Assembly (NCBI GenBank): GCA_938084905.1
Contig: CALKEQ010000001.1
Location: 106,974-170,973 of the forward strand
Direction: 5' to 3'
DNA: 64,000 bases
From: an uncultured bacterium
GTDB lineage: Bacteria > Desulfobacterota > Syntrophorhabdia > Syntrophorhabdales > JANXAF01
The notes beneath the pieces were generated by a model, which worked only from the letters and a program-made list of their open reading frames with translations, ran no database searches and had not been told where the DNA came from. Positions within the stretch are counted from its first letter, which is position 1, and the number at the start of each line of letters is the position of its first letter. Positions 1-64,000 of the stretch are shown one piece after another. The position numbers and the translations under genes were made by a program.

Positions 1-11
1 AGGTATTTTTT

Positions 12-203
12 TCACACTGTGATCTCTATCCGGCTCTCTTTTTCTTTTGATTCTTCTCTCTTTTTTTCTTCTGATTCTTGGGTTTCCCTTTTTACCCTCT
101 TTTTCGTCTGTCTTCTCACGGATCCGTAACCACCTGAGATTCGTAGCTTTTCTAAAGGCTCGAAAACGGATGAGATTAAAGGTACTTCATAACTTTCCTT
201 CAT
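12..203 (-). CDS. small charged hypothetical protein (63 aa) downstream of cheW
   Basis: ORF co-oriented 37 bp after cheW; K/E/R-rich with C-terminal RIEITV; no clear SD. Confidence 0.45.
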   Translation of the reverse strand: MKESYEVPLISSVFEPLEKLRISGGYGSVRRQTKKRVKRETQESEEKKREESKEKESRIEITV

Positions 204-240
204 GTGATCTTTTTATGGAGTATATTTTTCGGAGGCTTCA

Positions 241-708
241 TCAACTTTCACCTATTTCGCGAATTTTATTTTTTTCGTGCTCCATAAAAACCTTTTTCAG
301 TTCAAGAAGTATGAGGAGCCTGTTATCCAATCTTCCTATCCCCTCTATGTAATCGGAGTCTATCCCTGAGATCATGGAAGGTGGAGGTTCGACTATGCTT
401 TCAGGTATTCTGAGAACTTCACAAACTGAATCTACGATAAAACCGAGTATCATGCCGTCAAGTTCCACGACTATGATCCTCGTGTTTTTGTCGTAATCCC
501 TTTTAGGAAAGTTAAGCCTCTTTCTTAAATCTACGACTGGAACGATCTTTCCTCTCAAGTTTATGACCCCCTCCACATAATCCGGTGCATTGGGAATTCT
601 TGTGATGCTCATCATCTTGTTAATCTCCTGGACTTTTAGAATGTCCACACCGAACTCCTCATTACCGACCTTAAACGTCACAAGCTGTAATATCCTCCCA
701 TTATCCAT
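241..708 (-). CDS. cheW: chemotaxis coupling protein CheW
   Basis: LVTFKVGNEEFGVDILKVQEI, GVINLRGKIVPVVDLR, GFIVDSVCEV motifs. Confidence 0.97.
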   Translation of the reverse strand: MDNGRILQLVTFKVGNEEFGVDILKVQEINKMMSITRIPNAPDYVEGVINLRGKIVPVVDLRKRLNFPKRDYDKNTRIIVVELDGMILGFIVDSVCEVLRIPESIVEPPPSMISGIDSDYIEGIGRLDNRLLILLELKKVFMEHEKNKIREIGES

Positions 709-730
709 CCTCTATTTCACCTCCAATATC

Positions 731-757
731 TTATCGGCTTTTTTGAATAAAACTTAA
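731..757 (-). promoter_or_regulatory. sigma28 (FliA) promoter for cheW
   Basis: Minus strand TTAAGTTT-N11-GCCGATAA, matching the extended sigma28 consensus TAAAGTTT-N11-GCCGATAA; the -35 overlaps the cheA stop codon. Confidence 0.85.
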
Positions 758-2442
758 GAGATATGGGTTCTCTTCTGGTGTGAGAGAGAATAGGCTCTCA
801 CAAGCGAGGAAATATCGAGGATCAGGATAACCCTCCCATCTCCCCTTATCGTTGCCCCGCCTATTCCAACTATGTTGCCAAGGAACTCTCCAAGAGGCTT
901 TATGACGACTTCCTCTTGGCCAATAACCTGATCTACCTTTATAGCAACCTGTCTTTCTTCCACATTGCATACGACGAGGTATCCGCAACCTTTCCCATTT
1001 CTATCCCTTCCAAAAACGGAAGACAGATCGAGCACGGGTATTATTTTCTCTCTGAGCACTATAACCTCTTTTTTATCTACGAACTTTATATCCTCCTCTT
1101 TCAGCTTTACAAGCTCAGATACTGTGTTTAGGGGAATGGCATAAAGCTCCTTATCCTTCTCAATGACGAGGGATTTCATTATCGCAAGGGTAAGGGGTAG
1201 CTTAAGAACGAGTTTTGTCCACTGGTTTGGCTCTGAGTCTATATAAACCTGTCCATTTAACCTCTCTATTTTGGTTTTAACAACGTCCATCCCAACTCCC
1301 CTTCCAGATATTTTTGTGACAGTCTTTGCCGTACTTAGACCTGGGAGAAAGATAAGGTTCATTATTTCCTTTTCCGACATGGAGCTTAATTCTTCATCGC
1401 TAATAAGACCCTTCTCTTTTGCCTTCTCTCTTATAGCTTTTGTGTCTATTCCTCTTCCATCGTCAAATACTTCTATAATGATATGGTTACCCTCATTATA
1501 AGCGGTAACAGAAAGAAGACCCTTTCTGTTCTTTCCCTTTTTTATTCTTTCCTCAGGGCTTTCTATTCCGTGATCAATGGCGTTTCTCACTATATGAACC
1601 ATGGGATCGTGAAGAGCCTCTATTAATGACTTGTCAAGCTCTGTCTCCTCCCCTGAAATCCTAAGTTCAACCTCCTTCTTGAACTCGCCGCATAAATCCC
1701 TTACCATGCGGGGAATTTTGTTGAATACCTTACGTACAGGTACAAGCCTTGCCCTCATAACGGAAAGCTGCAGCTCATTCGTTATGAACTCAATGTAGCT
1801 TGTGACCTCTGACAGACTGTCGATGAGCTTCTCGGAAAGACCGTTAACTCTCGCGTTTTGATTAAGCGCAATCAATCTGTTTTTTCCTAAAACAAGCTCT
1901 CCAACAAGGTTCATAAGTTCGTCCAATTTTTTGACGTCTATCCTTATCGTTTGCTCCTCTATCTCAGAACTTTTCATTTCAGTGGTTTCTTTCTTTTCTT
2001 CTGGCAGTGGATCTGACGTCTCTTTTTGTATATCCCCATTTTCTCCTCCAGATATCTTTTCGAGTTTCTTCACTAGCCCGTCTATTTCCACAAGATCAGT
2101 ACCCTTCTTCTCAATACGATCAATAATTGCCCTCATCGTATCAAACGACTCGATGAGTACGTCAATTACTTGCTTTTCTGGTCTTATCTCCTTCTTCCTT
2201 ATCCTTCCTAGGACCTCCTCTGACACATGGGCGAGCTTCGATAAGTTATTGAAGTTCAAAAAACTCGATGTTCCTTTTATCGTGTGGATAGATCGAAAAA
2301 CGTTGTTTATCAATTCTTCTTCTTTTGTCTTTTCGAACGCAAGAACGTCATTTGTTGCTCGATCTAACAGTTCTTTCGATTCTAAAACAAATTCTGCTAT
2401 TATCTCCCTTAACTCATCACTTAGAAAAGCGGCACCCTCCAT
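754..2442 (-). CDS. cheA: chemotaxis histidine kinase CheA (no P2 domain)
   Basis: Hpt FRSIHTIKG, dimerisation IRIDVKKLDELMNLVGEL, HIVRNAIDHG, DDGRG, SGRGVGMDVV, C-terminal CheW-like domain. Confidence 0.97.
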   Translation of the reverse strand: MEGAAFLSDELREIIAEFVLESKELLDRATNDVLAFEKTKEEELINNVFRSIHTIKGTSSFLNFNNLSKLAHVSEEVLGRIRKKEIRPEKQVIDVLIESFDTMRAIIDRIEKKGTDLVEIDGLVKKLEKISGGENGDIQKETSDPLPEEKKETTEMKSSEIEEQTIRIDVKKLDELMNLVGELVLGKNRLIALNQNARVNGLSEKLIDSLSEVTSYIEFITNELQLSVMRARLVPVRKVFNKIPRMVRDLCGEFKKEVELRISGEETELDKSLIEALHDPMVHIVRNAIDHGIESPEERIKKGKNRKGLLSVTAYNEGNHIIIEVFDDGRGIDTKAIREKAKEKGLISDEELSSMSEKEIMNLIFLPGLSTAKTVTKISGRGVGMDVVKTKIERLNGQVYIDSEPNQWTKLVLKLPLTLAIMKSLVIEKDKELYAIPLNTVSELVKLKEEDIKFVDKKEVIVLREKIIPVLDLSSVFGRDRNGKGCGYLVVCNVEERQVAIKVDQVIGQEEVVIKPLGEFLGNIVGIGGATIRGDGRVILILDISSLVRAYSLSHQKRTHIS

Positions 2443-2445
2443 TGC

Positions 2446-2814
2446 TTACGTTCCTCCTATCAGGCTTTCCACCTTATAAATTAGTAAGGAAGGACTGATA
2501 GGCTTGTTAAGAAAAAGATTCACCCCCGCTTCAAGAGCAGTTTTTCTTATTTCCTCATCCCTTGTGGTCGTCAACATGATGATAGGCACCTCTCTTCTGT
2601 AAAAGTTGTTCCTTATAGTTCTTACAAATTCAATCCCATCCATATTAGGCATATTGAGGTCAACTATTATAAGGTCAACAGGCTCCAAACTCAGCTTCTC
2701 GATGGCATCCATGCCATCTTCAGCTTCAACCGTTACGAAATCTCTCTGTCTAAGTACGGAGCTCAAAAGTTTTCTTATTGTGTGTGAATCGTCAACTATC
2801 ATTACCTTTCTCAT
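2446..2814 (-). CDS. cheY: single-domain response regulator, CheY-like
   Basis: IVDDS, DLNMPNMDG, LTT, KP receiver motifs; lies between cheR and cheA. Confidence 0.85.
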   Translation of the reverse strand: MRKVMIVDDSHTIRKLLSSVLRQRDFVTVEAEDGMDAIEKLSLEPVDLIIVDLNMPNMDGIEFVRTIRNNFYRREVPIIMLTTTRDEEIRKTALEAGVNLFLNKPISPSLLIYKVESLIGGT

Positions 2815-3652
2815 TTTCCCATCCTTTCTGATAAATTAGAGTTCCAGGGAAGAGAATAGGTCTAAATCCGAATCTCTGCTGATTAAGTGTTTCAGAATAA
2901 CCTAGGATCAAGAAACCTCCTGGTTTTAGGCACTTAAAAAGATTTTCCAAGACCCTTCTTTTTGCCCTCTCATCGAAATATATAAGGACGTTTCTGCAGA
3001 AGATGATGTCCATGTTCCTAAAAGCCTTATAAGCCTCCAGATCCATAAGATTCATAAACTCGAATCTCACGTATTTTTTTACTTCCTCCTTCAACTTGTA
3101 GTTTTTCTCTTCCGTTAATGTAAAGTACTTCTCCCTTAGCGCTCCATTCACGTTTCTTAAGCTGTACTCCGAATATACCCCTCTTTTTGCTGATTCCAAA
3201 ACCTTTGGACTTAAGTCTGTAGCTAAGATGGAGAAGGGAAGATCCACTTTTGTCCTCTCCTGAATCTCAAGTAGAACAATGGCTATTGTGTAAGGCTCCT
3301 CGCCTGTTGAACAGGCTGCACTCCATATACGAAGTCCAAAACTTGGGCCTTTACCATTTTTTAAATACTCCTTGACAATTATCTCTCTCAATGCATCAAA
3401 CTGCTGGGGGTTTCTGAAAAAACTCGTTTCGTTCGTTGTTATTACGTCGTAAAGATTGAGAAGCTCCTTTTTTGCATTCTCGTTTCCGAGCTTAAGATAA
3501 AGGTAGTAATCCTCAAAACTAGAAAGCCCAAGCTCTCTCAATCTATTTTGTAATCTGTTTTCCATTAGATACATTTTACTCTCGTGGAAGTATATCCCAG
3601 TCTTTTCATAGATGTAGTCCCTTAAGCGAAGGAAAGTTTCCTTTCTTAGCAT
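2792..3652 (-). CDS. cheR: chemotaxis methyltransferase CheR
   Basis: TTNETSFFR, IWSAACSTGEEPY, IFCRNVLIYF. Confidence 0.97.
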   Translation of the reverse strand: MLRKETFLRLRDYIYEKTGIYFHESKMYLMENRLQNRLRELGLSSFEDYYLYLKLGNENAKKELLNLYDVITTNETSFFRNPQQFDALREIIVKEYLKNGKGPSFGLRIWSAACSTGEEPYTIAIVLLEIQERTKVDLPFSILATDLSPKVLESAKRGVYSEYSLRNVNGALREKYFTLTEEKNYKLKEEVKKYVRFEFMNLMDLEAYKAFRNMDIIFCRNVLIYFDERAKRRVLENLFKCLKPGGFLILGYSETLNQQRFGFRPILFPGTLIYQKGWENEKGNDS

Positions 3653-5475
3653 TTTTTTTGCCCCGCAAGTCTTTTTTCTGCAAAGTAAGCCTCCATTCTT
3701 ACGTTTTCATCCTCATCTTCCTTTAATGGCAATATGTATTTGAGGGCTTTCTTTTTTCTCGTTGAAAGGAGACACTTAATCCCTGCTATTCGGATGAGGG
3801 GGTTTTCATCATCAAGTGCTTTGACAAAGAGGGGGAAAAGAGTTTTATCCTGGAAAGATGAGAGAGCAAGAAGCGAAAAATACCTTGTCCATAGGTCCTT
3901 ACTTTTATCGCCAGAGAGCTCTGCAACCCTCTCCTTAAACTGCACCAGTTTTTTGTCTTTGACTATTTTTAGTGCCTCATATGGAATCGAATCGCTTGCG
4001 AGGATCTCATCGAGTACCTTAAGGTATCTTTCATCATTCACAAAAAATTCTACAACTCTCATTGCAATCCTTCTTTCCTCAATATCCTGGCTCCTAACTA
4101 ACTCCATAACATACGGGTAATTTTCGTCAGCGTTGAGCATTTGAGAACATGCGGCGTATATCTTCTTATCCATTTGTCCGCCTTCTTTCACCATTCTTTC
4201 AATCTCCGACTTCCCCCTTTCTTTGTTTATGAGAAGGAGCGAGTTCAGCGCCTTTATCCTTACATCCGGATAGTCACTCCTGGCCATTTTACAAACCTCT
4301 TCCTCCATGTGGGTGAGCCTTTTTCTACCTACTAGATCTGCCGCCTCACCGCGTACGTGTCCATCCTTGTCCTTTATCGCAACTGAAATTATCCTCTCTC
4401 CATCCGCACATATATTTGGCAGGTTTTTAACGATATCTCTCTTCAGTTCCAGGGAGGATTTGAGAAAAACATCAATAAGAAGATCCTCATCTATCTTTAT
4501 TCCTCCTTTTATTGCAGCCCTTACTATATGCTCAAAATGTTCACCAAGGTAGGAAGCTATGTCCTCAGCCCAGACGTCTTTAGCCTCGCACAAAACGGAG
4601 ATTAGAAACTCGTACTCTTCGCTTCCTGCTTCAATCTCGTTCAATACCTGGAGAATCAATTCAACTGATTCTTTTCGTTTAAAGTATCTAAGTAGTTCAA
4701 GTGTCTTTTTAGACCTTCTTTTTTCGAGGAGGATGGAATCTCTAAGGTGAGGGAGAAGTTCATCACCGAAGCTTTCGTAAAGGAAGGGGAATAACTCGCT
4801 TTCTATGTTCTCGAGCAGAGCTTTAAGAAAATCTTTTTTTCTTTTCGCCTCAAAACCTTTTATCTTCTTTACAATCTCCTCTATTATCTTTCTGTCCCTG
4901 AAATTTAGAAGTGCTCCGCAGGCAGCTATGCCCAGGAGCTCATTTTCCGCATCGAGAAGGGTTAAAAGTCTCGATACGCTTCTTTCGTCCTTTATCTTCC
5001 CCAGACTGGATATTGCTGAGAAAGCAACCCACTCTGAATCTTCAATGGCGGACAAAAGAGCGTCAACAACTTCCTTTCCCTTGAACTCTCCAAGTGCAAC
5101 ACAGGCTGCCAACTTTACATTATCCGTATCCTTTCTCAGTGCTTCCAGAAGATAAGGTATGGCCTTTTCAATTTTGAGGTGACCTGATAGTTCGCAGGCA
5201 AATATCCTCACGTCCTCAGACCCGTCTGAGAAGAGATTGAGAATTTCGTTAAATTCACTTCCTCGCACATTCCTCAATACCTCAAGTGCAGCCATTCGAA
5301 CTGAGGGGTCTTTTTCATAGAGAAGGGGGATGAGGGAGAGCACAACCCTTTTTGTCGGAGAACTGCGCATAATTTCAACCGCTTTTTCTCTTCTAAAAGT
5401 GTCAGTTCCTCTAATGTCACTTATCAATTCCTGGATCCGGCTTTTTGTCAATTTATGGGAGGGACTATCTAACAT
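3646..5475 (-). CDS. HEAT/PBS-lyase repeat protein in che operon
   Basis: Repeated D..VR.AA..AL helical units (DPSVRMAALEVL, SEDVRIFACE, DGHVRGEAA, YPDVRIKAL, NPLIRIAGI, DENVRMEA). Confidence 0.85.
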   Translation of the reverse strand: MLDSPSHKLTKSRIQELISDIRGTDTFRREKAVEIMRSSPTKRVVLSLIPLLYEKDPSVRMAALEVLRNVRGSEFNEILNLFSDGSEDVRIFACELSGHLKIEKAIPYLLEALRKDTDNVKLAACVALGEFKGKEVVDALLSAIEDSEWVAFSAISSLGKIKDERSVSRLLTLLDAENELLGIAACGALLNFRDRKIIEEIVKKIKGFEAKRKKDFLKALLENIESELFPFLYESFGDELLPHLRDSILLEKRRSKKTLELLRYFKRKESVELILQVLNEIEAGSEEYEFLISVLCEAKDVWAEDIASYLGEHFEHIVRAAIKGGIKIDEDLLIDVFLKSSLELKRDIVKNLPNICADGERIISVAIKDKDGHVRGEAADLVGRKRLTHMEEEVCKMARSDYPDVRIKALNSLLLINKERGKSEIERMVKEGGQMDKKIYAACSQMLNADENYPYVMELVRSQDIEERRIAMRVVEFFVNDERYLKVLDEILASDSIPYEALKIVKDKKLVQFKERVAELSGDKSKDLWTRYFSLLALSSFQDKTLFPLFVKALDDENPLIRIAGIKCLLSTRKKKALKYILPLKEDEDENVRMEAYFAEKRLAGQKKC

Positions 5476-5487
5476 GTTCTCCCCCTC

Positions 5488-6522
5488 TTAAATGTTCCTT
5501 ATGATCTCCTCTGGGATCATATCGAGAGGCAAAACAGAATTAACGCAACCAGCAGATACGACAGCCCTGGGCATCCCGTAGACCACACATGTTTCTTCGT
5601 TCTGGGCGATTATGTAGCCACCTTTCTTATAAAGCTCATTTGCCCCTTTTAGTCCGTCAGATCCCATGCCAGTCAGGATGACCCCTATCGCCCGATCGTT
5701 GAAAGTCTCTCCCGCACTGAGCAAAAGCAAATCGACAGATGGTCTGTAGATGTAACTAGTATCTTCCGTGTACTTGAGAATCGCTTCCCTTCCCGTTTTT
5801 TTGATAGATATGTGAGTATCACCCGGGGCCAAGTAAGCAATCCCGCCTCTTAAAGGTTCCCTATTTTCCGCTTCCTTCACGGTAATCTGGCACATGGAGT
5901 TCAATCTGTTAGAAAAGGACTGGGTGAATAGTCTTGGCATGTGCTGAGCTATGACAATTGGTACTGGAAGATCCTTCGGCATTCTCTTAAGTATGAGTTC
6001 TAGTGCTGGTGGACCACCTGTGGAAGAACCTATACAGATTACGTCACGCCTTAAGTCTCTTTTTGGGATCTTGATGGATAGTTCAGGCTTTAGGTTCGAC
6101 TTCAACCTTTTTAGGAGCAATCCAATCTTGTTTTTTGCCACACTTTTAACCTTAGTTATGAGTTCGTTCTCCTTTCCGTATATTGAGACTGACACGTTGG
6201 AAAAATCCTTGGTTATGAAATCTACAGCTCCCATCTCTAAGGCGGAAATTGTTACTTCAGCTCCCTCCCTTGTTAAGGCACTGAACATTATTACCGGCAC
6301 AGGATTATGTTCCATTATGTGTTTTAACGCCTCAAGTCCGTTCATTCGCGGCATTTCCACATCCATTGTAATTACGTCCGGTTTCAGCTTCTCAGCAAGT
6401 TCTATAGCCTCAAGCCCATCTGATGCTGCTCCAACCACTTTGATAGACTCGTCACTTTCAAGCATCTTAGTTAAGACCCTTCTCATGAAGGAAGAATCGT
6501 CAACAACAAGAACCTTTATCAT
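5488..6522 (-). CDS. cheB: chemotaxis methylesterase CheB
   Basis: REC domain plus GSSTGGP, QHMP, LTGMGSDG, VVYGMP. Confidence 0.97.
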   Translation of the reverse strand: MIKVLVVDDSSFMRRVLTKMLESDESIKVVGAASDGLEAIELAEKLKPDVITMDVEMPRMNGLEALKHIMEHNPVPVIMFSALTREGAEVTISALEMGAVDFITKDFSNVSVSIYGKENELITKVKSVAKNKIGLLLKRLKSNLKPELSIKIPKRDLRRDVICIGSSTGGPPALELILKRMPKDLPVPIVIAQHMPRLFTQSFSNRLNSMCQITVKEAENREPLRGGIAYLAPGDTHISIKKTGREAILKYTEDTSYIYRPSVDLLLLSAGETFNDRAIGVILTGMGSDGLKGANELYKKGGYIIAQNEETCVVYGMPRAVVSAGCVNSVLPLDMIPEEIIRNI

Positions 6523-6524
6523 TC

Positions 6525-6769
6525 TCCTTCTCCGATAAAGAACTTACCACTAGAAAGTGCGGAAAATATTTGTTTCATTGTACTCTCTCCCATTTTTCAG
6601 TTCTTTTTTCGCATTTCAAAAACCAAAAAGAAGGCCCCCTCTCCATTTTCTCAAGAGCTCTTTTTATTTTTTCGTCTCTCCAACTTTTCTGTGGGGAGAA
6701 TTTAATATCTCCACAACGTTTCTCAACCCTTTTTACGTCCATACTCTCCTAATTATTATCGGAGAAGGA
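6525..6769. repeat. perfect 14-bp inverted repeat pair (6525-6538 TCCTTCTCCGATAA / 6756-6769 TTATCGGAGAAGGA)
   Basis: Exact reverse complements read directly; one arm covers the cheB SD, the other covers the sigma28 -10 element and spacer. Confidence 0.8.
6575..6742 (-). CDS. putative 55-aa small protein (MDVKRVEKRCGD...KWERVQ), not in ORF track
   Basis: AGGAG SD upstream of the ATG at 6742; first ORF after the sigma28 promoter; hand-translated. Confidence 0.45.
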   Translation of the reverse strand: MDVKRVEKRCGDIKFSPQKSWRDEKIKRALEKMERGPSFWFLKCEKRTEKWERVQ

Positions 6770-6782
6770 ATGGAAAACTTAA
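6756..6782 (-). promoter_or_regulatory. sigma28 promoter for the cheB operon
   Basis: Minus strand TTAAGTTT-N11-TCCGATAA; the -35 overlaps the fliA stop codon. Confidence 0.8.
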
Positions 6783-7516
6783 CCTTTGAGGCGTTTTTTT
6801 AATAGGGATCTCAGGTTAAGAATAGCCTGTGTGTGAATCTGGCAGATCCTTGCCTCGGTTACTCCAAGAAGACTTGCAATTTCTTTCATGTTGAGATCAT
6901 CTTTGTAGTAAAGTGACAAAACTAGCCTCTGCTTCTCTGGTAATTTTTCAAACTCCTCAGCTATCACCTTTTCCAGTTCTCTTATCTCTGCGATTCTTTC
7001 CGGATTCTCTCCTTCGTCAAGTAGGTATCTAACTATCTTTTCCCTGTCCTCTTCCGTGAGATCTGTAAGCTCGTCAATACTGACAACGGAGAGGTTTGCA
7101 AAATCTTTCAGCAGATCAAGGTATTCCTCCTTATCCATTTCCAAAAAAACGGCTACCTCTTCCTCATAGGGCAGACGGCCCAGCTTTCCTTCCAACTCCC
7201 TTATAGCCTTTTCTATTTTTTTTGCTTTTGCCCTAATACTCCTTGGAAAAAAGTCCCTAGATCTAAGCTCGTCTATCATTGCTCCCCTGATCCGCAGATA
7301 AGCGTAAGTCTTAAGCTTTATGCCCTTTTCAGGCTTGTACTTCTCCATAGCCTCAAGCAAACCCAAAACTCCCGCAGAGATAAGATCATCAAGAAGACTC
7401 TCGTCATTTATACCCTTTGCGACTTTGAGTGCAAGTGTCTTGATGACTGGGACAAATTCCTCAATTATCTTCTCTTTCTCGTTTTTTGCGTAGGCTGCGT
7501 ACCCTTTTTTTAACAT
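6779..7516 (-). CDS. fliA: RNA polymerase sigma-28 factor FliA
   Basis: DDLISAGVLGL, YAYLRIRGAMIDELR, PRSIR, LNMKEIASLLGVTEARICQIH. Confidence 0.96.
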   Translation of the reverse strand: MLKKGYAAYAKNEKEKIIEEFVPVIKTLALKVAKGINDESLLDDLISAGVLGLLEAMEKYKPEKGIKLKTYAYLRIRGAMIDELRSRDFFPRSIRAKAKKIEKAIRELEGKLGRLPYEEEVAVFLEMDKEEYLDLLKDFANLSVVSIDELTDLTEEDREKIVRYLLDEGENPERIAEIRELEKVIAEEFEKLPEKQRLVLSLYYKDDLNMKEIASLLGVTEARICQIHTQAILNLRSLLKKRLKG

Positions 7517-8263
7517 TCAGCTCCGCAGTAACCTCAAACAGATCTTTTCAAGCGCACTTGTTGCAGGAGAGTCCGGATAGTGCTCAGTCCAAAGTCTCTG
7601 CCTTTTTGTTGCCAGTGCAACATTTTTGTCCATTGGAATGTAACCGTAAAAGTCGAGGTAGACGTTCAAAAATCTGTCAGTCACTGTGAGTAACTTACTG
7701 TAAACCTTTAGGGCTTCGGACTCGTCATTAACCATATTCACAATTATGTTGAAATTCTTTCTTCCAGTCTTTCTGTTTATGACCTTTATCACAGCGTACG
7801 AATCTGCAAGGCTTGCAGGATCAGGAGTAAGGATGAGAAAGACCTCTTCGCAGATCGAATTAAAGTAAATAACATTTGAGGATAGTCCTGCCTGCGTGTC
7901 GATTATGAGAAAATCATAATCCCCTATGGACTTTATGGCCCAAAAAAGGGCGTTTTTCTCATGGTCAGAAAGGTTTGAGAGTTCGTAGGCACCAGTTGTT
8001 GCTGGAATTATCTTTATTCCGTTCGGTCCACTACTTATTATTTCGTATAGGTCCCTTTTTCCCTCTAAAAAGTCTTTGATATTGTACTTGGGAACTATGC
8101 CAAACATTATGTCTATGTTTCCAAGGGCAAGATCAGCATCCACAATGTACGTAATTTCGTTCATCTTGCCGAGGAGATAAGCCATGTTTGAAACCACTGA
8201 TGACTTTCCAACCCCACCTTTCCCACTGGTCACAGATATTATCTTCCTTCTCTTACCATCCAT
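7517..8263 (-). CDS. flhG: MinD-like flagellar number regulator FlhG/FleN (short form)
   Basis: SGKGGVGKS deviant Walker A, DADLALGNID, TPDPASLADSY; lies between flhF and fliA. Confidence 0.92.
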   Translation of the reverse strand: MDGKRRKIISVTSGKGGVGKSSVVSNMAYLLGKMNEITYIVDADLALGNIDIMFGIVPKYNIKDFLEGKRDLYEIISSGPNGIKIIPATTGAYELSNLSDHEKNALFWAIKSIGDYDFLIIDTQAGLSSNVIYFNSICEEVFLILTPDPASLADSYAVIKVINRKTGRKNFNIIVNMVNDESEALKVYSKLLTVTDRFLNVYLDFYGYIPMDKNVALATKRQRLWTEHYPDSPATSALEKICLRLLRS

Positions 8264-9285
8264 AAACTTCCCTCAATTAGAATCTTGAAGAACTTCTCCT
8301 CATCCGGGGTCACTATATCTTTTGCCTCTTCCCCATTACCGAGAAGTGCGACTGGTAGACCTGTTTTAAGCATGTGTGTGAGTATGTGACCGGAACAGGG
8401 CTCCTCGTCGACCTTTGTAAAAACGACGCCAGATGTGAATTTTTTATATCTTTCCCAGTAGAAAACTATTTTCTCATCCCTTGCGCTTGCTGGTAGGACA
8501 AGTATTTTTTCGACCATAGGCCCGAGCCTCTCAAGAATACGGTCGCATTCGGAAAAATGGCAATCAACGATAATTTTTTTAGTCGAGCCAAGAGAAATTT
8601 TTTCAATGATCTCTTCCTCTGAATGGACAAAAAGAGTAGTTGGATAGGCATCATCTGGAATGCTCAACAGATCGGGAATAGATTTTTTCTCCCTACCCAA
8701 AAAAGATATCAGGCAAACTGAAAAACCGAGCTCTCTGAAGATGTGTGAAAGTTTACTTGCCGTAAGGGTCTTTCCGCCTTCCTTTGGACCGAAGAGGATC
8801 ACAGGACTTTTATCCTTTTTTATCTCGTACAATCTAACCTTCCTTTTTATCACGTTCTTGGTAAAGAAATAGGCCTTCGTCATGCTATCTATCATATCTC
8901 CTGCTTCCTTGTACACCTGTGATATTAGATCTAACGCGATCTTTGGATCTAGGCCATTTCTTTTCATTTTCTCGAAAAGTGTCCTAAGAGGAAGAGGATA
9001 ATCTTCGATTCTCTTAAGAAGCAAGTATCTTTCCAAATTTGAAAAAGACTCATTTACCGCAGAAGATAAAGTCTCCCAAACCTCCTCTATTTTTCTTCTG
9101 ACCGTATCGGGAGGGAAAAAGAGCTCACCCTTTTCTTCCTCCACAAGAACTGAAATCTCACATCCCGCAGAACCGTTCTTTCCAAAAGTCCTCACATCTA
9201 CGATCAGAGCATGGGGCCCATGTTTCTCCTTTATCAATTCCATCCCTCTTTTTATATCCTCAAACACGTACGTTTTAGTCCTCAT
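8239..9285 (-). CDS. flhF: FlhF-like SRP-family protein with degenerate GTPase motifs
   Basis: FlhF-type N-terminus (MRTKTYVFEDIKRGMELIKEKHGPHALIV), TKVDE G4 motif, position between flhA and flhG; G1-G3 altered. Confidence 0.85.
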   Translation of the reverse strand: MRTKTYVFEDIKRGMELIKEKHGPHALIVDVRTFGKNGSAGCEISVLVEEEKGELFFPPDTVRRKIEEVWETLSSAVNESFSNLERYLLLKRIEDYPLPLRTLFEKMKRNGLDPKIALDLISQVYKEAGDMIDSMTKAYFFTKNVIKRKVRLYEIKKDKSPVILFGPKEGGKTLTASKLSHIFRELGFSVCLISFLGREKKSIPDLLSIPDDAYPTTLFVHSEEEIIEKISLGSTKKIIVDCHFSECDRILERLGPMVEKILVLPASARDEKIVFYWERYKKFTSGVVFTKVDEEPCSGHILTHMLKTGLPVALLGNGEEAKDIVTPDEEKFFKILIEGSLWMVREGR

Positions 9286-11320
9286 CTAACTTTATCACTC
9301 CAAGCGACTGTATTTTTATCTGTGGTGGTATCTCGTTATGGGATATTACGGCTATGCCCTGGATGTATCTATCCAGGAACCTTTTCAATTTAGCTCTAAT
9401 GGAAGGATGAACAAGTATTACAGGCTGAATGTTCTGGATCATCACCTTTTTTGCCTCCTCCCCTAACTTCTCTATCAGCTTCTGGGTCACATTCAAATCC
9501 AGAGCTATAAAAGAACCATGTTCCGTTGTCTTCAGACTATTTATGAGTTTTTCCTCAAGGGACCTCTCAAATATCATCACATTAAGTACACCGTCAATAA
9601 GATAGGGTTTGAGTATGCTTCTTGCCATCCTCTGCCTCACGTACTCTGTCATCGCTTCTGGATCCTTCGTAGTTAGAGATATATCGGCGATTGCCTCAAG
9701 AATAGTCACAAGGTCCCTTATAGAAACCTGTTCTCTTAGAAGATTTTGCAGAACCTTCTGAATAATACCAACATTCACGTTGTTCTGGGTAAGCTCCTCC
9801 ACAACCTTCTGATGGAGCTGGGAGACGCTATCGATAAGCTTTTGAGTCTCCTGCCTTGTCAATAGCTCATGGGCATTGTTTCTTATGATTTCAGTTAGGT
9901 GAGTAGCTATTACGGTTGAGTGGTCAACGACTGTGAAGCCTTCAGATACGTATCTTTCCCTATCTTTCTCCTTTATCCAGTAAGCCTCAAGACCGAAGAC
10001 AGGTTCCCTTGTTGGGATACCATCTGTTATTTTCTTCCTCTCATCCTGACTCATTGCGAGTAAATGTCCTAAGAGGAGCTCTCCCCTGCCAACCTCCACT
10101 CCTTTAATAAGTATTACGTATTCTCCGCTTTTAAGCTGGAGATTATCCCTCACCTTCATTGGAGGCACAACTATCCCAAGTTCGAAGGCCATCTGTCTTC
10201 TTATTCCCCTTATTTTGTCCAGGAGTTCACCATTTTGTTCCGTATCCACAATTGGAATAAGACCGTAGCCTATTTCAATTTCAAGAAGCTCAAGAGGTTC
10301 AAAAAGATCCTGCCTTTCCGAAGTCTTTTCTTCTTTAGTTTTCGGCAAACTGGAAAGCTCCTTTTCACGCGCCTTTTTCATCATGTAACCTGCTCCAAAG
10401 GTGACAAAGGAGAGCAAAATAAAGGGTATTAAAGGAATTCCGGGGATAAATCCAAGAGAAAAGATAATAAAGGAGGCCAAAAGAATGGCCCTTGGCTGAG
10501 TGAAAAGTTGACTTATCACGTCTCTTCCAAGGTCCGAATCTGAAGCTGCCCTTGTTACTATTATTCCTGCAGCTGTAGATGTGATAAGCGCCGGTATTTG
10601 ACTCACAAGTCCATCTCCTATTGTCAAAATAGTGTAGATGGATAAGGCATTCTCTACGCTAAGTCCTCTCTGAACAACTCCTATTATTAGACCTCCAATG
10701 ATGTTGATGAATATTATCACTATTCCCGCTATAGCGTCTCCTCGTACGAATTTACTCGCTCCATCCATGGCTCCGTAGAAATCGGCCTCCCTTTCAATCC
10801 TTTCCCTCCTTCTTCTTGCCTCCTTATCATCTATTAAGCCCGCATTCAGATCTGCGTCTATACTCATCTGTTTACCTGGCATAGCATCCAAAGTAAACCT
10901 TGCCGCAACTTCAGCAATCCTTCCAGCTCCTTTTGTTATAACAACGAAGTTGATAACGACAAGTATAAGGAAAACGACCGCTCCAACCACGTAATTCCCA
11001 CCGATTATGAAAGACCCAAAGGCCTTGATAATCTTTCCCGCAGCATCCGCGCCTGAGTCTCCTTTGAGGAGTATAAGTCTCGTTGTGGCTATATTGAGTG
11101 AAAGTCTAAAGAGTGTAACAAGCAGAAGCAAAGAAGGAAAAACTGAGAAATCTAGTGGTTTTCTTATGTACATTGCTATGAAGAGGACAAGAAGGGAGAT
11201 ACACATGCTCAAAGTGAGTAAGACATCTACTAAAAACGGTGTAAGAGGGATTATCATAATCAGGATTACAAAGACTATTGATACTGCTACGACTATGTCG
11301 CTTTTCTGCTTTCCTGCCAT
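9275..11320 (-). CDS. flhA: flagellar export gate protein FlhA
   Basis: RIAEVAARFTLDAMPGKQMSIDADL, FYGAMDGASKFVRGDA. Confidence 0.98.
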   Translation of the reverse strand: MAGKQKSDIVVAVSIVFVILIMIIPLTPFLVDVLLTLSMCISLLVLFIAMYIRKPLDFSVFPSLLLLVTLFRLSLNIATTRLILLKGDSGADAAGKIIKAFGSFIIGGNYVVGAVVFLILVVINFVVITKGAGRIAEVAARFTLDAMPGKQMSIDADLNAGLIDDKEARRRRERIEREADFYGAMDGASKFVRGDAIAGIVIIFINIIGGLIIGVVQRGLSVENALSIYTILTIGDGLVSQIPALITSTAAGIIVTRAASDSDLGRDVISQLFTQPRAILLASFIIFSLGFIPGIPLIPFILLSFVTFGAGYMMKKAREKELSSLPKTKEEKTSERQDLFEPLELLEIEIGYGLIPIVDTEQNGELLDKIRGIRRQMAFELGIVVPPMKVRDNLQLKSGEYVILIKGVEVGRGELLLGHLLAMSQDERKKITDGIPTREPVFGLEAYWIKEKDRERYVSEGFTVVDHSTVIATHLTEIIRNNAHELLTRQETQKLIDSVSQLHQKVVEELTQNNVNVGIIQKVLQNLLREQVSIRDLVTILEAIADISLTTKDPEAMTEYVRQRMARSILKPYLIDGVLNVMIFERSLEEKLINSLKTTEHGSFIALDLNVTQKLIEKLGEEAKKVMIQNIQPVILVHPSIRAKLKRFLDRYIQGIAVISHNEIPPQIKIQSLGVIKLDED

Positions 11321-12385
11321 TTAACTTACGATCCTTCCTTTCATCCTGTAAACTTGGGCAAGAATCTCCGCCACAACGAGGTAGAACTTCTCTGGTATGT
11401 AATCTCCCACCTCAACAGCAAAAAAAAGGGTCTGTGCCAAAATCTTGTTTTCAATTACAGGAACCATATTGCTTATAGCCACCTGCTTTATCTTCTCCGC
11501 TATAAATCCAGCACCCTTAGCCACAACCAAAGGTGCGGGCATCTTCCCCATTTCATACTTGAGAGCAACAGCGTAATGGATGGGGTTCGTTATAACCACA
11601 TCCGCCTTTTTTACCTCCTCAATCATTCGCTTCCTTGCCAATGCTCTCTGCATAGCTCTTATTCTCGATTTTACAAGTGGGTTCCCTTCCCTTTCCTTGT
11701 ACTCCTCTTTAAGCTCTTGACGGGTCATCATAAGGTCCTTTATGTATTGCCATCTCTGGAAAAGGTAGTCGATCCCAGAGAGAAGTAAAAAGAGAATGCC
11801 CAGTTTTAAAGTCAGATTGAAGATCTGAAAGCCCGCGTACTGAAGTAGGTGATTCGGATCCGATCCGGTGAGGGAGAGGATGTGAAAAAGTTCCCTTCTT
11901 ATAAACATGAAGACGAAAACTGCAAGAATGGCAATTTTTATGATGGATTTTAGTACCTCAAATATTGACCTTTTGGAGAGGAGCCTCTTTATCCCTTCAA
12001 CAGGATTCAGGTTCTGAAAATTGAATTTCAATCTCTCAAAGGAGAAAACGAATCCTGTCTGGATAATATAGCCGAATACAGAAACGAAAACCAGAACGGA
12101 AAAAACGGGAATCATGATCTTCGCCCAGAAATAGATCGAATCACCTCCGATCTTTCTCATTGTCTCCAAGTCTAGCTCCAATCTTGATGATCCTAACATC
12201 CAAGTGTAGAACTTGAAAGTCTGCTCAAAGGCTCTTGAAATGGAAAAGTAAAGAAAGACTGATAGGATTATTATCACCAGAGAGGCCGGAATCTCCCTTG
12301 AGACTGCAACGTGTCCTTTCTTTCTTGCGTCTTCAATCCTTTTCTCTGTTGGTTTTTCAGTTTTCTCCTGATACGTCTCAGCCAT
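11321..12385 (-). CDS. flhB: flagellar export switch protein FlhB
   Basis: EKTEKPTEKR, EREGNP, TNPIHYAVAL (NPTH-like autocleavage site). Confidence 0.97.
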   Translation of the reverse strand: MAETYQEKTEKPTEKRIEDARKKGHVAVSREIPASLVIIILSVFLYFSISRAFEQTFKFYTWMLGSSRLELDLETMRKIGGDSIYFWAKIMIPVFSVLVFVSVFGYIIQTGFVFSFERLKFNFQNLNPVEGIKRLLSKRSIFEVLKSIIKIAILAVFVFMFIRRELFHILSLTGSDPNHLLQYAGFQIFNLTLKLGILFLLLSGIDYLFQRWQYIKDLMMTRQELKEEYKEREGNPLVKSRIRAMQRALARKRMIEEVKKADVVITNPIHYAVALKYEMGKMPAPLVVAKGAGFIAEKIKQVAISNMVPVIENKILAQTLFFAVEVGDYIPEKFYLVVAEILAQVYRMKGRIVS

Positions 12386-12395
12386 TTTGGCCCTA

Positions 12396-13157
12396 CTAAA
12401 TGAGTCTTATAACTCTAAAAACGTCTCTCTCAATGCCATTGAAAACCCTGCCCAAATAGGGGACAAAAAAGCTGAGTGAGAAGGAAAGCACAGAAATGGC
12501 GATGAGTGCTTTCAATGGAAGACCTTCAATAAATATGTTCATCTGTGGAACCATCCTGGCAAGTAAAGTGAGAGTAAACTCGACAAGTAGAAGGACGACT
12601 ATAACTGGCGCTCCAATCTTTAATCCCAGAACGAATATCCTTCCCACAATCTCAGACATGAAGAGAAAAATCCCTGATTTAAAAGAAAGAGGACCAAGAG
12701 GAACTAGATCGAAGGAGGTAAGAAGACCTCTAATTAAATGATGATGAGCATCTACGCTGAAGAATACGATAACAGCCAAAAGGTTCTTTAGGCTCTCTAT
12801 AACAGACACATGGGTCATGGAGGCCGGGTCCATGAACCTGGCAAAGCTTAAACCAGTCTGAACTGCTATCACATCTCCAGCTGCGAAAACTGCGGAGAAT
12901 ATCACGCGAATTACAAAACCCATACTCATGCCGATCAATATCTCCTTGAATATGGCTTCCAGAATGAAAAAATCTCCGTAATCTTTGAGTTGAAACTGAA
13001 CATGCTCGAAAATGGCATAACCTATTGCAAGAGAAAGAGTAGACTTAAAGGCAATTGAGACTGTCCTTGAAGAGAACAATGGCACAAGAGAAAGGACGGA
13101 AAGAATCCTCAAAAAAATGAGAAAAAATTTGAGGCTTAGAGGCCCCACCTCTATCAT
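12396..13157 (-). CDS. fliR: flagellar export protein FliR
   Basis: Hydrophobic; QTGLSFA..MDP, ARMVPQMNIF..GLP. Confidence 0.93.
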   Translation of the reverse strand: MIEVGPLSLKFFLIFLRILSVLSLVPLFSSRTVSIAFKSTLSLAIGYAIFEHVQFQLKDYGDFFILEAIFKEILIGMSMGFVIRVIFSAVFAAGDVIAVQTGLSFARFMDPASMTHVSVIESLKNLLAVIVFFSVDAHHHLIRGLLTSFDLVPLGPLSFKSGIFLFMSEIVGRIFVLGLKIGAPVIVVLLLVEFTLTLLARMVPQMNIFIEGLPLKALIAISVLSFSLSFFVPYLGRVFNGIERDVFRVIRLI

Positions 13158-13162
13158 TACTT

Positions 13163-13432
13163 CTACCTCACATAGACAGGGATATTTGAAATCAGATTGC
13201 TTGTGTAGCTCACAAGTACGTTAAGCATCCACGGAGAGAGTAAAAAGAGAAATAGAGCTATTATAAGAATCTTTGGGACAAAGACTAAGGTAATCTCATG
13301 GATCTGGGTTGCTGCCTGAAAAATCGCAACAATGAGGCCTGTGAACAAAGCGCCAAGAAGAAGAGGCGCGGACAAAATAAAGGCGGTTTTCAAAAGGTCC
13401 CTAAAAACGGTGATCACAAGATCTTGACTCAT
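13163..13432 (-). CDS. fliQ: flagellar export protein FliQ
   Basis: FQAATQIHEITLVFVPK; start reassigned to ATG 13432 behind an AGGAGG SD. Confidence 0.95.
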   Translation of the reverse strand: MSQDLVITVFRDLLKTAFILSAPLLLGALFTGLIVAIFQAATQIHEITLVFVPKILIIALFLFLLSPWMLNVLVSYTSNLISNIPVYVR

Positions 13433-13440
13433 GGATCCTC

Positions 13441-14184
13441 CTAATAAAAACTTTTCAAAATCGAACCTATAAGCAGATTCCACCCGTCTACCAAAACAAA
13501 AAGCATAAGTTTGAAAGGTAGGGAGATGAAAATTGGCGGAAGCATCATCATACCTGCTGAGACAAGCACGCTTGCCACAACCATGTCTATGATAAGAAAG
13601 GGGACGTAGATGAGAAAACCCATCTGAAAAGCCCTTTTAAGTTCGCTTAGGGCAAAAGCGGGAACGAGGGCAGAAAATGGGACATCCTTTTCATTTTTCG
13701 GTCTCGGTGCCTTAGTTGCTTGTAAAAAAAGGGCGAGATCCTTCTCCTTTGTAAATTTGAGCATAAATGCACTCAAATGTTCCTTAGAACGGGAAAGGAA
13801 CTCTTCATGCGATATCTTGTTCTCAAGGTATGGGGCAAAAGCCTCTGTGTGTATTCTTTCATAAGTTGGGGACATGATAAAAAAGGTTAGAAACAGGGAA
13901 AGTCCGATTATAACCTGATTGGGAGGCAGCTGAGGTATGCCTATGGCCTGCCTGAGGAGGGAAAGGACAATTACTATTCTTGTAAAAGACGTCATAAGAA
14001 GAAGGATGGATGGTAAAAAAGCGAGGAGCGTAAGGATTATGATTACGCTCATTAGGCTTTTGGCTTCTCCTTTGATGATCGATGGGAATATGTCCTTCTT
14101 TTCCTGAGCCTTTGTTTGGCCTGAAGCCAGGGTAGGATAGATGAGTACGGACAAACTAATGAACAAGATAAATATCACTCTCAT
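13441..14184 (-). CDS. fliP: flagellar export protein FliP
   Basis: MTSFTRIVIV, PPNQV, GMMMLPP, LPFKLMLFVLVDGW; start at ATG 14184 overlapping the fliO stop. Confidence 0.97.
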   Translation of the reverse strand: MRVIFILFISLSVLIYPTLASGQTKAQEKKDIFPSIIKGEAKSLMSVIIILTLLAFLPSILLLMTSFTRIVIVLSLLRQAIGIPQLPPNQVIIGLSLFLTFFIMSPTYERIHTEAFAPYLENKISHEEFLSRSKEHLSAFMLKFTKEKDLALFLQATKAPRPKNEKDVPFSALVPAFALSELKRAFQMGFLIYVPFLIIDMVVASVLVSAGMMMLPPIFISLPFKLMLFVLVDGWNLLIGSILKSFY

Positions 14185-14453
14185 TCTTTTTCTTCCTTTC
14201 GCCATTTAGCGAGGAGGCGTATCTCCTTGTCGGTTACTCCCAAAACTAGGATCCTATCCTTTACCTCAACAACTGAAACAAACTTCCTATATCCAAGATG
14301 GACGGTATCGAGCCTCTTTAGGGATCCGTTCTCTTTTTTATTTTCTCCACCTAGAAAAAACGTCAATCCACGATTTTTAATCACGGCAAAAAGGCCTATT
14401 GTACCTATGAGAAAAAGGACGACTTTTAAAATTCCAGTGTATAGCTCTTCCAT
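14181..14453 (-). CDS. fliO: flagellar protein FliO
   Basis: One TM plus LGYRKFVSVVEVKDRILVLGVT; lies between fliN and fliP. Confidence 0.85.
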   Translation of the reverse strand: MEELYTGILKVVLFLIGTIGLFAVIKNRGLTFFLGGENKKENGSLKRLDTVHLGYRKFVSVVEVKDRILVLGVTDKEIRLLAKWRKEEKE

Positions 14454-14728
14454 CAGCCTAATTTCTGAACCCTTTCTTTAGGTGTGACAATCTCAAGGAT
14501 TCTTACACCTAAACGCTCGTTCGCCACAACTATCTCACCTTTACCGAGCAGTCTATCATTCACGTATATATCAACGGGATCCTCGGCCATTTTATCCAGT
14601 TCAACTATCGAACCCCTATTGAGGGAGAGGAGTTCTCCTATGGTCATTTTTGATCTTCCAATCTCCACAGAGATCTCAATTGGGATGTCCAAAATTCCCT
14701 CAATGTCCAATTTTTCGGGTTTCTCCAT
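14453..14728 (-). CDS. fliN: C-ring protein FliN
   Basis: ILDIPIEISVEIGR, GEIVVANERLGVRI SpoA domain. Confidence 0.96.
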   Translation of the reverse strand: MEKPEKLDIEGILDIPIEISVEIGRSKMTIGELLSLNRGSIVELDKMAEDPVDIYVNDRLLGKGEIVVANERLGVRILEIVTPKERVQKLG

Positions 14729-14738
14729 CCCTTCCTCC

Positions 14739-15710
14739 CTAATGATCGTATATTCTCTCTATTTTTACTGCCTTTAACCCTTTATACGCACCTATCCTTC
14801 CCTCAAATTTTGGCTTATTTTCAATTTCTATAACCACCGGATCCTCAACAAACTTATCGAGAAGAAAAAGGGAACCGGGTTTCAGTTCAAGGAAATCTTT
14901 AAGTACCATACTTTTTCGACCAAGAATCGCCCTCGCATCAAGAGGTACATCCTTTACCCTTTCGAAGAGTTTCTCGAACCATTTTTTTCTCATATCCATG
15001 TCTTCCCTCGAAGGGGTCGTAAGAAGATGATCTTTTATGGTCTCCAATATGTTGTAAGGTATGCATATTTTCATCCATCCATTTACGCTTGCCACTGAAA
15101 CTGAAAATTCACATACGCATACCGTCTCTTCCGGAGAAATGAGAGTTATAAATGCAGGGTTCATCTCTGACCTGGAGTACCTGCAACTAATTCTGTAAAC
15201 CGGCTCCCAGGCCTTCTCCATCTCCGTGCTTACGATTTCTAAAACCTTCCTTATTACCCCAAGCTCAATTTTTGTGAATTCCCTTCCCTCCACTCTCGGA
15301 GGGGTAACATCTGCAGCTCCAAAGAGAATTTCCAGAATTGCAAAAATTATCTTTGCGTCAAAAACTACTATGAAAAAACCTTTAAGGTTCTCCGTGACCA
15401 GTACATTCATGTTCGTAGGAAGAGGCAGGCTTCTTACGAATTCTTCGTACCTTATGTACTGGATTGGCTTTAACTCAACCTCAACGTCCTCTTCTATAAA
15501 TACTGAAAGCGAAGACTGGAATGACTTTCCGAATCTGTCAAAAATGAACTGAAGGGCAGGCAAGTGTTCTCTTCTTGTCTTTGCATGTCTTATAAAGTCA
15601 AAGCGCCTTAATTCCCGATGTCCGACCTTTTCCTCTTTAAGTGGAATCTCACCTTCGGAGAGGCCCTTAAGCAGGGCATCGATTTCTTCCTGAGTCAGTA
15701 TCTGTTCCAT
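14739..15710 (-). CDS. fliM: C-ring protein FliM
   Basis: LTQEEIDALL CheY-binding motif, GREFTKIE, RSEMNP. Confidence 0.96.
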   Translation of the reverse strand: MEQILTQEEIDALLKGLSEGEIPLKEEKVGHRELRRFDFIRHAKTRREHLPALQFIFDRFGKSFQSSLSVFIEEDVEVELKPIQYIRYEEFVRSLPLPTNMNVLVTENLKGFFIVVFDAKIIFAILEILFGAADVTPPRVEGREFTKIELGVIRKVLEIVSTEMEKAWEPVYRISCRYSRSEMNPAFITLISPEETVCVCEFSVSVASVNGWMKICIPYNILETIKDHLLTTPSREDMDMRKKWFEKLFERVKDVPLDARAILGRKSMVLKDFLELKPGSLFLLDKFVEDPVVIEIENKPKFEGRIGAYKGLKAVKIERIYDH

Positions 15711-15717
15711 CCTTCTC

Positions 15718-16200
15718 CTACTGGATCACAATGTCAGTTATGTAAACTGCTTTTACACTACCCTCATCCTCAAATAATCCCTTTATCTTTTCCCCTATCT
15801 CCGATTTTATTGACTCTCTCTGCGCCACATCTAGAAGCGTCTCTGCTGTCTTCGATGAAAGTGTGGAAATAATCCTGTCTCTTAGGGCTGGTACTATTTT
15901 CTTTGCCTCATCAAGAGTTTTCTGATCCTTAAGCTCTAAGCTGATCGAAATCTTCGCGTATCTCTGCAGGCTCCCGGAAAGGTTGAGCAAAAAAGGATCA
16001 AGTGTTAGAATGGCACCAGGTTTTCCCTCTTTTTTCTGTACTTTTGGAACTTCCGCTTTTTCTCCCTTTTTCAATATCCTTTCTCCGTAAAGAAAATACG
16101 CACCCAATGAGGCCCCACCAAAAAGGATAACGAGAATCACGAGAAGTATTAGGGCCTTAGGCTTCTTTTTCTTTTGTATCTCTTTTTCTTCCTCTTTCAT
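15718..16200 (-). CDS. fliL: flagellar basal body protein FliL
   Basis: Single TM, LDPFLLNL, C-terminal VYITDIVIQ. Confidence 0.93.
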   Translation of the reverse strand: MKEEEKEIQKKKKPKALILLVILVILFGGASLGAYFLYGERILKKGEKAEVPKVQKKEGKPGAILTLDPFLLNLSGSLQRYAKISISLELKDQKTLDEAKKIVPALRDRIISTLSSKTAETLLDVAQRESIKSEIGEKIKGLFEDEGSVKAVYITDIVIQ

Positions 16201-16235
16201 CTTCCTCTCCTAAAGAAGGTTCACATCAGAGCAGA

Positions 16236-16250
16236 GCAATATGCGTGCCA
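16236..16250 (-). promoter_or_regulatory. sigma54 -24/-12 promoter for the fliL-fliA operon
   Basis: Minus strand TGGCACGCATATTGC, a perfect GG-N10-GC match. Confidence 0.9.
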
Positions 16251-16302
16251 GATTAAAATCCTTGTTTTTGAGGTGGGTTCTTAGTTTTTAGAAATTTTTG
16301 GT

Positions 16303-16316
16303 GTCAAATAATTGAC
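16303..16316. promoter_or_regulatory. FleQ/FlrA-type enhancer box
   Basis: GTCAA-ATAA-TTGAC about 55 bp upstream of the sigma54 promoter; same core recurs at 28430 and 30138. Confidence 0.7.
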
Positions 16317-16318
16317 GG

Positions 16319-16350
16319 GGGATGGGGTCTTATGAGAGACCCCTCATCCC
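16319..16350 (-). terminator. GC-rich hairpin after flgE (terminator or stabiliser)
   Basis: GGGATGAGGGGTCT/AGACCCCATCCC bulged stem right after the flgE stop; no strong U tract. Confidence 0.45.
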
Positions 16351-16355
16351 TCACG

Positions 16356-17951
16356 TTACCTCTTTATGTTCATCAGTTCCGTCAGTATCTCGTCAGTTGT
16401 GGTTATGATTCTTGCATTTGCTTGGAATCCCCTTTGAGCAACGATTAGTTTTACAAACTCTGTGGCAAGATCTACATTCGACTGTTCAAGGGAATTTGGA
16501 TTTATCTTCCCCAGTCCTCCAGACCCAGGGGAATTGGTGTAAGCAGGGCCAGATTCAACAGTTTCAGAGTAAAGATTGGCACCCTCCTTGTAAAGTGCCT
16601 GGGGATTGTTGAATTTTGCGAGGGTGATCTGATAGAGGTCTATTATTTGACCATTAGAGTAGTGGCCAGAGATGACCCCTTCAGAGCTCACTGTGACATT
16701 CATGAGAACTCCGGGAGGGTAGCCGTCCTGGGTCTGAAAATTGGTTGTTGATGCAATCGGATACTGAGTGGATGCTCCTCCACCTGATTTGGAGCCAAAG
16801 ATGAGCTCTATTTTCTGCCCGGGCAAGGCTCCTTGAGAAAAGTTAAACAAAAGAGCCCTTGGCTCACCACCTGAAATGAGAAGACCCCTGTTGTTAAATA
16901 CCAGATTCCCCCAGCCTACCAAAGTATCCCTGTTTGTTGCAGAATCGGCTGCACTTAAGACTGCCATCCATTCCCATGTGCTGTTTCCTGTTGCGGCATC
17001 TTCATGCGATTTGCGGAAGTAGACGTTCACCACATGAGCCTGTCCTAGCGAATCATAGACCGTAATTGAAGATGAATAGTTAGACGTGGAGATCGGGTTA
17101 CGTGTTGAGCTCTCGTAGGAGTAAACGAAGCCCTCCACGGTCATAGTCTGAACCCCTTCTTGAAGGTTCGGGGCTGTAATTATGTCAAGGCCAGAGTTTT
17201 GGAAGTTCGAGTACGTATGATTCGGTTCTATAAGACCCTCATAAGTAAAAACCTCTCCAGTGAGATTACCATCAGGTCCTCTCCTCTGGACGGTAACTCT
17301 AAGAGTATAAGTGCCAGAATTCTCAGTAACCTCGAAGGTGTAGTCGCCTGCAACAGGGTATTTTCCAGCGCTTGGAGAAACTGAGGAGATTGAAGTACCA
17401 CTCCCAGATAATGAAGAAGGAACTACCCCTTTCCATTGGCAATTTGACTGAAGGTTAACAGCCATACCAATGTAGGAGGTTGCACGTGGTTCACTCGGTT
17501 CTGGAGATATTACTATGTCCGTGCTCACACCTACTGGCGTGTTAGTCGTTCTGTCGATCACCCTGCCCTGGAGAACATATCCTGCTGGAGTGGTAAGGTA
17601 CCCCCTTTTGTCGAATCTGAACTGGCCTGCCCTAGTGTAGTAGAGCTGTCCTGTATCGGGAGACCTCACGATGAAGAACCCTTCTCCACCTATTGCCAGA
17701 TCTGTGGGTTCAGAGGTACTCTCGAACGAACCCTGAGAAAAGAGAGTATCCACAGAGCTCAATGCCGTCCCTCTTCCAACCTGAGATGAACCGGAGGATG
17801 TGTAGATTGACTGGTAAAAGACATCCTGAAATGTGGCTCTGCTGGCTTTATAACCTACTGTGTTCACGTTGGCGATATTGTTGCCAGCGATGTTTATGGC
17901 TTGACTGTTGGCGACAAGACCGCTTATTCCTGAGAAAAAGGAGCTTAACAT
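16356..17951 (-). CDS. flgE: flagellar hook protein FlgE (long form, 531 aa)
   Basis: GNNIANVNTVGYK, YYTRAGQF, VYDSLG, LEQSNVDLATEF, QRGFQANAR. Confidence 0.97.
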   Translation of the reverse strand: MLSSFFSGISGLVANSQAINIAGNNIANVNTVGYKASRATFQDVFYQSIYTSSGSSQVGRGTALSSVDTLFSQGSFESTSEPTDLAIGGEGFFIVRSPDTGQLYYTRAGQFRFDKRGYLTTPAGYVLQGRVIDRTTNTPVGVSTDIVISPEPSEPRATSYIGMAVNLQSNCQWKGVVPSSLSGSGTSISSVSPSAGKYPVAGDYTFEVTENSGTYTLRVTVQRRGPDGNLTGEVFTYEGLIEPNHTYSNFQNSGLDIITAPNLQEGVQTMTVEGFVYSYESSTRNPISTSNYSSSITVYDSLGQAHVVNVYFRKSHEDAATGNSTWEWMAVLSAADSATNRDTLVGWGNLVFNNRGLLISGGEPRALLFNFSQGALPGQKIELIFGSKSGGGASTQYPIASTTNFQTQDGYPPGVLMNVTVSSEGVISGHYSNGQIIDLYQITLAKFNNPQALYKEGANLYSETVESGPAYTNSPGSGGLGKINPNSLEQSNVDLATEFVKLIVAQRGFQANARIITTTDEILTELMNIKR

Positions 17952-17963
17952 AGGATCACCTCC

Positions 17964-18572
17964 CTAGTCTTTTAGACTTTTTACTTCCTTTAGAGAAGTT
18001 GTCAGACCGTCCTCGAATAAGAGCCTGGCTTTACCGTTTTCGCCTAGTTCAATCCCCTTCACCACCCTAAAGAGGTCAATCTGGCAAAAGATTATCCTGT
18101 TACCTTTGACAGCATAGGCGCTTACGTATATTGGGTTTTCTCCTTCGTGTCTAAAAACGAGAGGATCGCCTTTTTCCATCTTTACCTCTCTTTTCTCTCC
18201 AGTTTTAAGATCGGTTATGGAGATTATAACTCTCTCGTATTCTTCATCTGGCTTTACGTAGAGTTCATCCCCCTTAGTCATCACCTGGCTTCTCGTAGAT
18301 ACCCTTTTTCCAAGAAGGGATGCGAGGCTGCCTATGTTTAGGACCTCCATAGCTTCCCTTAGAGCATCAACTGACCTTTCAATGTTTTCTAGTTGCTCAA
18401 CCTGGGTTAACTGGGAAAGCTGTGAGATGAATTCGTACGGTTTGATTGGCTGGAGCGGATTCTGGTATTTCAGCTGGGCAACGAGGATCTTCAGAAACCC
18501 GTCCTTGTCAATGTGTGAAGGTCCATTAGGAAAAGCGCCACTTTTTTCTTCCCTTACACTGTCTACCCTCAT
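17964..18572 (-). CDS. flgD: hook capping protein FlgD
   Basis: FLKILVAQLKYQNPLQP, FISQLSQLTQVEQL. Confidence 0.93.
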   Translation of the reverse strand: MRVDSVREEKSGAFPNGPSHIDKDGFLKILVAQLKYQNPLQPIKPYEFISQLSQLTQVEQLENIERSVDALREAMEVLNIGSLASLLGKRVSTRSQVMTKGDELYVKPDEEYERVIISITDLKTGEKREVKMEKGDPLVFRHEGENPIYVSAYAVKGNRIIFCQIDLFRVVKGIELGENGKARLLFEDGLTTSLKEVKSLKD

Positions 18573-18583
18573 GACTCCCCCCT

Positions 18584-19876
18584 CTATGCTGATCCTATTA
18601 TCTTTTCCTCAAAATCTTCCACAAACTCTGCAAGTGAGTACCTACTTTTTTTCTCCTTTTGACCCCTTTTTTCAGTTTCCCTATTTTCAGGATAGACCTG
18701 TATGGCTGTGGGAACGTTTTTCTCCTCAAGGGAACGTATAATATGGTGCTTGTTTGTCTCGATAAAGCTTGCGAGCGCCTCGCTTTCTGTCTTTATCTCC
18801 ACCAGCACTTTTTCTCCAAGGTCCTTAAGAGCGATCTTTATTTTCTCTCCAGTATGGAACTCCACTTCCAAAGTTAGACTTTTTGCTTTATCAGCTAGGT
18901 AGTGGCTTTCTATCACCCTCTCAATTCTCTCGAGAATTGTATCCTCAAATCCCTTTTTCTCCAGATGGTGAAAAAAATCTATAGGGGGATAAGTAAATTT
19001 CTTTTCCCCAATCATCTCCTCTTTGGTTAGCTTTTCATCTTCTTTTGCCCTAAGAGACCCATAAGGATCGATCTTAGGATGTGTTTTTTTGTCTTCCTCA
19101 CACTCATTCTCGTTCATTTGGACATTTGAGTTGGAATTGCCATCGATTTTTAATACCTTTTGGATAATCTGATTCTCTTTTTGAGGTTTTGCCTCTGCGC
19201 AGATAGATTCACTCGAGTTACCTGCCAGCTCTTTTTGGTCGTATTTGAGTTCTCTTAACCGAAAAGGCAGAATGAAGCTAGTCCTCTTTTCTAGTCCATT
19301 TTTATGAACCAGTTCAAGGTCTTTGGGTAGCTCTGTCAATTCTTTTTCCGGTGGGTAAAACCTCTTTAGATCCTTTTCTTGCAGAATTTCCTCCAGGGGA
19401 GGCTTATCTTTACCCTTAGTTAGGGGTGCCTCTGGCTTCCTATCGAAAGAAAATCGCCACTCAGGATTTTTCGGACTAAAGGCACTTTCCACATGATTTA
19501 GGAAATTCTGAGGTATTAAAAGTGGGTAGTTTTTTTCACAGTGCCTCTCCTTTGGGTGAATTTCATCCTTATCAACCTTTTCTTGAGTAGAGTTAGCCTC
19601 TTTTAAACAGTTTTTTTCGGTTTTGATCGGGTAGACAAAGACTGGAGTCGAAAAAGAGAAAATTTCGTCATAGGATGTATCAAAGTCGTAGAAAAAAGGT
19701 TCTTTTTTATTCCCGCAAAATGGAAACTGCTGAGGACTTTCCTCTTTTTCGTCAATTGGGAACGACCTCAAAAATCTGTAAAGCATCTCTTGAAAATTTT
19801 TTATGCTCTCACTTTCAGATTGTTGGCAATTAGGGGAAACTGACCATATTCCTATAAAGGCAAAAAGCTCATCCAT
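18584..19876 (-). CDS. fliK: hook-length control protein FliK-like
   Basis: Low-complexity P/E/K-rich N-terminal region, beta-rich C-terminal domain, position upstream of flgD; start moved to ATG 19876, downstream of the sigma54 promoter and a GGAG SD. Confidence 0.7.
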   Translation of the reverse strand: MDELFAFIGIWSVSPNCQQSESESIKNFQEMLYRFLRSFPIDEKEESPQQFPFCGNKKEPFFYDFDTSYDEIFSFSTPVFVYPIKTEKNCLKEANSTQEKVDKDEIHPKERHCEKNYPLLIPQNFLNHVESAFSPKNPEWRFSFDRKPEAPLTKGKDKPPLEEILQEKDLKRFYPPEKELTELPKDLELVHKNGLEKRTSFILPFRLRELKYDQKELAGNSSESICAEAKPQKENQIIQKVLKIDGNSNSNVQMNENECEEDKKTHPKIDPYGSLRAKEDEKLTKEEMIGEKKFTYPPIDFFHHLEKKGFEDTILERIERVIESHYLADKAKSLTLEVEFHTGEKIKIALKDLGEKVLVEIKTESEALASFIETNKHHIIRSLEEKNVPTAIQVYPENRETEKRGQKEKKSRYSLAEFVEDFEEKIIGSA

Positions 19877-19910
19877 TGAAACTCCATCTAATCCCACAGA
19901 TTTCTTGAAA

Positions 19911-19925
19911 ACAAAAATTGTGCCA
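19911..19925 (-). promoter_or_regulatory. sigma54 promoter for fliK-flgD-flgE
   Basis: Minus strand TGGCACAATTTTTGT (GG-N10-GT, one mismatch at -12); IHF-like TTTCAAGGCTTTA at 19957-19969. Confidence 0.65.
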
Positions 19926-20023
19926 AAAAGGAAGGCTAATAAGACCAAGCTTCTTCTAAAGCCTTGAAATGAGGGGATTGGAAATTAATTCACAGGGCGG
20001 AAAAAATTTCCCTTGAATTATCT

Positions 20024-20446
20024 TTAAGCCTCTTTTGATCTAAGCGCAATATCGTCGATAATTTTCTGAGCCCTTCTAGATTCTTCCCTTTTCTTTTCCA
20101 AGATTGCCCTTTCCTTCAGTTTCTCAAGTTTCTTTATCTCCCTGTGGAGAAAGAGCAACTCTTCGCCTAGCTTTTCTGCCTTTCCTACGAGCAAGTTGAG
20201 CCTTTCTATTAGTTCCTTCTCCTTAATCTCCAGGGAATAAAGGTAGTCTCTTATGACGTTAAAATCGCACCCGTCAATAGGCCCGCAAAGTAACTCCCTA
20301 TATCTTCTCTCATATTCCTTTCCAGTCTCCCTTATCTCTTCTTTGGTCTTTTCAATTGCCTGCTTGATTTCTTTCAGTTCCTTCTCCTTTTCCTCCTTTT
20401 TCTTCTGCCTTACTTCTATTATTCTCCCTATGCGGCTTATAACCAT
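20024..20446 (-). CDS. fliJ: flagellar export protein FliJ
   Basis: Coiled coil ending QKIIDDIA; follows fliI. Confidence 0.85.
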   Translation of the reverse strand: MVISRIGRIIEVRQKKKEEKEKELKEIKQAIEKTKEEIRETGKEYERRYRELLCGPIDGCDFNVIRDYLYSLEIKEKELIERLNLLVGKAEKLGEELLFLHREIKKLEKLKERAILEKKREESRRAQKIIDDIALRSKEA

Positions 20447-20449
20447 GTT

Positions 20450-21757
20450 TTACGTGTAAAAAAGGATCTTCAGCGAATTAATCGTATCTTCCATCGTAAC
20501 CTTCTCGTTGACATCCTGCTTCAGGAAAAGCCTAATCTTATCTATCATGGAGATAGCGTAATCTATCTTCCTGTTACTTCCGGGTACGTACGCACCTATG
20601 TTTATAAGATCTTCCGCCCTTTCATATTCTGATAGAATTTCTATAACCCGAGAGGCGTATTCTAGCTGCTCCTTAGGCACAATATCCTTCATGAGCCTAC
20701 TTACACTTCTTAGTACATCGACAGCAGGATAGATATTTGAATCTGCGAGTTTTCTCGAAAGTACGATATGACCATCGAGGATAGCCCTCGAAGCATCTGC
20801 TACAGGGTCCTCCATATCGTCCCCCTCCACAAGGACAGTGTATATGGCGGTCATGGAGCCACTGCCTTCCCCATTTCCAGTTCTTTCAAGAAGCCTGGAA
20901 AGCTGGGAAAACACACTAGGTGTGTATCCCTTTGTTGTGGGAGGCTCACCTATCGCAAGTCCAATTTCCCTTTGTGCCATAGCAAAACGGGTGAGTGAAT
21001 CCATCATCAGAAGAACATCGTAACCCCTATCTCTGAAATATTCGGCAATTGCCACGGTTAGATAGGCACCCCTTATCCTTATGAGTGGTGGCTCATCTGA
21101 TGTGGCAACTATCACTACAGAGTGGGAAAGACCATCTCCCAGATCCCTTTCTATGAACTCCCTTACCTCTCTACCCCTTTCTCCTATAAGACCAATAACA
21201 TTTATCTCAGCGGCTGTATGTCTTGCGATCATTCCCAGAAGAACACTTTTCCCAACTCCCGAACCGGAAAATATACCAATTCTCTGCCCCTTGCCACAGG
21301 TCAGAAGGCCATTGATAGAACGGATACCAAGATCGAGAGGCTCTGTGATCCTTTTTTTCTTCAGGGGATTAACAGTCCTCCTGTATATAGGGACTGGATC
21401 TTTGCAGGAGAGATCACCCTTTCCGTCTATTGGGTATCCAAGACCATTTATCACCCTTCCTAAAAGTTCATCGCCTGCGTAATAAAGTACGGACTGTCTC
21501 CTCGTAAGTATCTTTGAACCAACCCCTATTCCCCTTATATCACCTAATGGCATCAAAAGGGTTTTTCCGTCTCTAAAACCGACAACTTCCGCCTCAATTG
21601 GATTAGAGTTTTCAAAGGGAAAAATGGAAGCACTGTCGCCAACGGAACATATTGGTCCCTTCCCCTCTATTACCGTACCCACAACCTGCTCAACTTTTCC
21701 GTAAATCCGATAAGGGTAGAGGCTTGAAATTCTCTCCTTTATTCTAGGCAGGTCCAT
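20450..21757 (-). CDS. fliI: flagellum-specific ATPase FliI
   Basis: GSGVGKS, GERGREV, DSLTRFAMAQREIGL, GEPPTTKGY. Confidence 0.98.
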   Translation of the reverse strand: MDLPRIKERISSLYPYRIYGKVEQVVGTVIEGKGPICSVGDSASIFPFENSNPIEAEVVGFRDGKTLLMPLGDIRGIGVGSKILTRRQSVLYYAGDELLGRVINGLGYPIDGKGDLSCKDPVPIYRRTVNPLKKKRITEPLDLGIRSINGLLTCGKGQRIGIFSGSGVGKSVLLGMIARHTAAEINVIGLIGERGREVREFIERDLGDGLSHSVVIVATSDEPPLIRIRGAYLTVAIAEYFRDRGYDVLLMMDSLTRFAMAQREIGLAIGEPPTTKGYTPSVFSQLSRLLERTGNGEGSGSMTAIYTVLVEGDDMEDPVADASRAILDGHIVLSRKLADSNIYPAVDVLRSVSRLMKDIVPKEQLEYASRVIEILSEYERAEDLINIGAYVPGSNRKIDYAISMIDKIRLFLKQDVNEKVTMEDTINSLKILFYT

Positions 21758-22350
21758 ATTACCCTTTTTATCTCCTCCAACTGGGTTGTAAACGTACCGT
21801 CTATCTCCCCAAAATTACTCTCTATTATAAAACCTGGGTCTTTAAGCGTCTCGTCAGGTAGGACTTTAATGAATGGGACACTACTAGATAAATGAGTCAC
21901 ATCTTCAGGCCTTACCCTTACTGTTATCTCCCATTTTTTCTCACAGATCTCCAGCCCTTTTCTTACCATTGACACGATTATATTTCTATCTATGGAACAC
22001 TCCTTCAAAATAATTGCCTCAGAAACTAAAACCGCAAGCTCACAGGCAAGGTACTCCGTCTTCTTCCTCATCTCCTCCCTTAATCCTTCCAAACCTGCAA
22101 TTAGGTTATTGAGTCTTTTTATTACAGGTTCAACCTTCTTCATTCCCATCTCGTATCCGGCCTTTTCTCCTTCCGCGTAAGCCTCCTCAAAGACCCTTCT
22201 TATCTTTTCTTCAAATTTCTCCACTTCCATTTTCTCAGATTTGACTTCACTGAAGAGTGGATGGAAGTCCGTCTCTGGGATGTTTGCACGTTCTTCTTTT
22301 AGATCTTCGAGCTTAAAAGGCAGAGGTTTATATGAATCTTTCATTTCCAC
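21739..22350 (-). CDS. fliH: flagellar assembly protein FliH
   Basis: AYAEGEKAGYEMG GxxxG repeat, IIESNFGEIDG; alternative start at ATG 22344. Confidence 0.9.
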   Translation of the reverse strand: MEMKDSYKPLPFKLEDLKEERANIPETDFHPLFSEVKSEKMEVEKFEEKIRRVFEEAYAEGEKAGYEMGMKKVEPVIKRLNNLIAGLEGLREEMRKKTEYLACELAVLVSEAIILKECSIDRNIIVSMVRKGLEICEKKWEITVRVRPEDVTHLSSSVPFIKVLPDETLKDPGFIIESNFGEIDGTFTTQLEEIKRVIWTCLE

Positions 22351-23347
22351 GGGAAAGGACTATTTTTCCCTCAGACTCAAGCTTTTTCGCCAGCATGGCT
22401 ATTTTTTGTTGCGCTTTTTCAACTTCCGAGACTCTTACTGGCCCCATCGCTTCCATATCTTCCTTCAGCATGGCTTTTGCCCTTTCCGACATGTTGCTAA
22501 ATATCTTCTCTCTTATCTCTTCTGACGCACCTTTGAGGGCCAGCGCCAGATCCTCGGAAGAAATCTCTTTCAAGAGTACCTGTATCCCCCTGTCGTCGAT
22601 CTTTAGAAGATCTTCAAAGGTAAACATCAATTGCCTTATTTTTTCCGCAAGCTCCGGATTTCTCTCTTCGATGGCACCTAAAAGCTCGGACTCTCTGGTT
22701 CTGTCCATCTGGTTGAGGATGTTTGCGGCCATCTCCACGCCACCGAGCTCCTTCCCCTCAATTAAGCCTATGGATTCCAACTGATCCTTAAGTACACTCT
22801 CTATCTCTTCCAATATTTTCCTGTCCACCTTCTCAAGCCTAGCAATTCGCATAAGAACTTCTGCCTGCAAACTATCTGGCAGACTCATCAAAGCCTCGGC
22901 GGCACGTCTTAATCCGAGTGCTGATAAAACGACAGCTATGGTTTGGGGATGTTCACCTTTGAGCACGTATGCCAGAACTTTTGGGTCACATGTTCTTAGA
23001 AACTCACCTGGCATTCCCTTTTTCAATTCCATTTGCTCAAAAAACGCTTCAGCTTTTTCCTCTCCGAGTGTCTCCTTTAGAAGTCTTTTAAGCATGTCCT
23101 CTCCATTTATTATTTTTTTTCCCATCCTGTTTGCCAAAAGTAAAAACTCCTCATGAACCTTCTGAACAACCTCCTCTGGGATGTTCTTCAATTCTGCTAT
23201 TTCAGTGGCGATAAGCTCAATTTCTTTCTCATCAAGGCTCTTAAGTATCTCCTTTGAGATACTCTCATCAATTGTTAGAAGAAGAATCGCGGCCTTCTTT
23301 GCTCCCGAAAGTTCCGTCCTTTCGCTCACATGCTCTCCCTTATCCAT
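22328..23347 (-). CDS. fliG: motor switch protein FliG
   Basis: KKAAILLL, EHPQTIA, GGVE, MFTFEDL, NMSERA. Confidence 0.97.
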   Translation of the reverse strand: MDKGEHVSERTELSGAKKAAILLLTIDESISKEILKSLDEKEIELIATEIAELKNIPEEVVQKVHEEFLLLANRMGKKIINGEDMLKRLLKETLGEEKAEAFFEQMELKKGMPGEFLRTCDPKVLAYVLKGEHPQTIAVVLSALGLRRAAEALMSLPDSLQAEVLMRIARLEKVDRKILEEIESVLKDQLESIGLIEGKELGGVEMAANILNQMDRTRESELLGAIEERNPELAEKIRQLMFTFEDLLKIDDRGIQVLLKEISSEDLALALKGASEEIREKIFSNMSERAKAMLKEDMEAMGPVRVSEVEKAQQKIAMLAKKLESEGKIVLSRGNERFI

Positions 23348-24930
23348 TCCTTAATTACTGCCCGTGCCGTCTCCTTATCAAATGTCTTTTCTGCGAGAAA
23401 CTTCTGGGCACCTTCAGAAAGAGGTACAGCCTGTGGGGAAACCTTTATTTCCCTTACACTTTCTGCCTCTTTGCCACCAGGTATTGTGTAAGATATGGTC
23501 CCTTCTCTTTTCGCTGTCTTTAACATACCTATTAGGGGTCTCACAACAAAGAATAGAACTGTAAGGACGAGTATGACGTAAAAGGCGTATCTTGATAACA
23601 TGTATATCATCTCTCTTTTCTCTTCTTTTTCCAGCTGTGCTTTTTCGTCTACGAAGCCTTCAGTCTCAAATGGGGTGTTTATGACCTCTATCCTGTCCCC
23701 CCTTTCCTCATTAAAACCCACAGCCATTGAAACGAGTCTTTTTATGTCCTCAATCTCTTTTTCGGTCCTTGGAATGTACTTGATTTCGTCTCCTTTTTTC
23801 CCTTTTTGTATTTCGTATTTCCCATCCACAACAACCGCCACAGAGATCCTTTTTATATCTCCGTAAGGTTCAACGATCTTTTTTACCGTCCTGCTGACCT
23901 CGTAACTGGCCTCAGACTCCTCCCTTTCCGATAGTTGAAGTTGTTCGCTCTCCCTCATTGTCTTTTCATCACTCGTTTTCAAATTCGATTTTACTCCCGG
24001 TACACCTCCCGATTTCCCATACCTGTTCGTAGATTTTTCCCTCACTTTTTTTTCACTGGTTAAAACAACTTTGTTCGGCTGATATTCCTCCTCCAGCTTT
24101 TCCACCTTTCTGAAATTTAAGTCCACGGAGACTCTAACTACAGATTTTCCCGGATTAAGAAAGCTATCTAACATCGACTGGAGTGACTCTTCGATCCTCT
24201 TCTCTATATTTCTTTGGATTTCAAACTGATAGGCAGAAGTTGATGAAGGGCTTTCCTTTTCCATTCCCTTAAATAGAACCTTACCCTGCGCATCTACGAC
24301 AACCACATTCTCAGGCTTAAGTCCCTCAACGCTTGAGGCGACAAGATGAACGATGCTCATGACCGCCTCTCTAGAGAGTACCCTTCCAGGTTTTAGTTTT
24401 ACAAAAACAGAGGCGGTGGGTTCCTTTTCCCTTTCCGTATAGAGGGATTTCTCAGGGAAGGCAATGTGGACTCTCGATGCTTTTACTTCTGGAATTTGGT
24501 TTATGGTTCTTTGAAGTTCACCCTGGATGGCCCTTCTGTAATTTACGTTTTGCATAAATTCTGTCATTCCGTAACTCGTTTTGTCAAAAAGTTCAAAGCC
24601 CACCCCTCCACTTCCAGGAAGGGCATTTTGGGATGCAAGGGATAGCCTTACCTCGTGGACTTTTTCCTTTGGTACGTAAATAGCAGTTCCGCCTGCTTCG
24701 AGTCTATAGGGGACCTTCTGCTCTTTCAGTTTTGCCACTATCATGGAGGCGTCTTCCACTGAGAGACCAAAAAATAGAGGACTGTAACTTTCCCTCTGGA
24801 GAAAGGAAAGACCTATTACCGAACCTCCCAGAACCATAACAAGGATGAGCAAGTAGGTGTACAGTTTTGCCTTGGGAAGGGATTTAAGGTAGTTCTTAGT
24901 GCCGTTGACGTATACCTCCAGGCCTGCCAT
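23326..24930 (-). CDS. fliF: MS-ring protein FliF
   Basis: GFELFDK, RAIQGELQRTI, ASRVHIA, two TM segments. Confidence 0.97.
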   Translation of the reverse strand: MAGLEVYVNGTKNYLKSLPKAKLYTYLLILVMVLGGSVIGLSFLQRESYSPLFFGLSVEDASMIVAKLKEQKVPYRLEAGGTAIYVPKEKVHEVRLSLASQNALPGSGGVGFELFDKTSYGMTEFMQNVNYRRAIQGELQRTINQIPEVKASRVHIAFPEKSLYTEREKEPTASVFVKLKPGRVLSREAVMSIVHLVASSVEGLKPENVVVVDAQGKVLFKGMEKESPSSTSAYQFEIQRNIEKRIEESLQSMLDSFLNPGKSVVRVSVDLNFRKVEKLEEEYQPNKVVLTSEKKVREKSTNRYGKSGGVPGVKSNLKTSDEKTMRESEQLQLSEREESEASYEVSRTVKKIVEPYGDIKRISVAVVVDGKYEIQKGKKGDEIKYIPRTEKEIEDIKRLVSMAVGFNEERGDRIEVINTPFETEGFVDEKAQLEKEEKREMIYMLSRYAFYVILVLTVLFFVVRPLIGMLKTAKREGTISYTIPGGKEAESVREIKVSPQAVPLSEGAQKFLAEKTFDKETARAVIKEWIRESM

Positions 24931-24933
24931 ATT

Positions 24934-25221
24934 TTACACCTGCATTCTCATGATCTCTTCGTAGGCAGATATGATTTTATTTCTTATCTGCATCATTAAC
25001 TGGAATGTGAGGTCTGCCTTCTCAATGGAGATCATAACATTGTGCAGATCAGTTGAATCGCTTCTTATCAGTTTTTCAGCCTCTCTGTTTGCTTCTCTTT
25101 CTAAATCCATTACCTTCTGAATGTAGTCTTTTAACATTTCACCAAATGTGACTTTTTCCTTCTCCTTCGTCTTCTCGGTCGACAAAGAAAAATCAGGAAT
25201 TTTTAAACTTTCTACTTTCAT
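24934..25221 (-). CDS. fliE: hook-basal body protein FliE
   Basis: DLHNVMI..KA, IRNKIISAYEEIMRMQV. Confidence 0.96.
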   Translation of the reverse strand: MKVESLKIPDFSLSTEKTKEKEKVTFGEMLKDYIQKVMDLEREANREAEKLIRSDSTDLHNVMISIEKADLTFQLMMQIRNKIISAYEEIMRMQV

Positions 25222-25232
25222 CTAAGATCCTC

Positions 25233-25646
25233 CTATTTAAGTATTTCAAGGGTTTTCATGATCATCTCCTTTGTCGCACCAATCACATTCAGATTGGCCT
25301 CATAGGATCTTGAGGCGTCAAGCATGTCTGTCATCTCCTCCAGAATGTTTACGTTTGGATAATTGACGTATCCATTTTCGTCCGCATCGGGATGAGAAGG
25401 ATCATAGACCTTCTGGAAGGGGTCCTTACTCTCCACTATCTCCTTTACTTTCACACCCTGAATTCTCTCTTTCAATGTCTCTTTAAAGGTTTCGGGAACG
25501 AAGACAACCTCTTTTTTCCTGTAAGGAGTACCATCCTCGGTTCTTGTGGTGCTAACGTTCGCGAGATTTGATGATATTACTTCCATTCTAATTCTCTGGG
25601 CAGAAAGTGCAGACCCACTGATCTTTAATGCGTCGAATGATGCCAT
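25233..25646 (-). CDS. flgC: basal-body rod protein FlgC
   Basis: SNLANV, YDPSHPDAD..GYV.YPNV, ASRSYEAN; start at ATG 25646. Confidence 0.96.
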   Translation of the reverse strand: MASFDALKISGSALSAQRIRMEVISSNLANVSTTRTEDGTPYRKKEVVFVPETFKETLKERIQGVKVKEIVESKDPFQKVYDPSHPDADENGYVNYPNVNILEEMTDMLDASRSYEANLNVIGATKEMIMKTLEILK

Positions 25647-25653
25647 TTTTAGA

Positions 25654-26001
25654 TTACCTCCTTCCCTCATTTATTAGGTATCTTAGGAGCGAAAACCTTT
25701 TCACAAGAATTTGAATCAATGCGTTGTACATCAAAGTGTTCTCCGTAAGCTTAACCATCTCTTCCTCCAGATCGACTGTGTTGCCATCTGGGGAGTGAAC
25801 CCCCTCTTGAACTTCAGCAATCTCCTTGACCCTTATGTCTTCAACTCTTTTTATCTCTCTTTTCATCTCAGAGGCAAAATCTATCTCTTTCCTTTTGTAG
25901 TTAGGCGTGTTCACATTAGCAAGGTTTCCAGCGATTATTTTGTGGTAAAAAGCCCTGATGTTCAGTGCCTTTTCAATCAGAGAATCTCCCGCCATAGTCA
26001 A
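25654..26001 (-). CDS. flgB: basal-body rod protein FlgB
   Basis: NLANVNTPNYK, DGNTVDLEEEM. Confidence 0.95.
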   Translation of the reverse strand: MTMAGDSLIEKALNIRAFYHKIIAGNLANVNTPNYKRKEIDFASEMKREIKRVEDIRVKEIAEVQEGVHSPDGNTVDLEEEMVKLTENTLMYNALIQILVKRFSLLRYLINEGRR

Positions 26002-27280
26002 CCTCAGGAATCTTTATCCCCATCTTTCTATATTCCCTTATCTTGTTTCTCAGTGTTCTCGCCGTTATGCCGAGTATCTTTGCCGCCTTAGTTCTGTTCC
26101 CTTTTGTAGCTTTCAAGGTTTCAAGGATCATTTTCGTCTCCATCTCTTCTAGGGACCCACTCATATTTGGAGTTTTTTCTTCAATTTCAATTAAGTGCTT
26201 AAGCCTTATTACAGAGTAGTCTGAAAGTATGCAGGCCCGGGCTATGGCATTTTCGAGTTCCCTCACATTTCCCTTCCATTCCCTATTAATCAAATATTCC
26301 ATAGCCTCATCATCAATCCTCACATCCATCCCCTTTGAGTATTTTTTAATCATGTGATTTACAAGAGGAGGAATATCCTCCTTTCTTTCCCGAAGAGGAG
26401 GGACAACTATTGGAAAGACATTCAGTCTGTAATATAGATCCTCCCTGAATTTACCTTCATCTACAAGCCTTTTTACGTCCCTGTTTGATGTGGCAATGAC
26501 CCTCACATCCACCTTCTTTGGATACTTCGCTCCCAATATTTCTATCTCTTTTTCCTGGAGAACTCTAAGAATCTTTGACTGAAGCCTTAGGTCCATTTCC
26601 GTTATCTCATCGAGTAGGATCGTGCCCTTGTCAGCCAACTCGAACTTACCGGCCTTTCTATGCGTGGCACCTGTAAAGGCTCCCTTCTCAAAACCGAAAA
26701 GCTCACTTTCCAACAAATTCTCAGGTATTGAGGCGCAATTGACAGGAATAAAGGGTTTGTCCCTGCGGCTACTTCTCTCATGAATGTACCTTGAAATCAG
26801 TTCCTTTCCCACCCCACTTTCTCCGAGTACGAGGACAGTTACATCCGATTTTGCAACCTTCTCTGCAGCGAGGAGGACCTCTTTCATCTTCTTCGACTCA
26901 TAAACTATCTTTCCATTTCCTCCCGCTAGTGCCCTCTTTACTACTCCGTAGAGGGCATCAATGGTAAAGGGCTTCTGTATGTAATCAAAGGCCCCTCTCT
27001 TCATTGCGGATACTGCATCATCTATAGATCCATACGCTGTGATAAGGACTACAGGTATAAGTGGCATGTTCTCCTTTATGTACGTCAAAAGGTCAATCCC
27101 GTCCATTTTTGGCATTCTAACATCAGATATAACAAGGTCGAAGAACCCTCTATCTAGTTCCTCCTTTGCCTTTTTTCCATCTTCCGCAAGGGTCACAGAG
27201 TAACCCTGCCTCAAAAGCACCTCTTTCAACGCGATCCTCATCTTCTCATCGTCATCAACTATTAGTATCCTCTCCTTCAT
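25973..27280 (-). CDS. sigma54-dependent response regulator, FlrC/FleR-like
   Basis: REC + AAA+ ([23 protein letters not shown]) + Fis HTH; follows the histidine kinase and precedes flgB. Confidence 0.9.
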   Translation of the reverse strand: MKERILIVDDDEKMRIALKEVLLRQGYSVTLAEDGKKAKEELDRGFFDLVISDVRMPKMDGIDLLTYIKENMPLIPVVLITAYGSIDDAVSAMKRGAFDYIQKPFTIDALYGVVKRALAGGNGKIVYESKKMKEVLLAAEKVAKSDVTVLVLGESGVGKELISRYIHERSSRRDKPFIPVNCASIPENLLESELFGFEKGAFTGATHRKAGKFELADKGTILLDEITEMDLRLQSKILRVLQEKEIEILGAKYPKKVDVRVIATSNRDVKRLVDEGKFREDLYYRLNVFPIVVPPLRERKEDIPPLVNHMIKKYSKGMDVRIDDEAMEYLINREWKGNVRELENAIARACILSDYSVIRLKHLIEIEEKTPNMSGSLEEMETKMILETLKATKGNRTKAAKILGITARTLRNKIREYRKMGIKIPEVDYGGRFSD

Positions 27281-27282
27281 AC

Positions 27283-28356
27283 TTACCCTGTTGGAAGGAA
27301 AATGGTGAATCTTGTCCCCTCATTAACCTTAGACTCTACTTCAATAAATCCGCCATGTGCCTTCACAATGTTATAGACTGTAAAAAGTCCTAGCCCTACA
27401 CCTTTCTCCTTTGTTGTGAAAAATGGATTGAAGATCGATTTTTTTACCTCTTCCGTCATCCCCCTTCCGTTGTCGGCTACAACAAGAACAGTAAACTTCC
27501 CCTCTTCTTTAACTTCAATTTCTATCTTTCCTCCCTGGTCTAAAGCTTCCTTGGCGTTCATCAAAAGGTTCATTACGGCGAGTTTCATAAGGTGGGGGTC
27601 AACTGACTTAGGTCCCTTTTCCCTTTCACGGAAGGTGAGCTCTATGCCACTTTGCTCAAATGAAAGTCTCATGAAGTCGAGGATCTCCCTTATTACGTCA
27701 GATAGCCTAACTTTCCTCAAACAAAGTGACTTCGGCTTCGTGTAAGAGAGAAGGTTATTCACAATTCTGTCTATGTTCCTTATCCCTTCAGATATATGCT
27801 CCACATAAGATTTCTGCTTTTCCTCAAGAGTGTCTTTTAAGAGCATTGATGCAAAAAGTTCCATACTACCTAAAGGGTTTTTTATTTCATGGGCAATCCT
27901 AAGCGCCATCTCCCCCATCGCTTTTAACCTTTGATCCATCTCAAGTCTCTCCCTCATTTTTTCAACTTCCGTTGTATCCTCAATTACAACTATTTCCTGA
28001 TTCTTTCTTCCAGACAAAGATTCTCTCTTCCATCTGTAAGAGGAGGCTGAGATTTTCGTCTCACCCTCCTTCTTTCCATCCAAGTTGATCCTCTCCAATA
28101 TAGGCTCAAATCTCATCTCTCTGGCCCTGTTGTTGGAAAAGAGGACACGATCTTCTTCCATAACGATTACGGCAACTGGAAGTGAGTCCAGAATAGTTCT
28201 TAGGTCCTCTTTTGTGCTTTCAAGTTCCCTGTTTTTCTGTTCTATCTCCCTTTTCAATGCCTCTACTGTTTTTTCAAGGAGAGAATAGTAGGCTATAAGG
28301 GATTCGGAAGCACGAGAAAACTCAAGAAAAGCATCCCTTAAGAGTTCCTTTTCCAT
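27283..28356 (-). CDS. cytoplasmic sensor histidine kinase, FlrB/FleS-like
   Basis: N-terminal coiled coil and PAS-like region, AHEIKNPL H-box, DNGRG, FFTTKEKGVGLGL; start at ATG 28356. Confidence 0.88.
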   Translation of the reverse strand: MEKELLRDAFLEFSRASESLIAYYSLLEKTVEALKREIEQKNRELESTKEDLRTILDSLPVAVIVMEEDRVLFSNNRAREMRFEPILERINLDGKKEGETKISASSYRWKRESLSGRKNQEIVVIEDTTEVEKMRERLEMDQRLKAMGEMALRIAHEIKNPLGSMELFASMLLKDTLEEKQKSYVEHISEGIRNIDRIVNNLLSYTKPKSLCLRKVRLSDVIREILDFMRLSFEQSGIELTFREREKGPKSVDPHLMKLAVMNLLMNAKEALDQGGKIEIEVKEEGKFTVLVVADNGRGMTEEVKKSIFNPFFTTKEKGVGLGLFTVYNIVKAHGGFIEVESKVNEGTRFTIFLPTG

Positions 28357-28370
28357 CCCCCTTTTTTTCT

Positions 28371-28385
28371 GCAAGAACTGTACCA
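28371..28385 (-). promoter_or_regulatory. sigma54 promoter for the flrB-flrC-flgB...fliJ operon
   Basis: Minus strand TGGTACAGTTCTTGC (GG-N10-GC). Confidence 0.75.
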
Positions 28386-28425
28386 GACTTGGAAGGGTTC
28401 AGGTTTAAAAGTTGAATAGTGAATA

Positions 28426-28447
28426 GGGTGTCAATATTTTGACACCC
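28426..28447. promoter_or_regulatory. FleQ-type box within a 22-bp palindrome (possible dual terminator)
   Basis: GGGTGTCAA-TATT-TTGACACCC directly after the flrA stop and about 45 bp upstream of the sigma54 promoter. Confidence 0.7.
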
Positions 28448-28448
28448 A

Positions 28449-29882
28449 TTAGATCCCGAGTCTTTTCATCTTTTCTATGAGAGTTGTTCTGTTTATGTTT
28501 AAAACTTTAGCTGCCTTGCTTTTTACACCCTTTGCCTCGGAAAGTGCCCTCATGATAAGACTTTTTTCAAATTCACTTACCAGTGTGTCATAACCTTTAC
28601 GGAGATCAAATTCAAAGGTGGGCTTTTTTGGCTTTATAAGTTTCTCCGGTAAATCCTCAACCTCAATGATACCTTTTTTCTTTATCACCACAATTCTCTC
28701 TATTATGTTCTGTAACTCCCTTACGTTTCCCGGAAAATCATACTCCATAAGGACGTTCATGGCCTCTTCCGAGATTCCCTCGATCGCACCGTTATTGAGA
28801 CTGTTAGAAATCTTTAGGAAGTGGTTTATTAGAAGGGGGATGTCCTGTTTTCTTTCCCTAAGTGGAGGTATGTGTATTGGAACAACGTTCAATCTGTAGT
28901 AAAGGTCTTCCCTGAACTTCCCCTCTTTTACAAGCTCTTCTAAATTTCTGTGTGTGGCAGCTATTATGCGTACGTCCACTTTTATGGGCTTGTGACCACC
29001 AACTCTCTCGAACTCCTTCTCCTGTATTACCCTTAGGAGCTTAACCTGAAGACTCAAACTCATGTCTCCGATCTCGTCAAGAAAAACCGTCCCCCCATTT
29101 GCCACCTCAAAACGTCCAATCTTGGTGGAGAATGCTCCGGTAAATGCACCCTTTTCATAACCGAAAAGCTCACTCTCTAGCAGATTTTCCGGAATTGCCC
29201 CGCAGTTCACAACTACAAGTGGTTTATCTTTCCTCGATGAGTTGTAGTGGATGGCTCTTGCAACCAGTTCCTTTCCCACACCGCTTTCTCCTGTGATCAA
29301 CACAGTTGCATTAGTATCAGCAACCTTTTCAATCATCTCAAAGACTTTCTGCATTGGGAAGCTCATACCTATGATATTCTCAAATCTGTACTTTTCCTTT
29401 AGCTGGCTTCGGAGTATGAGGTTTTCTCTCAAGATTTTGCTGTCAGAAAATCTTCTCAGCAGGTTTGCCTTCTCCTTCAGTTCCCTTGTCACAAAAAGGT
29501 TCTTCATGAGCTTAGTGTAATATATGCCGAGATTTATCGTGTGTAGGATCTCATCAAATTTAAATGGCTTAACTATGTAGTCGAAAGCACCACACCTCAG
29601 AGCTGCTATTGCACTCTCCAGACTGCCATACCCGGTAATTACAACCGCTAAAGTGTCAATGAATTCTTTCTGAATAAAGTTGAGAAGCTGAAGACCATCC
29701 ACATTAGGCATGGCAAGATCTGTAATGAGAATGTCGTACTTTCCAGTTTTTAAGGCGGGAAGAGCGGACCTGCTGTCGCTGAAACAGTCTACCTCAAATC
29801 CGTGGTCCATAAAAAAATCCTTAAGCATCGCCAGAATGTCTTGCTCATCATCAACGATTATCAGCCTTCCCTCCCCCATCAT
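28449..29882 (-). CDS. sigma54-dependent master flagellar regulator, FlrA/FleQ-like, with intact receiver
   Basis: REC (IVDDE, TDLAMP, KP) + AAA+ (GAFTGA) + HTH ending [14 protein letters not shown], typical of FleQ/FlrA. Confidence 0.85.
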
Positions 29883-30093
29883 CCTCCCTCCAGTCAATTA
29901 GAATTTTAAGTTCCTTGAAAAAATCCCTACATTTTTCAATGTTTAATCCGGAAGAGTCCTTCCCTTCTTTTGATATTTCGTAGACTACCTTGTCTTCGTG
30001 TCTCTCTATCCTCATTTCACTTTGAGAATGGACCATACGGGGAAAAAGGTATAAGATAGTACAAAGGATGAGAAAAAGGGTAGTTAAAACCAT
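29851..30093 (-). CDS. small exported or membrane-anchored hypothetical protein
   Basis: 80-aa ORF with hydrophobic N-terminus, overlapping the flrA start. Confidence 0.55.
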   Translation of the reverse strand: MVLTTLFLILCTILYLFPRMVHSQSEMRIERHEDKVVYEISKEGKDSSGLNIEKCRDFFKELKILIDWREDDGGGKADNR

Positions 30094-30133
30094 TGACGAG
30101 CCCTTTTAGGCTCTCTATACACCAAAAAATATC

Positions 30134-30155
30134 CCCTGTCAATCTTTTGACAGGG
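30134..30155. promoter_or_regulatory. FleQ-type box / terminator-like hairpin / sigma70 -35 composite
   Basis: CCCTGTCAA-TCTT-TTGACAGGG followed on the minus strand by GATATTTTTT; minus strand also reads TTGACA-N17-TATAGA. Confidence 0.7.
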
Positions 30156-30183
30156 ACATAACCTTTTCCTTTACCTTATGATT

Positions 30184-30198
30184 GCATATTACGTGCCA
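30184..30198 (-). promoter_or_regulatory. sigma54 promoter immediately downstream of cheX
   Basis: Minus strand TGGCACGTAATATGC (GG-N10-GC). Confidence 0.75.
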
Positions 30199-30201
30199 GA
30201 A

Positions 30202-30678
30202 CTAATCCTCGAAGGAAAAGTCCAGGTACATCACCTCCTCGCTTCCGCCATTAACGGAGAAGTAAAAAGGCAGAGAGACAATGGGTAAGGTGGTTATGAA
30301 GTTCATTTCCACATCGTTTCCCACTACGACCATTGGAATTGCCGCCTTAAGGTGCAGATTTTGCCTTTCAAACTCCTTTCTCGCCTGACCTGAAATTATA
30401 TTTGTGAGCTCACCTATAGCATCTATCACATCTTCGTTTATCTCCTGGCATCCATCACCCATAAGGGTGTTGTAGATAAACAATGCTCCATTTTTCCTGA
30501 AGCTTATACATAGGGTACCTCTCTGATCACCAGCAAGCCCCATAATCCCAGTTACATCTCCGCTGGTCCTCCTTGTCTGTTTAAGAATAGGTTTTCCCAT
30601 TTTCACATTTATACCTAGCATGGTCCTGAAGACCACCTGTGTCGCAACAATAAAGGGATTCATGTACCTCACATCCAT
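30202..30678 (-). CDS. cheX: chemotaxis phosphatase CheX
   Basis: NPFIVAT, GDVTGIMGLAG, DAIGELTNIISG. Confidence 0.95.
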   Translation of the reverse strand: MDVRYMNPFIVATQVVFRTMLGINVKMGKPILKQTRRTSGDVTGIMGLAGDQRGTLCISFRKNGALFIYNTLMGDGCQEINEDVIDAIGELTNIISGQARKEFERQNLHLKAAIPMVVVGNDVEMNFITTLPIVSLPFYFSVNGGSEEVMYLDFSFED

Positions 30679-30690
30679 AACCGAACCTCC

Positions 30691-31068
30691 TTAAGATTGC
30701 ACAACTTTTGCCTTTGCCTTTTCTATGGCTTCTTTCAATTTTTCCGGAGTAAATGGTTTTACTATGTAGTTGTCTACGCCCAACTTTATTGCTTCAATTA
30801 CGCTAGATTTTTGTGCTTCTGCTGTGACCATTATGAAGGGTATTTTTTTCATATTCTCATCGCTTTTACACGCCTTTAAGAATTCTATTCCCGTCATTTC
30901 CGGCATTATCCAGTCACTGATTATGAGGTCTATCTTTTCACTCCGTAGAATCTCTAAGGCCTGCTTACCGTTTTCCGCCTCAGTCACTGTATCAATGTCT
31001 ATCTGCTTCAAAAGGTTCTTGATGATTTTTCTCATTGTCGCAAAATCGTCCACAACAAGTACCCTCAT
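30691..31068 (-). CDS. cheY: chemotaxis response regulator CheY
   Basis: VVDDFATMRKI, SDWIMPEMTG, MVTAEA, YIVKPF. Confidence 0.95.
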   Translation of the reverse strand: MRVLVVDDFATMRKIIKNLLKQIDIDTVTEAENGKQALEILRSEKIDLIISDWIMPEMTGIEFLKACKSDENMKKIPFIMVTAEAQKSSVIEAIKLGVDNYIVKPFTPEKLKEAIEKAKAKVVQS

Positions 31069-31082
31069 GGATTACCTCCCAT

Positions 31083-32690
31083 TTACTCTTCTAATCTGAA
31101 GAATTTCATTTCTTTCTCCAGTAGGCCAGCCAAATTTACCAGCTTTTCAACCTGGGCAGAACTTTTTTCGAACGAGCCCGATGCACCTTTTATTGCATTC
31201 TGAACATCGGTTATTGAATTTGTTATTTCAAGAACACTTGTTGATTGCTCTTCCGAGGCAACGGCAACGTGGTTTATCTGCGTCAAAACTGCCTCTGATT
31301 CTTTCAATATCTCTTCAAGGGTATTTTTTGCCTCAGTCACAATGCTGAACGCGTGGTTTACTCCCTCAAGGTTTCTGTTTATGAGGTTTGATGCGTTTTC
31401 CATTTCCCTTTTCACGTTCTTTATGGAATCGGTTATGTCCTTGGTTGCCTTAATCGTCCTTTCAGCAAGAGATCTTACCTCATCCGCAACAACGGCAAAT
31501 CCCCTACCATGTTCTCCAGCTCTTGCCGCCTCTATTGCCGCATTAAGTGCTAGAAGATTGGTCTGGTCAGCAATATCCTCTATGAGTGCGACGATGTTCT
31601 CTATGAAAACTGAACTTTCCGACAGCTTTTTCATCACGTGAGCCGTCTCATCTGCCACTTTATGGGTCTGTTCCATGGCGTCCGCAATCCGGTTCATAAT
31701 GTCAAATCCCTTTTTTGCAACCTCTTTGGAGTGTTCTGCACTTTTAACCACTTTAAGACAGTTCTGGGCAATCTCATTTGCCGTCTGAGCCAACTCTTCA
31801 GAGGCAGTTGCCACGGAAGCGATCTTATCTGTAGCTTTTTCTACAGTATCCTTCATGTTCAGTTCCATATCTTTCATCATTTTTGCCACATCCACAATCT
31901 GCTCATTACCCCTCTTTAGGTTTCCTATTATGTTCTGCATCTTCTCTATGAAGATGTTTAGCTTTTCGCCAATCTGGCCAATTTCATCATCTGAATTGAG
32001 CCTCACTTTTTGAGAGATGTCTCCAGAGGAGATCCTATCTATTGCGCTCAAGGAGCTATTTATGGCTGTGTACAACCTTCTTGAATAAAAGGTGCTTATA
32101 CCCATAGACAGGGCAATTGCCAAAGGAATAATTACAATGTAGACAAAAAGAGCGTTCCTCGTTCCTTTTACAATTGCGGGAGAAAACTTGGAGAATTCCT
32201 TGGCCTCCTCCTTCATAATCACGGCAAGTTCACTCTTAATCTTGTTAAGATTAGACTCAATATTCGGAATTATGACGCTCAATTTATCAGGATCAAATTG
32301 GGATTCAAAAACAGGGATAATATTCTGGGCCTGTTCCAAAAGTCTCTTTAATCCACTCTTTTCCTCTTCCTTCTTCATCTCATCGATAGCCTTACTGGCA
32401 TAATTTACGAATTCGTTTATTTCTTTCTTTATACTTTCTGTCCCGCTTTTTACGAGGCTTGGGTCCCTTGTGGAGGTAAGGCTACTAAGGTAGATCCCAG
32501 CCTTGTCAATAGATTCTATCATGGCAGAGACTGAATCCATCCTGCTACTTATCCTATTTAACTCATCCACTTTTACCTTTCTGGAGAGTCCTTCATATAT
32601 CGTGTAGCCGCTTATGAGAAGCATAAACCCGATACATATGGCGATTGGTAATTGCATTCTCGTCTTAAGCTTAAAGCTAAGTCTCCTCAT
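31083..32690 (-). CDS. methyl-accepting chemotaxis protein
   Basis: Two TM segments, HAMP (DEIGQ), [34 protein letters not shown]. Confidence 0.97.
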
Positions 32691-32717
32691 GACTTGCCCT
32701 CCTTTTTTTCATAATCT

Positions 32718-32744
32718 TTATCGCTCCTTTACCTGAAAACTTAA
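32718..32744 (-). promoter_or_regulatory. sigma28 promoter for MCP-cheY-cheX
   Basis: Minus strand TTAAGTTT-N11-AGCGATAA; identical -35 and spacing to the two other sigma28 promoters. Confidence 0.75.
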
Positions 32745-32809
32745 GCCCAAGGGTTAAGTGAAAAAGCTATTGGCTATTGATTTTCAGCATCCTTTATTTT
32801 ATAAATAGC

Positions 32810-32827
32810 TTGTGCAAAAAATAACAA
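32810..32827. promoter_or_regulatory. candidate Rex operator
   Basis: TTGTGCAAAAAATAACAA (18 bp, resembles TTGTGAA-N4-TTCACAA) just downstream of TTGATT-N17-TATAAA. Confidence 0.5.
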
Positions 32828-32847
32828 AGTGAGAAGGAGGCTCTGTC

Positions 32848-34842
32848 ATGGAGGCATCAAGGGAAATATTCTTCAATGTGGGGCAATCCGCAAGATATAT
32901 CACATACGGATTTATGGTTTTGACCTTCCTTATACTCGGATACGGGCTTTTCAGACGGTACAAGATGTGGATGATAGGAAGAAAGTCTTCTTTTAACTTT
33001 AGAAAAAGGCTTTCCGAGAGAATAGCCTACCTAATAAAAAATGGGGTATTTCATGGCACAATTCTTAGAGAACCCTATCCTGGGATCATGCACCTTTTTT
33101 TGTTCTGGGGGTTCCTTATTCTCGCAATTGGCACCCTTATTGTTGCCATCCAAGACGATATTTTGAGGCCCCTATTTAACAAAAACATTTTAAAGGGAAA
33201 CTTTTACATCTCTTTCTCCTTTGTCCTTGAGCTGGCTGGAATTCTGGCAGTTCTTGGCACCTTGCTCGCACTTTACAGAAGGTACATAAATAGGCCAGAA
33301 AGATTGGACAGTAAAAAAGACGATCTTCTCTCCCTTGTCTTTATCCTTGCAGTACTTTTGACCGGGTTTATGGTTGAGGCTTTAAGGATAGCAGTAGACT
33401 ATCCACAGCATGAGGTATGGAGCTTTGTTGGCTGGACTTTAGCAAAGATTTTTAAGAAAGTGGAAAAGGATGCTGTTAGGTCTCTCCACGCCTTCTTTTG
33501 GTACCTTCACATGTTTCTCTCATTCGGGCTTATAGCTTATGTAGCCTATTCCAAGCTCCTTCACATAATAACCTCATCGATAAACATGATGATAAGGGGG
33601 GTGGAGGATAATCCAAAAGGCGCCATAGAGCCCATCCCTGACTTTGAGACTGCTGAGGAGTTCGGCGTAAACAAAATAGAGGGTTTCACGAGAAACCAAA
33701 TTTTCGATATGGACGCATGTACCAGATGCGGTAGGTGTCAGGACGTGTGCCCCGCATATGCAAGTGAGAAGCCCCTCTCTCCGAAAAAGTTCATTCAGGA
33801 TCTTAAAAACGAATGGGAAAGGGTGGCAAAAGGCTTAAAAAACGGAGAAGGAATAATAGGCAGTGTTATTTCGGAAGAGACCATATGGTCTTGTACAGCA
33901 TGCCTCGCCTGCCAGGTAAACTGTCCAATATCGATCCCCACATTTGACAAGAACATAGAACTTAGGAGGTACCTTACCCTCACTTTAAGTAAAACAACAC
34001 CTGAGATCAGACTCCTCTTTAAAAACTTACAGCAGAAGTATGACCCATACGGAATGGGAAAAAGACAACGAACAGAGTGGACCGCGGACCTCAATGTGAA
34101 GAATGCACAGGAGGAAGAGATCGAATACCTTTACTGGGTAGGTTGTGTGGCCTCCTTAGATGATCGTAACAGAAAGGTCGCAAAGGCATTTGTGAATATC
34201 TTAAACAAAGCGGAGGTTTCATTTGGAATATTGGGACAGGAGGAGATGTGTTGCGGAGATCCGGCAAGGAGGTGTGGAAACGAAGACCTCTACCTCGGGA
34301 TCGCTCAGGGAAATGTGGAACTACTAAAGGAACTGGGAATAAAGAAAATATTGACCACTTGTCCCCACTGCTACAACACTTTAAAGAACGAGTACCCTCA
34401 AATAGGTGGTCAGTTTGAAGTTTACCATCAGTCTGAATTCATTTGGAAACTCATAAAGGAAGGAAGGATTCAAATTTCAAACTTTCTCGATGAAAGGACA
34501 ACTTACCATGATCCATGTTATCTAGGAAGGGCAAATAGAATCTACGATCCTCCTCGGGAGGTGATCAAAACCCTTACAAAGGGTAATTTCGTAGAAATGG
34601 AGAGGCACCACGACAGAAGCTTCTGTTGCGGTGGCGGTGGAGGTAGAATATGGATGGAGGAGCACCACAAAAGGATAAACCATATAAGAATAGAGGATGC
34701 GAAAAGGACGGAGGCAAAAACTTTAGTAACAGGATGCCCCTATTGTCTTATAATGATGGAAGATGCTGTAAAAGACAAGGAACTGAGCGATCTACTGAGA
34801 GTTGTGGACATTTCAGAACTTGTCTGGTCCTCAATTTCTTAA
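32848..34842 (+). CDS. membrane Fe-S oxidoreductase (NarI-like heme b domain + 2x4Fe-4S + 2 CCG domains; EMO/HdrF/DUF224-like)
   Basis: TM region with His ligands, CTRCGRCQDVCP, CTACLACQVNCP, CCG and YHDPC, SFCCGGGGG. Confidence 0.9.
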   Translation: MEASREIFFNVGQSARYITYGFMVLTFLILGYGLFRRYKMWMIGRKSSFNFRKRLSERIAYLIKNGVFHGTILREPYPGIMHLFLFWGFLILAIGTLIVAIQDDILRPLFNKNILKGNFYISFSFVLELAGILAVLGTLLALYRRYINRPERLDSKKDDLLSLVFILAVLLTGFMVEALRIAVDYPQHEVWSFVGWTLAKIFKKVEKDAVRSLHAFFWYLHMFLSFGLIAYVAYSKLLHIITSSINMMIRGVEDNPKGAIEPIPDFETAEEFGVNKIEGFTRNQIFDMDACTRCGRCQDVCPAYASEKPLSPKKFIQDLKNEWERVAKGLKNGEGIIGSVISEETIWSCTACLACQVNCPISIPTFDKNIELRRYLTLTLSKTTPEIRLLFKNLQQKYDPYGMGKRQRTEWTADLNVKNAQEEEIEYLYWVGCVASLDDRNRKVAKAFVNILNKAEVSFGILGQEEMCCGDPARRCGNEDLYLGIAQGNVELLKELGIKKILTTCPHCYNTLKNEYPQIGGQFEVYHQSEFIWKLIKEGRIQISNFLDERTTYHDPCYLGRANRIYDPPREVIKTLTKGNFVEMERHHDRSFCCGGGGGRIWMEEHHKRINHIRIEDAKRTEAKTLVTGCPYCLIMMEDAVKDKELSDLLRVVDISELVWSSIS

Positions 34843-34854
34843 AACTTGGAGGAT

Positions 34855-34897
34855 AAATATAAAAGGATGGGGCAACCCATCCTTTTATATTTTTTTT
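34855..34897. terminator. bidirectional intrinsic terminator
   Basis: 17-bp perfect stem AAATATAAAAGGATGGG-GCAA-CCCATCCTTTTATATTT plus T run, between convergent genes. Confidence 0.9.
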
Positions 34898-34904
34898 GAT
34901 TTCT

Positions 34905-35078
34905 TCAATCTTCAAGGGTGATTGCCTCCACAGGGCACTCTTCAGTGCATGCACCGCATTCGGTGCAAAGTTCCGGGTCTACCTTTGCCACATCATTTAC
35001 AGTTATTGCCTCGGCAGGGCAGACCTCTGCACACGCGCCACATCCCGTGCAGGTTTCCTCGTCAACTCTAGCTGGCAT
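34905..35078 (-). CDS. 2[4Fe-4S] ferredoxin, 57 aa (not in ORF track)
   Basis: MPARVDEETCTGCGACAEVCPAEAITVNDVAKVDPELCTECGACTEECPVEAITLED; two CxxCxxCxxxCP motifs; GGAGG SD. Confidence 0.96.
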   Translation of the reverse strand: MPARVDEETCTGCGACAEVCPAEAITVNDVAKVDPELCTECGACTEECPVEAITLED

Positions 35079-35191
35079 CTTTCTACCTCCTTTTGAGTTT
35101 TTAAAATTTACTAAACGAATAGAGTGGGAATGTCAACAGAAAATCGAGTTGACTTGAAAGGGATTTTGTACTATATAAAACTAATAGTAGG

Positions 35192-35263
<72 letters not shown>

Positions 35264-35268
35264 CTTAT

Positions 35269-35340
35269 GGCGGCATAGCCAAGCGGTAAGGCAGCGGTCT
35301 GCAAAACCGTTATTCTCCGGTTCAAATCCGGATGCCGCCT
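35269..35340 (+). tRNA. tRNA-Cys(GCA)
   Basis: GGCGGCA/TGCCGCC acceptor, CTGCAAA anticodon loop, GGTTCAAATCC; CCA not encoded. Confidence 0.96.
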
Positions 35341-35344
35341 TTAC

Positions 35345-36166
35345 TTAAGGTTTTTCAGCAACAAAAGCAATCCAGGATCTTAAGCTTTTTTCTTCGATTA
35401 TCCTCATTTTTTCTGCAAGGGAAAGAAAGATCTTCTTCTCACTTTTCTTAATCCCCGATGCGAGAAGTTTTCCCCTCCTCTTTAGTAACCCCAAAATACT
35501 TGCCATGTGCTTACTGAATATGGATATCTCTAGATTGGCAAGGACTATATCGAATTTCCCTTTAGTTTCAGAAATGTCCCTTTTCTCAACCTTCACGTTT
35601 TTTATCCCGTTTAGAATGAGGTTCTTCTTTGCCGATGAACATGCCTCCTCATCATTGTCAATTGCCAGCACCTTTTTTGCTCCAAGAGTGGATGCGTAAA
35701 TTGACAGAATTCCTGAACCACATCCAAGATCTACGACTTTCTTGGAATTAAAATCTATTCCTCCCATGATTAGGATCATTAACTTTGTGCTCTCATGCCT
35801 TCCCGTACCAAAGGCCGCCCCAGGCTCTATCGTCAAGTAAGTTCGATTAGGTACCTTTCTGTTCCAAGGAGCTACTATGTATATTTGGCCAATCCTTATA
35901 GGCCTGAAAAATCTCTTAAAAAGGGACTCGTAGTCTAAGATGGGTTCTTGCTCTATATAGAAGTTGAGCATTTCTGTTTTCTCCTTAAGTACGGAAAGGA
36001 GAAAAGAAGGCTCATTTGTGTAAAAAATCACTCTCTTAACATCTCCCTCTCCCTCTATCCACAGGCCACAATTCGCCGCTAAATATACCTCTTCCGGTAG
36101 GAGTTCCTCTTGTCCGCTTCTAAAAAATGCGGTTAATTTCCAGATCTTCTTACTCTCCACATTCAT
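35345..36166 (-). CDS. prmA: ribosomal protein L11 methyltransferase
   Basis: IEPGAAFGTGRHEST, DLGCGSGILS, ANL; start uncertain. Confidence 0.92.
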   Translation of the reverse strand: MNVESKKIWKLTAFFRSGQEELLPEEVYLAANCGLWIEGEGDVKRVIFYTNEPSFLLSVLKEKTEMLNFYIEQEPILDYESLFKRFFRPIRIGQIYIVAPWNRKVPNRTYLTIEPGAAFGTGRHESTKLMILIMGGIDFNSKKVVDLGCGSGILSIYASTLGAKKVLAIDNDEEACSSAKKNLILNGIKNVKVEKRDISETKGKFDIVLANLEISIFSKHMASILGLLKRRGKLLASGIKKSEKKIFLSLAEKMRIIEEKSLRSWIAFVAEKP

Positions 36167-36272
36167 ATGATATGACTTTTCCGATCCTTTTTCCAAAAGG
36201 GGATTACGCTCTAGCTTTACAATTTCCGGCCTTTATGTAAAAATTTGACTCAAACTCCTTTGGAGGAAGTCA

Positions 36273-37211
36273 ATGGGAGAGAAATACGAAGCCATAATCA
36301 TAGGAGGCGGGCCCGCCGGTCTTACAGCTGGAATATACCTAACCAGAGAGAGAGTAAAGGCCCTTTTACTGGAAAAGATGGTACCTGGGGGTACGCCTCT
36401 AAACGCCGTAAGAATAGAAAATTACCCAGGATTTCCTTCTACCATTTCGGGAAGGGAGCTCATGGACAGATTCGTTTCTCAGGCGAAAGGCAATGGACTT
36501 GAGATAGTGGAATTCCAGGAAGTAATAGGTGTGAAGAAGGAGGGAGACCTTTTTACCGTTGAGACGGCGGAAGGGTTTTATGAGACCTATGGCCTAATTG
36601 TGGCAGTAGGTACAATCCCTCTAAGACTTGGAATCCCAGGAGAAGAGGAGTACGTGGGAAGAGGAGTATCCTTTTGCGCAACATGCGATGGACCCTTTTT
36701 CAAGGATGGGGTTGTAGCTGTTATAGGTGGTGGAGACAGTGCCTTTGAAGAGGCTCTATTTCTGGCAAATATGGCAAAGAGTGTCTACATTATCCACAGA
36801 CGCGACGCTTTTAAAGCTCAGAAGGTACTTCAAGAGAGAGCTTCAAAAAACGAAAGGATAAGCTTTTTCCTAAACAGAAGACCAGTTGAGATAAGAGGGA
36901 AGGAATATGTTAAAGAGTTAGTTCTTGAGAACGTAAAAACAGGGGAGAGAGAAATCGTAAATGTTGACGGAGTCTTTGTGTATGTTGGATCTAAGCCTGC
37001 CACTTCCTTCCTCGGAGAACTCATAGAAAGGGATGAAAACGGCTTCATATTGACAGATGAGAATATGTCCACGAAAACAGAGGGTCTTTACGCAGCAGGG
37101 GATGTGAGAAAAAAGACTCTAAGGCAGATTTCAACAGCTGTGGCTGACGGCGCTCTTGCGGCTTTTAGCCTTACCAAGTATCTTTTGGAAATGAAAATTC
37201 ATCGGCCATGA
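36273..37211 (+). CDS. trxB: thioredoxin-disulfide reductase
   Basis: GGGPAG, GRGVSFCATCDG, GGGDSA, HRRD, AAGDV. Confidence 0.96.
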   Translation: MGEKYEAIIIGGGPAGLTAGIYLTRERVKALLLEKMVPGGTPLNAVRIENYPGFPSTISGRELMDRFVSQAKGNGLEIVEFQEVIGVKKEGDLFTVETAEGFYETYGLIVAVGTIPLRLGIPGEEEYVGRGVSFCATCDGPFFKDGVVAVIGGGDSAFEEALFLANMAKSVYIIHRRDAFKAQKVLQERASKNERISFFLNRRPVEIRGKEYVKELVLENVKTGEREIVNVDGVFVYVGSKPATSFLGELIERDENGFILTDENMSTKTEGLYAAGDVRKKTLRQISTAVADGALAAFSLTKYLLEMKIHRP

Positions 37212-38182
37212 GGGTTCTTGGATTTGGGGCCCTAAATGTGGATTTCATATATGAGGTTGAAGATTTAGGTTTTTTGAAATGCAAGGAATTCAATCTCGAG
37301 CCTGGAAGAGAAGTGGTACTTGACGAAAATTGCCTTCGTAAGTTTTCCGATAAGATAACCAGATTCGGAATTCTTAAGAAAGTTTGTCCTGGAGGGTCGG
37401 CTGCAAATACATGTTACATGTTATCACTTCTTGGAATACCCACCTGCCTCATCGGAGTCCTCGGAAAAGATAGAGAAGGAGATTACTACGCAAAGTGGCT
37501 CGATTCAGAATCAAGAAAAATGGTGATAAGAAGAGGAAGGACTGGTATAAGTTACATCCTAAATGAGAAGTCAAAGAGTGGTGGTGAATCTGACAGAGCC
37601 ATAGCAGTTGTCCCAAACAGCAACAGCGAATTGAAAAAAGAGGATATAGACATGGATAGGGTTTCGATGTGCTCATGGATTCACATGTCCTCCTTCCTAT
37701 CTGAAAGCGCCATTGAGGCTCAGATGTACGTAAAAGAATCGCTTATCGGAAAGAAAGGTTTGAGCATAGATCCAGGAGAGATCTATGCTTCCTTAGGCAA
37801 AAAGATACTCAATCTTATTGAGGGTATGGATATACTTTTCTGTTCTGAAAGGGAACTCTGTTTGCTCTTCGGTTCTGATATTGATTCCTCCTTAAGGAGT
37901 GCACTTGGCCTCGTAAAGATGATCGTTCTGAAAAAGGGAAAGGAAGGGGCATCCCTTTACCTTAAAGGGGAAAGCTACAACATTAAGGCAGAAAAAGTCA
38001 GAGCCGTTGATACGACAGGAGCGGGAGATGTTCTGGACGGTGTCTTCCTCGGTTTCTTACTTTTGGGATATGATCCCCAATACGCATTAAAAAAGGCTGT
38101 TTGTGCTGCTTCGGAAAGTGTGAAGGGTTACGGAAGGGATAGTTATCCGAAAAATCTTCTTTTTGGTACAAAGGATGATTGA
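37208..38182 (+). CDS. PfkB/ribokinase-family kinase
   Basis: GALNVD, GGSAANT, DTTGAGD. Confidence 0.92.
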   Translation: MRVLGFGALNVDFIYEVEDLGFLKCKEFNLEPGREVVLDENCLRKFSDKITRFGILKKVCPGGSAANTCYMLSLLGIPTCLIGVLGKDREGDYYAKWLDSESRKMVIRRGRTGISYILNEKSKSGGESDRAIAVVPNSNSELKKEDIDMDRVSMCSWIHMSSFLSESAIEAQMYVKESLIGKKGLSIDPGEIYASLGKKILNLIEGMDILFCSERELCLLFGSDIDSSLRSALGLVKMIVLKKGKEGASLYLKGESYNIKAEKVRAVDTTGAGDVLDGVFLGFLLLGYDPQYALKKAVCAASESVKGYGRDSYPKNLLFGTKDD

Positions 38183-38966
38183 TATTTGCTGGTTTTCCAC
38201 TGGAAGGGACGAGGAGGCAATAAAACTTCTAAGGGACGTCATAGAGGCAACAAAAAAGGGAAAGATAAAGGGGAGAATCGCCCTTTGCTTTCTAAATCGG
38301 GAAATTGGTGAGTCTAGCTCGTCAGATAGAATGATAGAGGAGATAAAAGCCTCAAATATTCCAGTTGAGACTCTGAGCTCAAAGAGGTTTCTCCAAAAAA
38401 ATAACCTAACCTTAAATGAGGGGAGAACCCTTTATGATCAACAGGTTTTAAGAAGGATTCAAAAGTACCATTTCGACTTCATATTCCTTGCGGGCTACAT
38501 GCTCATCATCTCCAATGTTCTTTTTGAAAGGTTCACAATTCTCAATCTCCATCCCTCTTTGCCAGGAAAGTACAAGGGAAAATGGGAAGATGTAATTAGA
38601 AGAACTATTGAGGATGGGGAAAGATCATTTGGAGCCATGATCCACATTGTTAGTGAAAAGTTGGACGAAGGCCCCCCTGTTACCTACTGTAAGGCTGAGC
38701 TCTCAGGGGACAGAATATCCCTTCTCTTTGAGGAAGCAAAAAGGGGTAAAAGCACATCTTTTGACGAACTTTTTAGAACTATAAGGGAAAAGGAGTTCAG
38801 TATTGAGACACCTCTCATTTTAGAGACCTTATCGGCCCTTTCCACTGGAGAGCTAAGAATAATAGGAAAGGATGTGTACTGGATGGGGAAAAGAGTAGAA
38901 GGAGGTGTGGACCTGACTGAGAGGATTATGGGAGCAAAAAATGGACAAATATCTCTACATAACTGA
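38175..38966 (+). CDS. PurN-like formyltransferase (atypical)
   Basis: LAGYM, NLHPSLP, HIVSEKLDEGP formyltransferase motifs; N-terminal WFSTGRD instead of SGxGSN. Confidence 0.8.
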   Translation: MIDICWFSTGRDEEAIKLLRDVIEATKKGKIKGRIALCFLNREIGESSSSDRMIEEIKASNIPVETLSSKRFLQKNNLTLNEGRTLYDQQVLRRIQKYHFDFIFLAGYMLIISNVLFERFTILNLHPSLPGKYKGKWEDVIRRTIEDGERSFGAMIHIVSEKLDEGPPVTYCKAELSGDRISLLFEEAKRGKSTSFDELFRTIREKEFSIETPLILETLSALSTGELRIIGKDVYWMGKRVEGGVDLTERIMGAKNGQISLHN

Positions 38967-39930
38967 CTGTGAAGGACCGGTAACAAAAAATGACAATGCT
39001 TACGAAATAGCTGATTTTTTCCTTAAGGATGGGGGAAATATCTTCTCCCTTCTAAGCGCTTTTGACGATTATTTGGGTCTTTATGGAGGAATCGAAAATT
39101 ACAGGTACGGAAGCACGCTAAAATACATCCTTCCATTTTTTTTGGAAGCAAATCTTACTGACCAGATTCTAAGGGATTATTCGAGAAGGACACTTGTCCT
39201 CACACCTGGTGCAAAGGAGGCTTTGGTGAGCATAAAGGAAGATATGGATGTCTTTTTGATAAGTACAAGTTATGAGCATTACGTGGAAGAGGTGATAAAG
39301 TACTTAAATTTAGAATCTGAAAAGGTATTCTGTACGAGGATGAGTCTTGACCTTTACGAATTGAAGGAGGAAGAGAGAGTTCTCATTCGGGAGTACTGTG
39401 ATAAAATAAGAAAGCTTCCGCCTATAAGATGGGATGAGAACGGTCATCTCATCGAGGGGTCATCTGAGACGGTGAGTATACTTAAGGGATTTTTCTTTGA
39501 TATTCTGCCCAAATTTCCCGTGGGAGAGTTTATCAATTCAGTAAACCCTATAGGCGGAAAGGAGAAAGCCAGAATCCTGAGAGAAGTTGTGGAAAGGGAA
39601 GGTGTGCCCTACAAAAACGTTATCTATGTTGGCGATAGCATAACTGACACTGAGGCGTTTCTCCTGATCAAGGAAAAGGGTGGACTAAGTTTGAGTTTTA
39701 ACGGGAACAGATACGCAATTTGTCATGCGGAATACGTTGTTGTTTCTGAAAGTGCAGCTTGTCTTTCAGAAATCGCTAAGGCTTATAAAGCTTTTGGAAG
39801 GGATGGTTTGAAATCATTGGGAGAAACCAAAGGTTTTATTCTAACAGACAGGCACGACCCTCAGATCTGTGAAATAAGTGAAAGGATGAGGCGCACAGTG
39901 AGGGGTGAAAGGATAGGGGCGTTAGGGTGA
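38941..39930 (+). CDS. HAD-superfamily protein, COG4030/EhaR-like
   Basis: TDCEGPVTKNDNAYE motif I variant, ISTSY, GGKEK, VGDSITD, SFNGN. Confidence 0.75.
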   Translation: MDKYLYITDCEGPVTKNDNAYEIADFFLKDGGNIFSLLSAFDDYLGLYGGIENYRYGSTLKYILPFFLEANLTDQILRDYSRRTLVLTPGAKEALVSIKEDMDVFLISTSYEHYVEEVIKYLNLESEKVFCTRMSLDLYELKEEERVLIREYCDKIRKLPPIRWDENGHLIEGSSETVSILKGFFFDILPKFPVGEFINSVNPIGGKEKARILREVVEREGVPYKNVIYVGDSITDTEAFLLIKEKGGLSLSFNGNRYAICHAEYVVVSESAACLSEIAKAYKAFGRDGLKSLGETKGFILTDRHDPQICEISERMRRTVRGERIGALG

Positions 39931-40463
39931 AACTTAGAATCTTCGGAACTCTCTTTTTTCTTCTAGCTTTAGGGGAAGCAAATGGGAACCACCTCTATTT
40001 GTACTTCGTGAGTCCACCTGATGGAGAACTTCGTCAAGTTTTTTTAAACGCATTAAAAAGAGATGGGATAGAGTTCAGTCTATGTATGGGAAGCAAAAAT
40101 CTGGAAGAGCATCTGATAAAAGTGGGGGAGATAAACTCGAAGAGTAAAGGTGTGTTCCTTGCCCTAGAGATGAAGAGAGCAAAAAAAAGGGGAATGTTTG
40201 TGGCCACCTTTAAACCAAAAAAAGCAGAAGGCAAGATTTTGAGAATAGACGAGATTCCCTATGTCCATCTCCATTCCTCTATGAAGTTAGCCCATTACGT
40301 AGCATCTTCGTATGGTAAAAAAGTTGTAAGACTGCCCCTTTTTCCTCTTCTCGGCGTGGACATGCCAGCTCTTTACCTTAGACTACAGGGAGGCAAGGAA
40401 GATATGGAGTTTGCAGCAACTGTAATAGCCGAAGGAATTAAAAAATCCGGTATCTGGGAGTGA
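39927..40463 (+). CDS. exported protein, degenerate N-acetylmuramoyl-L-alanine amidase-like
   Basis: Signal peptide; [16 protein letters not shown] and IAEGI resemble the Amidase_3 C-terminus; upstream of rph. Confidence 0.5.
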
Positions 40464-40467
40464 GACT

Positions 40468-41196
40468 ATGAGAGCTGATGGTAGGCCAAATGACAAAATA
40501 AGAGAGGTAAGGATAACACGTGAATATCTAAAGTTTCCAGAAGGTTCGGTGCTTGTGGAAATGGGCGACACAAAGGTCATATGTAGCGTGAGCGTTGAGG
40601 ATAAGGTTCCACCATTTTTAAAGAATACTGGTAAGGGATGGATTACAGCAGAATACTCCATGTTGCCAAGGGCCACTCACACAAGATCTTTAAGGGAGTC
40701 TGTTACGGGAAGAATTGGAGGCCGAACCCATGAGATCCAGCGCCTAATCGGCAGGGCACTTAGGGCAATAGTTAATCTTGACCTCATAGGTGAGAGGACA
40801 CTATGGATCGATTGTGACGTAATCCAGGCAGATGGGGGAACAAGGACGGCAAGTATAACTGGAGGATATGTGGCCCTTGTAGATGCCTTATGGAATATGA
40901 AGAAAAGAGGCTTGATAGAAAAAATACCAGTTAACGATTCAGTTGCAGCCATAAGTGTCGGTATAATAGGGGGGGAGGTTCTCCTAGACCTTACATACGA
41001 AGAGGACTCGAGGGCAGATGTGGATATGAACTTCGTCATGACGGGAAGGGGAAGCATTGTCGAGATACAAGGAACGGCAGAAAGGGTTCCATTCAGCAAG
41101 GAACAGTTAGACCTCATGTTCAAGTATGCACAAAAAGGTATACAGGAAATAACAAAAATTCAAAAAATTGCCCTCGGAGCTCTTTTCCCAATATGA
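40468..41196 (+). CDS. rph: ribonuclease PH
   Basis: [36 protein letters not shown]. Confidence 0.98.
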
Positions 41197-41786
41197 GAAA
41201 AATAAAGACGATTATCGTAGCTACGAGAAATGAGGGAAAGATGAATGAGTTCAGACAGGCTTTAAAAGATTTGTTCGAGAAGATTTATTTTTTGCCAGAA
41301 CTCCCATTTTTTGATGACTTAAAGGAGGATGAAACTTCCTACGTTTCTAATGCTATGAAAAAAGCGAGGAAGGTGGGAGAAAGATTCGGAATACCCTCAA
41401 TCGCTGACGATTCTGGACTGGAAGTAGATTTCTTGGGAGGAAGACCAGGTGTCACCTCTTCCAGATACGGTAAAAACGACGAGGAAAGAATAGGGAGGCT
41501 GCTTACCGAATTGGAAGGGCTTCCTTGGGATGAGAGGACCGCCAAATTCAGGGCATATTTGGCTTTGTACCTTCCCGAGCCAGAAAGGTATTACGTATTT
41601 TACGGGGACCTTAAAGGGATAATCGGTTTTGAAAAGAGAGGAGAATATGGGTTCGGTTTCGATCCCGTATTCTTCGTTCCATCAATTGGCAAGTACCTCT
41701 CCGAACTAGACACTCATGAAAAAAATAGGATAAGTCACAGAGGAAAAGCCCTTATGGCTTTAAAGGAGTTTTTAAGGAGCCTTTGA
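41193..41786 (+). CDS. rdgB: non-canonical purine NTP pyrophosphatase
   Basis: [31 protein letters not shown]. Confidence 0.96.
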
Positions 41787-41794
41787 AGTTCCAC

Positions 41795-41867
41795 TGGTCC
41801 CAGCGAGATTCGAACTCGCGTTTCCGGCGTGAGAGGCCGGTGTCCTAAACCACTAGACGATGGGACC
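41795..41867 (-). tRNA. tRNA-Glu(CTC)
   Basis: GGTCCCATCGTCTAGTGG...CCGGC-CTCTCAC-GCCGG...GTTCGAAT...TGGGACCA; CCA not encoded. Confidence 0.95.
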
Positions 41868-42040
41868 AAATCATAGGCCATTTTACCAGAAAAGACTTTT
41901 AATTTCCATAAAAATGTCGTATAGATAAAAAAGGATTTGGCTTTTAACCTTCTTGATCTTCTTCGATCTCACCCAATGTGTAAGAGAAAGGGGAAAGGTT
42001 GCTTTAGAAATCGCGGCCAAAAAAAACTTGGAGGAAAGGT

Positions 42041-42814
42041 ATGAAAATCGCAATATCAGGAAAGGGAGGAGTTGGAAAAACGACAATCTCTGCTCTAATT
42101 GCCCGTTACCTATCCGATAGTGGCTATAAAGTACTTGCAATTGATGCGGATCCAGCTATGAATTTGCCAGGCCAGATAGGTATAAAAATGGATGAGGAAA
42201 AAAAGATTAAACCTCTTTCGAGTATGAAAGAGTTCATAGAGGAGAGAACGGGGGCAAAAAGAGGTGAGTATGGTGGATTTTTCAAAATGAACCCAAAAGT
42301 CGATGACATACCTGATACGTACTCTCTTACTTTTGACAGGATAAAGGTTCTAGTTCTTGGATCGATCAACAAAGGCGGTGGGGGTTGCTTCTGTCCAGAG
42401 AACGTCCTTCTAAAGAACCTTCTCTCTTATATACTCATCGAGAGGGATGAATGGGTTGTTGTAGACATGGACGCTGGACTTGAACACCTAGGCAGGGGAA
42501 CGGCAAAATACGTGGACAGATTGATCGTTGTTGTCGAGCCTGGAATTCAGAGCATAAAAACCGCACTCCGAATTAAAGAGCTGGCAAAGGATTTGGATAT
42601 AGGGAGTGTGTCACTTATAGCAAACAAGATATCAAAAGAAGAAGATCTTGTATTCGTTAAGGAAAACGCACCAAATATCCCAATACTTGGTTACCTAAGT
42701 CTAGACGAGAGGATAAGAGACTCTGACAGGCTAGGCCTTTCTCCATACGATGCGGATGCGAAAATTAGGGAAGAGATAGCTTCAATAGTTAATAGCATGA
42801 TCAGGCCTCAATGA
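42041..42814 (+). CDS. cooC: CooC/AcsF-family nickel-insertion ATPase
   Basis: GKGGVGKT, DADP, GGGCFCPEN CxC motif, DMDAGLEHLGRG. Confidence 0.9.
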   Translation: MKIAISGKGGVGKTTISALIARYLSDSGYKVLAIDADPAMNLPGQIGIKMDEEKKIKPLSSMKEFIEERTGAKRGEYGGFFKMNPKVDDIPDTYSLTFDRIKVLVLGSINKGGGGCFCPENVLLKNLLSYILIERDEWVVVDMDAGLEHLGRGTAKYVDRLIVVVEPGIQSIKTALRIKELAKDLDIGSVSLIANKISKEEDLVFVKENAPNIPILGYLSLDERIRDSDRLGLSPYDADAKIREEIASIVNSMIRPQ

Positions 42815-43533
42815 GGAAGGTTATCTGCCTTCTTTCTCTGGTCATTTCAACTTTGGCTCTTTCCCTTCTTTCATTCGTTCTCTTTATCTTTGACAGAAAG
42901 GGTGAGATTCTTCATGAGATAGAGAGGCTATGGGCAAAGATTTACCTTCATTCAGCAGGAATAAAAGTAATAGTTAATGGTACGGAAAGCGTAAAATCTC
43001 AACCGGTCATACTTATGTGTAATCACCAAAGCGCCCTCGACATATTTGTCCTCCTATATGGCCTTCCACTATCTTTCAGGTTTGTCGCAAAAAAGGGACT
43101 TTTTAGAATACCCTTTATGGGATGGGCAATGAAGTGCGTAGGTCACATAAGTATAGACAGAGAAAGCCCTAGAGACTCAATGAGGGCTCTTGAGGAGGCA
43201 AAGGAGAAGATAAAAAGAGGGCAAAGTGTACTCATATTTCCAGAAGGGACAAGAAGTGAAGATGGTACCCTTTTACCCTTTAAGCGAGGGTCATTCCACA
43301 TTGTGAGTCTCAGTCGCGTTCCTGTTGTGCCTGTTGCCATTTACGGGAGCTCCCTCCTTATGCCTAAGGGAAAGGTCTTACCAATAAAAAGTGGAACCGT
43401 ATGGATCGAAATTGGAACCCCGATTCTGGCAAAAGGGGACAAGGTAAAAAAAGCAGAAATAATGGAGGAAGTTAGGAAACAGATGGAGACACTTATCGGA
43501 AAGGGAAGAATGAGGGCTTATCATGAGCACTGA
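42811..43533 (+). CDS. plsC: 1-acyl-sn-glycerol-3-phosphate acyltransferase
   Basis: NHQSALD, FPEGTRS. Confidence 0.93.
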   Translation: MRKVICLLSLVISTLALSLLSFVLFIFDRKGEILHEIERLWAKIYLHSAGIKVIVNGTESVKSQPVILMCNHQSALDIFVLLYGLPLSFRFVAKKGLFRIPFMGWAMKCVGHISIDRESPRDSMRALEEAKEKIKRGQSVLIFPEGTRSEDGTLLPFKRGSFHIVSLSRVPVVPVAIYGSSLLMPKGKVLPIKSGTVWIEIGTPILAKGDKVKKAEIMEEVRKQMETLIGKGRMRAYHEH

Positions 43534-45550
43534 AATGAAGAAAGAGCTTTTAGGACTTTCTCTTTTCGGTCTTTTCCTTTTCCTTTTTTTTTCACTTATC
43601 TCCTACCATCCTCTCGATCTTTCCTTTAGCACCTCCTCACTGACAGTTCACAATTACTGTGGAAAGGCAGGCTCCTACGTAGCAGATCTACTTATTCAAC
43701 TTACAGGCCTTTCGAGCTACCTTATCCTTCTCTATGTGCTTGCCCTCTCCCTAATATTGGTTAAAAAGAGAAAAGTCTCCAGCTACTTTACCTTTTTTGC
43801 CGGACTCACTTTCCTTTTCGTATCCACATCAACCTTCCTTCAGCTCTGGATAAAAAGCGTAAGTATAAAGGGAGTAAGGATACCAGCATCTGGGCTTATA
43901 GGTGTTATTTTTGAAAGGTCCTTTGTCAACTCCTTCGGATACTTTGGAAGCCACCTTATCCTCGCCTTCGTTTTAGTCTTCTCATTCTTCCTTTTAGCAC
44001 ACGCTCCACTTATCTCCATTTTGGAAAAAAGACTGAAGGGGAGAAATAGAGAGGAAAAAAGGGAAATAAGGGTAGTTGAAAGGCAACCGTATGAGGCAAA
44101 AGCTGTTTCTGAAACAAAAAAGGAGTTCAAGCAGGAGCCTTTTGAATTTCTGAAAAATATCGGGCCTTATAAGCTTCCGTCTGTTGATCTTTTAGATCCT
44201 GTGGAAAAGAAGGATATAAAGGTAGATAAGGAGACTATAAATCTCAATGCCAGAATTCTGGAAAAAAAGTTAAAGGATTATGGAATAGAAGGCGAGGTAA
44301 AGGAGGTAAGCCCTGGACCAGTTATAACCCTCTACGAGTTTGAACCTGCTCCCGGAATAAAGATAAGCAGGATTGCCAATTTGGCTGACGATCTTGCCAT
44401 GGCTCTCAGTGCCACATCTATCCGTATCGTCGCTCCAATTCCCGGTAAATCCGTTGTTGGAATTGAGATTCCAAATCCAGTAAGACAGACAGTTTACCTT
44501 CGCGAAATAATAGAGTCCAAGCCATTTATAGAGTCTGAATCCTTCCTGACTCTTGCACTTGGAAAAACCATATATGGGGAACCATTCGTTGCTGATCTCA
44601 CAAAGATGCCCCATCTTCTTGTGGCAGGCTCAACGGGCTCGGGCAAAAGCGTTTCCCTAAACAGCATGATCTGTAGCATACTTTTTAAGGCTTCCCCACT
44701 TAACGTCCGTTTCCTGATGATAGACTTGAAAATGCTCGAACTTTCCTTCTATGAGGGTATCCCCCATCTTCTCCTTCCCGTTGTCACCAACCCAAAAAAC
44801 GCGAAGCTTTCCTTGAGGTGGTTGATAGAGGAAATGGAAAGAAGGTACACCATAATGGCTGAAAAGGGCGTAAGAAACATAGAAAAGTACAATCAGAAGA
44901 TGGTGAAGGAAAATTCCGATCCCCTTCCCTACATCGTCGTTGTAATAGATGAGCTTGCTGATCTCATGATGGTTTCAACAAGGGAAGTGGAGGAGTACAT
45001 AGCCCGTCTTGCTCAAATGGCAAGGGCATCCGGTATTCACCTCATAATCGCAACCCAGAGACCATCAGTCGATGTCCTCACGGGTATTATAAAGGCGAAT
45101 TTTCCAGCACGCATATCTTTTCAAGTTTCCTCTAAAGTTGACTCAAGAACCATCCTTGACACAAATGGGGCTGAGAGTCTTCTTGGCCAAGGAGACATGC
45201 TTTTTTTAGGTCCAGGAGCAGGAAGACTTCAAAGGATCCACGGCCCTTTTGTTTCAGAGAATGAGATAAGAAGGATCGTGGAATTCTTAAAAGCACAGGG
45301 TCGTCCTTCCTATCAAACAGAGATACTGAAGGAGAAAGAGGTAATTGAGGAAGAGGAATTTGAGGATGAAAAGTACGAAGAGGCAAAACAGTTTGTAATG
45401 GAGAAAGGGGAGGCATCTATAAGCATGATTCAGAGGAGATTTAGAATAGGATATAACAGGGCGGCAAGGATAATGGAAAGGATGGAGAAAGAAGGGATTG
45501 TTGGACCATCAGACGGGGTAAAACCTAGGGAGGTTTTGAAGAGAAAGTGA
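43523..45550 (+). CDS. ftsK: DNA translocase FtsK
   Basis: 4-TM N-terminus, AGSTGSGKS, DELADLM, ATQRPSVDV, gamma domain RIGYNRAAR. Confidence 0.97.
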   Translation: MSTEMKKELLGLSLFGLFLFLFFSLISYHPLDLSFSTSSLTVHNYCGKAGSYVADLLIQLTGLSSYLILLYVLALSLILVKKRKVSSYFTFFAGLTFLFVSTSTFLQLWIKSVSIKGVRIPASGLIGVIFERSFVNSFGYFGSHLILAFVLVFSFFLLAHAPLISILEKRLKGRNREEKREIRVVERQPYEAKAVSETKKEFKQEPFEFLKNIGPYKLPSVDLLDPVEKKDIKVDKETINLNARILEKKLKDYGIEGEVKEVSPGPVITLYEFEPAPGIKISRIANLADDLAMALSATSIRIVAPIPGKSVVGIEIPNPVRQTVYLREIIESKPFIESESFLTLALGKTIYGEPFVADLTKMPHLLVAGSTGSGKSVSLNSMICSILFKASPLNVRFLMIDLKMLELSFYEGIPHLLLPVVTNPKNAKLSLRWLIEEMERRYTIMAEKGVRNIEKYNQKMVKENSDPLPYIVVVIDELADLMMVSTREVEEYIARLAQMARASGIHLIIATQRPSVDVLTGIIKANFPARISFQVSSKVDSRTILDTNGAESLLGQGDMLFLGPGAGRLQRIHGPFVSENEIRRIVEFLKAQGRPSYQTEILKEKEVIEEEEFEDEKYEEAKQFVMEKGEASISMIQRRFRIGYNRAARIMERMEKEGIVGPSDGVKPREVLKRK

Positions 45551-46167
45551 GGAGACTAGGACAGATCCTTCTGTTCTTAACTCTTTATTCATTTTTACCG
45601 TGTTTTGCTCACCAACTGGGCCATATTGTGGAAAAATACAAATCGATTGAAACCTTTAAAGCGAACTTCAAACAGACGGTCTTTCTGGCTAATCTGGATG
45701 AAGAAAGGGATTTCTCTGGAAGCTTTTTTTACAAAAAAGGGAAGGGATTTCTCTGGATGTACGACAGCCCAAAAAAGCGTTACTTCCTTTTTGATGGTAC
45801 ATACCTTTACCAATACGATGAAGATAAACCCTTCATAAGGAAAGAAAGGGTAGATAGCACAGGAACAAGAAGCGTCTTTTTAGATTTGATAAATGATATG
45901 GGGAACTTGGACAGACACTTTTTTGTAAAAGAACGGTCAATTGAAGGTGCAAAAGAGGTGATCTATCTGGAACCAAAAAACGGGGGGATGATAAAGTCTG
46001 TAAGGATATGGTTCAGCCGGGAACTGAAGCTTGAAAGAATTGAGATAGTTGAAAAAGGCGGGAACAGGAACGTCCTCTCTTTCAGTCAGGTGGTTCTAAA
46101 TGGTGAAATAGAAGATAAAAAGTTCCAATTCAAGAAAGAAAAGGGGAAAGAAGTGATAGTGAGATAA
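45547..46167 (+). CDS. lolA: outer-membrane lipoprotein carrier LolA
   Basis: Signal peptide, FKANFKQ, FLWMY..P..DG; follows ftsK. Confidence 0.85.
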   Translation: MRRLGQILLFLTLYSFLPCFAHQLGHIVEKYKSIETFKANFKQTVFLANLDEERDFSGSFFYKKGKGFLWMYDSPKKRYFLFDGTYLYQYDEDKPFIRKERVDSTGTRSVFLDLINDMGNLDRHFFVKERSIEGAKEVIYLEPKNGGMIKSVRIWFSRELKLERIEIVEKGGNRNVLSFSQVVLNGEIEDKKFQFKKEKGKEVIVR

Positions 46168-46898
46168 TGGCAAGAGTCAAAGATGAGGCAATAGTATTAA
46201 GAAGATTACCATACGGTGAGTCGGACAGAATCGTGCACTTATTCACCAGTTCTTCTGGAAAAATATCGGCTATCGCAAAGGGAGGCGCGAAGAGCTTAAG
46301 GAGATTCATGAATACCTTAGAGCCCTTAAGAATCATATACGTGGAGTATTTTGATAAATCTTGGAGGGGGCTTGCCAGAATTGAGAACGCCCACATTTTG
46401 GAAGACTTTTCAGAAATAGAAAGGGATTTAAGAAAATTTTTCATTGCAAGTTTCCTCACTGAGATAGTGGACAAACTTGCAAAGGAGAAGGAACCCTACC
46501 CTCAGATTTTCGATCTCTTAGGCGCCGCTTTAAGGAGACTTAAGACTTCGCAGGTCTCCTCTCTGGATACGCTAATGCTACTTCTTAAAATTCTTGAACT
46601 ACTTGGCTTTCTTCCAAACTTCAAGACCTGTGTCCACTGTGGAAAGACTGTAGATCAAAAAAGCAAAACATTCTTTTCCAGTGAGAAAGGGGGGATATTG
46701 TGTGGGAGTTGCAGAATGTTCAATCCTTATAAGACTTACCCTTTCGAACTTCTTTCGTCTTTAGGTGGCGACCAAAAAACCCTTGAGATGGACGATGAAT
46801 TAGTTAAAATGGCTTTCGAGTTAATGGACGATTTTATGAAGTATCATCTTGATATGGACTTTAGGTCTTATAGGTTCGTAAAATCGTCTCATTCATGA
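46167..46898 (+). CDS. recO: DNA repair protein RecO
   Basis: YGESDRIV, AKGG, CVHC...GGILCGSC zinc finger. Confidence 0.95.
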   Translation: MARVKDEAIVLRRLPYGESDRIVHLFTSSSGKISAIAKGGAKSLRRFMNTLEPLRIIYVEYFDKSWRGLARIENAHILEDFSEIERDLRKFFIASFLTEIVDKLAKEKEPYPQIFDLLGAALRRLKTSQVSSLDTLMLLLKILELLGFLPNFKTCVHCGKTVDQKSKTFFSSEKGGILCGSCRMFNPYKTYPFELLSSLGGDQKTLEMDDELVKMAFELMDDFMKYHLDMDFRSYRFVKSSHS

Positions 46899-46927
46899 TC
46901 AATACGCTTTTGAGTAAAAAGGAAGCG

Positions 46928-46956
46928 TTGAAAAGGAAAAAATAAAGGGTTAAAAT
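46928..46956 (+). promoter_or_regulatory. sigma70 promoter for the Ubl-iscU-iscS operon (near-leaderless)
   Basis: TTGAAA-N17-TAAAAT, 8 nt before ATG 46965, no SD. Confidence 0.6.
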
Positions 46957-46964
46957 GAAAGAAA

Positions 46965-47258
46965 ATGAAGGTCACTGTTAAGCTAACTTCAAACCTTATC
47001 TCCTCTGGTGGAGTCGCGATTCCGGCCCAAATTGAACTCGAAAAGGATGGAAGTACAGTTCTAGATCTGCTTCAAAAACTGAACGAGAGATTTCCTCATC
47101 TTAAGCTCATAAACAATGGGGAGATGGGTGAGGATCTAAGGTACGTTTACGTAAACGGGGTAGATCATTTCAGTCTTAAGGAAGGATTGAAAACAAAACT
47201 TAAAGAGTCAGATGAAGTACATGTGGAAATATTCATGGAGCCACTTGCTGGGGGGTAA
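46965..47258 (+). CDS. MoaD/ThiS/SAMP-like ubiquitin-fold sulfur carrier
   Basis: TVLDLL, YVNG, GLKTKL..SDEV, C-terminal LAGG-stop. Confidence 0.9.
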   Translation: MKVTVKLTSNLISSGGVAIPAQIELEKDGSTVLDLLQKLNERFPHLKLINNGEMGEDLRYVYVNGVDHFSLKEGLKTKLKESDEVHVEIFMEPLAGG

Positions 47259-47284
47259 AATCCTCCAACTAGAAGGAGGAAACC

Positions 47285-47794
47285 ATGGAATATTCGGAGA
47301 TAGTACTTGACCACTTTAAAAACCCCAGAAATGTTGGTGTAATTGAAGATGCGGACGGAGTTGGGGAAGTCGGGAATCCCATATGCGGTGACATGATGAA
47401 GATAACAATAAAGGTGGAGGAGGACAGGATAAAGGATGTTAAGTTTGCGACTTTCGGTTGCGGTGCAGCAATAGCAGTATCGAGCATGGTCACAGAGATG
47501 GCAAAAGGCAAAACTCTCGAGGAGGCACTCAAGATCACAAACACAGATGTAGCTCAAGCACTCGGTGGACTACCAAAGAATAAGCTTCACTGCTCCAACC
47601 TTGGTGCTGAGGCTTTAAAAAAAGCGATAATAGATTACTACACCCGTAAAAAGGGCAAAGAGGGATACAGATCTGAGGTCTCATCTACAGAGTACATTGG
47701 AGAAAGAGAGGGAAAGTGTGTCTGCCCGTATTGCGAGCAGGAGATTCCAAAAAACATTCCTTATTGTTCAAAGTGCGGTAAGCTCATCAAATAG
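47285..47794 (+). CDS. iscU: Fe-S scaffold IscU/NifU-N with C-terminal zinc ribbon
   Basis: YSEIVLDHFKNPRNVG, NPICGD, FGCGAAIA, KLHCS; extra CPYC-x10-CSKC. Confidence 0.93.
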   Translation: MEYSEIVLDHFKNPRNVGVIEDADGVGEVGNPICGDMMKITIKVEEDRIKDVKFATFGCGAAIAVSSMVTEMAKGKTLEEALKITNTDVAQALGGLPKNKLHCSNLGAEALKKAIIDYYTRKKGKEGYRSEVSSTEYIGEREGKCVCPYCEQEIPKNIPYCSKCGKLIK

Positions 47795-47823
47795 TAATTC
47801 CAAAAATAAAAAAAGGAGCCAAA

Positions 47824-48993
47824 ATGAACGTTATCTACCTTGACCACATATCTGCCACACCTCTTCATCCCGAAGTGAAAAAGGCGATGATAGAGTACAT
47901 TGAAAATGACGGGTTTGGAAATCCTCTTGGCCAGCATCGAATAGGCGATAAAGCGAACGAACTTCTCGAAAGATCGAGAGAAAAGGTCGCAAACCTCATC
48001 GGCGCAAAACCAAAGGAAATAGTCTTCACCTCTGGCGGAACAGAGTCCACAAATCACGCAATAAAAGGAGTGGCATTCGCCTTACAGAAAAAGGGCAAAC
48101 ATATAATAACCTCGAATATTGAACATCAAGCGGTCTCCAGGCCTTTGAGGGCATTGATGAAAATGGGATTCAACGTGACCTCTGTAGGGGTCGACAGATA
48201 CGGAATGGTGGACCCGGAGGACGTACGAAGGGCTATAAGGGAAGACACCATTTTAATAACCATAATGCACGCCAACAACGAGATAGGAACAATAGAACCG
48301 ATATCTGATATAGGAAGGATGGCAAAAGAGAGAGGCATCGTCTTTCACACTGATGCTGTGGCCTCCTGTGGTAATATTCCCGTAAATGTTGATGAACTTA
48401 ACGTAGATCTTTTGAGTCTCTCCGCAAACCAGTTTTACGGACCGTCAGGCATTGGCGCTCTCTACATAAGGGAAAAAACTCCAATAGTTCCCATACTGGA
48501 TGGAGGGATCCAGGAGTTTGGGAGAAGGGCGGGAACGCAAAACATGATAGGGATAGTAGGTATGGCGAAGGCCGCAGAATTAGCTCTAATAGAGATGCCT
48601 GAAAGAATGAAGAGGCAAAGGGAATTGAAGAATCAAATGATGAAGAGGATTTTGGAAATAGAAGATGTCATAATAAACGGTCATCCTGAAAAAAGCTTAC
48701 CAGGTTTACTTTCCTGTTCTATCAATTATGTTGAAGGTGAATCTTTGATGCTTCTTTTGGATGAAGCTGGAATCTGCGTTTCCACAAAATCTGCATGCGC
48801 CTCCGGTTCTTTAAGAGCTTCCCACGTTCTCACTGCGATTGGCCTAGATTACGTGAGAGCCCAGGGGACTCTCATATTCTCCTTCGGACGAGATAACACA
48901 ATGGAGGATGTGGAAAAGACCGTTGAGGTGCTAAAGAAATCTGTGGAGTTTCTTAGAAACATGTCTCCACTGTACAAAAAAAGGACAAGTTAA
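47824..48993 (+). CDS. iscS: IscS/NifS-like protein, predicted catalytically impaired desulfurase
   Basis: FTSGGTE, HANNEIG, SACASG (Cys325); SANQFYGP replaces SAHKFYGP. Confidence 0.88.
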   Translation: MNVIYLDHISATPLHPEVKKAMIEYIENDGFGNPLGQHRIGDKANELLERSREKVANLIGAKPKEIVFTSGGTESTNHAIKGVAFALQKKGKHIITSNIEHQAVSRPLRALMKMGFNVTSVGVDRYGMVDPEDVRRAIREDTILITIMHANNEIGTIEPISDIGRMAKERGIVFHTDAVASCGNIPVNVDELNVDLLSLSANQFYGPSGIGALYIREKTPIVPILDGGIQEFGRRAGTQNMIGIVGMAKAAELALIEMPERMKRQRELKNQMMKRILEIEDVIINGHPEKSLPGLLSCSINYVEGESLMLLLDEAGICVSTKSACASGSLRASHVLTAIGLDYVRAQGTLIFSFGRDNTMEDVEKTVEVLKKSVEFLRNMSPLYKKRTS

Positions 48994-48994
48994 C

Positions 48995-49456
48995 TCATCC
49001 TATTTCCAAGATCTGGTAAACTTTTTCACCTCCTGGCGCGGAAAACCTCACCTCCTCTCCCACGCTTTTTCCTATAAGTGCCCTTCCAAGAGGGGATGTA
49101 ATCGATATCTTTCCCTGTTTTACATCAGACTCGAATGGACCTACGATCTTGTAAAGAAATACCTCGTCAGTCTCTAAGTTTTTCAGTTTCACCATCGATC
49201 CAAATGTACAGACAGACAGAGAGCCATCATGTTCCACTATCTCTGAGTTTTCAAGCATCTTCTCAATCTCTGCAATTCTCTTCTGAAGGAATTGATACTC
49301 CTCTTTAGCCGCATCGTATTCCGCATTTTCAGAGATATCGCCATGGGCCCTTGCCTCCTCAATTGCTTTGAGGAGTTCAGGTCTTTTCTTTGCGATAAGG
49401 TATTCCCTTTCCTTCTTTAACCTTTCATACCCTTCCTTTGTAATTGGAATCTTCAT
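48995..49456 (-). CDS. greA: transcription elongation factor GreA
   Basis: ARAHGDISENAEYDAAK, ISITSPLGRAL; start at ATG 49456. Confidence 0.96.
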   Translation of the reverse strand: MKIPITKEGYERLKKEREYLIAKKRPELLKAIEEARAHGDISENAEYDAAKEEYQFLQKRIAEIEKMLENSEIVEHDGSLSVCTFGSMVKLKNLETDEVFLYKIVGPFESDVKQGKISITSPLGRALIGKSVGEEVRFSAPGGEKVYQILEIG

Positions 49457-49492
49457 ACCCACCTCTCTTTGAAAAAAGAGTGATTGTGGTTT

Positions 49493-49521
49493 ATTATATT
49501 GGAAACGGCGGATTAAAGCAA
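49493..49521 (-). promoter_or_regulatory. sigma70 promoter for greA
   Basis: Minus strand TTGCTT-N17-TATAAT. Confidence 0.7.
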
Positions 49522-49555
49522 ATGAAAACAAAGGCCCACTCGGTTTGGAGTAAAA

Positions 49556-49777
49556 ATGAAATTCGAAGACGGTTTAAGGAGGCTTGAAGAGATAGTTAAG
49601 TCCCTCGAGGAAGGAAGTCTCAGTCTGGATGAGGCACTCAATCTTTTCAAAGAAGGGATAAACTTGACGAATGAACTATCCAGGCGGCTGGAGGAGGTGG
49701 AGAGGAAGGTAGAAATTCTCATAAAAAAGGAAAACGGTTGTATAGAACCTGTGCCTTACTTAGAGGAAGAGGAATGA
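49556..49777 (+). CDS. xseB: exodeoxyribonuclease VII small subunit
   Basis: FEDGLRRLEEIV..LE...LSLDEAL..FKEG. Confidence 0.94.
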   Translation: MKFEDGLRRLEEIVKSLEEGSLSLDEALNLFKEGINLTNELSRRLEEVERKVEILIKKENGCIEPVPYLEEEE

Positions 49778-50661
49778 TAGACCTTAACGCCTATCTAAAT
49801 GAGAAAAGGATTTTGATAGAGAACGCTCTAAGGGAAATATTCATCTCTCTTAAGGACGTCCCCGGAATCTTAAAAGATTCAATGGAGTACATGCTCTTCT
49901 CAAATGGAAAGAAAATAAGGCCTATTTTAGCACTGGCAACATGTGAATCCCTTGGAAAGCCAGTTGACAATCTCCTCCCATTTGCGTGTGCAATAGAGAT
50001 GATCCACACTTACTCCCTCATCCACGATGACCTTCCGAGTATGGATAATGACGACTTCAGGAGGGGGAAACCAACGTGTCACAGGGTCTTTGGTGAGGCA
50101 ATCGCCATCCTTACCGGAGATGCCCTTCTAACTGAAGCTTTCAGGATCATGAGCGATAGCCGCTACACAGAAGGGGTTAGTCCAAGGATTGTAAAAAAGA
50201 TAATCTTCGAGATAGCGAAAGCTGCTGGTGCAGAAGGGATGGTTGCAGGGCAGGCGATGGATATTATGTACGATGGCCGCGAAGGGTCTAAAAGCATAGT
50301 CGACTATATACACACACATAAAACTTGCGCCCTCATTAGGGCTTCGGTCAGAGTTGGAGCAATAATGGGAGGGGCAAAAAAAAGGGAACTTGCGGCTCTG
50401 ACCAGATACGGAGAATGTGTTGGCCTTGCCTTTCAGATTGTGGATGATGTCCTTGACATCGAGGGGGACGAAGAGATAGTCGGCAAAAAACTGAAAAAGG
50501 ATAGAACAAAACAGACCTACGTTAAGCATTACGGCTTAGCCACATCCAAGCTGAAAGTGGAGAAACTCGTAGAAGAGGCAGAAAAATGCGTTCAGTTTCT
50601 TGGAGAGAAGGCAGAGCTGCTTAAAGGACTCGCCTCCTATATTGGAAGCAGGAATTTTTAA
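49774..50661 (+). CDS. ispA: geranyltranstransferase / farnesyl diphosphate synthase
   Basis: GKKIRP, SLIHDDLPSMDNDDFRRGKPT, FQIVDD; start at ATG 49774. Confidence 0.95.
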   Translation: MIDLNAYLNEKRILIENALREIFISLKDVPGILKDSMEYMLFSNGKKIRPILALATCESLGKPVDNLLPFACAIEMIHTYSLIHDDLPSMDNDDFRRGKPTCHRVFGEAIAILTGDALLTEAFRIMSDSRYTEGVSPRIVKKIIFEIAKAAGAEGMVAGQAMDIMYDGREGSKSIVDYIHTHKTCALIRASVRVGAIMGGAKKRELAALTRYGECVGLAFQIVDDVLDIEGDEEIVGKKLKKDRTKQTYVKHYGLATSKLKVEKLVEEAEKCVQFLGEKAELLKGLASYIGSRNF

Positions 50662-52526
50662 TGTACCTGGAAAAGGTCGAATACCCATCTGACCTAAAGA
50701 AGTTCACAGTAAATGAGCTCAATCACCTCTGTTCGGAAATAAGGGACCTTATAATAAGGACTGTTTCTCAAACAGGCGGCCACCTCTCTTCTAGTCTGGG
50801 AGTTGTTGAACTTACCGTGGCAATACATTACGTTTTTGACGCACCAAAGGATAAAATCATCTGGGATGTTGGCCACCAGTGCTACGCCCACAAGATTCTT
50901 ACAGGTAGAAAGGAGAGATTTAGAACCTTAAGACAGGATGGAGGTCTAAGCGGATTCCCCTCAAGGGAGGAGTCTATATACGATACGTTTAACACCGGTC
51001 ATGCGAGCAATTCAATTTCCATAGCTTGCGGTTTTGCAGAAGCGAAAAAAAGACTGAACTCTGATGAAAAGATTCTCGCAATCATAGGAGATGGCGCATT
51101 GTGCGGTGGGATGGCATTCGAGGCTTTAAATCATGCGGGACATGCGAAAAGCGATATAATCGTGATCCTCAATGATAATGAGATGTCAATTTCGAGAAGT
51201 ATAGGAGCCCTCTCATCTTATCTGAACAGGATAATGACGGGAGAATTCGTATCAAAGGCTAGGGAAAGGGTCAAGTCACTGATCAAAAATATCCCTGCAT
51301 TTGGTCCAAAATTTTACAAAATAGCAAAGTACATTGAGGAGGTCACAAAAGGTCTTATAGTCCCTGGTATTTTTTTTGAAGAACTTGGATTTAAGTACGT
51401 AGGTCCAATTGATGGACACAATCTTCAAGCGCTCATAGATACTTTGAAGAATGTCAAAAAACTTAAAGGACCTATACTCCTCCACGTCATTACGAAGAAG
51501 GGGAAGGGGTACACTTTTTCAGAAATGGATCCCGAGAGATTTCATGGGGTTTCAGAATTTGATACTGTTACTGGAGAGCCTAAAAAGGAGAGTAAGCCTA
51601 CCTACACAGACGTTTTTGGATCCACTTTACTCACCCTTGCCGAAAGAGATGAAAAAATAGTCGCCATAACTGCGGCGATGAGTTTGGGTACTGGACTGAG
51701 CCGTTTTGCAAAAGCTTTTCCTGATAGGTTTTTCGACATAGGTATCGCTGAGGAACACGCCGTCACCTTTGCGGCTGCCCTTTCTCTTACGGGTTTCAAA
51801 CCCTTTGTGGCCATCTACTCGACCTTTCTCCAGAGGGCTTACGATCAGATCCTTATAGATGTTTGTCTGCAGAGGATTCCTATATGTCTTTGCCTTGACA
51901 GGGGTGGAATTGTTGGCCAAGACGGTCCAACCCATCAGGGGGTTTTCGACCTTTCTTATCTGAGACATATGCCAAACATGGTCCTCATGGCCCCTAAGGA
52001 CGAGAACGAGCTAAGAAATATGTTATTTTCCGCATACTCATATGGAAGCCCAGTGGCTATTCGTTACCCAAAAGGTGAGGTAGTGGGAGTTAAAATGGAC
52101 GAGAATTTTAGCCTGATACCACTTGGTAAGTGGGAGATTTTAAAGGATGGAAAGGACGTTTTTATAATTGGTTGCGGAACAATGGTAAATGAGGCTTATC
52201 TTGCCGCTTACGAACTGGATAGGGAAGGGATAAGCTGTGGTGTTGTAAACGGGAGGTTCATAAAGCCTGTCGATTACGAGATGCTCAAAGAGATCGGAGG
52301 AAGATGCAAAAGAATCCTTACAGTCGAAGAGAACTCGATCGTTGGAGGATTTGGTGCAGCTGTCATGGAAGCTCTATCAGATTTGGATATTATTATCCCA
52401 GTGAAAAGACTTGGTGTTCCCGACACCTTCCTCTCCCACGGTACCCAACTCACACTTAGGCGAAAGCTTGGACTAACAAGTGAGGGGATATACAATTTTG
52501 TACGGGAATGGATAAAAAAAGAATAG
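50661..52526 (+). CDS. dxs: 1-deoxy-D-xylulose-5-phosphate synthase
   Basis: GGHL, WDVGHQ, GDGA, LNDNEMSI, IYSTFLQRAYDQ, DGPTH. Confidence 0.98.
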   Translation: MYLEKVEYPSDLKKFTVNELNHLCSEIRDLIIRTVSQTGGHLSSSLGVVELTVAIHYVFDAPKDKIIWDVGHQCYAHKILTGRKERFRTLRQDGGLSGFPSREESIYDTFNTGHASNSISIACGFAEAKKRLNSDEKILAIIGDGALCGGMAFEALNHAGHAKSDIIVILNDNEMSISRSIGALSSYLNRIMTGEFVSKARERVKSLIKNIPAFGPKFYKIAKYIEEVTKGLIVPGIFFEELGFKYVGPIDGHNLQALIDTLKNVKKLKGPILLHVITKKGKGYTFSEMDPERFHGVSEFDTVTGEPKKESKPTYTDVFGSTLLTLAERDEKIVAITAAMSLGTGLSRFAKAFPDRFFDIGIAEEHAVTFAAALSLTGFKPFVAIYSTFLQRAYDQILIDVCLQRIPICLCLDRGGIVGQDGPTHQGVFDLSYLRHMPNMVLMAPKDENELRNMLFSAYSYGSPVAIRYPKGEVVGVKMDENFSLIPLGKWEILKDGKDVFIIGCGTMVNEAYLAAYELDREGISCGVVNGRFIKPVDYEMLKEIGGRCKRILTVEENSIVGGFGAAVMEALSDLDIIIPVKRLGVPDTFLSHGTQLTLRRKLGLTSEGIYNFVREWIKKE

Positions 52527-53239
52527 ACTTCCTTCTTTTTGAGAAGGGTTTAGCACCATCCAGGGAAAAAGCAAGGATAATGGTTCTTGCCGGTGAGGTC
52601 TACGTTTCGGGTGAAAGGGTGACTAAGCCTGACAGAAAGTTTCCGGAAAATGTGGAAATTGAAGTCAGGCACAATCCTGTCCCTTACGTTAGTTTTGGAG
52701 GTGTTAAGTTAGAGAAGGCGATAAAGACTTTTGGTATCGAGGTTCAGGGTAAAAAGGCTGTAGATGTAGGCGCATCAAAGGGTGGATTTACCGACTGTCT
52801 TTTGAGATTTGGGGCCTCACATGTTTATGCAGTGGATGTTGGAAAAAATCAACTCGACTACTCCCTGAGAAAGGACCCAAGGGTGACAGTTTTGGAGGGA
52901 TTCAATGCCCGGTATCTCTCGCCGAACGTATTCGGTGAACAACTTGATTTAGCCACAGTAGATGTTTCGTTTATATCTTTAAAAAAGATTCTGCCAAGCG
53001 TCGTCCAACTCATAAAACCGGGTGGGCTTATTATAACTCTTGTTAAACCCCAGTTTGAGGTTGGCAGATACGAAGTTGGAAAGGGAGGGATAGTCAGGAA
53101 CAAGGAGAAGATAAGAAAAGTATTGGAGGACATAAAAGCCTTTGGGAGTACACTAAACATAAGCCCTATAGGTGAAACTGAAGCTCCAAAAGAGAGAGAA
53201 AAAAAGAACACGGAGTATTTCATCCTTTGGGGGAAATAA
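52508..53239 (+). CDS. tlyA: TlyA-family rRNA 2'-O-methyltransferase
   Basis: S4 domain, DVGASKGGFTD, DVSFISL, LVKPQFE. Confidence 0.95.
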   Translation: MDKKRIDFLLFEKGLAPSREKARIMVLAGEVYVSGERVTKPDRKFPENVEIEVRHNPVPYVSFGGVKLEKAIKTFGIEVQGKKAVDVGASKGGFTDCLLRFGASHVYAVDVGKNQLDYSLRKDPRVTVLEGFNARYLSPNVFGEQLDLATVDVSFISLKKILPSVVQLIKPGGLIITLVKPQFEVGRYEVGKGGIVRNKEKIRKVLEDIKAFGSTLNISPIGETEAPKEREKKNTEYFILWGK

Positions 53240-53757
53240 AAGAGAGTAGACCTGTTCTGTACTTTGCAAGCATAATATACTCATCTCAAGAAGCATTCAA
53301 GATGGCGAAGGAAAAACTGTGCGAACTCCTAGGGGATGTGGAAGATCTAACAGATGAGATGCCTTTCACACATACCGACTACTATTGTCAGGAGATGGGA
53401 GAAAATCTCAAACGGAGGTTCATACTATTTGGGTGTTTGAGAAGAAGAGACGAATTGCCAGAGGTAAAACTAAGAACAAATAAGATAGAGAAGGAGCTTT
53501 CACTTTCTGGCAGAAGAACGGCCAATATAGACCCGGGCTACATATCACTTGAAAACGTAATATTAGCCACAACTAAAAATTACACTCACAGAATATACAT
53601 TGGAAGCGGAATATTTGGTGACCTTACACTGATTTTCAAGAATGGCACATTTAGGCCCCTTGAATGGACATACCCAGACTATAGGAGTGAACATGTTGTG
53701 ACGATTTTTAACAGATGGAGAGGGTTACTAAAAGGGAAGCTTAAAGCGGGAGTTTAA
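53227..53757 (+). CDS. DUF4416-family protein
   Basis: TDYY..EMG, NIDPGY, LATTKNYTHRIY, WTYPDY. Confidence 0.8.
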   Translation: MGEIKESRPVLYFASIIYSSQEAFKMAKEKLCELLGDVEDLTDEMPFTHTDYYCQEMGENLKRRFILFGCLRRRDELPEVKLRTNKIEKELSLSGRRTANIDPGYISLENVILATTKNYTHRIYIGSGIFGDLTLIFKNGTFRPLEWTYPDYRSEHVVTIFNRWRGLLKGKLKAGV

Positions 53758-53758
53758 A

Positions 53759-54622
53759 ATGTTGAGGAGTATGACTGGATTTTCAAAAATAGAAAAGGAA
53801 TTTGAGGAGGGTAAGATCTACGGAGAGGCAAGGTCACTGAACAACAGATACCTGGAACTTAATATAAAGGTCCAGAAGACTGACTACTTACTTGAGCAGA
53901 GGATGCGCGAAATTGCAAAGAAGTACTTAAAGAGAGGAAGAGTCGATGTATCACTAAAGTGGGAAAGGCCTGAGAACTCTTATCCGGTTCTTAAGATAAA
54001 CGAGAACACTGTCTCCCAATACTTGAGTCTGGCTGAAAAAATGAGGGAAAAATTTGGAATTAGAGGTACCCTCACCGTTGAAACTCTCCTTTCACTTAAG
54101 GATACGATCCTCTATGAAGAGCAAACTCCTCTTCAAAGTGAGAGGCTTCTTGAAGCCTTTGAAGAACTTCTTATAGGGCTCGATGCGGATCGGAGAAGAG
54201 AGGGAAAATTAATAGAGGAAGAGCTCGAAAAGGGCCTAAACAAACTGGAAAGAATGGTTGAAGAGATCGAGTCCCACCTCCCCCTTGCAATTTCCGATTA
54301 CGAAAAGAGACTGAAAAGTAAACTGAGCGAATTTGTTGGGTGTGTAAATGAAGAGAGAATACTTGAAGAGATGGTATTTTACATGGAGAAGTGTAACATG
54401 GCTGAGGAGATTTCAAGACTTAGAGGCCACATAGAAAACTTCAGAAACTCAATGAAGGGAGAAGGAGGGGTAGGTAGAAAGCTCGACTTCATCATTCAGG
54501 AAATGATAAGAGAAGCTAATACAATCGGGAGTAAATCTCCTGATTACTATATAAGTGAAAGGGTGATAAGCATAAAGGTGGAGATAGAAAAAATGAGGGA
54601 GCAGGTACAGAATGTGGAGTAA
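53759..54622 (+). CDS. yicC: YicC/YloC-family endoribonuclease
   Basis: [40 protein letters not shown]. Confidence 0.95.
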   Translation: MLRSMTGFSKIEKEFEEGKIYGEARSLNNRYLELNIKVQKTDYLLEQRMREIAKKYLKRGRVDVSLKWERPENSYPVLKINENTVSQYLSLAEKMREKFGIRGTLTVETLLSLKDTILYEEQTPLQSERLLEAFEELLIGLDADRRREGKLIEEELEKGLNKLERMVEEIESHLPLAISDYEKRLKSKLSEFVGCVNEERILEEMVFYMEKCNMAEEISRLRGHIENFRNSMKGEGGVGRKLDFIIQEMIREANTIGSKSPDYYISERVISIKVEIEKMREQVQNVE

Positions 54623-55187
54623 GGGGTCCATCTTTATCCTCTCAGGACCTTCAGGTGCAGGGAAAACGACAATTCTCAATCTCTTTCTAAGGGAAGACAG
54701 GAATTCCAGATTCTCAGTTTCCTACACCACAAGGAAAAAAAGACCGGGTGAGGTGGAAGGGATAGACTACCACTTTGTTTCAAGGGAGAAATTTGAAGAT
54801 TTGGTAGCCAAAGGTTTCTTTCTTGAATGGGAAGAAGTTCACGGGGAGTTTTACGGTACGCCAAGGGATGAGATTTTTGAATATGTGGAAAAAGGCATAG
54901 ATGTTTTTCTTGATGTGGATGTAAAAGGAGCTTTAAAGCTTAAGGGGATCGTACCATGGGCCGTTCTCATCTTCATAGAACCACCAAGCCGTGAGGAACT
55001 CTTAAAAAGGTTAAAAGCGAGAGGGGAAGAGGAGATAGAGAAAAGGCTTGAAAGGATTAACTCAGAACTTGAAGCAAAAACTCTTTTTGATTATGTTATT
55101 AGAAATGAATCTCTTGACGAAGCTCTCCAGAGATTTAAAAAAATAGTAGAGGAGGTGAGGAGATCCCATGGCAAGGATAACAGTTGA
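54612..55187 (+). CDS. gmk: guanylate kinase
   Basis: [27 protein letters not shown]. Confidence 0.97.
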
Positions 55188-55407
55188 AGACTGTATGAAG
55201 CACGTTGAAAACCGCTTCGAGCTCGTACATCTGGCAGTAAGGAGGGCTAAACAGCTACTCAAGGGAGAAAAACCATTGGTAAAAACGGAGAACAAGGAGA
55301 TAGTTACAGCTCTTAGGGAAATCGCCGAGGGATTAGTTTACTTTGAGAAAAAGGAACTTCCCCAGAAGACTGAGGAGCGGTACCAGATTTCCAGTTTTAC
55401 CCCTTAG
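55168..55407 (+). CDS. rpoZ: RNA polymerase omega subunit
   Basis: [24 protein letters not shown]. Confidence 0.97.
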
Positions 55408-55419
55408 CTAAGTAGAATC

Positions 55420-55752
55420 TTACCTTTTTCCCTTTTGCAGCTTCCCGATTTCTATCCCAAAGGTTGTGTACCTAACTTTTATTCTATCGCCAGGCGATAT
55501 ATCTCTAATATCTTTGTATCCCTTAAGATTTGCATTTGTAGTATCTAGGGTCACGCTCCCTCTCCAATTTTTTACAGTCATCAAGTTTGATTCTGGATCC
55601 ACTGAACTCACAATTCCGTAAAAGTACAAGCCCCTTTGTACCTTCTCTTTGATTATAGCCTTCTTCCCCTTCTCAGCGGGAAAAGCTGAACCCAAAGGAA
55701 TTAAAGAAAGAACTAAAGTCACTGAAAGAAGGAAAAGGAAAATCCTTCTCAT
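55420..55752 (-). CDS. small exported beta-barrel (OB-fold-like) hypothetical protein
   Basis: Signal peptide; GIVSSVD...TV, DISPGDRIKVRY; GGAGG SD. Confidence 0.7.
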   Translation of the reverse strand: MRRIFLFLLSVTLVLSLIPLGSAFPAEKGKKAIIKEKVQRGLYFYGIVSSVDPESNLMTVKNWRGSVTLDTTNANLKGYKDIRDISPGDRIKVRYTTFGIEIGKLQKGKR

Positions 55753-55882
55753 TTGAACCGCCTCCTTTCTTTTCCTTTAGTGTTAGAAATTTTTTTTTAC
55801 CTGTCAAGAAAATTTCAGGCCCTTCCAAGTTCTATAGAATTTTTTTTTGGCCTGTGTTAAAGTGATCCTGAAAGGAGGGAGA

Positions 55883-56359
55883 ATGGAGATACTAAACGCA
55901 TCAGATCTACTAAACTTTGCAATTAGGATAGAAGAGTTTGGTGAGCTATTTTACAGCAAGGCTGCTTTATCAGTTGGGGATAAAGAGGCCGCTTCAATGC
56001 TTCACAGGCTCGCAGATGAAGAGGCAAGACACAGGGATATCTTCAAGGAAATGCTAAATAAATGGGGAGATCAAAGACCTCCAGAGAGTTATCCTGGAGA
56101 GTACATGAGGTACCTACGGAGCTTTATCGATGGGAAGGTTGTCTTTCAGGAGGGGTTAGAAAAGACGGTGATTCACGATCTTTCTGACACAAAATCCGTA
56201 CTAGACTTTGCCATTCAGAGGGAGCTCGATTCCATTTTGTTTTACCACGAATTGGGTGCCTTTATTTCCCAGTCCCAAAGGAAGGTAATAGATGAAGTTA
56301 TTTCTGAAGAAAGGAAACACATTGTGCTCCTCTCAAGATTAAGGGAGAAGTTCATTTAG
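55883..56359 (+). CDS. rubrerythrin/ferritin-like di-iron protein
   Basis: AIRIEE..FY, LADEEARH, AIQRE..ILFY, EERKH; start at ATG 55883. Confidence 0.9.
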   Translation: MEILNASDLLNFAIRIEEFGELFYSKAALSVGDKEAASMLHRLADEEARHRDIFKEMLNKWGDQRPPESYPGEYMRYLRSFIDGKVVFQEGLEKTVIHDLSDTKSVLDFAIQRELDSILFYHELGAFISQSQRKVIDEVISEERKHIVLLSRLREKFI

Positions 56360-56838
56360 CCTCCCTTTTCCCCTCTTATCTTCATTATTATCTCCGATGT
56401 GGAGTGTCTTTTTTCATCACCAACTATTGCGATCCTGCCTCCGTACGAGAGAACAACCTCCCTTTCTGGAACACTCTCCTCTGTGTAATCGGTTCCTTTA
56501 GCGTGAATATGAGGCTTAAGTAACCTTAAAAGATTTTCAACTGAAGTTTCAGAAAAAAGCGTGACATAGTCAACGTATCTTATGGAAGCCAAAATCTCCG
56601 CTCTTTCTAAATCCGGAGTTACAACCTCAGTTCTTTTTTTAAGGGCCATTGCAGAACTGTCGTCATTTATCGCCACAATTAGCACGTCGCCTAGTGCCTT
56701 TGCAGCCTTGAGATAACGTATATGGCCTACGTGAATTATGTCGAAGCACCCATTCCCCAAGACGATTACTTTTCCCTTTTCCTTTTCTTCTTCAACGATT
56801 CTTTTCAGCTCCTTGTGATCAAGTACTATTCTTCCCAT
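56356..56838 (-). CDS. rfaE2: D-glycero-beta-D-manno-heptose 1-phosphate adenylyltransferase (RfaE domain II / HldC)
   Basis: NGCFDIIHVGH, KGTDY, STS. Confidence 0.9.
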   Translation of the reverse strand: MGRIVLDHKELKRIVEEEKEKGKVIVLGNGCFDIIHVGHIRYLKAAKALGDVLIVAINDDSSAMALKKRTEVVTPDLERAEILASIRYVDYVTLFSETSVENLLRLLKPHIHAKGTDYTEESVPEREVVLSYGGRIAIVGDEKRHSTSEIIMKIRGEKGG

Positions 56839-57811
56839 AATCACTTATGGCCCGTTTAAGTTCATCTGAAGAAGCCACCGCTGTCCCTCTTTTCATGACA
56901 ACGATCCCGGCTGCAAAGTTAGCTATCCTTGCCGCTGAATAAAAATCTGCACCAGAGGCAAGGGAAAGGGTAAAGGCCGCGCAGACCGTGTCACCTGCAC
57001 CTGTCACATCTGTAACCTCATCCTTTCCGAATACAGGAATATGGCGGATTTCTCCATCTTTTGTGAAAAGTGTCATCCCCATGTTTCCCCTCGTTATTAG
57101 AAGAGCTTTTAAGTCCAGCATTTGAAGGATCCTTTTCCCCATTTCCTCTATACTCAAATTCCTATTACCCCGCAAAAGCTCTTGAGCTTCATTTTCGTTT
57201 GGGGTAATAACTGTGAAGCCTTTAAAAAGGGAAAGACTGTACCTTGAGTCTCCAATTACAAGCGTTTCCCTTGCCAAATCTCTCATGATCCCTATTACCC
57301 TTCTGTCCACAACCCCGTGTCCGTAATCGGAAACGATAAAGGCATCAACCTTTCCCCTTACTCTCATTATCGACTCAATTATTTTTTCCTTTGCTTTTCT
57401 TGAAGGAGGAGTTTCCTCGATCTTATCTATCCTTATCACCTGCTGCTTGGAGGTGTGAGTGTCACCCGCAAGAATCCTAGTTTTTGTTGTGGTGCGCCTT
57501 TCGTCCCTTATCAGTCCCTCAGGATTTACATTTCCGGATCTGGAAAGCTGCTCCATAATTCTATCTCCCATTTCATCCTTGCCTATTATTCCTATGGGAT
57601 AAACGTAGGCTCCCAGTGCAACAAGGTTATTTATTGTATTTCCAGCACTTCCTGGAAAGATCTTTTCTTCTTCAAACTTAACAACAATTACCGGTGCCTC
57701 TCTCGAGAGTCTGTAAGGACGTCCAAAGACGAAGATATCGGCTATTATGTCTCCGACAACGCAGATCTTTTTCCCCTGAAACCGGTCTACTATTTCATTG
57801 AGATCTTCCAA
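56819..57811 (-). CDS. rfaE1: D-glycero-D-manno-heptose 7-phosphate kinase (RfaE domain I / HldA)
   Basis: RLSREAPV, TTTKTRI, SDYG.G, TPNENE, DVTGAGDTV. Confidence 0.92.
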   Translation of the reverse strand: MEDLNEIVDRFQGKKICVVGDIIADIFVFGRPYRLSREAPVIVVKFEEEKIFPGSAGNTINNLVALGAYVYPIGIIGKDEMGDRIMEQLSRSGNVNPEGLIRDERRTTTKTRILAGDTHTSKQQVIRIDKIEETPPSRKAKEKIIESIMRVRGKVDAFIVSDYGHGVVDRRVIGIMRDLARETLVIGDSRYSLSLFKGFTVITPNENEAQELLRGNRNLSIEEMGKRILQMLDLKALLITRGNMGMTLFTKDGEIRHIPVFGKDEVTDVTGAGDTVCAAFTLSLASGADFYSAARIANFAAGIVVMKRGTAVASSDELKRAISDYGKNST

Positions 57812-58796
57812 GATTTAGACACTCCTTTATTTTATCGAATACCATCTGAGGTTTTATGGCTTTCATACACTCGTGTCCCCTCTCACATACCCTTTTGTTG
57901 CAGGGACTGCATGGGACAGAAGCCTTAAGCTTGAAGGTCATATCTGAAGGGTACTCAGTGTATCTTTCATCCATCGGACCGATCAGCACAAAAGTCGGTA
58001 CTCCCAGGGAAGAACCTATGTGCCTGGGACCAGTATCGTTGCTAACTAAAAAGCAGGCATTCGAGATAAAAACCTTAAGATCTCTCACGCCCATGTACCT
58101 TATCTCTATCCCATCTTTCTTTTTCGAAAGGTCCCTTATCCTCTCAGCCTTTTTTCGCTCATCAAAATCTGGGAGGATGTAAACTTTCATTCCGTATTCC
58201 TCGAAGATCATATCGGCCAATTTTGCGAAATACTCCTCCGGCCAGCATTTGGATGGACCGTATTTTGCGCCAACCGAGAAGACTGCGTAAGGAACCTTCA
58301 AATTTTCGTTGATTTCGAAGAACCTTCTTTCCTCGTCTTCTGTGACCCTAAGGAACGGGGACTCACAGGTTCTTTTAAGATTGAGGAAATCGGCGATTTT
58401 TAAATAGTGCTCTACTGTTGGTTCAACTTCTCTTTTCGCTCTTAGCTTTCCATTCAAAATCACCCCTCTAAAATTCTTTGCATATCCGATCCTTCTCTTC
58501 ACGCCTGCCAGGAAAAAAAGGAGAGCAGCCCTAAAGGAATGGGGAAGGACAATTCCCGTTGTGAAACCTATTCTCCTTAAAATTGAGGAGGCTCTCAGCA
58601 TATCTAAAGGACCTATTTTGTCAATGGGAAAAAATCTGTCGAAAAGGTCCAGTCCGTTGTAAAGGTGTATGGCCTTCGTCTTTCCGCAGAACCACAATTC
58701 TCCATCAGTTTGCCTTCTCACTGAATGGAGAAGAGGAATTGCCATTACCATATCGCCAAGCCAATTAGGCAGATAAACTATTGTCCTTCCAGTCAC
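57795..58796 (-). CDS. waaF: LPS heptosyltransferase II
   Basis: PNWLGDMVM, LPHSFR, GAKYGPSKCWP, NDTGPRH, CSPC. Confidence 0.9.
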   Translation of the reverse strand: MTGRTIVYLPNWLGDMVMAIPLLHSVRRQTDGELWFCGKTKAIHLYNGLDLFDRFFPIDKIGPLDMLRASSILRRIGFTTGIVLPHSFRAALLFFLAGVKRRIGYAKNFRGVILNGKLRAKREVEPTVEHYLKIADFLNLKRTCESPFLRVTEDEERRFFEINENLKVPYAVFSVGAKYGPSKCWPEEYFAKLADMIFEEYGMKVYILPDFDERKKAERIRDLSKKKDGIEIRYMGVRDLKVFISNACFLVSNDTGPRHIGSSLGVPTFVLIGPMDERYTEYPSDMTFKLKASVPCSPCNKRVCERGHECMKAIKPQMVFDKIKECLNLGRSQ

Positions 58797-60270
58797 TTCT
58801 TACGCCCATAAATGGATTGTACCTTGTGGTGTAAAATAGTGCACACCTCTCCTCCATCTCCTTATCAATTTCTGACAGGATCTTCTGAATCGATTCCTTC
58901 TTTTTTTCGTAATCCTCTCTTGAGAGCCCCATAATCTCTCTTACAATAGCCATGTACTTCCCTTCCCCATCCACATTGGCGTACCCGTTAACAAAAGCAC
59001 AGAAAAAGCTCCTCAACTTCTCAACAAGGAGATCTACACTTTCACCAAGTCTCATACAGGTCCCATCTGTGAAATTGTCGAGTTCTCTCATCTTCTCAAA
59101 GTCTATCATATTGGCCTCTTTTGCTATTCTATAGGCCTCTGTTCCGACAAATGGGAAAAAGAGAGACCATCTCATTCTCCCTGGCTTGATTCTGGCAATC
59201 AACTTTACAGTCTCAAGAAGATCAAAAACCTCCTCATAGGGAAGTCCGAGCATAACGAATGCTGAGGTGTGCAGCCCCTTCTTGTGAGCGATTAGGAAGG
59301 CCTTTTCTATCTGGTCATTTGTCATATAGCGTCTAAGAACTCTCCTTCTTATCCTCTCACTTCCGCTTTCCAATCCGAACTTCACTATCCGGCATCCAGC
59401 CTCTTTAAGTAGAGATGCTATCTCCTCATCGAAAATCCGGGGATGGGCGTTACAGACAAATCCTATCCTTGTTACCTTTGGATACTTCTTTGAAAATTCT
59501 TCAAGCCAGACCTTGTCAAATGTGAATATGTCATCGTCAAATATGAACATCTTTATTCTTCTGTAATTTCTCAGAAGGTATTCGATTTCTTCCATTATTT
59601 CGTCAACTCTGTGCCTCCTCAGGTAATCTTTGGGAAGATAACCGTTTTTTTTATAGAGCTCAATTATTTTGTGGTTTAAGCAGTACGTACACCTGAAAGG
59701 ACACCCTCTTGAGGCAAGAAGCCCAACCCAACCATCTTTCGCGTCTATAATTTTTTGAAAATCGAATATCTCATAGTCTTTGAATGGAAGAGTGCTTAAG
59801 TCTATATAGGGCCTCAAAGGTTCAAAAAAAAGAGAACCTTCCCTTTTGTAACCAATATTTTTCACATTTTTCGCTTCCCCTTTAATCATCAATTCAGCAA
59901 TGGCCTCTTCTCCTTCTCCTACGCAAACGTAATCCACGTATGGGTTATTAAGCGTTCCCTCCGGATCCATTGTGGGATGGATCCCACCAAAGATAACTGG
60001 AATATCAAATTTCCATTTTAGCCTCCGTGCTATTTCGCAGGCGTACTTGTACTGGTTTGTCAAGACTGAAAAACCGATCAAGTCGGGCCTTATTCTAGCA
60101 ACATCTTTTTCAATTCTTTCATAATCTAATGGGTAACCAAGCTTTTCGTTAATGTTAAGAAGGAAGGTTTCGATTCCTCTGGTTTTAAGGAAAGAGGAAA
60201 TAAAAGAGATTCCGTAGTTAAAGCCTATCTGCGTGTTAAGATTTGGGTAGATGAAAAGTATCCTCCTCAC
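58765..60270 (-). CDS. B12-binding radical SAM protein
   Basis: N-terminal cobalamin-binding domain (GGIHPT, GEGE), SRGCPFRCTYC, DDIF, GLESGS. Confidence 0.92.
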   Translation of the reverse strand: MRRILFIYPNLNTQIGFNYGISFISSFLKTRGIETFLLNINEKLGYPLDYERIEKDVARIRPDLIGFSVLTNQYKYACEIARRLKWKFDIPVIFGGIHPTMDPEGTLNNPYVDYVCVGEGEEAIAELMIKGEAKNVKNIGYKREGSLFFEPLRPYIDLSTLPFKDYEIFDFQKIIDAKDGWVGLLASRGCPFRCTYCLNHKIIELYKKNGYLPKDYLRRHRVDEIMEEIEYLLRNYRRIKMFIFDDDIFTFDKVWLEEFSKKYPKVTRIGFVCNAHPRIFDEEIASLLKEAGCRIVKFGLESGSERIRRRVLRRYMTNDQIEKAFLIAHKKGLHTSAFVMLGLPYEEVFDLLETVKLIARIKPGRMRWSLFFPFVGTEAYRIAKEANMIDFEKMRELDNFTDGTCMRLGESVDLLVEKLRSFFCAFVNGYANVDGEGKYMAIVREIMGLSREDYEKKKESIQKILSEIDKEMEERCALFYTTRYNPFMGVRSDWKDNSLSA

Positions 60271-61334
60271 CTTTCAACTATCTCCCTATAAACCGATTTT
60301 ACAACCTCGAACACACCCTCAGAGCTTATCTCCTCTAAACAGATCCTTTCCCTGCATTTCCTCTTTTTGCAAGGGCTGCATGGTGCGTCGCTCTTTACGA
60401 TTTTCACACTCTCTCCGTAAGGACTGTTTATTCTTTCGTCTGAAGGTCCAAATATGGCAATGACCGGAATGCCCGCTAATGCTGCTACGTGTGTTATTCC
60501 AGAATCCCCACCTATGTACATGTGTGTCCTTGAAAAAAGGGCTAGAAGTTGCGGTACATTTGTAGGGCAGGAAATAATTACGTCCTTTTCAAAAAATTGA
60601 ACAAGCTTTTTAGCCTCCCTTTTTTCCTCCTCTGTGCCCCAAAGCACGATAAACTTAACTTCCATCTCTTTCCTTATCTTCTCTATGAGGCTTACGTATC
60701 TATCGAGAGGCCACCTTTTGTAAAAACCACGTACGCTCGAGAATGGGTTTACGGCAAAGATTTTCCCCTGAAGTCCCTCTTTCCGAAAGAAATCTTCCAC
60801 GTACATTTCATCCTCTTTAGGAACCCTGAAAGGAACATTCTCAAATCGTTCCCCTATTTTCAGCCGATCCAAAATTAGCATGTTCCTTTTGACCTTATGT
60901 AAATAAGGATCTTCTCCATTTATCCGCTCGTCGTAGAATATGTGAGAGCACTCCTTCGAGTACGGTTTACCAAAACCGATAAGTCTCTTTCTTCTAGATA
61001 GGAGACAGATAAAAACACTTCTCAGTATTCCATGGAAGTCGATAACCATGTCATATTCTTTTTCCCTTAAAGATCTAAAGAAATGGGCGAAAACCTTTCC
61101 ACTTTCTATAAAATTCCCCTTTGATAAGAGACGGAGGATCGTTTCTCTAGGAAACTTGATCACCTCGTTTACAAAATCCATACACAAAAGGAGCTCATAA
61201 GCGGAACCCTCGCAAACCCAATGTATCTTAGAGTTTGGCAGACCCATTTTTAAGGAATATACTGCCGGTAATGTCATTACTATATCGCCCAGTGATGAGA
61301 GCCTTACCACAAGGATTTTTTCAGGATGCAACAT
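60267..61334 (-). CDS. GT9 heptosyltransferase (WaaC-like)
   Basis: RLSSLGDIV, IDFHG, KRWP, DSGITHVA, FGP, CSPC. Confidence 0.88.
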   Translation of the reverse strand: MLHPEKILVVRLSSLGDIVMTLPAVYSLKMGLPNSKIHWVCEGSAYELLLCMDFVNEVIKFPRETILRLLSKGNFIESGKVFAHFFRSLREKEYDMVIDFHGILRSVFICLLSRRKRLIGFGKPYSKECSHIFYDERINGEDPYLHKVKRNMLILDRLKIGERFENVPFRVPKEDEMYVEDFFRKEGLQGKIFAVNPFSSVRGFYKRWPLDRYVSLIEKIRKEMEVKFIVLWGTEEEKREAKKLVQFFEKDVIISCPTNVPQLLALFSRTHMYIGGDSGITHVAALAGIPVIAIFGPSDERINSPYGESVKIVKSDAPCSPCKKRKCRERICLEEISSEGVFEVVKSVYREIVER

Positions 61335-61746
61335 CTTTTAAGATTTCGACAAGATCTTGAGGAAGAGAAATTGGCTTTTTATTTTTATCAACACATACGT
61401 GCTTCGTATAGCCTACAGCCAAAATCTTTCCATCTCTTAAGATCTCGTATTCGAATTTAAGACCCCTAGATTTCAATTCTTTTACGCATGTTCTAATAAC
61501 GAGAAGGTCATCGTAGGTTGCGGGAGAGAAATACTTAATGACAAGTTCGGTCACAACGAGATGGTAACCTTTCTCCTCAAGTTCTTTGTACGTAAGGCCA
61601 ATCTTTCTCATGAACTCGCTTCTTGCTATCTCAAAGTAGGTAGGATATGTTCCGTAATAGACTATCCCCATTTTATCCGTATCCGCGTACCTAACTCTTA
61701 CTGGAACATCTACCCACTTTTTTTCCTTTCCTTGAATCTCCTCCAT
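61321..61746 (-). CDS. YbgC/4HBT-family acyl-CoA thioesterase
   Basis: VRYADTDKMGIVYYGTY..FE.AR. Confidence 0.92.
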   Translation of the reverse strand: MEEIQGKEKKWVDVPVRVRYADTDKMGIVYYGTYPTYFEIARSEFMRKIGLTYKELEEKGYHLVVTELVIKYFSPATYDDLLVIRTCVKELKSRGLKFEYEILRDGKILAVGYTKHVCVDKNKKPISLPQDLVEILKDVAS

Positions 61747-61753
61747 GATGGGA

Positions 61754-62629
61754 CTATAAGGCCCTCAGATATTCTGGTTTTAAAAGTGAAGGATCTTTCC
61801 TTTCAAGCACGTATTTTATTGACCGGAGCATCCTTTCTTTATCCTCAGGAAGGTAACCTTTTACGGCCAGGTAATTGGACGCGTGGTTAGATGCAAAAAA
61901 TGTCCTTTTCACATTTATGTTCTCTATCATTACGTAAAGCTCATTTAGGAGTCTATAAGGGTCAGGTAGCTTAAACTTTCCAGCTTTTATCTCCTCCGCA
62001 AGTGGAGTACCTGGAATGACAATCACAGTCAAAGCTCCTATATAGTCAGGTTCGGTCCGACTAAGAAGCTTCCCTGTCTCTTCCGCATGGATTAGACTTC
62101 TATCCTCTCCTCCAATCCCTAAAAGTACTGTCACAGATAGAGTTATACCAGCCTCTTTCACTCTCCTCGAAGCCTCTTCAATCTTTTCAACTGTCGTCCC
62201 CTTGTTCATCCTGTCAAGTGTTACCTGGTCTCCTGACTCAACACCAAGGTATATTATTCCCAAACCGAGTTCCTTCAATCTTCTTAGGTCCTCGACAGAT
62301 TTTTTCAAAATCGACTTTACATTCCCATATATCCCTACTCTTTCCAATTTCGGAAATTTCTCCCTTATTTCCTCCATTATTGGCAGAAGCATCTTCTGTG
62401 GGATCACTAAGGCATCACCATCTGCGAGAAATACCCTTCTTATAAGCTTTGCATACCTTTCCGTCCTCGAAAGATCTTCTCTTATCTCATCCAAGCTTCT
62501 AACTCTAAACTTTTTCTCCTTGTAAGAGCCGCAGAACTTGCATCTGTTATGGCTGCACCCAATAGTTACTTGCAGGATGAGGCTTTCGGCCTCACTTGGT
62601 GGTCTAAATATGGCACCCTCGTACCTCAT
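61754..62629 (-). CDS. radical SAM protein (RPPSEA-type, function unknown)
   Basis: FRPPSEA, GCSHNRCKFC, FLADGDAL, GVESG, SNHASNY. Confidence 0.9.
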   Translation of the reverse strand: MRYEGAIFRPPSEAESLILQVTIGCSHNRCKFCGSYKEKKFRVRSLDEIREDLSRTERYAKLIRRVFLADGDALVIPQKMLLPIMEEIREKFPKLERVGIYGNVKSILKKSVEDLRRLKELGLGIIYLGVESGDQVTLDRMNKGTTVEKIEEASRRVKEAGITLSVTVLLGIGGEDRSLIHAEETGKLLSRTEPDYIGALTVIVIPGTPLAEEIKAGKFKLPDPYRLLNELYVMIENINVKRTFFASNHASNYLAVKGYLPEDKERMLRSIKYVLERKDPSLLKPEYLRAL

Positions 62630-62907
62630 GGTTCCAATTTGTATACTTTTTCCCCTTCTTTTATTAGACCCAGTCTCTTCCTAACAATCTGTTCAAGGTA
62701 GTCATTATCATTTCTTAACCGATCGATCTCTTGCCTCATCCTTTTGTTCTCTTCTTCAAGAGCGGCTATCCTTTTTAAGCTCCTGTTTAATTCCCTTTTC
62801 ACCTTTATAAAATCAAGAAGCCCCTCCTCTCCAAAAAAAAGGAGGTAACAAAGAGTCAAAATTAAAATGACTAAAAAAAAACCTTTTGAAGGGTAAGTGT
62901 GCACCAA
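62626..62907 (-). CDS. ftsB: septum formation initiator FtsB/DivIC
   Basis: TM, FGEEG, coiled coil, RKRLGLIKEGEKVY. Confidence 0.88.
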   Translation of the reverse strand: MVHTYPSKGFFLVILILTLCYLLFFGEEGLLDFIKVKRELNRSLKRIAALEEENKRMRQEIDRLRNDNDYLEQIVRKRLGLIKEGEKVYKLEP

Positions 62908-62912
62908 GACAT

Positions 62913-62941
62913 ATATTAACGGCTAAGTGGCAAAATGTCAA
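62913..62941 (-). promoter_or_regulatory. sigma70 promoter for the ftsB...rfaE operon
   Basis: Minus strand TTGACA-N17-TAATAT. Confidence 0.7.
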
Positions 62942-62950
62942 TCTTGGGCT

Positions 62951-63295
62951 TCATCTCTTTATAATCTCCAAGGTCACATGGTCTCCAAAAGAAGCAGTTA
63001 AAGCCTCTCCCAATTTTTCAAGATCCTCTTCATTTTCGCATTCCACAACTAAGTCTCTATCATCGAGGACCTTTAGAAATCCGTATCTTTTTACCAGATC
63101 GATTACTTTCTGAGGGTCGACGGTAATCCAGCCCTTCATTCTCCTAAGCAACTCCTCACCGCTTAAAGATCTTTCAATGGTGAGATCTATCTTTCTCATT
63201 TTACCTTCCCACCCTATTACTGCAGGCCTTACCTGTATGGGAGTTACGGGATCACCAATGGCAGCGCACCTGAAGTAGATTTTTGCTCTTACCAT
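62951..63295 (-). CDS. conserved-looking hypothetical protein (114 aa)
   Basis: ATG 63295 with GAGG SD; globular composition; no family recognised. Confidence 0.7.
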   Translation of the reverse strand: MVRAKIYFRCAAIGDPVTPIQVRPAVIGWEGKMRKIDLTIERSLSGEELLRRMKGWITVDPQKVIDLVKRYGFLKVLDDRDLVVECENEEDLEKLGEALTASFGDHVTLEIIKR

Positions 63296-63334
63296 CCTCT
63301 CACCTCTCTCCTTTTTTTTAAATTTTTCAAAATT

Positions 63335-63362
63335 TTGATTGTTCAATCAACAATGGTATAAT
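63335..63362 (+). promoter_or_regulatory. sigma70 promoter with overlapping palindromic operator
   Basis: TTGATT-N16-TATAAT with extended TG; palindrome TTGATTG-TT-CAATCAA at 63335-63350. Confidence 0.65.
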
Positions 63363-63390
63363 GACTTGAACTGAGCTACGGAGGAGACAA

Positions 63391-64000
63391 ATGGAACTGA
63401 AAGAAGCTCTCAAGACGAGGAGAAGCGTAAGAGCCTTCAAGGATGAACCTGTGCCAAAGGAGGTTCTAAGAAAGGTACTAGAATACGCAATATGCGCCCC
63501 TTCTGCTATAAATTTACAACCCTGGGAATTTGTAGTTGTTTCAGGAGAAGAGAAAAAAAGACTTTCAAGGAGACTCATTAAAGCTTACAGAGAAAAGAGG
63601 ATCTCATGCAGTCCTGGCAATGTAAAACCCCTTTCTCCAGTTTTTACAAGAAGAGGCGCCGATTCTTTTTCAGCTTTAAGCAAGTACGTAGAAGGAACGG
63701 GAAAAAAATTCGAAGACTTTATAAATGAGGGAAGCTGTGAATTTTACGGCGCTCCTTCAGCAATAATAGTGTGTCTCGATAATTCCTTCTCTCATAGAAG
63801 GTTTCTGGATATAGGAATAATGCTCGGCTATCTTCTTCTGGCAGCCCACGATTTTGGACTGGGAACATGCCCAATTGGGCTCATATCCGCGTACGAAGAT
63901 GAAATTAAGGAGCTCTTGAACATTCCAGAGAGTAAAAGTGTGGTGATGGGGGTAGCCATTGGATATCCTGACGTGGATAACCCGATCAATTCCTTTCGGA
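63391..64000 (+). CDS. nitroreductase-family protein (runs off window end)
   Basis: MELKEALKTRRSVRAF, APSAINLQPWEF, GLGTCPIG; GGAGG SD; absent from ORF track because truncated. Confidence 0.92.
   Translation, partial: MELKEALKTRRSVRAFKDEPVPKEVLRKVLEYAICAPSAINLQPWEFVVVSGEEKKRLSRRLIKAYREKRISCSPGNVKPLSPVFTRRGADSFSALSKYVEGTGKKFEDFINEGSCEFYGAPSAIIVCLDNSFSHRRFLDIGIMLGYLLLAAHDFGLGTCPIGLISAYEDEIKELLNIPESKSVVMGVAIGYPDVDNPINSFR

Follow-up and report, generated by a model that had tools for sequence, protein, structure and literature searches.

A three-gene locus in the window (the whole 64,000-nucleotide stretch of DNA that was analysed) appears to encode an Archaeoglobus-type, non-catalytic scaffold module for Fe-S cluster assembly. 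Its two-gene core would consist of an IscS-like protein with class-V fold, SPLY tail and loop cysteine but without the PLP lysine, here called IscS*, and of an IscU that retains its cluster ligands and bears an additional cysteine ribbon. Sulfur would reach this module from outside, and modules of this kind are the only recognisable Fe-S scaffolds in the genome. We put the probability of this reading at about 65%.

The three-gene locus and the active site of IscS*

Re-examination of the window confirmed the open reading frames, motifs and residue changes that had been observed there. Three co-oriented genes encode a ThiS/MoaD-like ubiquitin-like protein (Ubl), the ribbon-tailed IscU and an intact IscS*:

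46928..46956, + strand: sigma-70-like promoter candidate (TTGAAA, 17 nt spacer, TAAAAT; 10/12 matches), just 5' of the Ubl gene
46965..47258, + strand: Ubl gene, 97 aa, ThiS/MoaD family, PLAGG end
47285..47794, + strand: IscU gene, 169 aa; IscU/NifU_N scaffold (residues 2-123), basic linker, C-terminal Cys ribbon
47717..47776, + strand: Cys ribbon of IscU, C145-x-C147-P-Y-C150, 10 residues, C161-x-x-C164-G
47824..48993, + strand: IscS* gene, 389 aa, free of internal stops; IscS/NifS-like, PLP lysine missing
48430..48432, + strand: Gln203 codon (CAG), aligned with the Schiff-base Lys206 of E. coli
48796..48798, + strand: Cys325 codon, mobile-loop cysteine corresponding to E. coli C328

The genes, which are probably co-transcribed, lie 26 bp and 29 bp apart, and both gaps contain a Shine-Dalgarno-like motif (GGAGG or AAGGAG). 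The promoter candidate starts at the position where the stretch described in the earlier note begins. By itself it is weak evidence, because the region holds eight such sites and 5.5 are expected from shuffled sequences. None of iscR, iscA, hscBA, fdx and iscX was found in this locus.

We numbered residues by aligning IscS* with E. coli K-12 IscS from its annotated record, which gave a constant offset of -3 at the four replaced sites and at H101, D177 and C325. Lys206 is replaced by Gln203, His205 by Asn202 (AAC), Gln183 by Ala180 (GCC) and Arg354 by Ile351 (ATA). Retained are H101 (E. coli H104), D177 (D180), C325 (C328, in a SACAS loop) and T238 (T243). Alignment and codons thus bear out the residue changes listed in the earlier note on this DNA. 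In active IscS, Lys206 forms the Schiff base and serves as general base, Gln183 is a ligand of the PLP O3' and Arg354 binds the substrate carboxylate. The E. coli variants K206A and Q183E are reported to be devoid of desulfurase activity, K206A still holding some PLP (PMC9978102). The alignment therefore supports the view that IscS* lacks residues needed for PLP chemistry, and the protein is probably inactive as a desulfurase, as the earlier note had proposed.

Profile matches place IscS* in the fold, with mixed scores against the curated desulfurase models. The class-V aminotransferase profile PF00266 covers residues 4-365 (2.9e-80), and the best match in the PDB is 9wep (384.7 bits), which reads SFSAHK at the site where IscS* reads SLSANQ. 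Scores stay below the NCBIfam cut-offs for NifS (TIGR03402, 467.1 < 530.75) and IscS (TIGR02006, 395.6 < 643.2). The subfamily model NF002806 is exceeded (318.2, cut-off 304), so that pipelines label IscS* 'cysteine desulfurase', as do database names. Caution is warranted with this annotation, since of the hallmarks of EC 2.8.1.7 IscS* has the fold and the loop cysteine but none of the PLP lysine, Gln183 and Arg354.

A conserved bacterial clade with ribbon-tailed IscU

The loss of the lysine is widely shared. Of 78 related loci, 61 retain it; in each of the other 17 the equivalents of Gln183 and Arg354 are missing as well, a coincidence beyond chance. The best 120 database homologues of IscS* read AANQ (100), SANQ (15) or AAHQ (1), the motif search having missed four. 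In an alignment of 13 sequences with a mean column identity of 81%, H101, D177, T238, C325 and the SPLY tail are invariant. A tree of 82 sequences unites all 19 lysine-less rows in one bacterial clade (SH-aLRT 99), and support remains at 98 after removal of 15 trait columns. All 19 members have lost the equivalents of Lys206, Gln183 and Arg354 together, mostly to small or hydrophobic residues. Judged from these alignments, the losses are a conserved property of the clade and not decay.

These data bear on two other explanations of the missing lysine. Strain-specific decay of a redundant gene, which the earlier note had named as a threat to its own reading, could be imagined with a canonical NifS elsewhere in the genome. 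The conservation data refute it: no stop interrupts the reading frame, a ribosome-binding site precedes it, the motif runs through the best 120 homologues and through 29 of 30 relatives' loci, and the lysine-less clade is deep and monophyletic. We regard decay as hardly credible. It is also very unlikely that IscS* is still an enzyme that holds PLP non-covalently, or another cofactor, and performs a sulfur chemistry different from or slower than cysteine desulfuration. The invariance of H101, D177, T238 and C325 would fit such an enzyme, and because the first three are invariant and E. coli K206A retains PLP, IscS* may bind PLP, another cofactor or some other ligand. Against catalysis stand the joint loss of the three residues in 19/19 members, the inactivity of K206A and Q183E, and the inactivity reported for the A. 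fulgidus protein of the same pattern (PMC7585200).

The IscU partner is a full scaffold protein by its profiles (PF01592, 1.1e-52; TIGR03419, 198.9 against a cut-off of 187.9). Its cluster ligands C34, D36, C59, H102 and C103 are present and invariant among the aligned partners. The additional ribbon described in the earlier note, which lies at the C-terminus, is equally constant, its five cysteines being invariant in 19/19 aligned IscU partners. Their spacing (CxCPYC, 10 residues, CxxCG) gives 21.7 bits with Pfam Zn_Ribbon_1 (PF13240), whose cut-off is 25; the ribbon may hold zinc or form a rubredoxin-like iron site. A word-index search with the tail (residues 121-169) returned two proteins and is too insensitive to gauge how far the ribbon has spread.

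Of 30 loci from relatives, 29 combine the ribbon-tailed IscU with an [SA]ANQ IscS, and the last one is truncated by a contig edge. The neighbouring IscU carries the tail in 9/14 lysine-less loci versus 0/27 canonical loci, which supports a tie between IscS* and the ribbon-tailed IscU. Other neighbours are confined to parts of the clade. Loci of the sister clade have Rrf2 (IscR-like) regulators at their head, and the sulfur carrier TusA is encoded within 3 kb in 7/17 lysine-less loci, all from the sister subclade of IscS*, versus 0/61 canonical loci. Among the open-access papers searched, none was found to describe a ribbon-tailed IscU or a bacterial lysine-less IscS; the supplements of Garcia et al. 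2022 may list such sequences.

Fe-S gene content, sulfur supply and the ubiquitin-like protein

The genome of the window is 98.1% complete and holds two IscU genes, both adjoining a lysine-less IscS. The second IscS*-IscU pair heads a string of selenocysteine formate-dehydrogenase genes and is oriented divergently from an XDH-type gene. SufB/D, an A-type carrier (Fe-S_biosyn family) and HscB were not found in this genome, and SufB/D was likewise found in none of five relatives (0/5). The two IscS*-IscU modules are thus the only recognisable Fe-S scaffolds of this genome. The situation differs in families f2 and f4, where relatives have a canonical NifS/IscS as well, which in G003 and G008 adjoins a NifU-like gene; in these relatives the module does not stand alone.

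The earlier note had suggested looking for a second, canonical desulfurase and for an E1 enzyme, and the genome encodes both: one canonical NifS, which has no IscU-binding tail, and one E1, a rhodanese-MoeB fusion (NF006444, 470 bits, cut-off 449). Because of this NifS, the 'cysteine-independent' assembly proposed in that note is not forced by the data. Two further GG-ended carriers are encoded, a TtuB-like protein beside TtuA and one beside AFOR.

From these genes and from the A. fulgidus precedent we infer the following course. IscS* would hold IscU as in the A. fulgidus (IscS-IscU)2 complex, and its Cys325 would act as fourth ligand of the nascent [2Fe-2S] cluster or as a relay for sulfur. 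As IscS* would be unable to release sulfur from cysteine, sulfur would have to enter from outside the module, perhaps as sulfide in these strict anaerobes or on a carrier protein charged elsewhere. The tail-less NifS and the rhodanese-MoeB E1 are candidates for such charging. Under anaerobic conditions, an E. coli without IscS can feed its IscU from sulfide (PMC13015791).

Is the Ubl such a carrier? Its Pfam ThiS score (25 bits, cut-off 22.5), its GG end and the E1 in the genome are those of a ThiS/MoaD-type sulfur carrier, in line with the earlier description of a GG-terminated MoaD/SAMP-like protein. The best NCBIfam match is TIGR01687 moaD_arch, below its cut-off (41.3 < 49.5), as is SAMP1 (29 < 60). 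It does not qualify as MoaD proper, since the moaD cut-off is not reached and MoaE was not found in the genome of the window (G000), nor in the two other genomes with the trio (G001 and G002). PLAGG is invariant at the C-terminus of 22/22 aligned relatives. The family is small, with 51 cluster representatives among 1.84 billion in an exhaustive profile search and a PL[AG]GG end.

The Ubl is a genuine carrier of this type, joined to the operon only in the family of the window. It lies 5' of iscU in 3 of the 30 ribbon-IscU/IscS* loci, all from this family, and phmmer found no Ubl match in 80 loci taken from genome contigs. The co-occurrence that the earlier note expected for homologues with the SANQ motif therefore held for the ribbon-tailed IscU (29/30) but not for the Ubl (3/30), which is not part of a conserved system. 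Of 33 Ubl-family loci, 21 have the gene at the end of XDH-type operons (MoCoBD-FAD-2Fe2S), five show it in an Rrf2/ThiF/MOSC setting, with ThiF directly downstream in three, and three have it with IscU-IscS. Possibly the Ubl donates sulfur to IscU.

In its explicit form, this would mean that rhodanese-MoeB adenylates the Ubl, that Ubl-COSH is formed and that sulfur at the oxidation level of sulfide passes to Cys325 or directly to IscU, with no need of a ferredoxin. We consider this possible but doubtful. The invariant GG end, the ThiS match and an E1 with a rhodanese domain are what such a route would need, and distant relatives of the Ubl lie directly upstream of ThiF in three loci. The Ubl-IscU-IscS* trio is retained in 3/3 genera of the family despite differing upstream neighbours, and a word-index search with the Ubl returned seven proteins, each on a contig that also holds a close IscS* homologue. 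TusA near IscS* of the sister subclade (7/17 versus 0/61) would be a second case of a sulfur carrier beside a lysine-less IscS. However, the Ubl is absent from 27/30 of the IscU-ribbon/IscS* loci, its orthologues close XDH-type operons in 21/33 loci, and the genome encodes the two other GG-ended carriers. The synteny of the trio is weak evidence, because the three genomes are close kin. A complex prediction for IscS* and IscU with the Ubl as partner scored 0.01 against a mark of 0.32 and weighs neither way.

The operons of the Ubl family also point to molybdenum. In E. coli, IscS is a docking hub for MoaD and MoeB. By analogy, the Ubl could serve this lineage as its carrier of MoaD type, with IscS* as docking hub, in sulfur insertion into the Mo/W cofactor or in the maturation of Mo/W Fe-S enzymes, a reading that we hold to be unlikely. 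In 7/22 extended loci, all from families f2 and f4, IscS* is immediately followed by a MoaE-like gene (Pfam MoaE, 44-51 bits); moaD_arch is the best NCBIfam match of the Ubl; the Ubl family ends XDH-type operons or lies near MOSC and ThiF; and the second IscS*-IscU pair of the genome sits by the formate-dehydrogenase string and the XDH-type gene. Orthology between the genome's own XDH-type gene and the Ubl-bearing XDH-type operon of f4 was considered and dropped, because identity is only 29-32%. An obligate pairing of the Ubl with the MoaE-like gene was also rejected, because G003 and G008 carry the MoaE-like gene without a Ubl match. Besides these two genomes, the lack of a detected MoaE in the three trio genomes speaks against the molybdenum reading, and the adjacencies may share one ancestry, as they all come from one order. 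A general Fe-S role would be needed in any case, since IscU keeps all cluster ligands and no further scaffold is encoded in the genome. Given the MoaE-like neighbour in 7/22 loci and the molybdoenzyme operons of the Ubl, the scaffold module could serve Mo-cofactor sulfur traffic instead of, or besides, Fe-S assembly.

A broader proposal, speculative and rather improbable in our view, would make the whole lysine-less clade a bacterial relay. Here IscS* would be a passive hub that takes sulfur from carriers, TusA in one subclade and the Ubl charged by rhodanese-MoeB in the family of the window, and hands it to IscU. The ribbon would replace a function that disappeared together with PLP, such as donor docking or the delivery of iron or electrons. 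Such a relay would be the only Fe-S route in genome-reduced members, among them the genome of the window, and might also feed the Mo cofactor.

The scaffold module that we favour touches on two open questions, the source of sulfur for Fe-S clusters in strict anaerobes and the role of inactive IscS. For at least one small genome, the lysine-less module appears to be the only one available, and it provides a defined set of three to five proteins for comparing sulfide, persulfide and thiocarboxylate as sources of sulfur.

Comparison with known systems

Like the ThiS, MoaD, SAMP and CysO carriers, the Ubl has a beta-grasp-family profile match, a GG end, an E1 in its genome and relatives beside ThiF. 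It differs from MoaD and SAMP in forming a small family of its own, marked by a PL[AG]GG end, in scoring below the moaD_arch and SAMP1 cut-offs, and in that no MoaE was found in the trio genomes.

The pair in the window resembles E. coli IscS-IscU in its fold, in the ligands of IscU, and in having the loop cysteine and the C-terminal tail. Unlike E. coli ISC, IscS* lacks four active-site residues and its IscU has the extra ribbon. The minimal iron-sulfur system MIS (MisS-MisU), typical of anaerobes, is described as a two-gene pairing of an IscS-like with an IscU-like protein that has neither chaperones nor carriers (PMC13066941). The window resembles it in the adjacency of the two genes and in a genome in which HscB, an A-type carrier and SufB/D were not found. 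By its description, however, MisS is a cysteine desulfurase, whereas the catalytic residues are gone in IscS*.

The closest precedent is A. fulgidus IscS, correctly named in the earlier note. According to the Discussion of PMC7585200 it has no desulfurase activity and contributes one of its cysteines as ligand of the [2Fe-2S] cluster on IscU; this coordination also appears in a review (PMC13066941). In our alignment, 4eb5 shows the same pattern of changes at the same three positions (Q183 to A, HK to ND, R354 to L) with the segments SSND, DATAS and LLLTLGR, and in A. fulgidus IscS2-IscU (4eb5, 4eb7, 4hvk), as here, the pair is adjacent and loop cysteine and SPLY tail are kept. IscS* thus has the features of the A. 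fulgidus type: the lysine replaced, the loop cysteine and an adjacent IscU retained. The A. fulgidus protein is archaeal and has Asp, not Gln, at the lysine position; in the variant 4r5f this Asp is exchanged for Lys. 4eb5 reaches 447.8 bits with a canonical Methanoperedens IscS but 360.2 bits with IscS*, a hint that its lysine may have been lost separately from that of the bacterial clade. The ribbon-tailed IscU and the Ubl, TusA and MoaE-like neighbours may set the two further apart, as the descriptions consulted mention none of them for A. fulgidus. The physiological role of A. fulgidus IscS is itself not settled.

Methanosarcina acetivorans IscS1 also lacks the catalytic lysine, and a mode of action like that of the A. 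fulgidus protein has been suggested for it (PMC7585200). Compared by description, it differs from IscS* in being archaeal and in occurring alongside an active IscS2 and SufBC. Overall, the interpretation in the earlier note is partly supported. Its 'undescribed system' overstates the case, for the module is better seen as the bacterial version of a pair already known from archaea, non-catalytic IscS with IscU. The seemingly inactive IscS is not just an archaeal oddity, but has a coherent bacterial clade of its own, with partner features that include the ribbon on IscU and neighbours such as TusA, the Ubl or a MoaE-like protein.

A lysine-less IscS and its conservation

Three ORFs in one orientation lie between recO and a convergent greA. 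The first encodes a ThiS/MoaD-like protein (Ubl), the second an IscU with a C-terminal five-cysteine tail (ribbon-tailed IscU) and the third an IscS/NifS-like protein without the PLP lysine (the window IscS).

The trio and its flanks, in window coordinates
46167-46898: recO, flank before the Ubl gene
46928-46956: sigma-70-like candidate site ahead of the Ubl gene
46965-47258: ORF, Ubl, 97 aa, ending PLAGG
47285-47794: ORF, IscU, 169 aa
47824-48993: ORF, window IscS, 389 aa
48995-49531: minus strand, greA, convergent to the trio

The gaps within the trio are 26 and 29 bp, both with a Shine-Dalgarno-like sequence. The candidate promoter is weak evidence, as 8 sigma-70-like sites were seen in the region against 5.5 expected from shuffles. 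Judging by ORF translations and family resemblance, the neighbours are ordinary housekeeping genes, which we take to be ftsK, a lolA-like gene and recO upstream (43523-46898) and, beyond greA (minus strand), xseB, ispA and dxs on the downstream side (49556-52526). Ubl scores 25 bits against Pfam ThiS (cut-off 22.5); its nearest profile matches, moaD_arch and SAMP1, both stay below cut-off. The IscU is a NifU_N/IscU scaffold (1.1e-52) exceeding the TIGR03419 cut-off, with a sub-threshold zinc-ribbon profile match in its tail. The window IscS matches the class-V aminotransferases (2.9e-80) and is of the IscS/NifS type; it exceeds one subfamily cut-off but does not reach the equivalog cut-offs for NifS and IscS.

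The earlier note had listed substitutions at the active site of this protein, and alignment to E. coli K-12 IscS, taken from the annotated record, reproduced its residue numbering exactly. K206 is replaced by Q203 (CAG), H205 by N202 (AAC), Q183 by A180 (GCC) and R354 by I351 (ATA); E. coli H104, D180 and C328 are retained. Where the window IscS reads SLSANQ, DAVAS and LIFSFGR, its nearest solved relative (PDB 9wep) keeps the canonical SFSAHK, DAVQS and VRFSFGR. The E. coli variants K206A and Q183E are inactive, according to one study (PMC9978102).

Among the best 120 of 7,999 scored homologues, the motif reads AANQ in 100, SANQ in 15 and AAHQ in 1, with 4 missed by the regular expression. In a scan of GTDB species genomes (80 loci, 78 with a complete ORF), whose patterns were derived from a lysine-less alignment so that the sample is biased and not usable as prevalence, the lysine is absent from 17 of 78 loci; none of these retains the Gln183 or the Arg354 equivalent either, and the remaining 61 keep Q, HK and R. 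When these 78 sequences were placed in a tree with three paralogues of the source genome (G000) and E. coli IscS, all 19 sequences without the lysine grouped in a single clade (SH-aLRT 99), which survived removal of 15 columns around the three sites (SH-aLRT 98). By record titles the clade is bacterial, spanning Syntrophorhabdales, Syntrophaceae, Desulfobacterales, Nitrospirota, Planctomycetia, Omnitrophota and Anaerolineae. It splits into two subclades, one with the window protein and the other with a second lysine-less paralogue of G000. Decay of the window IscS was rejected because its motif is conserved in homologues and the lysine-less rows are monophyletic.

The conserved module and its neighbours

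The conserved unit is the pair of window-type IscS and ribbon-tailed IscU. We fetched 30 loci around the best IscU matches in 61 relatives (one order, four families). The tail, CxCPYC followed by 10 residues and CxxCG, is present in all 30 IscU proteins; an IscS with [SA]ANQ comes next in 29, and the remaining locus stops at the contig edge. In the aligned IscU partners none of the five cysteines of the tail varies, nor does any of the cluster ligands C34, D36, C59, H102 and C103. Over a wider sample, the ribbon tail occurs at 9/14 lysine-less loci with an IscU neighbour versus 0/27 canonical ones. Ubl lies upstream of IscU in only 3/30 loci, those of G000 and two other genera of its family. 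Of the three-part system proposed earlier, the tie to the ribbon IscU thus stands, whereas that to Ubl is confined to the window's family.

Other carriers recur. A TusA gene, confirmed with Pfam, occurs no more than 3 kb from IscS at 7/17 lysine-less versus 0/61 canonical loci, the local TusA model being seeded from 5 of the 7 positives and the 7 representing about four lineages; these belong to the sister subclade (L017, L021, L027, L028, L048, L070, L090). Two sister-subclade loci are headed by Rrf2 regulators (L017, L021); L017 also encodes a stand-alone NifU C-terminal domain, as does L020. At 7/22 extended loci a short gene for a MoaE-like protein of 115-120 aa (44-51 bits with Pfam MoaE) directly follows the window-type IscS on the same strand (L187, L190-L195; for example L195:4497-4859, minus). 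At 11/22 a YeiH-family membrane protein (PF03601, 'putative sulfate export') is encoded just upstream of the ribbon-tailed IscU (for example L188:2163-3692, minus; also L013). The YeiH-family gene is divergent in 10 of these 11 loci and often has a radical-SAM/SPASM gene before it.

Fe-S and sulfur genes elsewhere in the genome

G000 (1.54 Mb, 98.1% complete) holds three IscS/NifS-type genes: the window IscS, a second lysine-less one and one canonical NifS.

Related loci in G000
C7:130328-136866: minus strand, second lysine-less IscS (K to M, 410 aa) with its gene string
C7:136952-140705: plus strand, XDH-type 936-aa protein and FAD subunit, divergent to the Fdh string
C3:48296-50827: the only canonical NifS

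The second lysine-less IscS, with Q202, M203, A180 and T359, heads a string in which a plain IscU comes next, then UPF0047, an unknown 147-aa protein, FdhA, FdhB and an FdhE-like gene. FdhA (formate dehydrogenase) has one in-frame TGA (ARL*HSPT), probably selenocysteine. The canonical NifS, which has no C-terminal SPLY/W tail, comes after UPF0280 (NF003323) and NIL-ferredoxin genes and ahead of dodecin. In methanogens, gene sets of this kind are linked with the assimilation of sulfide.

Only two IscU genes are present. SufB/D was not found in G000 or in any of five relatives, and neither an A-type carrier nor HscB was found in the 98.1% complete G000, which seems to depend on lysine-less IscS-IscU modules alone. 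Five relatives checked for class-V proteins each have a window-type IscS and at least two canonical ones; in G003 and G008 a canonical class-V gene adjoins a 280-aa NifU-like gene. A canonical desulfurase and an E1, which the earlier note had proposed to look for elsewhere in the genome, are both there, as the one NifS and a single rhodanese-MoeB fusion. G000 also encodes two further GG carriers, one adjoining TtuA and one adjoining AFOR, and one TusA away from the module. MoaE was not found in the three trio-bearing genomes (G000, G001, G002); MoaC is nevertheless present in G000. G000 also has Mo/W enzymes (FdhA, AFOR, XDH-type), and MoaE occurs in 14/21 genomes of the order.

Sulfur source and known non-catalytic IscS proteins

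The Ubl family is a small one, with 51 cluster representatives in a set of 1.84 billion proteins, and is present in 20/401 genomes of the phylum. Its typical end is PL[AG]GG, with PLAGG invariant in 22 close relatives. A molybdoenzyme is its usual company: among 33 loci examined with Pfam checks, Ubl comes after the FAD and 2Fe-2S subunits in an operon of xanthine-dehydrogenase type in 21, sits in an Rrf2/ThiF/MOSC setting in 5 (ThiF directly downstream in 3) and precedes IscU and the window-type IscS in 3; contig ends truncate 2 more, and the last 2 have different neighbours. In one cluster of the Rrf2/ThiF/MOSC setting there are also a canonical IscS, a CysK-like gene and another GG protein. 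At L180 and L182 (family f18 of the phylum), more distant members lie in a cluster of Rrf2, hexapeptide transferase, Ubl and ThiF, with a canonical IscS, a MOSC protein, a CysK-like gene and another GG-ended protein in the vicinity; the arrangement resembles a sulfur cluster of the CysO type or one akin to a Moco sulfurase. As a thiocarboxylate carrier, Ubl is credible. A role of the module centred on the molybdenum cofactor, which the xanthine-dehydrogenase-type company and the MoaE-like genes might suggest, strikes us as improbable.

The trio is constant within the window's family while its upstream neighbours vary, and 7/7 close Ubl homologues are on contigs holding close homologues of the window IscS. 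The link of Ubl to the module is therefore stable, yet young and narrow.

Three observations suggest that the window IscS and the ribbon-tailed IscU form a scaffold complex of the Archaeoglobus fulgidus type, unable to make its own persulfide (probability about 0.65): the lysine, Gln183 and Arg354 are lost together, the E. coli variants are inactive, and A. fulgidus offers a parallel. Such a module would need sulfur from outside. Sulfide would be the simplest source; it can feed IscU in anaerobic E. coli without IscS (PMC13015791). Protein-mediated delivery is plausible, since carrier neighbours recur: TusA in the sister subclade, Ubl here and the MoaE-like gene in cousins. Ubl itself, a possible donor in the earlier note's cysteine-independent model, would carry sulfur at the oxidation level of sulfide as a thiocarboxylate, which would fit an operon without a ferredoxin gene; given how few module loci include it, we regard this role as doubtful. 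The scaffold, Ubl-donor and molybdenum-cofactor readings are mutually compatible.

In the open-access literature searched we found no description of the bacterial lysine-less IscS clade, of its strict association with the ribbon-tailed IscU, of its sulfur-carrier neighbours or of a genome apparently dependent on lysine-less modules alone. Non-catalytic IscS proteins as such are already known. According to PMC7585200, A. fulgidus IscS has Asp in place of the lysine, lacks activity and contributes a Cys as ligand of the IscU-bound cluster, and a non-catalytic role is suspected for Methanosarcina acetivorans IscS1. This precedent, invoked in the earlier note, proved real both there and in an alignment of the A. 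fulgidus protein (PDB 4eb5), which reads SSND, DATAS and LLLTLGR and is thus altered at the same three positions in the same manner. The bit scores of 4eb5, 447.8 with a canonical Methanoperedens IscS and 360.2 with the window protein, hint that A. fulgidus may have lost the lysine separately from the bacterial clade.
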